In this document: positions 1 through 38,439 of the stretch, piece by piece
How positions within the stretch are numbered: position 1 is the stretch's first letter
How the letters are laid out: the number at the start of each line of letters is the position of its first letter
Source of the DNA: Trueperaceae bacterium
Lineage (GTDB): Bacteria > Deinococcota > Deinococci > Deinococcales > Trueperaceae
Direction: 5' to 3'
DNA: 38,439 nucleotides
Assembly (NCBI GenBank): GCA_035703635.1
Contig: DASSXV010000064.1
Span: forward strand, 1 to 38,439
Translations under genes and position numbers: made by a program
Notes under the pieces: generated by a model
What the model was told of the DNA's origin: nothing
The model's input: only the letters and a program-made list of their open reading frames with translations
Databases searched by the model: none

Positions 1-30
1 TGGGCGGCATGCCTCCGCCCCCGCGAAGCC

Positions 31-876
31 TTACTCCGTGCTGGAGTCGTCTTCCGGGTGGTCGAGGGCTAGGCGATACGCTTCGTTCCTTGGCACGCCG
101 AGGGCGAGCAGCGCATCGCGCAATAGCCTACCGCGAACTCCCGCGCCCGCCAGTGCCGTAGCTAGAAGGGCGGCTGGCGCTGAATCGGCCGGGTCTGCGT
201 CGGGCGCGGGACCTACCACTATGACGATCTCGCCCTTCGGCTCTTTGGCGCTGAAGCGCGCGCTGAGGTCGCCGAGCGTCCCGCGCACCGTCTCCTCGTG
301 CAGCTTTGTCAGTTCACGGCTGACGCTGGCCTGACGCTCCGCGCCACAAGCGCGGGCCAGGTCCGTTAGTGTGGCCGCGAGGCGTTGTGGTGCCTCGTAG
401 ACGACAGAGGTGGCGCTGGCAGCCGCGATGCCGTTCAGGCGTCTCGTGCGTTCGCCGCCCTTTCGTGGCAGGAAGCCCTCGAAGGTGAAGCGCGCCGTCG
501 GCAACCCCGACAGCACCACGGCCGGCACTAGTGCTGTGGGGCCGGGGAGCGCCTCGACCGTCAACCCCAGCTCTATTGCAAGGCGGACTAGCTCAGCGCC
601 AGGGTCGGAAATGCCGGGGCTGCCGGCGTCGGTTATGAACGCCACGCGCTCGTTGTTCTCGAGTAGCGCTGGGGCGCGGCTGGCGATCGTGTGCGCGTCG
701 AGGCGCTCGAGGGGCGTGCTTACGCCATAGCGGTCGAGAAGCACGCGGCTGCGGCGCGTGTCTTCCGCGGCGACGACGTCGGCGGCTTTGAGGACTTCGA
801 CGGCGCGGTGGGTCATGTCGGACAAGTTCCCGATGGGTGTTGGCACGAGGGTGAGGCGCGCTGTGCTCGCGCTCAC
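31..876 (-). CDS. rsmI: 16S rRNA (cytidine1402-2'-O)-methyltransferase
   Basis: Motifs LVPTPIGNLSD, AAEDTR, TDAGSPGISDPG, FEGFLP, YEAPQR, RELTKLHEE, KGEIVIVV. Start moved to GTG 876, which overlaps the stop of the upstream small ORF (GTGA). Confidence 0.95.
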   Translation of the reverse strand: MSASTARLTLVPTPIGNLSDMTHRAVEVLKAADVVAAEDTRRSRVLLDRYGVSTPLERLDAHTIASRAPALLENNERVAFITDAGSPGISDPGAELVRLAIELGLTVEALPGPTALVPAVVLSGLPTARFTFEGFLPRKGGERTRRLNGIAAASATSVVYEAPQRLAATLTDLARACGAERQASVSRELTKLHEETVRGTLGDLSARFSAKEPKGEIVIVVGPAPDADPADSAPAALLATALAGAGVRGRLLRDALLALGVPRNEAYRLALDHPEDDSSTE

Positions 877-1073
877 TGCTCCGGACCCCCCGCCCGCCTG
901 CGGGCCGCCGACCTCGCGCGCACGTACCACCCGAGCGCCACCGCGACCGCTATCGCCAAGCTGACGACGACGCCTGTGTTGCGGTGCAACCCCAACGACT
1001 CTGCGAGCCGCGCTAGGAGCGGCAACGTGAAGGTGGCGGCGGCTATGACCCCGAGGAGCGCAGCGTAGTTCAC
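873..1073 (-). CDS. Small two-TM membrane protein (66 aa), hypothetical
   Basis: GTG at 1073 preceded by SD-like GGGGTGATC; two hydrophobic stretches and a basic tail; TGA overlaps the rsmI GTG. Confidence 0.65.
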   Translation of the reverse strand: MNYAALLGVIAAATFTLPLLARLAESLGLHRNTGVVVSLAIAVAVALGWYVRARSAARRRAGGPEQ

Positions 1074-1151
1074 TCGATCACCCCGAACATGCCAGGAGGC
1101 TACCAGGTGCGGGCCGCCTAGCCGCGAACCTAGCCATCGTCCCGCTGGCGG

Positions 1152-1179
1152 TAGAATACTCCCCGGGGGTAAAGGAGGG
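1152..1179 (+). promoter_or_regulatory. -10 box (TAGAAT), CsoR/CstR-type operator TACTCCCCGGGGGTA and SD AAGGAGG
   Basis: TAC-C-tract/G-tract-GTA pseudo-palindrome at 1157-1171, typical of CsoR/RcnR-family operators, directly upstream of the family gene. Confidence 0.7.
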
Positions 1180-1182
1180 TAC

Positions 1183-1464
1183 GTGCCTACGTCAACGACG
1201 AACCGCGAGACCGAAGCGGCCACGCGCAAAGTAGTCAACAGGCTCAAGCGCCTCGAGGGGCAGGTGCGGGGGCTGCAGGTGATGGTCGAGGACGGTCGCC
1301 CATGCAAGGACGTCCTCACGCTGCTGGCAGGCGTGCGCCGCGCCCTAGACGCGGCTGGCGACGAGTTGTTGGAGAACTACCTAAGCGACTGCCAAGCTGG
1401 CTTGGCGGCCGGCGAGCAAGACCTTACGGAACTGATGGCCAACATTCGGTTGGCGCGCGGCTGA
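1183..1464 (+). CDS. CsoR/RcnR/CstR-family transcriptional repressor
   Basis: NRLKRLEGQVRGLQVMVEDGRPC signature; C41 and C70; strong SD. Confidence 0.93.
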   Translation: MPTSTTNRETEAATRKVVNRLKRLEGQVRGLQVMVEDGRPCKDVLTLLAGVRRALDAAGDELLENYLSDCQAGLAAGEQDLTELMANIRLARG

Positions 1465-1471
1465 GCCGCGT

Positions 1472-2596
1472 TCAGGGCGCCCCGGCCACGTAGCGGGTCA
1501 GCGCGGTGGTCGGGTAGTAGTACCCGAGGATGCGCCCGTAGTCGTAACCGGACTGGGCGAGGGCGCGGGCGCCGTACTGGCTCATGCCAACGCCGTGACC
1601 CCAGCCGTCACCCTTGATGGCAAGGCCGCCCTGGACGCTGAAACGCATCGACTTGAGGCCCCAGCCGCGCGCCAATGTCGTGAGCTGCGAGCCGCGTAGC
1701 ACGCGCGAGCCGCCGCTGCCGGTCACCTCGAGTTCGGACACGCGGCCAGACTCGCTCAGCTTCAGCACCCGCAACCCACTCACGGTGCCGACCCCAACGC
1801 CAGCAGCTGCGAGGCTGCGCGTCACCACGCTGGCGTCGAGGCGCGCGGTCCATGCGCGGTGTGGCGTAGTGGACGGGACGTCCTGCAGCGCGACGAGATA
1901 CGGGATGCTCGAGCCCCACACTTCTTGGCTAGAAGCAACGGCGCCACCGGAATCGGAGTGATAGTAGGTCTTGGCGGTCTCGCCCAAGTAAGTGACGACG
2001 ACGCCAGCAGTTGCCGCGATGGCCTCGTCCGTGCGTGGGTGCTCGGCTTCGACGCCGCGGTAGACCTGGCAATCTACGGTGGCGCACAGGTCGTACCTGC
2101 CGCCTGGGTTCAAGGACACGAGCGTGTAAGAGCGCGCGGCGACGGCCTGCGCCTTGAGCGCTTCGAGCGGCCACGACGCCGCCATCTCGGACGGCACGAC
2201 CCCACGTAGGTAGGCTTCGATGTCGAGTACGTTCACGACCTCGACTTCGTCACCCACGGCACTCAACCTGATGGCGCCCCGGTAACGCCTGCCACTCACT
2301 TCCAAGTTGCCCGCGCTGGATTCTAGCGTCAGCGTCTCCCCCAACTCGCGCCCGTCGATGACTAGCCGACCAGCGCGCGCGCTGACGGGCCAGTCGAGGG
2401 GCGCGGCGGTCGAGAAGCGCTCGCGGCCGGAAACGCCGCTGTGCGGCCCCAAAGCCCTCACCGTCACATCCGGAGCGACAGCTAGCAGCACGCGTACGGG
2501 CGTAGGAGCCGCAAGGTAGACCTGAGCGCGACCACTGGGCAGGCCCATCACGAGAAGCAGCAGTAGCGAGACGAAGTGGAGACGGCGCGGTGGCAT
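1472..2596 (-). CDS. SpoIID/LytB domain protein (peptidoglycan lytic transglycosylase-like)
   Basis: Signal peptide; YLRGVVPSEM, EALKAQAVAARSY, CQVYRG, GWGHGVGMSQYGA, ILGYYYP. Confidence 0.92.
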   Translation of the reverse strand: MPPRRLHFVSLLLLLVMGLPSGRAQVYLAAPTPVRVLLAVAPDVTVRALGPHSGVSGRERFSTAAPLDWPVSARAGRLVIDGRELGETLTLESSAGNLEVSGRRYRGAIRLSAVGDEVEVVNVLDIEAYLRGVVPSEMAASWPLEALKAQAVAARSYTLVSLNPGGRYDLCATVDCQVYRGVEAEHPRTDEAIAATAGVVVTYLGETAKTYYHSDSGGAVASSQEVWGSSIPYLVALQDVPSTTPHRAWTARLDASVVTRSLAAAGVGVGTVSGLRVLKLSESGRVSELEVTGSGGSRVLRGSQLTTLARGWGLKSMRFSVQGGLAIKGDGWGHGVGMSQYGARALAQSGYDYGRILGYYYPTTALTRYVAGAP

Positions 2597-2677
2597 AGCT
2601 GGTCAAGTATGACCTTTTGGCCTCGCGGCCGCGCCGGACATACTCCACAACGTCGCGCACCCGTGGCACCATGAGGC

Positions 2678-3526
2678 ATGTACAGTTCAGATCTGTTGCA
2701 AGGCAAGGTCGTGTTCGTAACTGGCGGCGGGAGCGGCCTTGGGCTCTCGATGACCAGGCGCTTCCTAAGCCTGGGCGCGAACGCCGTCATCGCCAGCCGG
2801 CGCTTCGACCTCCTCTCCGAGCAGGCCGCCGCCCTCGAGGCAGAGACCGGCGGGCGCGTGCTGCCGCTCGCCCTCGACGTGCGCGACCCAGAGGCAGTGT
2901 CAGGAGCGCTTGACGCCGCCTTCGCGGAGTTCGGCAAGGTCGACGCCCTCGTCAACAACGCAGCGGGCAACTTCATCTCCCCAACGGAGAGGCTGTCGCA
3001 CCGCGCGTTCGATAGCGTGCTAGGGATCGTGCTGCACGGCAGCGTTTACATGACGCTCGAGCTTGGCAAGCGCTGGATCGCGTCCGGCGCGAAGGGCGTA
3101 GTCCTCTCGATCGCCGCGACGTACGCCGAGCGCGGTTCTGGCTACGTGGTGCCGTCAGCGGTCGCCAAGGCGGGGGTCGTGTCGCTAACGCGCTCTTTGG
3201 CTGGCGAGTGGGGCAAGTACGGCATCCGACTGAACGCCATCGCACCAGGGCCGTTCCCGACGCAGGGGGCGTGGAGCCGCCTCATGCCCACCAAGGACAT
3301 CGAGGCGCTCTTCGAGAGCCGCGTGCCGCTAGGACGCGTCGGCGATCACCTCGAGCTAGCCAACTTGGCGAGTTACATGCTCTCCGACGAGGCCAGCTAC
3401 ATGACGGGCGACCTCATCTACCTCGACGGCGGCGAAAGCGCCTTCAACGCAGGCGAGTTCAACCTGCTTGACGCCGTCACGAGCGAGCAGTGGGACGCCC
3501 TCGAGGCGGCTAGGCGCCGCGGTTGA
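2678..3526 (+). CDS. SDR oxidoreductase, 2,4-dienoyl-CoA reductase-like
   Basis: TGGGSGLG, NNAAGNF, PSAVAKAG (Tyr-less catalytic motif typical of DECR-type SDRs), IRLNAIAPGP. Confidence 0.85.
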   Translation: MYSSDLLQGKVVFVTGGGSGLGLSMTRRFLSLGANAVIASRRFDLLSEQAAALEAETGGRVLPLALDVRDPEAVSGALDAAFAEFGKVDALVNNAAGNFISPTERLSHRAFDSVLGIVLHGSVYMTLELGKRWIASGAKGVVLSIAATYAERGSGYVVPSAVAKAGVVSLTRSLAGEWGKYGIRLNAIAPGPFPTQGAWSRLMPTKDIEALFESRVPLGRVGDHLELANLASYMLSDEASYMTGDLIYLDGGESAFNAGEFNLLDAVTSEQWDALEAARRRG

Positions 3527-3538
3527 CGGCTGGAGCGG

Positions 3539-3958
3539 CTAGAGTTCCGAGCCGCCAGGCAGCGTCATGGTGAAGATGCCCGTCGCGTCCTGGTAACGCA
3601 CGATGACGGTGTACACGCCACCGCCGTTCTCGAACACGCGATCGAGCGCGACGCGTTGACCCTTCACGTAAGTCGCCTCGAAGATCTTGGTTTCAGGGCC
3701 GGCGGCTGCCCCGGTCTGGAAGCTCTCTGGGCGCTGGTAACGCACCTCGACCTCAACGGTGCCCCTCTTGACCTCGCCAGTGAAGCGCACCGGCATGTCG
3801 GTCCGCTGGGTGGTGCGGCGCGAGGTCGTCGAGGTGAAGTCCTTCTTGTAGACGAGTATGGGTGTTTGGCCGGGTAGGCCCAAGTACCATCCGCGTGTCT
3901 CGCCAACGGCGAAGAAGATGATGGCGACGATGACCAGGAAGCCTATGAAACCGCGCAT
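3539..3958 (-). CDS. Hypothetical exported or membrane-anchored beta-rich protein
   Basis: N-terminal hydrophobic helix, coding-like codon usage, TATACT 6 nt upstream of the ATG. Confidence 0.75.
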   Translation of the reverse strand: MRGFIGFLVIVAIIFFAVGETRGWYLGLPGQTPILVYKKDFTSTTSRRTTQRTDMPVRFTGEVKRGTVEVEVRYQRPESFQTGAAAGPETKIFEATYVKGQRVALDRVFENGGGVYTVIVRYQDATGIFTMTLPGGSEL

Positions 3959-3982
3959 GGCCGGAGTATACCGGCCATGCGC
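3953..3982. repeat. Perfect 12-bp inverted repeat GCGCATGGCCGG-AGTATA-CCGGCCATGCGC
   Basis: Read directly; spans the start codon and -10 box of the 3539-3958 gene. Confidence 0.9.
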
Positions 3983-4019
3983 AGGCTCACAAGAGGTTTT
4001 TCGCAGTCGCGACGTCAGT

Positions 4020-6752
<2,733 letters not shown>

Positions 6753-6853
6753 GTTCGCTCCTTGTCTAGTGTCGAAGCTCGTGCGCCATGGGGCCGCCAG
6801 CCGAGGCGGCATACTGCCCTCACGCATCCAATCTTGCCGCTACTCTAAGTGAT

Positions 6854-7561
6854 ATGACAGGGCCACAATCACCTAGACGTTACGCGGATACCGCTGGCGA
6901 CGAGGCCGTCCCGGCGCACGGGGCGCGCACGCGCATCATCACCGAGGCGCAAGCGGCAGACGCACTCACCAGCCCAGCGAGCCTCCGCCACCTCGCCCCC
7001 TTCATCGGACGCGCGGTCAGCGTGACCACGGCGGCGCAAGAGAGCAACGAGAAGGCCAACACCACCCTCAAGCGCGTGCAGCGCTTCGTGAACCTAGGTC
7101 TGGTCGAGGTGGCTGGCTTGGTCCCGCGGGCTGGCCGGCCGATAAGGCTTTACCGCTCGACGGCCGAGGTGTTCTTCGTGCCGTTCGAGGTGACGCACTC
7201 TGAGTCCCTCGAGGCTGCCTTGGCCGAGCGCGACGACTACTGGGAGCGCCTCTTGCGCCGCAACGTCGTGCGGGGGCGACGCGAGGCGCTCGGTGAGTGG
7301 GGCACGCGCTTCTACCGCGATCGGCGCGGGCGCCTGCAAGTGCAGACGGCGGTGACTCCCGACGTCAACGCCACCACCCTAGACGCGGAGGCGCCTGCGA
7401 CGCTCTCGCTATGGAGAGACCAGGTTCAACTGGACTTCGCGGACGCCAAGGAGCTGCAGCGCGAGATGTTCGCGCTGGTGCAGCGCTACCAACGCCACTC
7501 CGGCTCCCAGCGCTACGTCGTCCGCATGGGCTTGGCGCCCGTGCTCGAAGAGGTCGAGTGA
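6854..7561 (+). CDS. ArsR-like winged-helix DNA-binding protein, divergent from acnA
   Basis: ALTSPASLRHLAPF...SVTTAAQ...VQRFVNLGLVEV...RAGRPIRLYRS wHTH pattern; TACTCT 7 nt upstream of ATG 6854. Confidence 0.7.
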   Translation: MTGPQSPRRYADTAGDEAVPAHGARTRIITEAQAADALTSPASLRHLAPFIGRAVSVTTAAQESNEKANTTLKRVQRFVNLGLVEVAGLVPRAGRPIRLYRSTAEVFFVPFEVTHSESLEAALAERDDYWERLLRRNVVRGRREALGEWGTRFYRDRRGRLQVQTAVTPDVNATTLDAEAPATLSLWRDQVQLDFADAKELQREMFALVQRYQRHSGSQRYVVRMGLAPVLEEVE

Positions 7562-7614
7562 TGACCTCCACGAGTTGGTCACGCCACTCACGCGCCACCT
7601 GGTTAGCATTAGGG

Positions 7615-8007
7615 ATGATGCACTCCAGTCCAACCGCCCACTTCCACATCAGCGCCCGCACGCCGGTGGCTGCGAGGCGCCTGGCGCTCATCGCCCCTCT
7701 CCTGCTCGTGCTCGCGGCCTGCGCACCTGGCGCGTTCGGTCCCGGCGCCTCCACCGACCCCGTCTCGGCAGAGTTGGAGCGCACCGCTCAGGTCCTCTTC
7801 CACCGCATGGAACTAGGTCACCTGGAGGCGGGTGTCTACACCACCAACGCCCTCATCGACGTGAAGCTGCCGGAGGGCGCGCGCTGGACGCTCCAAGAGT
7901 TCGCGTCAGACGGCTCGAGTTACGTACTGACGCTGACGTCATCGCGGCTGCCTGGCGTGGGGTGGCGCGTTTCACCCCGCGGAGTCTCACAGTTCAACCC
8001 CGGTTGA
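7615..8007 (+). CDS. Putative lipoprotein
   Basis: Lipobox LLLVLAAC after basic residues; start uncertain (7561, 7615 or 7618). Confidence 0.65.
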   Translation: MMHSSPTAHFHISARTPVAARRLALIAPLLLVLAACAPGAFGPGASTDPVSAELERTAQVLFHRMELGHLEAGVYTTNALIDVKLPEGARWTLQEFASDGSSYVLTLTSSRLPGVGWRVSPRGVSQFNPG

Positions 8008-8030
8008 CGCCGCCTAACTGAACGCAAGCG

Positions 8031-8065
8031 AAGGGGGTCAGGGCCGAACCCGGCCCCGACCCCTT
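8031..8065. terminator. GC-rich hairpin between convergent genes (probable terminator)
   Basis: AAGGGG-GTC-A-GGGCCG-AACC-CGGCCC-C-GAC-CCCTT; no long U tract. Confidence 0.6.
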
Positions 8066-8086
8066 ACGCACTAGCGTGAAGTGCGC

Positions 8087-8416
8087 TTAGACCCCGACTG
8101 GTAGGTGCTTCGTCAGGCGAGCCTGGTACGCCGACTTCGGTTGGGCGCCGACCATGACTTCTACCGGCTGCCCGTCCTTGAAGAGCATGACGGTAGGGAT
8201 GCTCATGACGCGGAACTCCTGCGCCACACGCATGTTGTCATCGACGTTGAGCTTGCCGACCTTGACCTTGCCCGTGTATTCACCCGCCAGCTCCTCGATA
8301 ACGGGTCCGACCATCCGACAAGGGCCGCACCATGGCGCCCAGAAGTCAACCAGTACGAGGCCCTTGCCCGTTTCGCTAGCGAAGTTGCTGTCAGTGAACT
8401 CGACGGTGTTAGCCAT
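8087..8416 (-). CDS. trxA: Thioredoxin
   Basis: [22 protein letters not shown]. Confidence 0.97.
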
Positions 8417-8523
8417 CAGATCTACTCCTCAAATCGGGCGCTGCTTGCGCCGTTACTAACCCTAGAGTATGTGCCAAGTCGAACTTCTCCATGTAACCAG
8501 CTAGACACCGGCGGCTGGACGCA

Positions 8524-9723
8524 CTAGTCACGCCCCTCGGCGCTCCACGCGACGAGCGCCGTGGCTGGCGCGCCACGCGCTACGCGCGGAGGCGTGACGC
8601 CGAGCGCCTGGTGCCCCCCCTTGACGGCGGCCCGCACGGCGGCCCGGGGGTTCAGGCCTGCGCCCTGTTGCTCGAGTGCCGCCATGACTTCGGCGGTGAC
8701 GTCGAGGTCGGGGCTCGAGCCGCGCGAGTCGGTCCCGAAGGCTAAAGCAACGCCGTGGCGCGCGTACATGGCCCACGGGAAGCTGCCGCACTCGAGGGCG
8801 GCGTTCGACCTTGGGCAGTGGACGACGACCGCGCCAGAGCGGGCGATGAGCCGCACGTCGCTCTCGTCGACCTGCACCCCATGAACCAGCGTCGGTGCCG
8901 CATCGAGCACCCCGAGTTCGTCGAGGTAACGCACGGGGGAGCCGCCTGTCGCTTGAAAGGCGAAGCCGGCGGCCGCCAACGCTTCAGCCAACTGGCCGCT
9001 GCCGCGCTCATGGAGTTCGCGTTCCGCTGGGGCTTCGGCGACGTGGATGGCGAGTGGGATGCGCTCGGCCCTGGCGAAAGCGACGAGGCGCTGCAGCAGC
9101 GGCGCGCTTACGGTATGCGGCGTGTGCGGCGAGAGCCCTACGCGCATGCCGCCCACGCGCTGCAGGGCCCTGAAACGCGTGAGGCGTCGCACCGTCGCCT
9201 CGAAGACGGCGTCCGCGTCCTCTCGGCGTGGGGCGAAGACCTCCCAGTACGCAACGCCTCCAACGGCCGTTTGCGACAGGAGCAGCTCCATGACGCCTTC
9301 GTCGGTGACGACGTCTCCGATGATGGTGGTGCCGTTAGCCGCGAGTTCGGCTAGGCCGCTCCGCGCTGCCGCCAACCCCCGTCCGCCACTACTGGCGTGC
9401 GCCACGACCGTGGCGATGAAATCCACGTACGCGCCAGGCGTGTACGTCATGTGCGAGAGGTCGAGGTGCGTGTGGGCGTTCACGACGGGCGGTGAGACGG
9501 CGAATCCACAATCCAGCAGGGCGGCGTCCGGGTAGGCCGCCGTGGCGTCCACGCTGCTCGTCACGTTGACGATGCTGCTTACGCCCGGAGCCCGCTGCAC
9601 GACCACGGCCCCGTCGGCTCTAGGAAGGCCAAGGCCGTCATATACGACGTCCGCTCGCGCCACGACCCGCCCAAGCGCGGCAGGCGCTGACCCGATCAGC
9701 CTCTCAAGTTGACTCGTGGCCAC
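8524..9723 (-). CDS. Amidohydrolase, probable 6-amino-6-deoxyfutalosine deaminase
   Basis: NAHTHLD, SPHTPH, HVAE, VHG, CPRSN, GTDS metal-binding motifs; 11 nt downstream of mqnC. Substrate inferred from context. Confidence 0.75.
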   Translation of the reverse strand: MATSQLERLIGSAPAALGRVVARADVVYDGLGLPRADGAVVVQRAPGVSSIVNVTSSVDATAAYPDAALLDCGFAVSPPVVNAHTHLDLSHMTYTPGAYVDFIATVVAHASSGGRGLAAARSGLAELAANGTTIIGDVVTDEGVMELLLSQTAVGGVAYWEVFAPRREDADAVFEATVRRLTRFRALQRVGGMRVGLSPHTPHTVSAPLLQRLVAFARAERIPLAIHVAEAPAERELHERGSGQLAEALAAAGFAFQATGGSPVRYLDELGVLDAAPTLVHGVQVDESDVRLIARSGAVVVHCPRSNAALECGSFPWAMYARHGVALAFGTDSRGSSPDLDVTAEVMAALEQQGAGLNPRAAVRAAVKGGHQALGVTPPRVARGAPATALVAWSAEGRD

Positions 9724-9734
9724 GAGGAAAGCGC

Positions 9735-10916
9735 CTAGCCAACTGACGCGTCAGAACCAGCCACCGCGACCCTGGCCGCGAGCTGCCCGGAAGGCGCGCT
9801 AGCGGCGCTGGGGAGCTGAAACTCGCGCGGGTCGACGCGGCGCAGGATGCCGTACAGCGAGTCGCGTTGCGCTGGCTCGTAACCGGCGTCGACGATCTGG
9901 CGCACGATCTCGCTCTCAGGGGTGTTGCTGTGCTTGGCGCCAGCTTGTGAAACGACGTTCTCCTCGAGCATGGTGGAGCCGAAGTCGTTGCAGCCGAAGT
10001 AGAGCGCTGTCTGCGCGACCTTGTAACCCATGGTCGGCCACGAGGCCTGAAAGTTCACGACGTTGTCTAGCAACAGGCGGCTGACGGCGACGTTCTGCAG
10101 GTACTCGTGAGCGCCCGCGCCCGGCGCCTTGCCCTCGATGCGCACCCCTTGCGTCTGCAGCGTCCAGGAGATGAACGCCGAGAAGCCGTTGCCGTGGCTA
10201 GCGAGGGCACGGTCCTGTTGGTCGCGAACGCGCATGAGGCTCTCCACGCGCTGCTTCGGCGTCTCGCCGAAGCCGATCACCATGGTGGCCGTCGTGTACA
10301 GGCCCAACGACTGCGCCTCGCCCATGACCCGGATCCAGTCGTCAGAGGAGATGCGCCCTGGGGAAACGTAGCGTGCGAGCCGCACCTCGTCGACGAGCAT
10401 CTCGCCTCCGCCGCCAGGTAGGCCGTCTAGGCCGGCAGCTTGTAGTTCGACGAGGACGTTGCGGGTAGTCATGCCCGTCAACTCCGCCATGCCCCTGATC
10501 TCCTCTGGGCTGAACGCCTCGACGCGGATGGTCGGGTGGTTCAGCTTGAGGTGGCGCATGAGCTCCAGGTACCAGTCGAACGGGAGGTAGCGGTTGACCC
10601 CGCCCTGCATGAGGATGCGGCTCCCGCCTACGTTCTCGAGTTCGACGATCTTCTGCGAGATCTGCTCGTACGAGAGGGTGTACGAGTCGTCCTGGCGCCG
10701 GGTGCGGTAGAAACCGCAGAAAGCGCAGCCGACGGAGCAGACGTTCGAGTAGTTGATGTTGCGGTCGATCAGGTAGGTGACCGTCTTCGGGTCGGTACGC
10801 ATGTTGCGCACGGCGTCGGCGGCGGCCGCGAGGTCGAATAGCGGCAAGTCGTACAGCTGGACGGCTTCGTCTGGTGTGAGGCGGGCACCTGACGCCGCCT
10901 TGCCTAACAGGCTCAT
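9735..10916 (-). CDS. mqnC: Cyclic dehypoxanthinyl futalosine synthase (radical SAM)
   Basis: IDRNINYSNVCSVGCAFCGF (CxxxCxxC), LPGGGGEML, QASW, GCNDFGSTMLEENVVSQAG. Confidence 0.9.
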   Translation of the reverse strand: MSLLGKAASGARLTPDEAVQLYDLPLFDLAAAADAVRNMRTDPKTVTYLIDRNINYSNVCSVGCAFCGFYRTRRQDDSYTLSYEQISQKIVELENVGGSRILMQGGVNRYLPFDWYLELMRHLKLNHPTIRVEAFSPEEIRGMAELTGMTTRNVLVELQAAGLDGLPGGGGEMLVDEVRLARYVSPGRISSDDWIRVMGEAQSLGLYTTATMVIGFGETPKQRVESLMRVRDQQDRALASHGNGFSAFISWTLQTQGVRIEGKAPGAGAHEYLQNVAVSRLLLDNVVNFQASWPTMGYKVAQTALYFGCNDFGSTMLEENVVSQAGAKHSNTPESEIVRQIVDAGYEPAQRDSLYGILRRVDPREFQLPSAASAPSGQLAARVAVAGSDASVG

Positions 10917-11014
10917 GCCGAAAGCATAGCACCGGGCACCTAGGCGCCTAGGCCGTCAGCGAGCGGAGCAGCAAGTTGTGTACTCCGCCGTCGACCACCA
11001 GGTAAACTAGAAGT

Positions 11015-14000
11015 ATGTCCAGTAACGCTCCGCAAGAAGCGGCAAGCCCCTGGCGCCTCCTGTTCGAGAACGTCCGCAAAGCGATCGGCCAGAAGCGTGA
11101 CGAGAACGGCGTCGTAGGCAGCATCAACTGGTTGCGGGGCGCCATGGAGTCTCATGGCGCCAACCCGAACGTGGTCCGCAACATCATCTACCGCGACAAG
11201 GGCCGCATCCCCGACAAGCGCGCCCTCTTCGTCATACTCGACGGGCTCTGGCAGCAGGCAGGCAACCCACCCCTCGACATGCCAGACCTGCAAGCGGTCC
11301 TCTCCCCCACCGCCAGCGCCGAGCAAGAAGTCCTGCAACTCCTTGGCCGCGATAAGCGCAGGGCGTACCGCGCCATCGTCGGCGGCATGCAGGCTGGCGA
11401 GATGCCGAAAGTCTTGGTCACCGGCAGGCCCGGCTCCGGCAAGACCCTGCTAACCGACTACGTCCGTCAAGGCGTCGAGCTCGACGGTGCCTCCGAACTC
11501 GAGATCGTGAGGTTGGAGTTCGGCAGCTCAGAGTTGGCCACGTCACTGACGCGCATGGCCAACGAGCTAGGCGTTCCGGCAGAGGTGATGGAGTCGCGTC
11601 TCGTGCGCATCGCCACGGCCAGCGCCTTCTCGGTGCAGGCAGACGCCCAGGCGGAGGTGGCGCGCGTCATCCTGGACGCGGTCAGGAGCCGCCAAGGCCC
11701 GCTCCTGCTGCTCTTGCACGTGTCGCAGGCGCTCGCTAACCAGGACGCGCTCGGGCTGGTCGCCTTGCGCCTCAACACGCCCGAGGTACCGCGGGTAAGC
11801 GCTAGCGAGTGGCTGTGGGTGACGCTTTTCGAGCCCCTCGCAAGGCAACCTAACGTGGCGCTGTTCGTGACCATGACGGACCTACCGGCCAGGGCGATGC
11901 AGCGCCTCGGGAACTTCACGGACCCCATCAGGCTCACTCCCCCAACCGCGGCCGAGGCACGCCGCTTCGTCAAGGCGCGCATGCCGCACCTGACCGCCAG
12001 TCAACAAGAAGAGATCGTGCAGCGGGCTGGACGCTCGTTCGAAGAGCTACGCACCCTCACCCTGCTGGCGCAGGCGCGGGCACCGCAGGAGACGGGCGAA
12101 CTGCTCGACGAGCACCACATCGAACAGCTCTCACGCCTCGTGACGGCGGGCGACGCCGATCTCCGCAACTTCCTAGCGGCGCTAGCGGTGCTGTCACCGG
12201 CGGAGTTCCCCGTCTTCGCGGCCGCGACGTTGCAGCGGGTCAGGGACGTCGACCGCGATCTCGGCGCTTTCGAGCTCTCGTTCCTCGACGTCGTGCCAGG
12301 GCAGCCGGGCCGTTACCGTTCGTTCTCCAGGCAGCTAGCGCGCGCGCTGCAAGCGCGGCTGAAGGCCGCCGAGCCGGAAGCGTACCGCCGTGCCCAAAGC
12401 GCCGCCGCCGCCACGTACCTCGCGGAAGCGCAGGCCGATCCGGCCAGCGACGCCGGCGCCCGCTACTTACACCATCTGTTCGAGGCCCGCGACTGGCTGG
12501 CTCTCACGCAGTGGCTGGCCGCCCACTCCGTCTCTCACGCTCAAGTGCGCCAGGTGTGGCACGCGGCCGCGGCGGAGCTGCCTGCCGGGCCAGCGTTCGA
12601 CGCCGTCGCCAAGGAAGTCGCTGCGCACTTCGTCAAGCTCGGCGCGTACCAGCACCCTGAGGCCGTCAATGCCTTCGAGGCGGCCGCGGCATCCAGCGAT
12701 CAGGCGCTGCGGGCATGGACGCTCGTCAAACGCGCTGAGGGCGAGGCGCTCGGCGGTCGCTTCGAGCGCGCCGAGGTCCTGCTTGACACTGCCCCGACGA
12801 TCGACGCGCCCCTCTTGCGCGCCGAGTACGCCCTGGCGCGCGCCAGCATCGCGCGGTGGCGCAGTGACCTAGACAGCGCCGCCAAGCTCGTCACGGAGTC
12901 AGTGCGCCGCGAACTGCGCCAGGTGACGCCAACGACTCACGAAGCGCGCCTCGTGTTCGCCAAAGCCAAGGTCTGGGAGGGCCTGATCGCGAAAGACCAA
13001 GGCGACTTGGTCGCTGCCCTCGCCCGCTTCGACGAGGCGGAGTCGGATGACGACCTCGTCCGCGCCCGCATCGAGTTCCAACGCGGCGACGTCGCCATGC
13101 GCCTAGGCCGCCTTGACGCGGCGCTCACGGCGCTCGACGACGCCGTGCTACTAGCGCAGCGCTCCGAAGCCCTCCCCCAAGAGCGCACTCGCTACCTCGC
13201 GCGCCGCGGGAGCGTGCGACGCCTGCGCGGCGACCTGACCGGCTCCGTGGCCGACTTCGACGCCGCCCGCGCCCAGCTCGAGCTGGCGGAGGCAGCGGAC
13301 GGCGAGGCGGACTTCTGGCGCGCGCGCGTAGCAGACGAGTCGTCCCTGACGGCGCTTGCCCTAGGCGATTACGAGGAGGCAACCTACGCCATCACGCACG
13401 CCCTCGCCGGCTTCCGCAACTACGCCGCCGCGCGCGGTACCGAAGCCGACTACCGCGTGCTGCGCGCGACTCTCAACCTGGCGGTCGCCTACGCCTGCCG
13501 CGGCCTGGCATTGCCATACCGGAGGCCGTTCCCGACCCTCCGCGAGAACCTCGACTCACCAGACCTGCGCCACGCACGCAGCCGCATCGAGGAGGTCCTG
13601 ACTTCCCTGACTGGCAGCGGCGTTCACCGCGACTTCTTGCACTTCCAGGCGCGCCTGCTAGCCAGTCAGTTCGCCATCACGGGCCCCGAAGCACTCAAGC
13701 ATGCGGAGGCGGCGCTCGCCAACGCCAACTTCGACTACCAGCGCGCCCTCGCCCTGAGCGCCCGGGCTGCGGCGCACCTGCGCCTCCAGGAGCCACAGGC
13801 CGCACTGGAAGACGTCCGCGCCGCGGAACTGCTGCTCCGCGCCGATGCGCCTAGCGAGAGCAGCGACACGGGACTGCGTGCGCAGCTCAAGGCGCTAGCC
13901 ATCGACGTCCACTTCCACTGCGGCAAGGCCGAGCAGGCCGCCGAAGCGCTCGCAGACGGGCTCGACGACGAGACCCTCTACCCGCACCACGAGGGGCTCC

Positions 14001-14173
14001 TGCGCGCGTTCGGCGAGTCGGCGGACGAGCGTCAGGTGGGCGAGGCGTGGAAGAAGCACCGACGCCTCAGGACGCTGCTCGGCCTGGATGGCACCGGTCC
14101 ATCCACGCCGGCGCGGCTGCCGGACGCGCTAGTGGCATCCTGGCGGAGCCGCAACCGCGTGGCCGTGGCTTAG
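11015..14173 (+). CDS. Large protein: putative N-terminal HTH-like domain + STAND-like P-loop + TPR-like repeats
   Basis: LLGRD motif, Walker A GRPGSGKT, Walker B position PLLLLLH, C-terminal helical repeats (e.g. RGDVAMRLGRLDAALTALDDA; RGSVRRLRGDLTGSVADFDAA); TAAACT 6 nt upstream of the ATG. Confidence 0.8.
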   Translation: MSSNAPQEAASPWRLLFENVRKAIGQKRDENGVVGSINWLRGAMESHGANPNVVRNIIYRDKGRIPDKRALFVILDGLWQQAGNPPLDMPDLQAVLSPTASAEQEVLQLLGRDKRRAYRAIVGGMQAGEMPKVLVTGRPGSGKTLLTDYVRQGVELDGASELEIVRLEFGSSELATSLTRMANELGVPAEVMESRLVRIATASAFSVQADAQAEVARVILDAVRSRQGPLLLLLHVSQALANQDALGLVALRLNTPEVPRVSASEWLWVTLFEPLARQPNVALFVTMTDLPARAMQRLGNFTDPIRLTPPTAAEARRFVKARMPHLTASQQEEIVQRAGRSFEELRTLTLLAQARAPQETGELLDEHHIEQLSRLVTAGDADLRNFLAALAVLSPAEFPVFAAATLQRVRDVDRDLGAFELSFLDVVPGQPGRYRSFSRQLARALQARLKAAEPEAYRRAQSAAAATYLAEAQADPASDAGARYLHHLFEARDWLALTQWLAAHSVSHAQVRQVWHAAAAELPAGPAFDAVAKEVAAHFVKLGAYQHPEAVNAFEAAAASSDQALRAWTLVKRAEGEALGGRFERAEVLLDTAPTIDAPLLRAEYALARASIARWRSDLDSAAKLVTESVRRELRQVTPTTHEARLVFAKAKVWEGLIAKDQGDLVAALARFDEAESDDDLVRARIEFQRGDVAMRLGRLDAALTALDDAVLLAQRSEALPQERTRYLARRGSVRRLRGDLTGSVADFDAARAQLELAEAADGEADFWRARVADESSLTALALGDYEEATYAITHALAGFRNYAAARGTEADYRVLRATLNLAVAYACRGLALPYRRPFPTLRENLDSPDLRHARSRIEEVLTSLTGSGVHRDFLHFQARLLASQFAITGPEALKHAEAALANANFDYQRALALSARAAAHLRLQEPQAALEDVRAAELLLRADAPSESSDTGLRAQLKALAIDVHFHCGKAEQAAEALADGLDDETLYPHHEGLLRAFGESADERQVGEAWKKHRRLRTLLGLDGTGPSTPARLPDALVASWRSRNRVAVA

Positions 14174-14184
14174 GTGATGCCCGC

Positions 14185-14814
14185 GTGGCGCTAGCGGCCG
14201 CGGACGACCCCAAGGCGCCCGCCGCCACCGTCACCGCAGGCATCGACCATGCGGCGCTTGCTCGCCTCCTGCCGCATGGTGACCTGAAGAACTTCCGCCC
14301 ACCCGCACAGCAACTGGCGGCCCTCGTAGACATCGCGGGCGATCCGCGCGGCTGCGTCGCCGCGGCGGTGGCCGGCGACACCCTAGTCGGTTACGTGGCG
14401 TTTCACCCCCCGACAGAAGTCGAGTCCTGGGGCGCAGACCGCACCGGTGAGCTCGTCGAGTTAGGCGCCATGGAGGTCGCGTCTGGTTTCCGCGGCCAAA
14501 ACCTCGCCCGCCGGCTCCTCGCAGCGAGCTTCGCCGATCAGCGTTTCGATGCCGCAGTAGTTTTCGCCACCCTCTACTCGTGGCATTACGACCTCAAGAG
14601 GGCCGACCTGACCGACCTCGCCTACCGGAGGATGTTGGAGCGGCTCTACCGGAGCGCCGGTTTCGAGGTCTACCCGACGAGCGATGAGGAGATCCGCAGC
14701 AGCGCGGCCAACGCCCTGATGGCGCGCATCGGCCCAGAGGCGCCCGCCGCCGTGGTCGCTGAGTTCCACCGCCTCCGTAAGTTCCAGCCGGAGACGCTCA
14801 CGAGCGCCTGGTAG
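14185..14814 (+). CDS. acuA: AcuA-type GNAT protein lysine acetyltransferase
   Basis: FRPPAQQLAALVDIAG, VGYV, ELGAMEV, WHYDLK, ANALMARIG closely follow Bacillus AcuA; GTG 14185 with TAGGTGA SD. Confidence 0.88.
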   Translation: MALAAADDPKAPAATVTAGIDHAALARLLPHGDLKNFRPPAQQLAALVDIAGDPRGCVAAAVAGDTLVGYVAFHPPTEVESWGADRTGELVELGAMEVASGFRGQNLARRLLAASFADQRFDAAVVFATLYSWHYDLKRADLTDLAYRRMLERLYRSAGFEVYPTSDEEIRSSAANALMARIGPEAPAAVVAEFHRLRKFQPETLTSAW

Positions 14815-14836
14815 CATCGATTCAGAGGAGCAATAC

Positions 14837-15487
14837 ATGCTGGTGAACGAGATAATGACCCGCAAGGTCGTCGCCATCGGCCCCGACACCCCGATCCGAG
14901 ACGTGCAACTGCTCATGGAGCAGCGCAACATCAGGCACTTCCCCATCTTGGAGGAGCGCAGCAAAGGCGCGTTGGACAGCCTCGTAGGTATCGTCTCCGA
15001 CCGCGACCTGCGGCTCGTGGGTGCGGATCACCCAAGGGCGCCAGCCAACGTCACCGCCGCCGACCCCGTCAAGCGCGTCATGGTCACGAACGTGCTCGTC
15101 GCGCACCCTGACGACCCCATCGAGGAGACGGCGAAAGTCCTGCGCGACAACAAGATCGGCGCCATGCCAGTCATGGACGACGGCCGGCTCGTTGGCATCG
15201 TCACCGGGATAGACATGCTCGACGCGCTCATCTTCATGTCTGGCGTGCGTGAGGCCTCAAGTCGCCTCGAGGTCGAGCTAGCGGATAGGCCGGGCGCGTT
15301 GGCCGGGTTGCTCGACCGCGTCGCCAGCCGCAACGTGAACGTCTCGAGCGTGATGACCTCGCGGGCGGACGAGGGCAGCGTCGCCTTCGTGCTGCGCGTT
15401 GGCACCTTCGACGGTCACGGGCTAGCCGATCACTTGCGCGGCCTCGGCTACAACGTCCTGTGGCCACCTGAGGCAAGCGAAGCGTGA
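14837..15487 (+). CDS. acuB: AcuB: tandem CBS domains + ACT domain
   Basis: IRHFPI, GIVSDRDLR, KIGAMPV, GIVTGID; ACT motif DRPGALAGL...NVSSV; GAGGAG SD; position between acuA and acuC. Confidence 0.88.
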   Translation: MLVNEIMTRKVVAIGPDTPIRDVQLLMEQRNIRHFPILEERSKGALDSLVGIVSDRDLRLVGADHPRAPANVTAADPVKRVMVTNVLVAHPDDPIEETAKVLRDNKIGAMPVMDDGRLVGIVTGIDMLDALIFMSGVREASSRLEVELADRPGALAGLLDRVASRNVNVSSVMTSRADEGSVAFVLRVGTFDGHGLADHLRGLGYNVLWPPEASEA

Positions 15488-16704
15488 GCGCCGCCACTCC
15501 GAGGAGTGGCCCCACTCGGCGGGTCGTGTTCGTGCACGACCCCCGCATGGCGCAGTTCGAACTACACGCCGACCACCCCTTCAAGCCCATCCGCATGGAG
15601 TTGACGCGCTCGCTGCTAGTCCACGCGGGCCTCCTCGAGCAAGCCGAGGTGATCGCGCCGCGGCCGCCGAACGACGACGACCTCCTCACCGTTCACGCGC
15701 CCGATTACGTCGAGGCGGTGCGGGAGCTCTCGGCGGGAGGCCCGCAGACAGACGCCGCCCGCTACGGCCTCGGGACGGCGGACAACCCGATCTTCCCTGG
15801 CATGCACGGACTCGTGTCCTTGATCTGCGCCGGAACGGTGACGGCCATGGACAGCGTGGCGACGGGCGCCGCGCTGCGGGCGGTGAACCTCGGCGGCGGC
15901 CTGCACCACGCTATGCGCGCCCGCGCGTCCGGCTTCTGCCTCTACAACGACCTGGCGTTGGCCATCAGACGCGCAGTCGACGTCCACGGACTGCGGGTGG
16001 CGTACGTAGACCTCGACGCCCACCACGGCGACGGGGTGCAGTGGCTGTTCTACGACGACCCCAACGTCATGACGATCAGCCTCCACGAGTCGGGGCACTA
16101 CCTCTTCCCCGGCACTGGCCACACGTACGAGACCGGCAAGGGCGCTGGCCGCGGTCTAAGCGTCAACGTCCCGCTCGAGCCTTACACGGAGGACGCCTCC
16201 TACTTAGCCGCCTTCGACGCCGTCGTGCCAGCGGCGCTACGCGCCTTCGCGCCCGACGTCATCCTCCTGCAAGCGGGCGCAGACCCGCACCGCTACGATC
16301 CGCTGGCCGACCTGTCCCTCACGCTTACCGGCATGCGCGACTCCTACCGGCGGGTCGTGGCGTTAGCGGACGAGCTGACAGGCGGGCGGCTCGTCGCGAC
16401 CGGCGGCGGCGGCTACGACCCATACCGCACGGTCCCGCGTGCCTGGGCGCAGCTGTGGGCCGCAGTCACAGGCCGCGAGGTGCCAAGCAGCTTGCCGGAC
16501 GCATGGCTCGAGGAGTGGCGCGACCTGTTGCCGTCAGGGTCGGAACTCCCGCGCTTAGCGCTCGACGGGCAAGGTGACTTCCCGCCGCGGCCGAAGCGCG
16601 AGCAGATCACACGGCGCAACGGCGTCGTCGCCCAACGCGTCGTCGAGGCACTTGCCGCCGTCTGGCAGGACACCGGCCTCGGCGGCGCGGTAACCTCACG
16701 CTGA
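15484..16704 (+). CDS. acuC: AcuC Zn-dependent (HDAC-like) protein deacetylase
   Basis: HPFKPIR, GGGLHHA, SGFCLYND, DLDAHHGDGVQ, SLHESG..LFPGTG, QAGADPH..DPL, GGGGY. Confidence 0.93.
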   Translation: MSAATPRSGPTRRVVFVHDPRMAQFELHADHPFKPIRMELTRSLLVHAGLLEQAEVIAPRPPNDDDLLTVHAPDYVEAVRELSAGGPQTDAARYGLGTADNPIFPGMHGLVSLICAGTVTAMDSVATGAALRAVNLGGGLHHAMRARASGFCLYNDLALAIRRAVDVHGLRVAYVDLDAHHGDGVQWLFYDDPNVMTISLHESGHYLFPGTGHTYETGKGAGRGLSVNVPLEPYTEDASYLAAFDAVVPAALRAFAPDVILLQAGADPHRYDPLADLSLTLTGMRDSYRRVVALADELTGGRLVATGGGGYDPYRTVPRAWAQLWAAVTGREVPSSLPDAWLEEWRDLLPSGSELPRLALDGQGDFPPRPKREQITRRNGVVAQRVVEALAAVWQDTGLGGAVTSR

Positions 16705-16720
16705 AATCGGAGGGTGCGAT

Positions 16721-17608
16721 ATGCGCATCGGGTTCATCGGGCTAGGCACCATGGGAGCGCCCATGGCGCACAGGCTCATAGCGGCGGGCTACGAGGTCAC
16801 GGTCCATAACCGCACGCGCGCCAAGGAGGAGCCGCTCGTGGCCGCTGGCGCCGCGCGCGCGACCTCACCACGCGCTTGCGCCGAGGGCCAGGACGTCGTC
16901 TTCACCATCGTCTCCGACACGCCCGACGTTCAGGCAACCGTACTCGGCGACCAGGGCGCATCGCAGGGGATGTCTCCCGGCAGCATCCTCGTCGACATGA
17001 GCACCATCAGCCCCATGACGACGCGGCGCATAGCAGCCGCCCTCGCTGAACACGACATCACCATGCTCGACGCGCCCGTGTCGGGCGGCTCCGAGGGCGC
17101 CGTGAACGGAACGCTCTCGATCATGGTCGGCGGCGACCCTGTCGCGCTCGCACGCGTGCGGCCGGCGCTGCAACACCTCGGTAAGCTCGTCACGCACGTT
17201 GGACCCGTGGGCAGTGGGCAGGTCGCCAAGGCCGTCAACCAGGTGATCATCGCCGGCACTTACGCGTCCGTTGCGGAGGGCATGACCCTCGCACTGGCCG
17301 CCGGCATCGACGTCGAGGCGACCCTTACGGCGCTCGGGGGCGGCGCCGCTGGCTCGTGGGTGCTAGCCAACCGCGCGAAGAACATGCTTGCTGACGAGTA
17401 TCCGCTCGGTTTCCGCACGCGCCTTCACCGCAAGGACCTCGGAATAGCGCTCGGCACCGCCCGTGACTTGGGCGTGAGCATGCCAGTGGCCGCGTACGTC
17501 GAGCAGCTCGAAACTAGCCTCGTTGCCCGCGGCTTAGGCGATGAGGACATGTCCAACATCGCTCGCGTCGTGCGCGAGCAGGCAGGGATGCGGTCCAGCG
17601 AGGACTGA
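16721..17608 (+). CDS. NAD(P)-dependent beta-hydroxyacid dehydrogenase (tartronate-semialdehyde reductase/3-hydroxyisobutyrate dehydrogenase family)
   Basis: GFIGLGTMG, DAPVSGG, KAVNQ, LHRKDL; GGAGGG SD. Confidence 0.9.
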   Translation: MRIGFIGLGTMGAPMAHRLIAAGYEVTVHNRTRAKEEPLVAAGAARATSPRACAEGQDVVFTIVSDTPDVQATVLGDQGASQGMSPGSILVDMSTISPMTTRRIAAALAEHDITMLDAPVSGGSEGAVNGTLSIMVGGDPVALARVRPALQHLGKLVTHVGPVGSGQVAKAVNQVIIAGTYASVAEGMTLALAAGIDVEATLTALGGGAAGSWVLANRAKNMLADEYPLGFRTRLHRKDLGIALGTARDLGVSMPVAAYVEQLETSLVARGLGDEDMSNIARVVREQAGMRSSED

Positions 17609-17627
17609 AGCGCTCCGTGCTCCTAAC

Positions 17628-18386
17628 CTAGGCGGGGCGCCGTGCCACGACCCAGATGCGCTCTGCATCTGGTTGTGCCAGCTCACCGTCTGGGAACTCG
17701 AGTGCGGTTGCCCCCTCGAACCCGGCGGCCGCCAACAAGCGCATGAGGTCGGGCTCGTCGTAGCCACGCTCCGTATGCACTTCCGTGAACGAGGCATCGC
17801 CCGTCTCGCAGTAGGCCGCCACCGTCGCTAGGCCGGTAGCCTCATCGTAGACGTGACTCCAGCGGTAGTAGACCTCGTCCGCCCACCCTTCCGCCACCCC
17901 GCCGTGCCAGAGCTCACGCAGGCCGACGCTCGTGTTCACGTCGAAGATGAACAGGCCACCGGGCCGCAAGTGTGCGTGCACGCGCGCTAGGCACGCGGCG
18001 AACGCCTCATCTGTTAGCAGGTTGTTGAGTGCGTCGAACACCGAGTAGATGAGCGCGTACTTGCCAGGCAACGCGAACTCCTCGAAGGTGCCTTGCGTGA
18101 AGCGGATGCCGGGGAGCTTACGCCGCGCGACCTCCAGCATGGCGGCGCTGGCGTCCAACCCCTCGACGGCGTACCCGCGCTGCCACATCGGCAACGTCGC
18201 GTTGCCTGTGCCGCAACCGAGGTCGAGGAGCGGCCCCTTCTTGAGGCCGTGCTGCTCGGCGACGGCGCAGATGAACTCCGCCCAGTCGTCGTACTCGACC
18301 TCGGCCATGATGGTGTCGTAGACGGTGGCAAGCGAAGTGTACGGCGCGGTGGTTTCTAACGGTGTGGGTTTGGTGCTGGCTGTCAC
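17628..18386 (-). CDS. Class I SAM-dependent methyltransferase
   Basis: LDLGCGTG, GLDASAAML, DALNNL, HLRPGGLFIFDVNT. Confidence 0.88.
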   Translation of the reverse strand: MTASTKPTPLETTAPYTSLATVYDTIMAEVEYDDWAEFICAVAEQHGLKKGPLLDLGCGTGNATLPMWQRGYAVEGLDASAAMLEVARRKLPGIRFTQGTFEEFALPGKYALIYSVFDALNNLLTDEAFAACLARVHAHLRPGGLFIFDVNTSVGLRELWHGGVAEGWADEVYYRWSHVYDEATGLATVAAYCETGDASFTEVHTERGYDEPDLMRLLAAAGFEGATALEFPDGELAQPDAERIWVVARRPA

Positions 18387-18531
18387 TAGAGGCAGAGCAT
18401 AACGCCAGCCTAGAGCGAGGCGGGTTTCGCTTAGGCTCCGGCCACGGGCCGCGTTGCCGCGTTTAGGCTGCTCTTGTCGCGCCTGCGGTCAACCAACCCG
18501 CCCCCGCAGTAGGCCGCAGGAGCGACCCACC

Positions 18532-19572
18532 TCAGCTAACCTCCAGCACCAGCTTCCCTATGTTCAGGTTCTTGCGCATCCGGTCGTGCAGCGCGTTCAC
18601 TTCCGTCCAGGGCGCCACCTGGTCGATGACCGGCTCGAGGCCGCCAGCCTGCATGACTGAGTCGAAGCGCTGCCACAACGCGCGCTTGATCTCTACTTTC
18701 TCGCTTGTAGGGCGCGACCGCAGGGTCGAACCGATCACCCTGAGGCGCTTGAGCATGAGTTGGCGCAGGTCTAGTTGCGCGGCGGCGCCGCTCAAGGTCG
18801 AGATGATCACGAGGCGCCCGTTGACGGCCAGCGCCTTCATGTTCAGGGCGAAGTAGTCCTCTCCCACCATGTCGAGGATCACGTCGACGCCAGTTGCGCC
18901 GTGGGCAATAAGCGCTGGAAGGAACTCGCCTGCGTGCCTGTCGATGGCCACGTCCGCCCCCGACTTGAGGCAGGCAGCTACCTTCGCGGCGCCGCCGGCG
19001 GTGGCGTACACGGTAGCGCCAGCGGCCTTGGCCATGGCGATCGCCATGGTCCCAACTCCGCTGGCACCCCCATGCACGAGAAGGCGCTCGCCTTCCGCAA
19101 GGTCGCCCTCGAGGAACAGGTTCAAGAACGCAGTGAAGGCCACCTCCGGCCACGCCGCCGCCTGCGCCAGCGTCCAGCCTGCTGGCACTGGCATGAGCAT
19201 GGCGGCCGGCACCGCCGCGTACTGCGCGTAGCCGCCGCCTGGCAGCAGCGCGCAGACGGCAGCGCCGGGCGTCAATGCGACCCGCGCGGGTGCGCTCGCT
19301 TGCGGGTCAGCCACGGCGCCAGCCTGCAGGCCAGGGCCAAGCTCGACGATCTCTCCAGCTACCTCAAGTCCGACGATGTCTGTAGTACCGGGTGGCGGGG
19401 GATAGTGACCAGCCACCTGCGCTAGGTCGGCGCGGTTGACGCCCGCCGCGCGCACCCTCACCAGCACCTCACCGGGCCCCACGCTGGGCATCAAGGCGCT
19501 CGTAGGCTGCAGCTTGCCTCCAGACCCAACTCTTAGCGCCAACATGCCGCCGCCGTTCGCGATCTCGCTCAT
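18532..19572 (-). CDS. NAD(P)H-quinone oxidoreductase, PIG3/zeta-crystallin family
   Basis: AAGVNRAD, GHYPPPPG, GLEVAG, HGGASGVG, GSTLRSR, NIGKLVL; start 19572 (or 19545), not the track's 19854. Confidence 0.9.
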   Translation of the reverse strand: MSEIANGGGMLALRVGSGGKLQPTSALMPSVGPGEVLVRVRAAGVNRADLAQVAGHYPPPPGTTDIVGLEVAGEIVELGPGLQAGAVADPQASAPARVALTPGAAVCALLPGGGYAQYAAVPAAMLMPVPAGWTLAQAAAWPEVAFTAFLNLFLEGDLAEGERLLVHGGASGVGTMAIAMAKAAGATVYATAGGAAKVAACLKSGADVAIDRHAGEFLPALIAHGATGVDVILDMVGEDYFALNMKALAVNGRLVIISTLSGAAAQLDLRQLMLKRLRVIGSTLRSRPTSEKVEIKRALWQRFDSVMQAGGLEPVIDQVAPWTEVNALHDRMRKNLNIGKLVLEVS

Positions 19573-19657
19573 GGGGCATGTTACGCGCACGTGCCCGGGT
19601 TGCATGCGCCGCACCAGTCGCAACATGCGGGCCAGGCCTAACTGGTAGCGTGTGGCC

Positions 19658-20665
19658 ATGATCGGGGTAGACCTAGGCACGACCAACGTCAGGATCCACG
19701 TGAAGGGCAAGGGGGTGCTCTTGCGCGAGCCGGCAGTCATCGCGGTGGTCAAGGGCACGACCGACATCAAGGCGGTCGGGCAGGAGGCGTACCGCATGCT
19801 CGGGCGCACGCCGGGCAACATCACCGCCGTTAGGCCGATGGCGGACGGCGTCATCGCCGACTACACCCTCACGGAGAGGATGCTCAAGGCCTTCATCCGT
19901 AAGGTATTGACGGGCCCGGCGCGCTTCATCCGGCCGAACATCATGGTGTGCATCCCGTCAGGCATCACCGACGTCGAACGTCGCGCGGTCGTGCAGGCTA
20001 TCCACGAGGTTGGCGCGCGCAAGGCTTACCTCATCGAGGAGCCGGTGGCTGGCGCGATCGGGGCGGGCATCGCCATAGCGGAGCCAGTCGGGTCGATGGT
20101 CATCGACATCGGTGGCGGCACTACCGACTTGGCAATCATCAGCCTTGGCGGGATCGTCGTATCGAGAAGCTTGCGCATCGCGGGCAACACTTTCGATCGC
20201 GACATCATGGCTCACGTCAAGGCCAAGCACAACTTGCTGATAGGCGACCGGACCGCAGAGGAGATCAAGCGCGAGGTCGGCGCTGCGAAGATAGTCTCGG
20301 ACGCCGACCGCCAGAGCATCGAGGTTCGCGGCCGCGATCTGATCGATGGCATGCCGAAGAGCGTCACGGTGACGACGGAGGACGTGGTCCAGGCGCTACG
20401 TTCGTCGCTCGAGCGCATCGCTGAGGACATGCGGAAGGTCCTCGAGCAGGGTCCACCTGAGCTGGTGTCCGACGTCATAGAACGCGGCATAGTACTGACG
20501 GGCGGCGGCGCGCTGCTGCGGCATCTAGACGCCTACTTGTCCGGCATCACGTCGATCCCGGTTGGAGTGGCCGCCAACGCGGCGGATTGCGTGGTGCTCG
20601 GCACCGCTCAGGCCCTCGACATGGTGCATGTACTCAAGGACGCGCACTTCGAGCAGTCGCGCTGA
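19658..20665 (+). CDS. mreB: MreB-family actin (rod shape-determining protein), without mreC/mreD
   Basis: DLGTTN, RPMADGVIAD, IEEPVAGAIGAG, DIGGGTTD, GRDLIDGMPK, LTGGGALL; TAGCGT 6 nt upstream of ATG 19658. Confidence 0.85.
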   Translation: MIGVDLGTTNVRIHVKGKGVLLREPAVIAVVKGTTDIKAVGQEAYRMLGRTPGNITAVRPMADGVIADYTLTERMLKAFIRKVLTGPARFIRPNIMVCIPSGITDVERRAVVQAIHEVGARKAYLIEEPVAGAIGAGIAIAEPVGSMVIDIGGGTTDLAIISLGGIVVSRSLRIAGNTFDRDIMAHVKAKHNLLIGDRTAEEIKREVGAAKIVSDADRQSIEVRGRDLIDGMPKSVTVTTEDVVQALRSSLERIAEDMRKVLEQGPPELVSDVIERGIVLTGGGALLRHLDAYLSGITSIPVGVAANAADCVVLGTAQALDMVHVLKDAHFEQSR

Positions 20666-20677
20666 GGCCCGCGCTGG

Positions 20678-21178
20678 TCAGGCGCCTGCTGGCGGTTCCG
20701 TAGCAGGTTCCTCAGCTGTTGGCAGCACGTCAGCGGCGGCGGCCTTGGCTAGCCGCCCTACCGTGATGAAGCCGAAGGCGTAGCCGATGGTGAGGAGGAG
20801 CAGCAGCACGTAAAGTCCGACTCCGCGCTGCTCCGTAGCCAATGCCAACCCTAGGAACCAACTGACCATGCCGTACATGGCGGCTATCACGAGGGTCGTG
20901 GTGAGCGCCGCGCGGCGCCCCTTCAGGAGTCCAAGGCGAGCGCTTACCACCGCTGCGACCACCAGTTCGGCCGCGGCGAACCCGACGAGCGTCCACGTCA
21001 GCACAGCGCTCGGCCGCGTGGTGACGCCAGCTGCCAGGAGCCGAACCAAGATGGCAACGAACGTGGCGATCACGACTTGCGTCATGAACGCCACGGCGAA
21101 CGCGGCACGCAGAACGGTGCCTGCAGCATGTTCTGTGAGCTGCGGAACGCTCAGGTAACGGCGCAACAACGCCATCAA
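20678..21178 (-). CDS. Hypothetical 4-TM membrane protein
   Basis: Four hydrophobic segments; AAGGA upstream; start 21178 (TTG) or 21175 (ATG). Confidence 0.7.
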   Translation of the reverse strand: MMALLRRYLSVPQLTEHAAGTVLRAAFAVAFMTQVVIATFVAILVRLLAAGVTTRPSAVLTWTLVGFAAAELVVAAVVSARLGLLKGRRAALTTTLVIAAMYGMVSWFLGLALATEQRGVGLYVLLLLLTIGYAFGFITVGRLAKAAAADVLPTAEEPATEPPAGA

Positions 21179-21197
21179 GGCGCGCTGGTCCTTAGGT

Positions 21198-21335
21198 TCA
21201 GTAGCCGGCCTCGTGGTCGGGCTCTACCGTGTTGCGTGAGAGCCACAGGGTCACCCCGACGAAGAACGACGCGAACAGCGCGATCGCAACGATGATGACG
21301 GCCGAGTTACGGGCGATAACGAGGAACTCTTCCAC
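21198..21335 (-). CDS. Small single-TM protein (45 aa), absent from the ORF track
   Basis: GGAGG SD then GTG: MEEFLVIARNSAVIIVAIALFASFFVGVTLWLSRNTVEPDHEAGY*; TAGACT -10 at 21353-21358. Confidence 0.75.
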   Translation of the reverse strand: MEEFLVIARNSAVIIVAIALFASFFVGVTLWLSRNTVEPDHEAGY

Positions 21336-21367
21336 CTTGACCTCCAGGCGCGAGTCTACCCCACCCG

Positions 21368-22750
21368 CTAGACGGCGGTCGGGGCGCTAGCGCCCGCCCG
21401 AGTCGGGCGCGAGCGCCGCGCGAAACGGTACGTCATGAGAACGGCAGAGGTTGCAAGTCCGGCCACCATCCCGAACCACAGACCCCGCGCGCCCACTCCC
21501 AGTTCGAAGGCCAGCAGCAGGCCGAGCGGCATCCCAACCACCCAGTATGAAACGAGCGTGAGGAACATCGGCACGCGCGTGTCCTTCAGGCCACGGAGTG
21601 CGCCGATGGCGGTTACTTGCACGCCGTCGAAGAGCTGGAACAGAGCGGCGATAGCGAGGAAGCTCATGGCAGTCGCGATCATCGAAGAGTTGGCGGGGTC
21701 CGACAGGTCGGTGTAAAGCCCGATGACGAGCCGCGGTGCGAAGGCGAAGAGCGACGCAGTCAGCACCATGAAAGCAACGGCTACGCCGATGCCCATGAAG
21801 CCCATGCGCCTGACGGCGGCCTCGTCTCCTCTACCAGCTGCCTGGCCGACGAGCACCCCGGTGGCGATCGCCATGCCAAGAGGCAACATGAACGTCATGG
21901 ACGCGGACTGGATGGCCACCTGGTGCGCTGCGAGGACATCGTCGCCGAAGCGCCCCATCAACAGGGCAGAGAGACTGAAAAGCCCGACCTCCAGCCCAGT
22001 CGTGAAACCGATGGGCCAGCCGACGCGCACGAGCTCTCGCATGAGCTGCGGCCGCACCTGAGCCATGCCCCGCAAGATGCGCTGCATGGGGTAACGCCAA
22101 GAGATAAGCAGTGCGACCAGTCCGAACATCACGAAGTAGACCGTCGCCGTGGCGAAGCCCGTGCCGATCACGCCGAGCGCTGGGAACCCGAAGTGTCCGA
22201 AGATCAGCGCCTCACATAACAGGACGTTCAGGCCCACGCCGAGGAAAGCGATGAACATGATGGGCCGCGCGTCGCCGTTGCCCTCCAAGAAGCCGCGGAG
22301 CGCTTGAAAACCTAGGTAGAAGGGGTACCCGAACGAGATGGCGCGCAAGTACCCGGAAGCGAGGCGCACCGTCTCCGGTTCGAGCCCGAGTTGCTGCAAG
22401 AGCGGGCCGACGGTGTTGAAGATCACGAGCCCGGGTACCGCGAAAACGAGCGCCAACCACATGGCCTGGGACGCCACATGGCCGGCCTCGTCGCGCCTGC
22501 CTCCACCTATGGCTTGGGCGACGGTGGGACCGACTGCATAGAGCACTGATGAGGTGATGATGGCGGTGGTGAAGAAGGTCGTAGTGCCGAGCGCCATCGC
22601 TGCCAACGCGCCGGGACCGAGGCGTCCGACCATCAGGGTGTCGACGAAACCGAGGCCGTTCTGGGCGAGTTGGGCCAGCACGAGCGGCGCAGCTAGACGC
22701 AACAATCCGATGAACTCGCTACGGCGCCCAACTAACACGCGCACCAACAT
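21368..22750 (-). CDS. MATE family efflux transporter (NorM-like)
   Basis: LAAPLVLAQL, VDTLMVGRLG, GWPIG, AAHQVA, FQLFDGVQV, GALRGLKDT; about 12 TMs. Confidence 0.93.
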   Translation of the reverse strand: MLVRVLVGRRSEFIGLLRLAAPLVLAQLAQNGLGFVDTLMVGRLGPGALAAMALGTTTFFTTAIITSSVLYAVGPTVAQAIGGGRRDEAGHVASQAMWLALVFAVPGLVIFNTVGPLLQQLGLEPETVRLASGYLRAISFGYPFYLGFQALRGFLEGNGDARPIMFIAFLGVGLNVLLCEALIFGHFGFPALGVIGTGFATATVYFVMFGLVALLISWRYPMQRILRGMAQVRPQLMRELVRVGWPIGFTTGLEVGLFSLSALLMGRFGDDVLAAHQVAIQSASMTFMLPLGMAIATGVLVGQAAGRGDEAAVRRMGFMGIGVAVAFMVLTASLFAFAPRLVIGLYTDLSDPANSSMIATAMSFLAIAALFQLFDGVQVTAIGALRGLKDTRVPMFLTLVSYWVVGMPLGLLLAFELGVGARGLWFGMVAGLATSAVLMTYRFARRSRPTRAGASAPTAV

Positions 22751-22782
22751 AACCGGCCCGCCGCCGCGGTACCATTACCCGC

Positions 22783-23874
22783 ATGCGCATCCTGGCGGCG
22801 GTAGTGGTGGTAGTGATCCTAGCGGGCGTGGCTCTATGGGCCACGGGCGTTCTGCCCATCGGCAACACGGCGCGGGTGCCAGCGAAGCCGAGCCTCTTCA
22901 CCGCCCTAGCCTCCGGCGACGCCGGCGCCGTGACCACGGCCCTGGAAGGCGGGGCGGACGTCTTCGCTCGCGACGTAGATGGGTACACGCCGCTCATGGC
23001 CGCCGTCCGCGGCAACGCCACGACGGCCACGCTTGACGCCCTTCTGGCCGCGGGGGCGGGCATCGACGAGATCACGGTGAACGGGACCTCGGCGCTGATG
23101 CTCGCGGCAGGCAGCGGCACGCCAGCCCAGGTCATCCACCTGCTCAATGCGGGCGCGGACCCGACCTTGGCCGACACGGAGGGGCGCAACTCGGCCGACA
23201 TCGCCAGGCAGAACTCGGCCGTCCGCAGCTCAGGCGTCTTCCCTCGCCTGCTCGAGGCGGCCAGCATGCCTTTCGTCAAGGGTTGGCCGAGCGGTTACGT
23301 GGTGCCCGTCGAGGGCGCCACCATCAGCTCACGCCGTAACCACTTGCCTGGCGCGCCACGCGCCTACCGCAACGGTTATCACGAGGGGTTCGACTTCTAC
23401 AACGGCACCGTAAGCGTGAACATCGGTTACGGAACACCGATCGTCGCCGTCGCTGACGGCGTGGTGATCCGGGCGGACCACGATTACGTCGAGAACGACT
23501 TGACCGCTTACAACGCCCTCATCGACGAGGCGGCTCGCGGTCTAGACACCCCGCCTGAGATCCTCGACCGCCTCCGCGGCCGCCAAGTCTGGCTGCGGCA
23601 CCCTGGTGGGTTCGTCACGCGCTACGCGCACCTCTCCGCCGTCGCCGAGAAGGTGACGATCGGCGGCACCGTGCGCCAAGGCGACATCATCGGCTCGACG
23701 GGCAACTCGGGCACGCTCGAGGCCGCCCAAGGCACCCAGGACGACCCTCACCCGCACGTCGAAGTCTGGCGTGGTAGCGAGACGTACCTCGGGGCTGGCC
23801 TAGAACCGGAACAGATCTGGGACCTGGCCGCGCAAGTCTTCGGCACCTCGGCGCTGCCCCCGTATCACGACTGA
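22783..23874 (+). CDS. Exported ankyrin-repeat + M23 metallopeptidase
   Basis: N-terminal signal/TM; ankyrin motifs GYTPLMAAV, GTSALMLAA, LLNAGADP; M23 motifs HEGFD, YAHL, GNSG, HPH. Confidence 0.85.
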   Translation: MRILAAVVVVVILAGVALWATGVLPIGNTARVPAKPSLFTALASGDAGAVTTALEGGADVFARDVDGYTPLMAAVRGNATTATLDALLAAGAGIDEITVNGTSALMLAAGSGTPAQVIHLLNAGADPTLADTEGRNSADIARQNSAVRSSGVFPRLLEAASMPFVKGWPSGYVVPVEGATISSRRNHLPGAPRAYRNGYHEGFDFYNGTVSVNIGYGTPIVAVADGVVIRADHDYVENDLTAYNALIDEAARGLDTPPEILDRLRGRQVWLRHPGGFVTRYAHLSAVAEKVTIGGTVRQGDIIGSTGNSGTLEAAQGTQDDPHPHVEVWRGSETYLGAGLEPEQIWDLAAQVFGTSALPPYHD

Positions 23875-23885
23875 CCACGCGGCAC

Positions 23886-24572
23886 CTACCAGGGCAGATT
23901 GAACCCCGCTAGGTTCGAGTTGCGGTAGTAGGCCTCTATCTCGGCTGGGATGGTGCTGACGTCGTCGACGACCTTGAAGAGGTGGAGGTCGCCCTCCGAG
24001 ATGGTGCCAGCACGCACGAGCGTGCCTTGCAACCACTGCAGCAACCCACGCCAGAACTCGACGCCGACGAGGTAGACGGGGAACGGTTTGATCTTGTGCG
24101 TCTGGATGAGGGTTAGCGCCTCGAAGAGTTCGTCTATCGTCCCGAAACCGCCCGGGAACACGACGAACGCCGTGGAGTACTTGACGAGCATGACTTTACG
24201 GACGAAGAAGTACTTGAACTGGATCGAGTCCGTCTGATACGGGTTGGGTGACTGCTCGTGCGGGAGGTCGATGTTGAGGCCCATGCTGCGCCCGCCGCCG
24301 TCCATCGCGCCGCGGTTGCCGGCCTCCATGATGCCGGGGCCGCCGCCGGTCAGCACCGCGTAGCCTTCCTTGACGAGGTCGGTGCCTAGCTGCCTCGCCT
24401 TCTCGTACACCTCGGTGCCCGACTTGAGGCGGGCAGAGCCGAAGATCGTGACGGCCTTGCCGACGTCTGCCATCTCCTCGAACCCCTGCACGAACTCCCC
24501 GATGATGCGGAACATGCGCCATGAGTCTTCTGCAAGGGCGTCGATCACGTACTGCTTCTCGATGCCGTTCAT
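23886..24572 (-). CDS. LOG family protein (TIGR00730-like nucleotide phosphoribohydrolase)
   Basis: FGSAR, TGGGPGIMEAGNRGA, FFVRKVMLVKYS, PGGFGTIDE. Confidence 0.92.
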   Translation of the reverse strand: MNGIEKQYVIDALAEDSWRMFRIIGEFVQGFEEMADVGKAVTIFGSARLKSGTEVYEKARQLGTDLVKEGYAVLTGGGPGIMEAGNRGAMDGGGRSMGLNIDLPHEQSPNPYQTDSIQFKYFFVRKVMLVKYSTAFVVFPGGFGTIDELFEALTLIQTHKIKPFPVYLVGVEFWRGLLQWLQGTLVRAGTISEGDLHLFKVVDDVSTIPAEIEAYYRNSNLAGFNLPW

Positions 24573-24583
24573 ATCCGGTTAGC

Positions 24584-25228
24584 CTACCCGTCCGCTGCTT
24601 CGAGCATGGCCAACAGCGGCGTCAGGGAATCCTCGAGGGCGTCCGGAGCCGCCCCCAGAAGGGTGCTAGCGTCGTGAGTCCCCCACGTGACCCCGTAGGT
24701 CTTGAGGCCGGCGGCGCGGCCGGCCACCAGGTCGGAAGCGGTGTCGCCGACCATCCAGGTGCCTCGCGCGTTGACAGCGGCCAGCCCACGCAGGATGACG
24801 TCCGGTTCTGGCTTGTGGGGGAACCCGTCCGTGCCCTGCACGTGGTCGAGTAGCGGGCCAAGCCCGACTGCCTCGACGAGTTCCTTGGCCATGATGGAGC
24901 GCTTGGTGGTGGCGACTACGCGGAGGTAGCCGCGGTCGCCCAACTCGGTCAGCACGTCAACCACGCCTGGGTACGGCCGCGTGCGGTCAACGAAGTGCAG
25001 CGGGTAATGCACGCGGTAGGCCGCGGCTAGGTCGGGTACTAGCGCGGCAGGGGCGAACGGCTCGTACATGTCCTCGAGCGGCCGCCCAACCAAGCTGCGG
25101 GCCGCGGCCCTGTCCGGCGGCTGCAGGTCTACGCTAGCGAAGGCTGCGAGGAAACTATCAAGGATGTCGTCGAGCGAATCGACGAGGGTGCCGTCCAGGT
25201 CGAAGACGACGGCGCGTTGCGTGATCAT
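24584..25228 (-). CDS. HAD family hydrolase (phosphoglycolate phosphatase-like)
   Basis: FDLDGTLVDS, ATTK, KPEP, MVGDTASD; CATACT 6 nt upstream of ATG 25228. Confidence 0.9.
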   Translation of the reverse strand: MITQRAVVFDLDGTLVDSLDDILDSFLAAFASVDLQPPDRAAARSLVGRPLEDMYEPFAPAALVPDLAAAYRVHYPLHFVDRTRPYPGVVDVLTELGDRGYLRVVATTKRSIMAKELVEAVGLGPLLDHVQGTDGFPHKPEPDVILRGLAAVNARGTWMVGDTASDLVAGRAAGLKTYGVTWGTHDASTLLGAAPDALEDSLTPLLAMLEAADG

Positions 25229-25275
25229 GCCGTGAGTATGCCAGATTCGGCCTGGCGCCCGCGTCCGACCAGGCG

Positions 25276-27597
25276 TCAACGACGAAGGTAGGCGACGGTC
25301 ACGCCGTGTCCGCCCTCGTACGGCACGGCGTCCTCGAAGCGTTCCACCTGCTTGTCGCTCTTGAGGTACGTGCGCACGGCGTCGCGGAGGGCACCAGTGC
25401 CCTTGCCGTGCAGTATGCGCACCGACTCGAGGCGCAACGCGTGCGCCTCGAGGAGGAAGTCGCGGAGTTGCTCGAGGCCAGATTCCACGCGTTCCCCTCG
25501 CAAGTTCAGCTCGAGTGGCCCGGCGTCTGGTAGCTGAACGACTTGCCGCGTGACGAGCGGCTTCTTCGCTGGCGCCTTCACGGCCCTGCAGTCGCTGACG
25601 GGCACTTCGGCCTTGATGAGGCCGAGTTGCACGACGAGCTGGTCGCCGCGGCGCTCGAGGATGGGGCCTTCTGCCCCGTAGCTCTCGACCCTTACGCGCG
25701 CGCCAACGGTGAACGGGTCCGTTGCCTTGCTCGCTTCCCCCGCGCGCGGCGCGGGACGCGGCGCGCCGCCAGCGACGACTCGCGCCTGGCGCCTGAGCTT
25801 GCCGATCTCTTCCAGCGCCTTGCTGCGTGACTCGGGCGCCTCGCGCGCGCTGCGCTTGAGGCGGGCCGCCTGCTGCAAGGTGTCCTTCAGTAGCTCATCC
25901 GCGCGCTGAGCGGCCGCCGCCATGAGGGCGCTCTCGTTGCTGCGTAGCTTCGTTATCTGATCGCGGAGGATCTCCGCTTCGCGCGCGGCGCGTTCGCTCG
26001 CCTCCTGCGCCCCGCTCAACTGCGCTTGCAGTTCCTCGCGCTGCTGCTCCAAGCCGAGGAGCAGGCTCTCCAGGCGCTCGCCCTCCGGTCCGAGTAGCCC
26101 AGCCGCACGCTCGAGCAGCTCATGGCCAAGGCCGAGGCGTTCCGCTATGGCGAGGGCGTAACTGCGCCCGGGCTGACCCATGACTAGTTGGTAGGTCGGC
26201 CGCAACTCTTCGACGTCGAAACGCATGGCGGCGTTGGTCACCCCTGGCGTGTCACTCGCGAAGACCTTGAGCGGCGCCAGGTGGGTGGTGACTAGCCCGC
26301 GCGCGCCGGACGCGACCACCGACTCGAGGATGGCCTGGGAGATGGCCGCGCCCTCGTCCGGGTCCGTTCCCGAGCCCAGCTCGTCGATCAACACGAGCGT
26401 GTGTTCGTCAGCGCTCTCGACGATGGTGCGCAGGTTGCGTAGGTGGCCAGCGTAGGTGCTGAGGCTCGCCTCGATGCTCTGCTCGTCGCCGATGTCGCAT
26501 AGGAGTTCGTGTGTGCGCGGCAGGAGGGGCTGCGCGGCGGCGCTCGCGGCGACGAACAGCCCCGCGTACGCCATGGCGGCTGCAAGCCCGACGGTCTTGA
26601 TCAGCACCGTCTTACCGCCAGCGTTAGGTCCCGTGATGATCAAGATGCGCTGGTCGGCGTCTAGCGCGATGTCGTTAGGCACGCAATCTGGCACGAGGGG
26701 GTGGCGCGCGGCGCTGAGCCGCACGCGCCCAGCCGCGTCGAAGGCCGGCCGCGCGAGGCGCCACTCGTTCGCCAGCCTGGCGCTGGCGTTGACCACGTCG
26801 AGCTGAGCCACCACCGCGAGACTCTCGTCGAGGCGCGGCTCGTCTGCCAAGCGCCTGCCGAGGGCGAGCAGGATGCGCCTAACCTCGTCGCGCTCCTCCA
26901 TCTCGAGCAGCGCGAGCTCGTTGTTGAGGTCAACCACGCCAGCTGGCTCGATGAACACGGTCGCGCCAGAGTCCGAGCGGTCGAGCGCCAGACCGGACAC
27001 GCGCGACTGGTGGTTGGCCTTGATCGGGATCACGTAGCGGTCGCGCCGCAACGTGATTATCGGGTCTTGAACGTACTCGGCGAACTGCTCCAAGAGCCGC
27101 GTGAGGCGGTCGCGGATACGGCCTCTGATGGGGTTGAGGCGGCGCCTGATGTCGTAGAGCTTGGGGGTGGCGTCGTCGCGGACGTTGCCGTCGGGGTCGA
27201 GTTGCTCACGGACGAGGCGCAACACCCCATCGAACGTGCCGATCTCCATGGCAAGCTCGCTGAGGGCTGGCCGCTCCGACACGAGGATGGCCCTCCGTAA
27301 CGTGGCAGCGCCATCGAGGGTGTAAGCGATCGAGAGGATGTCGCTGCCCTCGAGAAGCTGCCCTTCGCGCACGCGCCGCACGAGGCCGCGCACGTCCTCG
27401 ATGCCGCCAAGCGCCAAGTAACCGCCGTCAACGACCTCCTGCACGCGCTCGAGGGCGCGTTCGGCCGCGGCTTCGTCTTGGCGCGGGTCGAGCGCCCTGG
27501 CAAGCTCGGCGCCCATGAACGTGCCCGCCCGCTCGGCGAGGGCCGCTCTCACGCGGTCGAACGAGAGTTTGTCGAGGGTGGCGTCCGTGACCAACAT
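25276..27597 (-). CDS. mutS2: Endonuclease MutS2 with Smr domain
   Basis: SGATVFIEP, ITGPNAGGKT, DIGDEQSIE, DELGSGTDP, TTH, GRSYALAIA; Smr ILHGKGTGALR...GGHGVT. Confidence 0.95.
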   Translation of the reverse strand: MLVTDATLDKLSFDRVRAALAERAGTFMGAELARALDPRQDEAAAERALERVQEVVDGGYLALGGIEDVRGLVRRVREGQLLEGSDILSIAYTLDGAATLRRAILVSERPALSELAMEIGTFDGVLRLVREQLDPDGNVRDDATPKLYDIRRRLNPIRGRIRDRLTRLLEQFAEYVQDPIITLRRDRYVIPIKANHQSRVSGLALDRSDSGATVFIEPAGVVDLNNELALLEMEERDEVRRILLALGRRLADEPRLDESLAVVAQLDVVNASARLANEWRLARPAFDAAGRVRLSAARHPLVPDCVPNDIALDADQRILIITGPNAGGKTVLIKTVGLAAAMAYAGLFVAASAAAQPLLPRTHELLCDIGDEQSIEASLSTYAGHLRNLRTIVESADEHTLVLIDELGSGTDPDEGAAISQAILESVVASGARGLVTTHLAPLKVFASDTPGVTNAAMRFDVEELRPTYQLVMGQPGRSYALAIAERLGLGHELLERAAGLLGPEGERLESLLLGLEQQREELQAQLSGAQEASERAAREAEILRDQITKLRSNESALMAAAAQRADELLKDTLQQAARLKRSAREAPESRSKALEEIGKLRRQARVVAGGAPRPAPRAGEASKATDPFTVGARVRVESYGAEGPILERRGDQLVVQLGLIKAEVPVSDCRAVKAPAKKPLVTRQVVQLPDAGPLELNLRGERVESGLEQLRDFLLEAHALRLESVRILHGKGTGALRDAVRTYLKSDKQVERFEDAVPYEGGHGVTVAYLRR

Positions 27598-27638
27598 AGC
27601 GCCCAAGTATACGGGCCGCGCCGAGTTACTCTCGCAGC

Positions 27639-28589
27639 GTGAACGAGGCGTCAGAGCGAACGACTAGCGGCACCGCGCAGACCATGCGCCTCGAGCCAGC
27701 ACGACCCTACTCGTGGCAGCAGACGCTGCTCGCCTTGGAAGGCTGGGCAGCCGCCCCGGACCGTGGTCACGCCAGTGGCCAAGAGGGCGGGTGGCTGGTG
27801 GCGCTGAGAACGCCAACGACGCAGCGTGAAGCGGTGCTAGAAGTGCGCCAAGACGAACCAGGGTCGTTGCTCGTGACCGTCGACGGCGCCGCGCTGACAC
27901 CAGCGGAACTCGATCACGTAACGCGCGAACTTACCTGGCGCCTCGCCCTCGACCTAGACACGCAGCCTCTGCACGCCGCGGCCATGCACGATCCGGCGTT
28001 CGCGCCGATCGCCAGCGCCTTGGCTGGCTTCCACCCGCCGCTGACGACTAGCGCGTTCCAGGCGGCGTGCTGGACGGTGATCAGGCAACGCACCCCGCCG
28101 AGTTTCGCTCACGCGAGCATGGAGCGCCTAGCCACGCTGCTCGGCACGGCAGTAGCGGCGGCTACCGGCGCCCAGCTACTCATCTTCCCGGCGCCAGCTG
28201 ACCTAGACGACGATGCGAGGCCGGCGCTGCTAGCCGCCACCAACAACCTGCGCAAGGTCGAGCGCCTGCGCGGCCTAGCGGACGCGTTTCGGCTGGTCGA
28301 CGAGGAGTGGCTGCGAACGGCCCCTTACGCGGAGGCGTACGCCTGGTTGGTGGCGCTGCCGGGGTTGGGTCCGTGGTCGGCCGAACAAGTCCTGTGGCGT
28401 GGGCTTGGCCGCTACGAGCGCGTGCCGTGGCGCGACACTGGCGCCCTCGCCGCCGTGGGCGCCGCCTACCTTGGCGGCCTCACCCCCGCGAAGGGCACGG
28501 CGCGCGAGTTGGCCGAGGAGTACGGCTGGCTGCAGGGCTTGTGGCTGCGCTACCTGAAGGCGTACGACCGCGTGCGTTCCTCGCCCTAG
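27639..28589 (+). CDS. AlkA-like HhH-GPD DNA glycosylase
   Basis: LPGLGPWSAE HhH motif, downstream P-x-x-D, FPAP; TACTCT 6 nt upstream of the GTG. Confidence 0.78.
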   Translation: MNEASERTTSGTAQTMRLEPARPYSWQQTLLALEGWAAAPDRGHASGQEGGWLVALRTPTTQREAVLEVRQDEPGSLLVTVDGAALTPAELDHVTRELTWRLALDLDTQPLHAAAMHDPAFAPIASALAGFHPPLTTSAFQAACWTVIRQRTPPSFAHASMERLATLLGTAVAAATGAQLLIFPAPADLDDDARPALLAATNNLRKVERLRGLADAFRLVDEEWLRTAPYAEAYAWLVALPGLGPWSAEQVLWRGLGRYERVPWRDTGALAAVGAAYLGGLTPAKGTARELAEEYGWLQGLWLRYLKAYDRVRSSP

Positions 28590-30724
28590 TTAGGCGCCGT
28601 CGCCTGGATGGCTGTGAGCGCGATGGTGTAGACGATGTCGTCGACGAGCGCCCCGCGCGACAAGTCGTTGACTGGGCGCCTCAGGCCCTGCAGCATCGGT
28701 CCGACTGACACGACCCCAGCCGAGCGCTGCACGGCCTTGTAGGTGGCGTTGCCGCTGTTGAGATCCGGAAAGACCAGCACGGTTGCCTTGCCGGCGACGG
28801 GGCTGCCCGGCGCCTTGCTGCTCGCCACCCCTGGCACGGTCGCCGCGTCGTACTGCAGCGGCCCGTCGAGCAGGAGGTCTGGGCGGCGCTCGTGCGCTAT
28901 GCGCGTCGCCTCGCGCACCTTGTCTACGTCGGCCCCCTCGCCCGACGTTCCTGTCGAGTAGCTGAGGAGGGCCACGCGCGGTTCGATGCCGAAGGCCGCC
29001 GCCGAGTTGGCGGACTGGATGGCGATGTCAGCCAACTCTTCTGCGTTGGGGTCCGGGTTGACGGCGCAGTCGCCGTAAACGAGGACCTGGTCTGGCAGAC
29101 ACATGAAGAAGACGGAAGACACGAGCTTGGCGTCCTCATGCGTCTTGATGAGCTGCAGCGCGGGCCGCACGGTGTTGGCCGTGGTGTGAAGAGCGCCAGA
29201 GACGAGTCCGTCCACCTCGCCTAGCGCCAGCATCATGGTGCCGAGCACGACGTTGTCGCGGAGTTGGTTGCGTGCGCCATCGGCTGTCAGGCCCTTGTGC
29301 TTGCGCAACTCGACCATGGCGGCCACATAGCTCTCCCTCAGTGCATCGGTAGGTTCGACGAGTTCGACGCCAGCGCCTAGGGTCACGCCCTGCGCCTCCG
29401 CCACGCGGCGGATCTCGACCGGATCGCCGAGCAGCACGCAGGTCGCTATGCCCCGCTCGCCGCACTCTGCCGCCGCCTTGACGGTGCGTGGCTCCTCGCC
29501 TTCGGGCAGAACCACGCGCTTACCCGCCTCACGCGACAACTCGACGAGGCGGTAGAGGAACGCTGGCGGCGAGAGCCTTAGGTCACGGCGCCCACCCACC
29601 CTCGCACGCAGGACCTCCATGTCGAGGTGCTCCGCGGCCGACGTCATGACGCGCTCCATGCGTTCGACATCATCGCTTGGCACTTCTAGGTTCATGGCGG
29701 CGGCTCGTGCCGCCGTGACGTACGAGTCGGTGTTGACGCTGAGGACGGGCAGGCCGGTCGCCATCGCCTTCTCGCACAACTTCATGACGTTGGCGTTCGG
29801 GACCATGTCGCCCGTCAGCACGAGACCCGCTAGGGGCACGCCGTTGAGGGCGGCCATGCACACCGCGAGGATGACGTCGTCACGGTCCGCTGGCGTTATC
29901 AGCAGCGCGTCCGGCCGCAGGCGGTGCGTCATGTGCGCGACCGAGCGCGCCACCAACGACACGTCAACTACGCGCCTAGTCGCCAACTCGCCCTCGTTCA
30001 AGACGGTGGCACCAAGGTGTTTGGCCACGTCGAGGGTGCGAGGCGAGACCATGGCGGGGCTCCAGGGCACGGCGCCTACCAGCATGAAGCCTGGGTGACG
30101 GAAGACGCGCAACGACTTCTTGAGGGTCTCGGCGTCGAGAGTGACGTCAGGCAACCGGATTCCGGTGCGCGTTGCGCCAACGACCTCGACGGTCGGCGCG
30201 TTCAGTTGGTTGACGACGACCCCGAAAACGTGCGGGCTGGCGGTGCCGCCGAACGGCTGCGCCGCCAGCTCGAGGCGGTCGTCGAGCGCCTGCAAGTTCG
30301 GTTGCGGGGTGGCCACGAGCAGCACTTGACAGTCGAGCGCCCGTGCGATCTCGCCGTTCAAGGCGTCGAGGCTCGGGTGATCGGCGGTGGCGGCGAGGCC
30401 CTCGACGATCATCACGTCGGCATTGACGGCGGCGTGCTCGTAACGCCCTACGATGGCCTGCAGTAGCTCAGACTGCCTGCCGGCGGCAAGCTGTGCTTCC
30501 GCCTCCATGTAGCTCAACGGCTCACCGGGGAGGATGCTCGTGCTGCGCCGCACGAACTCGGTAGACCGCTCGAGCCCGAGGTCGTCTCCCGGTTGCCGAA
30601 TGGGCTTGATGAACCCGACGCGCAGACCCCCCTGCTCTAGCGCCCTCACGAGGCCGAGGCAGATAGATGTGAGGCCCACGCCTGGACCGGTAGGGACGAC
30701 GAAGAAGCCTTTAGCAGTAGCCAT
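28586..30724 (-). CDS. pta: Phosphate acetyltransferase, long form (P-loop + DRTGG + PTA)
   Basis: GVGLTS, FIKPI, TPADRDD, LSPPAF, VLPEGEEPRT, GALHTTANTVRPALQ, DGPLQYDAA, PVNDLSRG. Confidence 0.96.
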   Translation of the reverse strand: MATAKGFFVVPTGPGVGLTSICLGLVRALEQGGLRVGFIKPIRQPGDDLGLERSTEFVRRSTSILPGEPLSYMEAEAQLAAGRQSELLQAIVGRYEHAAVNADVMIVEGLAATADHPSLDALNGEIARALDCQVLLVATPQPNLQALDDRLELAAQPFGGTASPHVFGVVVNQLNAPTVEVVGATRTGIRLPDVTLDAETLKKSLRVFRHPGFMLVGAVPWSPAMVSPRTLDVAKHLGATVLNEGELATRRVVDVSLVARSVAHMTHRLRPDALLITPADRDDVILAVCMAALNGVPLAGLVLTGDMVPNANVMKLCEKAMATGLPVLSVNTDSYVTAARAAAMNLEVPSDDVERMERVMTSAAEHLDMEVLRARVGGRRDLRLSPPAFLYRLVELSREAGKRVVLPEGEEPRTVKAAAECGERGIATCVLLGDPVEIRRVAEAQGVTLGAGVELVEPTDALRESYVAAMVELRKHKGLTADGARNQLRDNVVLGTMMLALGEVDGLVSGALHTTANTVRPALQLIKTHEDAKLVSSVFFMCLPDQVLVYGDCAVNPDPNAEELADIAIQSANSAAAFGIEPRVALLSYSTGTSGEGADVDKVREATRIAHERRPDLLLDGPLQYDAATVPGVASSKAPGSPVAGKATVLVFPDLNSGNATYKAVQRSAGVVSVGPMLQGLRRPVNDLSRGALVDDIVYTIALTAIQATAPN

Positions 30725-30926
30725 GCCGATGTTCGCCGCGGTTGCGGCGCCTCCTTCACCACCTTACGACTAGCGCCCCGAACGCGCTCGGGACGACTGA
30801 CCCTGCAGCCATGTGCGTGGTACACGTGAAATGCCCGAAGTGCCACACACTAGACTGTCGTCTTGCCCTACACTTACGCACCGGACGTCATGCACAGGTC
30901 CCCAGGCGTCCTGGAAGGAGCGGTTG

Positions 30927-31478
30927 ATGACGGATCAAGTACCTTCTGACCGCAGCGATCAACCCGGTACCGAACCGCAGAGTGCGCCACTACCACCCGT
31001 CGGTGCCCCTACCGGAACGCCGCCAACCGCGACCACCACCAACTCGAAGCCTGACGTCGGCAAGCGCGCCATCGCGTACATCATCGATGCAGTGATCGCG
31101 AGCATCCTCGGCTATATCCCCGTGATCGGCAGCCTGCTCGGCTTCGCGTACATCCTCACGCGTGACGGCTTCTCGTTCGAGTTCATGGACGGCCGCTCGG
31201 TCGGCAAGAAGCTGATGAAGTTGAGGCCAGTCCGCGACGACGGTGGCACCATGGACATCACCACCTCGATCAAACGCAACTGGACCCTAGCCGTTGGCTC
31301 CCTAGGCTTCCTCGTCGTGTACGCGCCGTTCCTCGGCATCATCGCCCTGTCGCTGCTCCTGACGCTCGTTGGGGCCATCATCGGCATCATCGAGCTTTAC
31401 CTCGTCCTCACCGCACCTGACGGCCGGCGCCTCGGCGACCGCTTCGCTGGCACCCACGTCATCGAGGTTGACTCCTAA
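30927..31478 (+). CDS. RDD family membrane protein
   Basis: KRAIAYIID, SVGKKLMKLR, RRLGDRFAGTHV; AAGGAG SD before ATG 30927. Confidence 0.88.
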   Translation: MTDQVPSDRSDQPGTEPQSAPLPPVGAPTGTPPTATTTNSKPDVGKRAIAYIIDAVIASILGYIPVIGSLLGFAYILTRDGFSFEFMDGRSVGKKLMKLRPVRDDGGTMDITTSIKRNWTLAVGSLGFLVVYAPFLGIIALSLLLTLVGAIIGIIELYLVLTAPDGRRLGDRFAGTHVIEVDS

Positions 31479-31948
31479 GGCTGCTTGTCTTCGCCTTCCG
31501 GCCCCTGGGGCGCTGCCGTTCTGCGGCGCCCCTGTCCTTTCTCCCGTAGCGTTGCGATGGTCACGACGCGCTTGCTCATCGCCAGCAAGAACACGACCAT
31601 GGCAGCCAGTAGCAGCACGCCGCTGCTGATGAAGAGCAGGTGCACGCCGTTCGCTGGGGTCGTGCGCCACCACGGTTCGCTCACCACGCGCAGGACGAGG
31701 CCCGCCTGGAGCAGCAGGAACGTCGCTGCCTCCCAGGTGGTCTGCTTGATGCCGCCTGGCCTCGGCAGCATCCAGTACGCCACCCCCATGACCATGCCGA
31801 GGAAGAAGCCGATGAGGCCCATGTGCGCGTGAGTCGGCCGGAACGGGCTGGCCAAAGCCGGCCAGATGCTAACGACGACGCCAAGCGCTCCGGTGGCCAC
31901 CAGCCACCCGAGCGCGGCGCGCAAGAACGCGACCTGCCATCTGCTCAC
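31475..31948 (-). CDS. 4-TM membrane protein with HAH..LIGF..GVAYW..PR motif (NnrS/heme-copper oxidase-like repeat)
   Basis: THAHMGLIGFFLGMVMGVAYWMLPR; TAAGTT 6 nt upstream of the GTG. Confidence 0.7.
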   Translation of the reverse strand: MSRWQVAFLRAALGWLVATGALGVVVSIWPALASPFRPTHAHMGLIGFFLGMVMGVAYWMLPRPGGIKQTTWEAATFLLLQAGLVLRVVSEPWWRTTPANGVHLLFISSGVLLLAAMVVFLLAMSKRVVTIATLREKGQGRRRTAAPQGPEGEDKQP

Positions 31949-31979
31949 AGCGCGAACTTAACCCATGGTCGTAACGAAC

Positions 31980-32013
31980 GTGCCGCCGCGCAGGAAGAAC
32001 TACGCGGCGGCAC
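31980..32013 (-). terminator. 11-bp perfect hairpin downstream of the DUF2249 gene
   Basis: GTGCCGCCGCG-12 nt-CGCGGCGGCAC, followed on the minus strand by GTTCGTT. Confidence 0.6.
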
Positions 32014-32030
32014 AATACGGTGGTCGAGGG

Positions 32031-32255
32031 TCAGTTGACCTTGCCGATGCGTACGCGCCAGGTCTCTGGGCCCTGCTCGAGGTACTCCCACTCGACCGTT
32101 CCGCTGCGCTCGACTTGGAACTGGTAGTAAAGCGGCTTCGGGTCATGATCGTTGACGAGCTCGAACGACTGGCCTGCCTCCAAGTCATCGAACGTCTTGA
32201 ACAGGAGCGGGTGCCGCTCACGGGGCGGGATGGTGCGCACGTCTATCTGCTTCAT
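32031..32255 (-). CDS. DUF2249 domain protein
   Basis: IDVRTIPPRERHPLLF..FDDL..G.SFELVNDHDPKPLYYQF...GPETWRVRIGK; AAGGAGG SD. Confidence 0.88.
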   Translation of the reverse strand: MKQIDVRTIPPRERHPLLFKTFDDLEAGQSFELVNDHDPKPLYYQFQVERSGTVEWEYLEQGPETWRVRIGKVN

Positions 32256-32436
32256 CGGTTCCTCCTTCGGCCCACTTGATCGCCCCTGTGGGGCAGTTGG
32301 CCATGGCTTCTATGGTCAGGCTGGATACCGGCACGTGCTCGAGTGAGTCCCTGATGCCTGGGGCGATCTCGTCGCAGATGCCGCAGTCGATGCAGGCGTC
32401 GAGGTCGACGTACATTTCGCTCGGTCTAAGTGCCAT
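32218..32436 (-). CDS. Single-cluster [4Fe-4S] ferredoxin
   Basis: CIDCGIC...CPTGAI; AGGAG SD. Confidence 0.82.
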   Translation of the reverse strand: MALRPSEMYVDLDACIDCGICDEIAPGIRDSLEHVPVSSLTIEAMANCPTGAIKWAEGGTDEADRRAHHPAP

Positions 32437-32773
32437 GCTTGGCTCCTAGCTGCCTAACGCCGATGACGGTCAAGGTGCCCTCGCCGGCAACTAGCGCCTT
32501 ACGCGCGCCTGGCGGGATGTGCACGACGTCACCTGAACCAACGGCGTAGCTCTCGTCGTTCTCCGTGATCGTGCCTGAGCCTTCAAGCACCGTGAAGATC
32601 GTCTCTGCGCCGTCGCCCTCGGGGGCCACGATCTGCTGTCCCTTCTGAAGGCACAGGAGCATCACGGCCATGTTCTCACCAACGTGCAGTGGCCGCGGGA
32701 CTGGTCCGCGCTCCGAGAAGCGCGCCACCGCCGAGGTCTTGAAGAGCGGCACGCTAGTCCCCGCGCGGGCCAT
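32426..32773 (-). CDS. Cupin domain protein lacking His metal ligands
   Basis: LQKGQQI...ETIFTVLEGSG...GDVVHIPPGARK cupin pattern. Confidence 0.8.
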   Translation of the reverse strand: MARAGTSVPLFKTSAVARFSERGPVPRPLHVGENMAVMLLCLQKGQQIVAPEGDGAETIFTVLEGSGTITENDESYAVGSGDVVHIPPGARKALVAGEGTLTVIGVRQLGAKHGT

Positions 32774-33101
32774 GGCCCGCCTCTAGCCCTTGCAGGCGGG
32801 CCGGCAGCCCTAGCTGAGCGAGCGCTAGCAAGAGGCCTTCCTGCTCTTGACCGCTGAGGCCCCGCAGACGAAACGCCTGCCCGAGGTTGACCGTATGTGC
32901 CATGGCCCACCGCATGGGGGCCTGCGAGAGCAGCGTGAAGCCGTGGGCGATCAGGGTGCCTAGGGCGTCCTCGTGGGCGTCGATGATGGTTGAGACGCGC
33001 GCGCTTAGCATCACCTCGCGCTCCTGAGGCTGGAGGGGCTGAGGTGCCACTGCCTGGGGCGCCAGGTCGTCAGGTGAGTGGGTTTCGGTATCCTGCCGCA
33101 C
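32754..33101 (-). CDS. DUF1858-like protein
   Basis: VSTIIDAHEDALGTLIAHGFTLLSQAPMRWAMAHTVNLGQAFRLRG resembles DUF1858; start GTG 33101 favoured by promoter symmetry (track gives 33128). Confidence 0.65.
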   Translation of the reverse strand: MRQDTETHSPDDLAPQAVAPQPLQPQEREVMLSARVSTIIDAHEDALGTLIAHGFTLLSQAPMRWAMAHTVNLGQAFRLRGLSGQEQEGLLLALAQLGLPARLQGLEAGHGPRGD

Positions 33102-33136
33102 GAGCCAAGCCTCGCAAGCGGGCGGCATCTCCGACC

Positions 33137-33150
33137 ATGACGTAGGTCAT
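33137..33150. promoter_or_regulatory. Crp/Fnr-type palindrome ATGAC-N4-GTCAT in the divergent promoter
   Basis: Perfect 5-4-5 palindrome with TGA-N6-TCA core; centred 41.5 bp from ATG 33185 and 42.5 bp from GTG 33101. Confidence 0.7.
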
Positions 33151-33184
33151 TGGCCAGCCGGGCCACAAGGCCGAAGCTTAGGTC

Positions 33185-33406
33185 ATGGCCGAGACATTCC
33201 TCGATAACCGTGGGCTCGAGCCCCCCAACCCGATGATCCGCACCCTCGAGGCGCTAGATGCGATGGCGCCTGGTGACGTGCTCGTGATCCACAACGACCG
33301 CGTGCCCATCTACCTGCTACCTCAGTTGGTCGATGCTGGCGCGGAGTACGAGGTAGCAGAACAAGTAGACGGCAGCGCACAAGTGCGCATCACGAAGGGT
33401 GCCTGA
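33185..33406 (+). CDS. DUF2249 domain protein (TusA/SirA-like, no Cys)
   Basis: LDNRGLEPPNPMIRTLEAL..M.PGD.L.IHNDRVPIYLLPQL. Confidence 0.85.
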   Translation: MAETFLDNRGLEPPNPMIRTLEALDAMAPGDVLVIHNDRVPIYLLPQLVDAGAEYEVAEQVDGSAQVRITKGA

Positions 33407-33412
33407 CCGGAA

Positions 33413-34720
33413 GTGATGCCCCGCCTTGGTGCCGATGGGGCACCGCCGGTACTTCCGATCGCGTCGCTCTTGTTAGGCGCGCTAGCCCTCGCGCTGGTTG
33501 GCTTGCTCGTGCTCCTCTCCCCTTCGGCGTTCGCCGGTTACCTTGGCCTGCCGCGCGTGGTCGCCATCAACCACGTCTTCACGCTCCTGTTCGTCGGGCT
33601 CGTGTTCGCAGGCACACTACAGCAGTTGCCTGCCGTAATGTTCGTCACGAAGCTGGCATGGCCGCGCCTAGGCTGGATCACGCTGCCGCTCCTCGCCGTT
33701 GGCAGCGTCGCGGTCGTCATCGGCTTCTTCCGCGGCTTCTCGGCCCCCTGGCTGGCCTTCGGGGCAGCGGCAGCTAGCCTCGCGTGGGTGGCCCTTGTCG
33801 TGCAATTGGCGAGGACTGCCATGCAACGCTGGCCCAAGGATCCGGGTAGCCACGCGCTTCTCCTCTCAGCACTGTTCCTCGCTCTGGCCGTGATCCTCGG
33901 CTTCACGCTTGCAAGCGCCCGCACGACTCCGAGCGTGGCGGCACAAGTCGGTTATCCGGTGCAGCTCCACTTCACTGTCGGGCTGTTCGGCGCCTTCCTA
34001 CTTGGCATCATCGGCTCAGGCCAGAAACTCCTCTCGATGTTCGCGCTCTCGAAGGGTGGGCCGCAGTGGCGCGTGCGCTATGCCACCTACGCCGTTGCGG
34101 CCGCCATCTTGCTGGAGGCGCTAGCTGCCTTCGCGCGCCTTCCGCTCATCACTGCCTCGCACGTGCTGCTAGCGATCGGCTGCGCCCTACAAGCGTGGGA
34201 GGTCCTCAACATCCTGCGGCGCCGCCTGCGCAAGCGCCTCGAGTTGCCCATCCAGCGCTACGTTCTCGCGCACGCCTTCCTGCCACTTGCCGGAACAGCG
34301 TTGCTCTTCGGACAGGGCGGGGCTGCGATGATCCTCTTCTTGCTTGGCTTCGTTGGACTGGCCGTGAGCGGCATGCTCGTCAAGATCTTGTCGTTCCTGA
34401 CGTGGACCTGGCAGTTCGCTGGTGCGAGCACCGGCGGCGTGTCAGGCGGGGCGCCGCTGTTACGCGACCTCGTAAAGGACGAACTCGAGCCCGTCATCAC
34501 CTGGGGACTCGTCCTGGCCGCCGCGGCCCTCGCCGCCGCGACCGCTTGGAGCAGCGAGCTGCTAGCCGTCGTCGCTGGCGCAGCGACGCTACTGGCCGGC
34601 GTGGCGCTGTTCGCGCAGGCCAGCCACGTGGTTGGCGTCACGGTCCGCTCGAAGCGGCGCCTGGCGGCCGCCGCAGCCGCGGCGCACGCCGCCAAGACTC
34701 TGGAGGAAGCCCGCGCATGA
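33413..34720 (+). CDS. Polytopic (about 12 TM) membrane protein with three NnrS/heme-copper-oxidase-like repeats
   Basis: Repeats NHVFTLLF..GTLQQLPAVM, LHFTVGLFG..GSGQKLLSMF, LFLLGFVG..GMLVKILSFLTW. Confidence 0.72.
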   Translation: MMPRLGADGAPPVLPIASLLLGALALALVGLLVLLSPSAFAGYLGLPRVVAINHVFTLLFVGLVFAGTLQQLPAVMFVTKLAWPRLGWITLPLLAVGSVAVVIGFFRGFSAPWLAFGAAAASLAWVALVVQLARTAMQRWPKDPGSHALLLSALFLALAVILGFTLASARTTPSVAAQVGYPVQLHFTVGLFGAFLLGIIGSGQKLLSMFALSKGGPQWRVRYATYAVAAAILLEALAAFARLPLITASHVLLAIGCALQAWEVLNILRRRLRKRLELPIQRYVLAHAFLPLAGTALLFGQGGAAMILFLLGFVGLAVSGMLVKILSFLTWTWQFAGASTGGVSGGAPLLRDLVKDELEPVITWGLVLAAAALAAATAWSSELLAVVAGAATLLAGVALFAQASHVVGVTVRSKRRLAAAAAAAHAAKTLEEARA

Positions 34721-35049
34721 CCGAAACAGAGCTGACCGAAATCAACCCAGCCGTTCCAGCACGCAACGTGCTCGAGGCCCTTCACGCGGTCATCGACCCG
34801 GAACTCGGCCTCGACATCGTTAGCCTCGGCATGGTTTATGCCGTGGCGGTGGTCGACTCTCAAGTAGCTATCGAGATGACCTTGACAACGCCAGGCTGCC
34901 CGCTTCACGGGAGCATCGAGGCGGACGTGCGTCACTGCCTCAATCAAGTGCCTGGGGTTGGCGACATCGGCGTCGAGCTCGTGTGGGACCCACCCTGGAC
35001 GCCGGACTCCATGAGCGCCGAAGCTAAACGCTCACTCGGGTTCTACTGA
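34717..35049 (+). CDS. DUF59 / SufT-like metal-sulfur cluster assembly factor
   Basis: VIDPELGLDIVSLGMVY, MTLTTPGCP, VWDPPWTP; ATGA overlap with the upstream gene and GGAGG SD. Confidence 0.92.
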   Translation: MTETELTEINPAVPARNVLEALHAVIDPELGLDIVSLGMVYAVAVVDSQVAIEMTLTTPGCPLHGSIEADVRHCLNQVPGVGDIGVELVWDPPWTPDSMSAEAKRSLGFY

Positions 35050-35082
35050 CAGCCGCGTTCGAGAGGGCCGCCTAGGCGCAGC

Positions 35083-35760
35083 TTAGCGCCCGGCTGAGTT
35101 CGCCATCTCTTGGAGTTGCGCACGGTTCAAGCTCGTCACGGTGCGGCCTTGCAGTTCGATGGCCCCGCCAGCGTGCAACCGGGAGAGGTTGCGGCTGACG
35201 AGTTCCGGAACCGTGCCCAACTGCGCTGCGATGGCCCCGTTCGTGTCTAGCACGAACGGCACGCCGTCCTGCGCCACCCAGAGCAGGTAACGCGCCAGGC
35301 GGTGCACGACTTCCTGGAACGAGATCTGTTCGACGAGTGCGACCAAGCGCCGCAAGCGCCTTCCAAGCATGCCCATCAAGTGCAGCGCTATCTCCGGCCG
35401 CTCACGCAGGATGCGTTGGAAGCCGACCTGTTCAAGCCACAGCACCTCGCTTGCCTCGGCCGCCTCTGCGCTCGCCGGGTATGGGCCGCCGTCGAGCGAC
35501 ACAAGTTCGGCCACCGCGTTGAACGGGTGCTCGACGGCGAGCACGACCTCGCGGCCGCTAGCCGGCGAGATGACGTAGATCTTGACCCTCCCGCTGACCA
35601 CGACGGCCAGCCCCTTGGCGGCCTCACCAGCCATGAACAGCGGCTCACCCGCCTCCAGGTGCCGGCGCCGCGCCACCGTTGCCAGGGCGTGCAGGTCCGC
35701 CTCGGCCAGCTCCGCGAACAGCGGGCAACGGGCGAGGACCTGAGCGTCGGATAACGGCAT
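35083..35760 (-). CDS. Crp/Fnr family transcriptional regulator
   Basis: PLFAEL, GRVKIY, GREVVL, YPASAEA, HTH IAAQLGTVPELVSRNLSRL; TAGCGT 6 nt upstream of the ATG. Confidence 0.93.
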   Translation of the reverse strand: MPLSDAQVLARCPLFAELAEADLHALATVARRRHLEAGEPLFMAGEAAKGLAVVVSGRVKIYVISPASGREVVLAVEHPFNAVAELVSLDGGPYPASAEAAEASEVLWLEQVGFQRILRERPEIALHLMGMLGRRLRRLVALVEQISFQEVVHRLARYLLWVAQDGVPFVLDTNGAIAAQLGTVPELVSRNLSRLHAGGAIELQGRTVTSLNRAQLQEMANSAGR

Positions 35761-35900
35761 CCGCTAACGCTAACCGCTAACGCCGCCGGGCGTGGCAACT
35801 AGGGTACGGGGTTAGCATAGCGGGCGCCCGCCAGCCGGCATCCGCGGCAGGCGCCCGCGACGACCATGGGTGAGGTGGCCGCCCCTCCTGGAGGCTAGAG

Positions 35901-37139
35901 GTGAAGAGTTCGAGTTGGCAACGCATTCTCTTCGTCATGTTCGTTACGCAGTTGCTTGCCTCCATCGGCTTCTCGACGATCTTCCCTTTCCTACCCAATT
36001 ACGTTGAGTTCCTAGGCGTCCGGACGGGCGGATCGCTCGTCTTCTGGGTCGCTGCGGTGTTCAGCGTGCAGGCGGCCGCCATGATGATCGCCTCACCGAT
36101 CTGGGGCGCCATCGCTGACCGCCACGGCCGCAAACTCATGCTCGAGCGGGCACTCTTCGCTGGCGCCGCCGTCATCCTCCTGATGGGCTTCGTGCGCAGC
36201 GCGGAGGAGTTGACGTTCCTCAGGCTCATCCAGGGGCTTACTACCGGCGTGGTCAGCGCGGCGAACTCCATGGTGGCTGCGACAGCGCCGCGCCAGCGCC
36301 TTGGTTACGCCATGGGGATGATGCAGACGGCGTCGTGGGCTGGCGCCTCGGTTGGCCCGATGATCGGCGGCGCCCTCCAGTACTTCTTCGGTTTCCGCTT
36401 CTCGTTCGTAGTCACTGCCGCGTTGATGCTGGCTGGCGGCCTGCTCGTGCTGTTCGGAGTGAAGGAGAACTTCATTGCCCCGCCGCGGACCGAGCGCGGC
36501 ATAGGCGGGTTGGTCCATGCCTGGCGCGACGTCGTGCGCACTGCTGGGGTGCCGCTCGCGTACTTCCTGCGCTTCAGCGCGTGGCTTGGCCGCACCATGC
36601 TCGTGCCGTTCCTACCACTGTTCATCGCTACCATCACCGTAGACAAGGACCTCGCAGGGATGTACACGGGGTTAGCCATCGGCTTGGCCGCCGCCTCGTC
36701 TACCTTGAGCGGCGTACTACTAGGTCGCCTCTCCGACCGCGTCGGCTACAAACCGATCCTAGTGGCGTCCGCCCTAGGTTGCGCCGTCTTCTACGTGCCG
36801 ATGGCCTACGTCACCGACGTCGTTCAGCTCATCGTGGTCAACGTGCTCATCGGCTTCGCCATCGGCGGCGTCCTGCCTGCCATCTCCGCCATGCTCGCGC
36901 GTCTCACCCCGCGCAACGTGGCGGGCGCCGTATACGGGCTAGACAACTCGGTAGCGGCGGCATCACGCGCGCTAGCGCCGGTCATGGCTGGCGCCATCGT
37001 CACCCTCACCAGCTTGCCAGGCTCGACCAACTACCGCACGATCTTCCTCGTTACGGCCGCCCTGTTCCTCGTCACGGCACTGGTGGCGGCGTGGCGCCTG
37101 CCGCGCTCGGAGCGAGAGGCGTCAGCCACCGAGACCTAA
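35901..37139 (+). CDS. MFS transporter, DHA1/MdtG-like
   Basis: PFLPNYVEFLG, SPIWGAIADRHGRKLML, GRLSDRVG; GGAGG SD. Confidence 0.9.
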   Translation: MKSSSWQRILFVMFVTQLLASIGFSTIFPFLPNYVEFLGVRTGGSLVFWVAAVFSVQAAAMMIASPIWGAIADRHGRKLMLERALFAGAAVILLMGFVRSAEELTFLRLIQGLTTGVVSAANSMVAATAPRQRLGYAMGMMQTASWAGASVGPMIGGALQYFFGFRFSFVVTAALMLAGGLLVLFGVKENFIAPPRTERGIGGLVHAWRDVVRTAGVPLAYFLRFSAWLGRTMLVPFLPLFIATITVDKDLAGMYTGLAIGLAAASSTLSGVLLGRLSDRVGYKPILVASALGCAVFYVPMAYVTDVVQLIVVNVLIGFAIGGVLPAISAMLARLTPRNVAGAVYGLDNSVAAASRALAPVMAGAIVTLTSLPGSTNYRTIFLVTAALFLVTALVAAWRLPRSEREASATET

Positions 37140-37159
37140 GATCTGGTGTACGCAGGTCG

Positions 37160-37188
37160 TTGACTTGGCAGCCAACCAGCGGTACCGT
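37160..37188 (+). promoter_or_regulatory. Sigma70-type promoter for the thi leader
   Basis: TTGACT-17 nt-TACCGT just upstream of the riboswitch. Confidence 0.7.
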
Positions 37189-37196
37189 CGCGCTGT

Positions 37197-37284
37197 CACC
37201 AGGGGTGTCCGGTAGCCGTACAGCGGCGTCCGGGCTGAGAGCACACCCTAGAACCTGACCCCGGTAATGCGGGCGGAGGGAGAG
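37197..37284 (+). ncRNA. TPP (THI-box) riboswitch
   Basis: AGGGGTG...GCTGAGA..CACCC.AGAACCTGA....GTAATGC..GCGGAGGGA consensus upstream of thiB; a CGTCC/GGACG stem (37312-37334) overlaps the SD. Confidence 0.93.
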
Positions 37285-37341
37285 TGACGCAAGGCCCCCT
37301 AAGTGGGCCCGCGTCCGTAGGTGATAGAAGGACGTGCCATC

Positions 37342-38433
37342 ATGCGTAACCTCCAGTCAATCGTGCTCGCTCTCTTGCTTGCATTGGGCGGTGCGGCAAG
37401 TGCCCAACGCATTACGGTGCTAACGCACGACTCGTTCGCCTTGCCGCAGGTGCTTCTCGACGACTTCACCGCGCACACCGGCATCAAGGTCACGCTCCTC
37501 CAGGGCGGCGACGCGGGAGAGGTCGTCAACCGTGCCGTGCTGACCAAAGCGCGCCCTCTAGCAGACGTACTGTTCGGCGTAGACGGCAGCCTGCTCGAGC
37601 GTGTCCGCAGCGAGGGGATCTTCGAGCCGTACCTCAGCCCCGAGCTGGCGCGCGTGCGCCCCGAGCTGCTGTTAGCCGCAGACGGCCTAGTCACCCCGGT
37701 CGATGTTGGATACGTCCTACCGAACGTTGACAGCGACTGGTTCGCGCAGCATGACTTGGCGCTCCCTGCCACCCTCGAGGCGCTGGCGGCCCCCGAGTAC
37801 CGCGGCCTCACGGTCGTTGAGAACCCGGCTAGCTCGAGCCCCGGCTTGGCGTTCTTGCTAGCAACCGTCGTGCGTTTCGGCGACGCGGCAGCGGGGGTGC
37901 CAGGCACGCACGCTGGCTTCGACGATTGGCTCGACTTCTGGGCGGCACTGGTTGCCAACGACGTCGCGGTGGCTGACGGCTGGTCGGACGCCTACTACAC
38001 GCAGTTCACGCGTTACGGCGGCGCGAGCCCGATCGTCGTGAGCTACGCGACGAGCCCTGCGGCAGAGGTGATCTTCTCGGACGTGCCGCTGCAGATGTCG
38101 CCGACCGCGAACCTGCAGTGCGCCGGCTGCGCGTACCGCCAGGTCGAGGGCATCGGCATCCTCAAGGGCACGAAGGAGCCGGAGGCGGCCGCGGCCTTCG
38201 TCGACTTCATGCTAAGCGCCGCGGTCCAGACCGCTATCCCGCTTGCCATGTTCGTCGACCCCGTCGTAACGGACGTCGACTTGCCGCCCGAGTTCGTGGC
38301 TCATGGCCAGCTGGAGCCGAGCACCATCGCGACGCCCCTCGACGCCACGCTCGTGCAAGCCAACCAGGCGCGCTGGTTGCGGCAGTGGACGGCCGTCGTG
38401 CTACAGGGCCGCGGCCCTGCCAGCGTCAGGTGA
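37342..38433 (+). CDS. thiB: Thiamine ABC transporter substrate-binding protein
   Basis: VLTHDSF, GDAG, PLADVLFGVD, NPASSSPGLAFL, GWSDAY, VVSYATSPAAE, RQVEG; TPP riboswitch upstream. GTGA at the stop suggests a coupled next gene cut off by the window edge. Confidence 0.92.
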   Translation: MRNLQSIVLALLLALGGAASAQRITVLTHDSFALPQVLLDDFTAHTGIKVTLLQGGDAGEVVNRAVLTKARPLADVLFGVDGSLLERVRSEGIFEPYLSPELARVRPELLLAADGLVTPVDVGYVLPNVDSDWFAQHDLALPATLEALAAPEYRGLTVVENPASSSPGLAFLLATVVRFGDAAAGVPGTHAGFDDWLDFWAALVANDVAVADGWSDAYYTQFTRYGGASPIVVSYATSPAAEVIFSDVPLQMSPTANLQCAGCAYRQVEGIGILKGTKEPEAAAAFVDFMLSAAVQTAIPLAMFVDPVVTDVDLPPEFVAHGQLEPSTIATPLDATLVQANQARWLRQWTAVVLQGRGPASVR

Positions 38434-38439
38434 GCGCTC

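Follow-up and report, generated by a model that had tools for sequence, protein, structure and literature searches.

A predicted STAND-fold protein with a conserved promoter element at the head of an acuABC gene cluster in Trueperaceae, a probable regulator

Two kinds of described systems are closest to the locus analyzed here. One is the acuABC/acsA system of Bacillus, where acsA, the gene for acetyl-CoA synthetase, is divergent from the acuABC genes. The other consists of the STAND-type transcription activators MalT (E. coli), GutR (B. subtilis) and AfsR (Streptomyces), in which a sensor made of helical repeats comes after a P-loop NOD that includes a winged helix. The effector is a LuxR domain in MalT and a SARP domain in AfsR, where it is DNA-binding and joined to the NOD at the N-terminus; the DNA-binding effector domain of GutR is also N-terminal. 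Binding of inducer and ATP releases the autoinhibition of STAND regulators, according to the available text of PMC10936776. AcuB holds AcuC back in a manner that depends on adenine nucleotides, as described in the accessible parts of PMC13121692 and PMC13039410.

The window, i.e., the whole 38,439 nt stretch of Trueperaceae DNA that was analyzed, contains five co-oriented genes on the forward strand that make up the corresponding locus. The first (positions 11015–14173, ATG start) encodes a large protein of 1052 aa. It is followed by acuA (14185–14814, GTG start, 209 aa), acuB (14837–15487, 216 aa), an acuC-like gene (15484–16704, 406 aa) and a beta-hydroxyacid dehydrogenase gene of the HIBADH/tartronate-semialdehyde-reductase type (16721–17608, 295 aa). 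The ORF coordinates agree with the spacings of 11, 22, -4 and 16 nt, taken from the assigned starts, that were given in a preliminary description of the locus. The acuA frame in the ORF list is 14047–14814 and contains an in-frame GTG at 14185. This GTG is adopted as the start from the sequence but is not proven; positions 25–200 of the resulting 209 aa product align with positions 30–205 of B. subtilis AcuA (210 aa).

The short spacings suggest that the four downstream genes are made from the promoter of the large gene. A scan of 10800–17900 found no terminator between the operon genes; the sole terminator-like site in this region is on the minus strand, and the count is below the 2.3 expected from shuffles. 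With an 11-nt gap and no terminator in the scan, acuA falls under the promoter of the large gene here. The junction of the large gene and acuA is spanned by a single RNA-library contig (X15, 13265–14592). This RNA support consists of one assembled contig in a single run, and a second contig of the run extends beyond the operon into a convergent gene, so carry-over of DNA is possible. We infer that acuABC and the dehydrogenase gene are co-transcribed with the large gene, and a separate internal transcription start for acuA is possible.

Genes 2–4 had been named as an AcuABC set, and this is supported by the solved relatives of AcuA and AcuB and by the class I HDAC family for gene 4. The acuA product has the Pfam GNAT domain Acetyltransf_1, as in lysine acetyltransferases, and its best solved relatives are AcuA structures (9g7f_C, 3.3e-36; 2q04, 2e-35). 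The acuB product has a CBS pair and an ACT domain (Pfam); its best solved relatives are Geobacillus stearothermophilus AcuB (9s4w, 9.7e-29), TTHA0829 (5awe, 2e-23) and B. subtilis AcuB. Gene 4 encodes a class I HDAC-type deacetylase (Hist_deacetyl, 297.7 bits) with HDAC6, HDAC1/2/3/8 and HDLP as solved relatives; an NCBIfam search showed no match to any AcuC-specific model. The dehydrogenase has NAD_binding_2 and NAD_binding_11 domains (Pfam) and scores 288.3 bits against TIGR01505, under the cut-off of 340.75.

The order acuA, acuB, acuC is thus identical to that in Bacillus, and the genome also encodes AcsA. However, a STAND-like gene precedes acuA, the dehydrogenase gene follows acuC, and acsA is on another contig. 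There is no acsA in the window (contig C50), as noted earlier, and the search elsewhere in the genome located TIGR02188 matches on contigs C56, C86, C33 and C49. The AcsA encoded on C56 (992.8 bits) retains LPKTRSGKIMRR, and the lysine-bearing PKTRSGK motif is kept. Its neighbours on that contig are unrelated genes. Unlike in Bacillus, the gene divergent from the operon is an mqnC-like radical SAM gene (9735–10916, minus strand; Radical_SAM and CofH_C in Pfam). It scores best as MqnC, in agreement with its original naming, though 416.1 bits against TIGR03699 is below the cut-off of 428.1. The CcpA/cre control of the Bacillus genes, described in the available text of PMC13121692, is not expected in this operon.

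The large protein has no Pfam family at E<=1e-3 in a full-length search and no NCBIfam match, a difference from MalT, GutR and AfsR. Separate searches with its parts give sub-threshold Pfam matches to AAA_16 (2.8e-4) and TPR_16 (4.4e-3). It belongs to an undescribed Deinococcota family, of which it represents type A. The predicted structure of residues 1–470 (pLDDT 87.4, pTM 0.78) displays a STAND fold; Foldseek finds 262 chains at E<=0.001, with MalT (8bob_C, 7.6e-8) and Apaf-1 (1z6t, 3.4e-7) at the top, followed by Orc/Cdc6, Avs3, NRC, NOD2, CED-4 and the STAND-TPR protein 6mfv. The modeled NOD consists of a P-loop domain, a helical domain and a winged helix (residues 132–436, positions 11408–12322), with the Walker A sequence GRPGSGKT at residues 137–144. 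The C-terminal region (12422–14170) is a TPR-like helical repeat and the presumed sensor, based on the sub-threshold TPR matches and on TPR_1/2/8/12 domains (Pfam) in homologues. The initial assignment as a STAND-like protein with a P-loop NOD and TPR-like tail therefore stands. Unlike the known regulators, no canonical Walker B acid is seen; strand 229–236 has His235 at its end in type A; in type B, the paralogue described below, the residue there is Arg. It is therefore possible that hydrolysis does not proceed as in MalT, and the switch cycle perhaps differs too.

The presence of Avs3 (8dgc_A, 2.8e-6) among the fold matches raises the idea of an antiviral Avs/NLR-like STAND defence protein at a chance location. 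This is very improbable, since the gene is single-copy at one chromosomal place in 32 of 36 family genomes with conserved neighbours, Pfam found no nuclease, protease or other killing domain, and a PADLOC search gave only an 11.6-bit match (E 0.034) that covers 18 P-loop residues.

The N-terminal helical domain (residues 12–96, positions 11048–11302) is the best-conserved part of the family; S36, W39, L40, R55, I57, Y59 and G63 are invariant in 29/29 sequences. The model places helices at 37–46 and 51–60 with a turn between. The candidate recognition helix, VRNI[IL]Y[RK]D, is near-invariant in types A and B. A profile search against solved structures gave no HTH match for the large protein, and Foldseek gave no match for the N-domain alone at E<=0.001. 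The rows below that threshold are XRE/lambda-repressor HTH domains, which also make up most of the best 50 rows of VIA-align, including HipB, C.Kpn2I, HigA2 and the cyanase N-domain, at Z values of 3.6–4.7, a range that the tool rates as frequent among unrelated helical domains. In the language-model comparison, the neighbours are HTH_3/26/31 clusters (0.77–0.84). These results weakly suggest an XRE-like HTH, a different effector type from those of MalT and AfsR. The N-domain may bind DNA, and the large protein is probably a DNA-binding regulator.

The proposed leaderless-type -10 of the first gene, TAAACT (11003–11008, plus strand), is indeed six bases before the ATG at 11015, and related loci have a TAnnnT hexamer at the equivalent place. 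A simple scan of 10800–17900 found no sigma-70-like promoter. Over the -35 region is TGTGTAC (10977–10983, plus strand), a candidate operator. It is present once in the window. In 90 non-redundant related loci (925,576 nt), 71 of the 92 exact copies are at -140 to -25 of the large gene, in 66 of the loci; TGTNTAC or TTGTACY is found in this interval in 84/88 upstream sequences. Across 61 family genomes, the exact 15-mer of the TGTGTAC(Y)TGTWTAC type has 15 copies, of which 11 are at the large gene's promoter, and its reversed control has one. A relative without the large gene also lacks the element in the corresponding spacer. The conserved element thus marks the large gene's promoter and almost nothing else. 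At the other end of the spacer, the mqnC-like gene has a -10-like TATGCT (10923–10928, minus strand) 6 nt before its start in leaderless geometry, with a putative promoter function. A block GCATAGCACCG is kept at this end in most related loci.

The type B paralogue has the same three-part architecture, with about 33% identity over the whole length and a near-identical putative recognition helix. It differs in being about 920–1000 aa long, in a Walker A that is often GK-G instead of GK-T, and in accompanying the glyoxylate-shunt enzymes isocitrate lyase (ICL) and malate synthase rather than acuABC. Of 200 genomes in the order, 104 have type B together with ICL, 94 have neither, and 2 are discordant. 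In 17/35 fetched loci, type B has ICL or malate synthase within 6 kb; the arrangements are co-directional, divergent or convergent. From gene order, type B would correspond to the uncharacterised protein between TTHA1836 and TTHA1838 in Thermus thermophilus HB8, because the order ICL, type B, SufC, SufB, SufD matched a table in the accessible part of PMC7662524. GTGTA/TACAC is upstream of type B in 32/35, of ICL in 11/16 and of malate synthase in 2/2 cases, compared with 12/98 other intergenic gaps. Type A sites resemble direct repeats, whereas sites at type B-associated promoters look like inverted repeats, GGTGTA..TACACC. Since type B tracks isocitrate lyase, an acetate/C2 theme is suggested for the large protein as well.

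Alternatively, the TGTGTAC element could belong to an atypical -35 or be bound by another factor. It occupies the expected -35 place, the HTH evidence is under every significance threshold, and a separate acetate regulator could use the related GTGTA words found at the promoters of ICL and malate synthase. The large protein would then be a STAND signalling ATPase that does not bind DNA, with an N-domain that contacts protein, and another factor or special sigma would read the element. We consider this improbable. The three independent weak methods agree on an XRE-type HTH and on nothing else, and the near-invariant helix in both branches goes with GTGTA-core words at both their own promoters. 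TGTGTAC is also not a general promoter feature; this genome (2.9 Mb) has 39 copies and only one has a -10 and start codon. Binding of the element by the large protein is the interpretation suggested by these comparisons.

A gene-neighbourhood survey, as suggested in the preliminary description, shows the large gene together with acuABC in many genomes. acuABC is directly 3' of the large gene in 39/67 evaluable loci, 32 with acuA>B>C>dehydrogenase and 7 with acuA>B>C; 8 have acuB>C>dehydrogenase and one acuC>dehydrogenase. The remainder have the dehydrogenase only (9), none of the four genes (7) or further partial forms (3). The large gene is kept without acuA in 9/67 loci, without acuAB in 1/67 and with no acu gene beside it in 16/67. 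The dehydrogenase gene is its most persistent downstream neighbour, and the mqnC-like gene, alone or with an amidohydrolase gene, is the upstream neighbour in 49/70 related loci. Across 36 family genomes, the large gene and acuA are only weakly correlated in presence: 24 have both, 8 have the large gene alone, 3 have acuA alone and 1 has neither. The pairing is real but optional and is confined to Trueperaceae. In two other families (f3, f5), acuABC occurs without the large gene. A fixed writer/eraser/sensor and STAND system is not supported, as the coupling is limited to one family and the partners are separable.

This distribution bears on two other explanations. Gene order may be merely inherited, from a block of amidohydrolase, mqnC, large gene, acuA, acuB, acuC and dehydrogenase that is eroding in Trueperaceae; the large protein would be a regulator or a signalling ATPase with another target, and co-transcription would have no regulatory meaning. 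The family-wide spread and piecemeal decay of the block are consistent with this, as are the weak phyletic link, the acuABC-dehydrogenase block at the equivalent place without the large gene in one relative (L052), acuABC alone in f3 and f5, and distant homologues of the large protein without acuA in families f2 and f4. We regard it as unlikely, but the most serious of the alternatives. Against it, acuA is under the large gene's promoter here, the element is found almost solely at that promoter, which leaves the operon as what it can control, and the cargo sets of both paralogous branches concern acetate/C2 use. In the second explanation, the large protein either serves AcuA, AcuB or AcuC as a scaffold through its TPR region or is a substrate of their acetylation and deacetylation. 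TPR repeats are common protein-binding modules, and the gene order and tight spacing fit, but the partners are dispensable for each other across relatives and AcuA is lost first with the large gene retained (8 + 1 + 1 loci). The AcuA-AcsA and AcuB-AcuC complexes of Bacillus form without such a partner in the available text of PMC11910552 and PMC13039410. This coupling is quite unlikely. Of the three roles offered at the outset, regulator fits best, at the level of transcription, given the HTH-like N-domain, the promoter element and the paralogue tied to glyoxylate-shunt genes; nothing speaks for scaffold or substrate.

We favour, with about even confidence, a STAND transcription factor that regulates its own gene, acts in acetate/C2 metabolism and is co-expressed with AcuABC. 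The large protein most likely works like MalT, its best fold match, GutR or AfsR, although its gene is the first of the operon it presumably controls. A ligand at the repeat region together with nucleotide binding would produce a form whose N-domain binds DNA. The candidate site is the element of the TGTGTAC(Y)TGTWTAC type that covers the -35 region of the leaderless promoter of the large gene. acuA, acuB, acuC and the dehydrogenase gene, transcribed from this promoter, would come under its control. AcuABC would be an ordinary acetylation switch that acts in trans on the acetyl-CoA synthetase from another contig, where AcuA would inactivate AcsA, AcuC would reactivate it, and AcuB would restrain AcuC depending on adenine nucleotides.

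The large gene (positions 11015–14173, + strand) encodes a 1052 aa protein and is the first of five co-oriented open reading frames with intergenic spacings of 11, 22, -4 and 16 nt. It is followed by acuA (14185–14814, +), which encodes 209 aa from an in-frame GTG start within the listed frame 14047–14814 and has a Pfam GNAT domain. Next are acuB (14837–15487, +; Pfam CBS-CBS-ACT), an acuC-like gene (15484–16704, +; Pfam Hist_deacetyl, 297.7 bits) and a beta-hydroxyacid dehydrogenase gene (16721–17608, +; Pfam NAD_binding_2/NAD_binding_11). The -10 hexamer TAAACT (11003–11008, +) is 6 bases upstream of the ATG of the large gene. The ORF list and the position of TAAACT bear out the five-gene layout, the gaps and the -10 given in the preliminary description. 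The divergent gene (9735–10916, -), there called mqnC, has MqnC as its top-scoring model, with 416.1 bits against TIGR03699, which is below the cut-off of 428.1. Its start displays the leaderless geometry of the large gene (TATGCT, 6 nt, ATG; window 10917–10928, -), and the block GCATAGCACCG is kept at the mqnC end of the spacer in most related loci.

The proposed identity of the acuABC genes holds for AcuA and AcuB, both of which have solved relatives, and is reached for AcuC at the level of the class I HDAC family only. The product of gene 2 has B. subtilis AcuA 9g7f_C (3.3e-36; query 25–200 aligned with chain 30–205) and 2q04 as its closest solved chains. Gene 3 has a CBS match of 94.9 bits over two stretches in addition to ACT, and the solved proteins nearest to it are G. 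stearothermophilus AcuB (9.7e-29), TTHA0829 (2e-23) and AcuB of B. subtilis. Class I HDACs are among the solved relatives of gene 4, which supports an assignment at family level. A second CBS/ACT-type gene is present in the same genome outside the window (G000:C15:78833–79045). It scores 95.8 bits against a TTHA0829-like ACT model, and the window acuB scores 33.7 bits. Because its score is far better, Thermus TTHA0829 may be the orthologue of this paralogue rather than of the operon-borne AcuB.

The acsA gene, which the preliminary description proposed to seek elsewhere in the genome, is found outside the window, on contig C56 (positions 39791–41644). It encodes a full-length acetyl-CoA synthetase (TIGR02188, 992.8 bits; cut-off 724.95), and its neighbours, a TrkH-like gene and a glycosyltransferase-like gene, are unrelated. 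The protein keeps LPKTRSGKIMRR, which aligns with the same stretch of the solved Acs 2p20. A lysine in the conserved C-terminal motif of AcsA, K549 in B. subtilis, is described as the acetylation site (PMC13121692). AcsA is acetylated and inactivated by AcuA, the reaction is reversed by AcuC, and AcuC is inhibited by AcuB, which binds adenine nucleotides or Ap4A (PMC13121692, PMC13039410). In Bacillus acsA is divergent from acuABC, whereas here the divergent gene is mqnC and acsA is on another contig; this is a difference of layout and not of enzymes. The AcuABC module presumably works here as in Bacillus, and there is no reason to think otherwise.

Of 61 related genomes, 47 encode the large protein; within the family Trueperaceae 32 of 36 do. 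Eighty loci were taken from public genomes, and the 67 with at least 1200 nt downstream of the large gene were evaluated. The order acuA, acuB, acuC, dehydrogenase follows in 32 loci and acuA, acuB, acuC in 7; acuB, acuC, dehydrogenase is present in 8, acuC and dehydrogenase in 1, the dehydrogenase alone in 9, shorter partial forms in 3 and none of the four genes in 7; drawn from related genomes, these counts do not represent independent events. Upstream, mqnC and an amidohydrolase gene are present in 47 of 70 loci. Thirty loci fetched from a genome search give the same picture, with several genomes shared with the set of 80. In L052, a relative lacking the large gene, the amidohydrolase gene, mqnC and then acuA, acuB, acuC and dehydrogenase occupy the same place. 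Of the 36 family genomes, 24 have the large gene together with acuA, 8 have the large gene but not acuA, 3 have acuA but not the large gene, and 1 has neither. Among the other families of the order (f2–f5), acuA is found in 6/6 genomes of f3 and 5/6 of f5, where acuABC clusters have other neighbours; in f2 and f4 the large protein is represented by distant homologues only (~33% identity), and acuA is in 0/6 genomes of each. Judged by gene order, the linkage of the large gene to acuABC is real and old within one family, and it is optional, since each module is found without the other in L052, in family genomes and in f2–f5. Among homologues of the large protein, whose gene neighbourhoods the preliminary description proposed to survey, the linkage is maintained in Trueperaceae, where 39 of the 67 loci have acuA, acuB and acuC in order, but not as a fixed coupling, as each module occurs alone.

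Assembled contigs from four RNA-library runs of three studies cover most of positions 10900–17700; such contigs do not establish a single transcript, its start or its strand. One contig from one run, X15 (1328 nt, 13265–14592, 10 differences), spans the large gene stop and the acuA start (14173/14185) and lends weak support to their co-transcription. Another contig of that run continues past the operon into the convergent gene, so that the library may contain DNA.

The large protein matches no Pfam or NCBIfam family at E ≤ 1e-3, and phmmer against solved chains returns only a designed repeat protein (E 0.0065). A structure model was built from an alignment of 29 N-terminal halves, with a pLDDT of 87.4 and a pTM of 0.78. 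It displays a helical N-domain (residues 12–126), a P-loop alpha/beta domain (132–310), a helical domain (312–393) and a winged helix (400–436); the last three together make up the NOD of STAND proteins. The top Foldseek matches are MalT (8bob_C, 7.6e-8), Apaf-1, Orc/Cdc6, Avs3, plant NLRs of the NRC/ZAR1 type, NOD2, CED-4 and the STAND-TPR protein 6mfv, with a probability of 1.00 to MalT, Apaf-1, CED-4, NOD2, plant NLRs and 6mfv. The C-terminal region of the window's protein has sub-threshold TPR matches only; AAA_16 and TPR Pfam domains are carried by many homologues in a precomputed table. On account of the fold matches and the Pfam domains of the homologues, the protein is termed STAND-like with a TPR-like tail. 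Of the P-loop/TPR nature first proposed, the P-loop part is supported by the fold, and the TPR-like tail is probable. An antiviral defence reading was dropped, PADLOC having given just an 11.6-bit P-loop match.

The Walker A sequence GRPGSGKT (residues 137–144) fits GxxxxGK[ST], and G137, G142 and K143 are invariant in the 29 sequences. A Walker B motif, hhhhD[DE] closing the third strand, is absent: none of the 29 has Asp or Glu at that end. The strand at residues 229–236 (window 11699–11722) is PLLLLLHV; His235 is characteristic of type A, the branch of the family that includes the window's protein, and Arg is found at that place in type B, a paralogous branch. Directly beyond this strand, Arg252 and Trp266, both invariant, belong to a conserved insert (LRLNTPEVPRV). 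Since the Walker B acid is lacking, the protein is called STAND-like, on its fold, rather than a canonical STAND ATPase, and it may bind nucleotide without normal hydrolysis. The family represents a divergent STAND branch without the usual Walker B acid, and thus bears on switching without normal ATP hydrolysis.

No part of the family is more conserved than the N-domain, in which S36, W39, L40, R55, I57, Y59 and G63 are invariant in the 29 sequences. Folded alone it has a pLDDT of 81.8. Foldseek with this domain gives nothing at E ≤ 0.001, and a profile of it finds no meaningful relative among solved structures. The best rows from VIA-align are mostly helix-turn-helix (HTH) proteins of the lambda-repressor/XRE type (HipB, C.Kpn2I, HigA2, the cyanase N-domain, ComR, ClgR), at Z values of 3.6–4.7, a range common for unrelated helical domains. 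A language-model look-up with residues 8–100 gives HTH_3, HTH_26 and HTH_31 clusters at 0.77–0.84, which is a lead. Three weak methods concur and none points elsewhere, and the N-domain is probably an XRE-like HTH. The sequence VRNI[IL]Y[RK]D, its putative recognition helix, hardly differs between types A and B.

When the spacers that precede the large gene are aligned, a TGTGTAC block emerges, usually followed by (Y)TGTWTAC, at 17–21 nt before a TAnnnT -10, which is itself ~6 nt before the start codon. Exact TGTGTAC has 92 copies on both strands of 90 non-redundant loci (925,576 nt), and 71 of these are at -140 to -25 on the strand of the large gene, in 66 of the 90 loci. TGTNTAC or TTGTACY is present at that place in 84 of 88 upstream sequences, and neither word is in the mqnC–acuA spacer of the relative lacking the large gene. 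The exact 15-mer that comprises both halves has 15 copies in 61 family genomes, 11 of them at the promoter of the large gene as judged by coordinates or the following ORF, and the reversed 15-mer used as a control has 1 copy in the same genomes. The other copies inspected are inside recG or adjoin genes of kinase-like and BTAD type. The window's genome has 39 copies of TGTGTAC, and its only composite of this word, a -10 and a start codon is at the large gene. The single TGTGTAC of the window does not exceed chance (1.98 expected), and the case for the element comes from its being conserved across loci. From the counts across loci and genomes, the element is thus specific to the promoter of the large gene. 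A regulon beyond the operon of the large gene was not found, either in the window's genome, where five other TTGTGTACT copies are without clear promoter context, or among the 15-mer copies of other genomes. The TGTGTAC element makes a good candidate autoregulatory operator. Five loci of one sub-lineage (L088, L094, L096, L100, L108) have a second TGTGTACC ~70–80 nt upstream of the promoter-proximal copy, an arrangement that fits a two-site operator. Another candidate operator, the 14-bp perfect palindrome CCTAGGCGCCTAGG in the mqnC spacer (10939–10952), was dropped, as it is lost even in the closest relative, L060, whose protein is 96% identical.

A search of 200 genomes of the order with a distant homologue from locus L034 resolves two branches. 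Type A is found in Trueperaceae only. Type B (~920–1000 aa) is present in 52/52 genomes of f4, 45/53 of f2, 1/23 of f3, 0/19 of f5 and 7/53 of Trueperaceae, the last at 49–56% identity. Isocitrate lyase (ICL, PF00463) has the same distribution in these genomes: f4 52/52, f2 45/53, f3 1/23, f5 0/19 and Trueperaceae 7/53. The single f3 genome and the seven Trueperaceae genomes are identical for the two. When the tables are compared by eye, both genes are present in 104 of the 200 genomes, neither is in 94, and 2 are discordant (G106, G211). With PF00463 no ICL is found in the window's genome (completeness 97.65%).

Thirty-five type B loci were fetched, 15 and then 20 hand-chosen for spread over genera. 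ICL or malate synthase is within ~6 kb of type B in 17 of these; three type B loci without ICL end at contig boundaries. Type B is located beside ICL and/or malate synthase in three families (L034:4558–8772, L033, L038, L040, L140, L142, L145–L152, L154, L156, L157). ICL is directly upstream and co-directional in 10/15 loci of f4. Shunt genes are nearby in 4/8 loci of Trueperaceae, two of which have a convergent malate synthase-ICL pair, in 3/11 of f2 (one divergent, two co-directional) and in 0/1 of f3. The order in L034 is ICL (NF011645, 765 bits), type B, SufC, SufB, SufD. A table in PMC7662524 has TTHA1836 of T. thermophilus HB8 as isocitrate lyase and TTHA1838–1840 as SufCBD. Because the L034 order matches this table, type B would be the gene after TTHA1836, between it and TTHA1838, a placement derived from gene order and not from sequence. 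In Deinococcus-like loci (L041:8851–9276, L035, L042, L045, L155) a DUF3208 gene is often found after type B, and a conserved AGTATACACA word is ~110–130 nt upstream of the type B gene.

With no motif preset, the 6-mers showing the strongest enrichment ahead of type B genes are TATACA, GTATAC, ATACAC, ACACTA and AGTGTA, at 29–40 times expectation. Upstream of ICL, CTACAC and GGTGTA rank second and third (9–10 times), after GGTTTA, which is first (16 times) but is in 4 sequences only. The enriched words form inverted repeats, e.g., GGTGTATACACC or GGTGTAG-N-CTACACC. Inverted repeats with GGTGTA..TACACC arms, such as GGTGTATACACC and TTGGTGTAGG-N12-CCTACACCAA, are also seen upstream of ICL and malate synthase in L147 and L033 and upstream of type B in L146, L148 and L150. 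GTGTA/TACAC is present at least once in 32/35 upstream regions of type B and at least twice in 16/35. It is found in 11/16 ICL upstream regions, four of the five without it being from ICL genes that follow malate synthase, and in 2/2 malate synthase upstream regions. The other intergenic gaps of the same loci have it in 12/98, and at least twice in 1/98. The words are ~8 times commoner at the promoters of type B, ICL and malate synthase than in these gaps. The GTGTA core recurs in the TGTGTAC of type A; the two branches differ in how their repeats are arranged. The main reason for favouring a DNA-binding regulator, a circumstantial one, is this shared core together with the near-identical recognition helix.

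In Thermus and Deinococcus, type B is a candidate for the regulator that governs the glyoxylate shunt. With its near-perfect co-occurrence with ICL, it can be tested directly in Thermus thermophilus, which is genetically tractable. A search of the open literature, with subscription journals outside its scope, found no description of a glyoxylate-shunt regulator of these genera or of the tag adjoining TTHA1836; nor did the open literature yield a relevant prior description for acetoin utilization genes of Truepera.

The AcuABC system is now understood in Bacilli; we know of nothing established that sets its expression outside the Firmicutes. The best reading of the large protein is a sensor-regulator similar to MalT, GutR and AfsR and not a new kind of acetylation machine. 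It would control its own leaderless promoter and hence AcuABC and the hydroxyacid dehydrogenase, following the mechanics outlined for STAND sensor-regulators in PMC10936776. AcuABC would here be wired behind a STAND-type sensor in place of CcpA control. A wider proposal, which we advance tentatively and with rather more doubt than confidence, is that the two branches form an undescribed Deinococcota family of STAND transcription factors, of HTH-NOD-TPR architecture, that is dedicated to acetate/C2 assimilation and reads GTGTA-core operators. In Thermus, Meiothermus-like genera, Deinococcus and a few Trueperaceae, the type B branch would switch ICL and malate synthase; the type A branch would act in Trueperaceae without the shunt, where it would drive the operon of itself, AcuABC and the hydroxyacid dehydrogenase. 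If this is true, one metabolite sensor governs acetate activation at the transcriptional as well as the post-translational level. The more interesting finding falls beyond the coordinates of the preliminary description: an undescribed family of probable regulators, spread across Deinococcota, in which the type B branch follows the glyoxylate shunt in its distribution.
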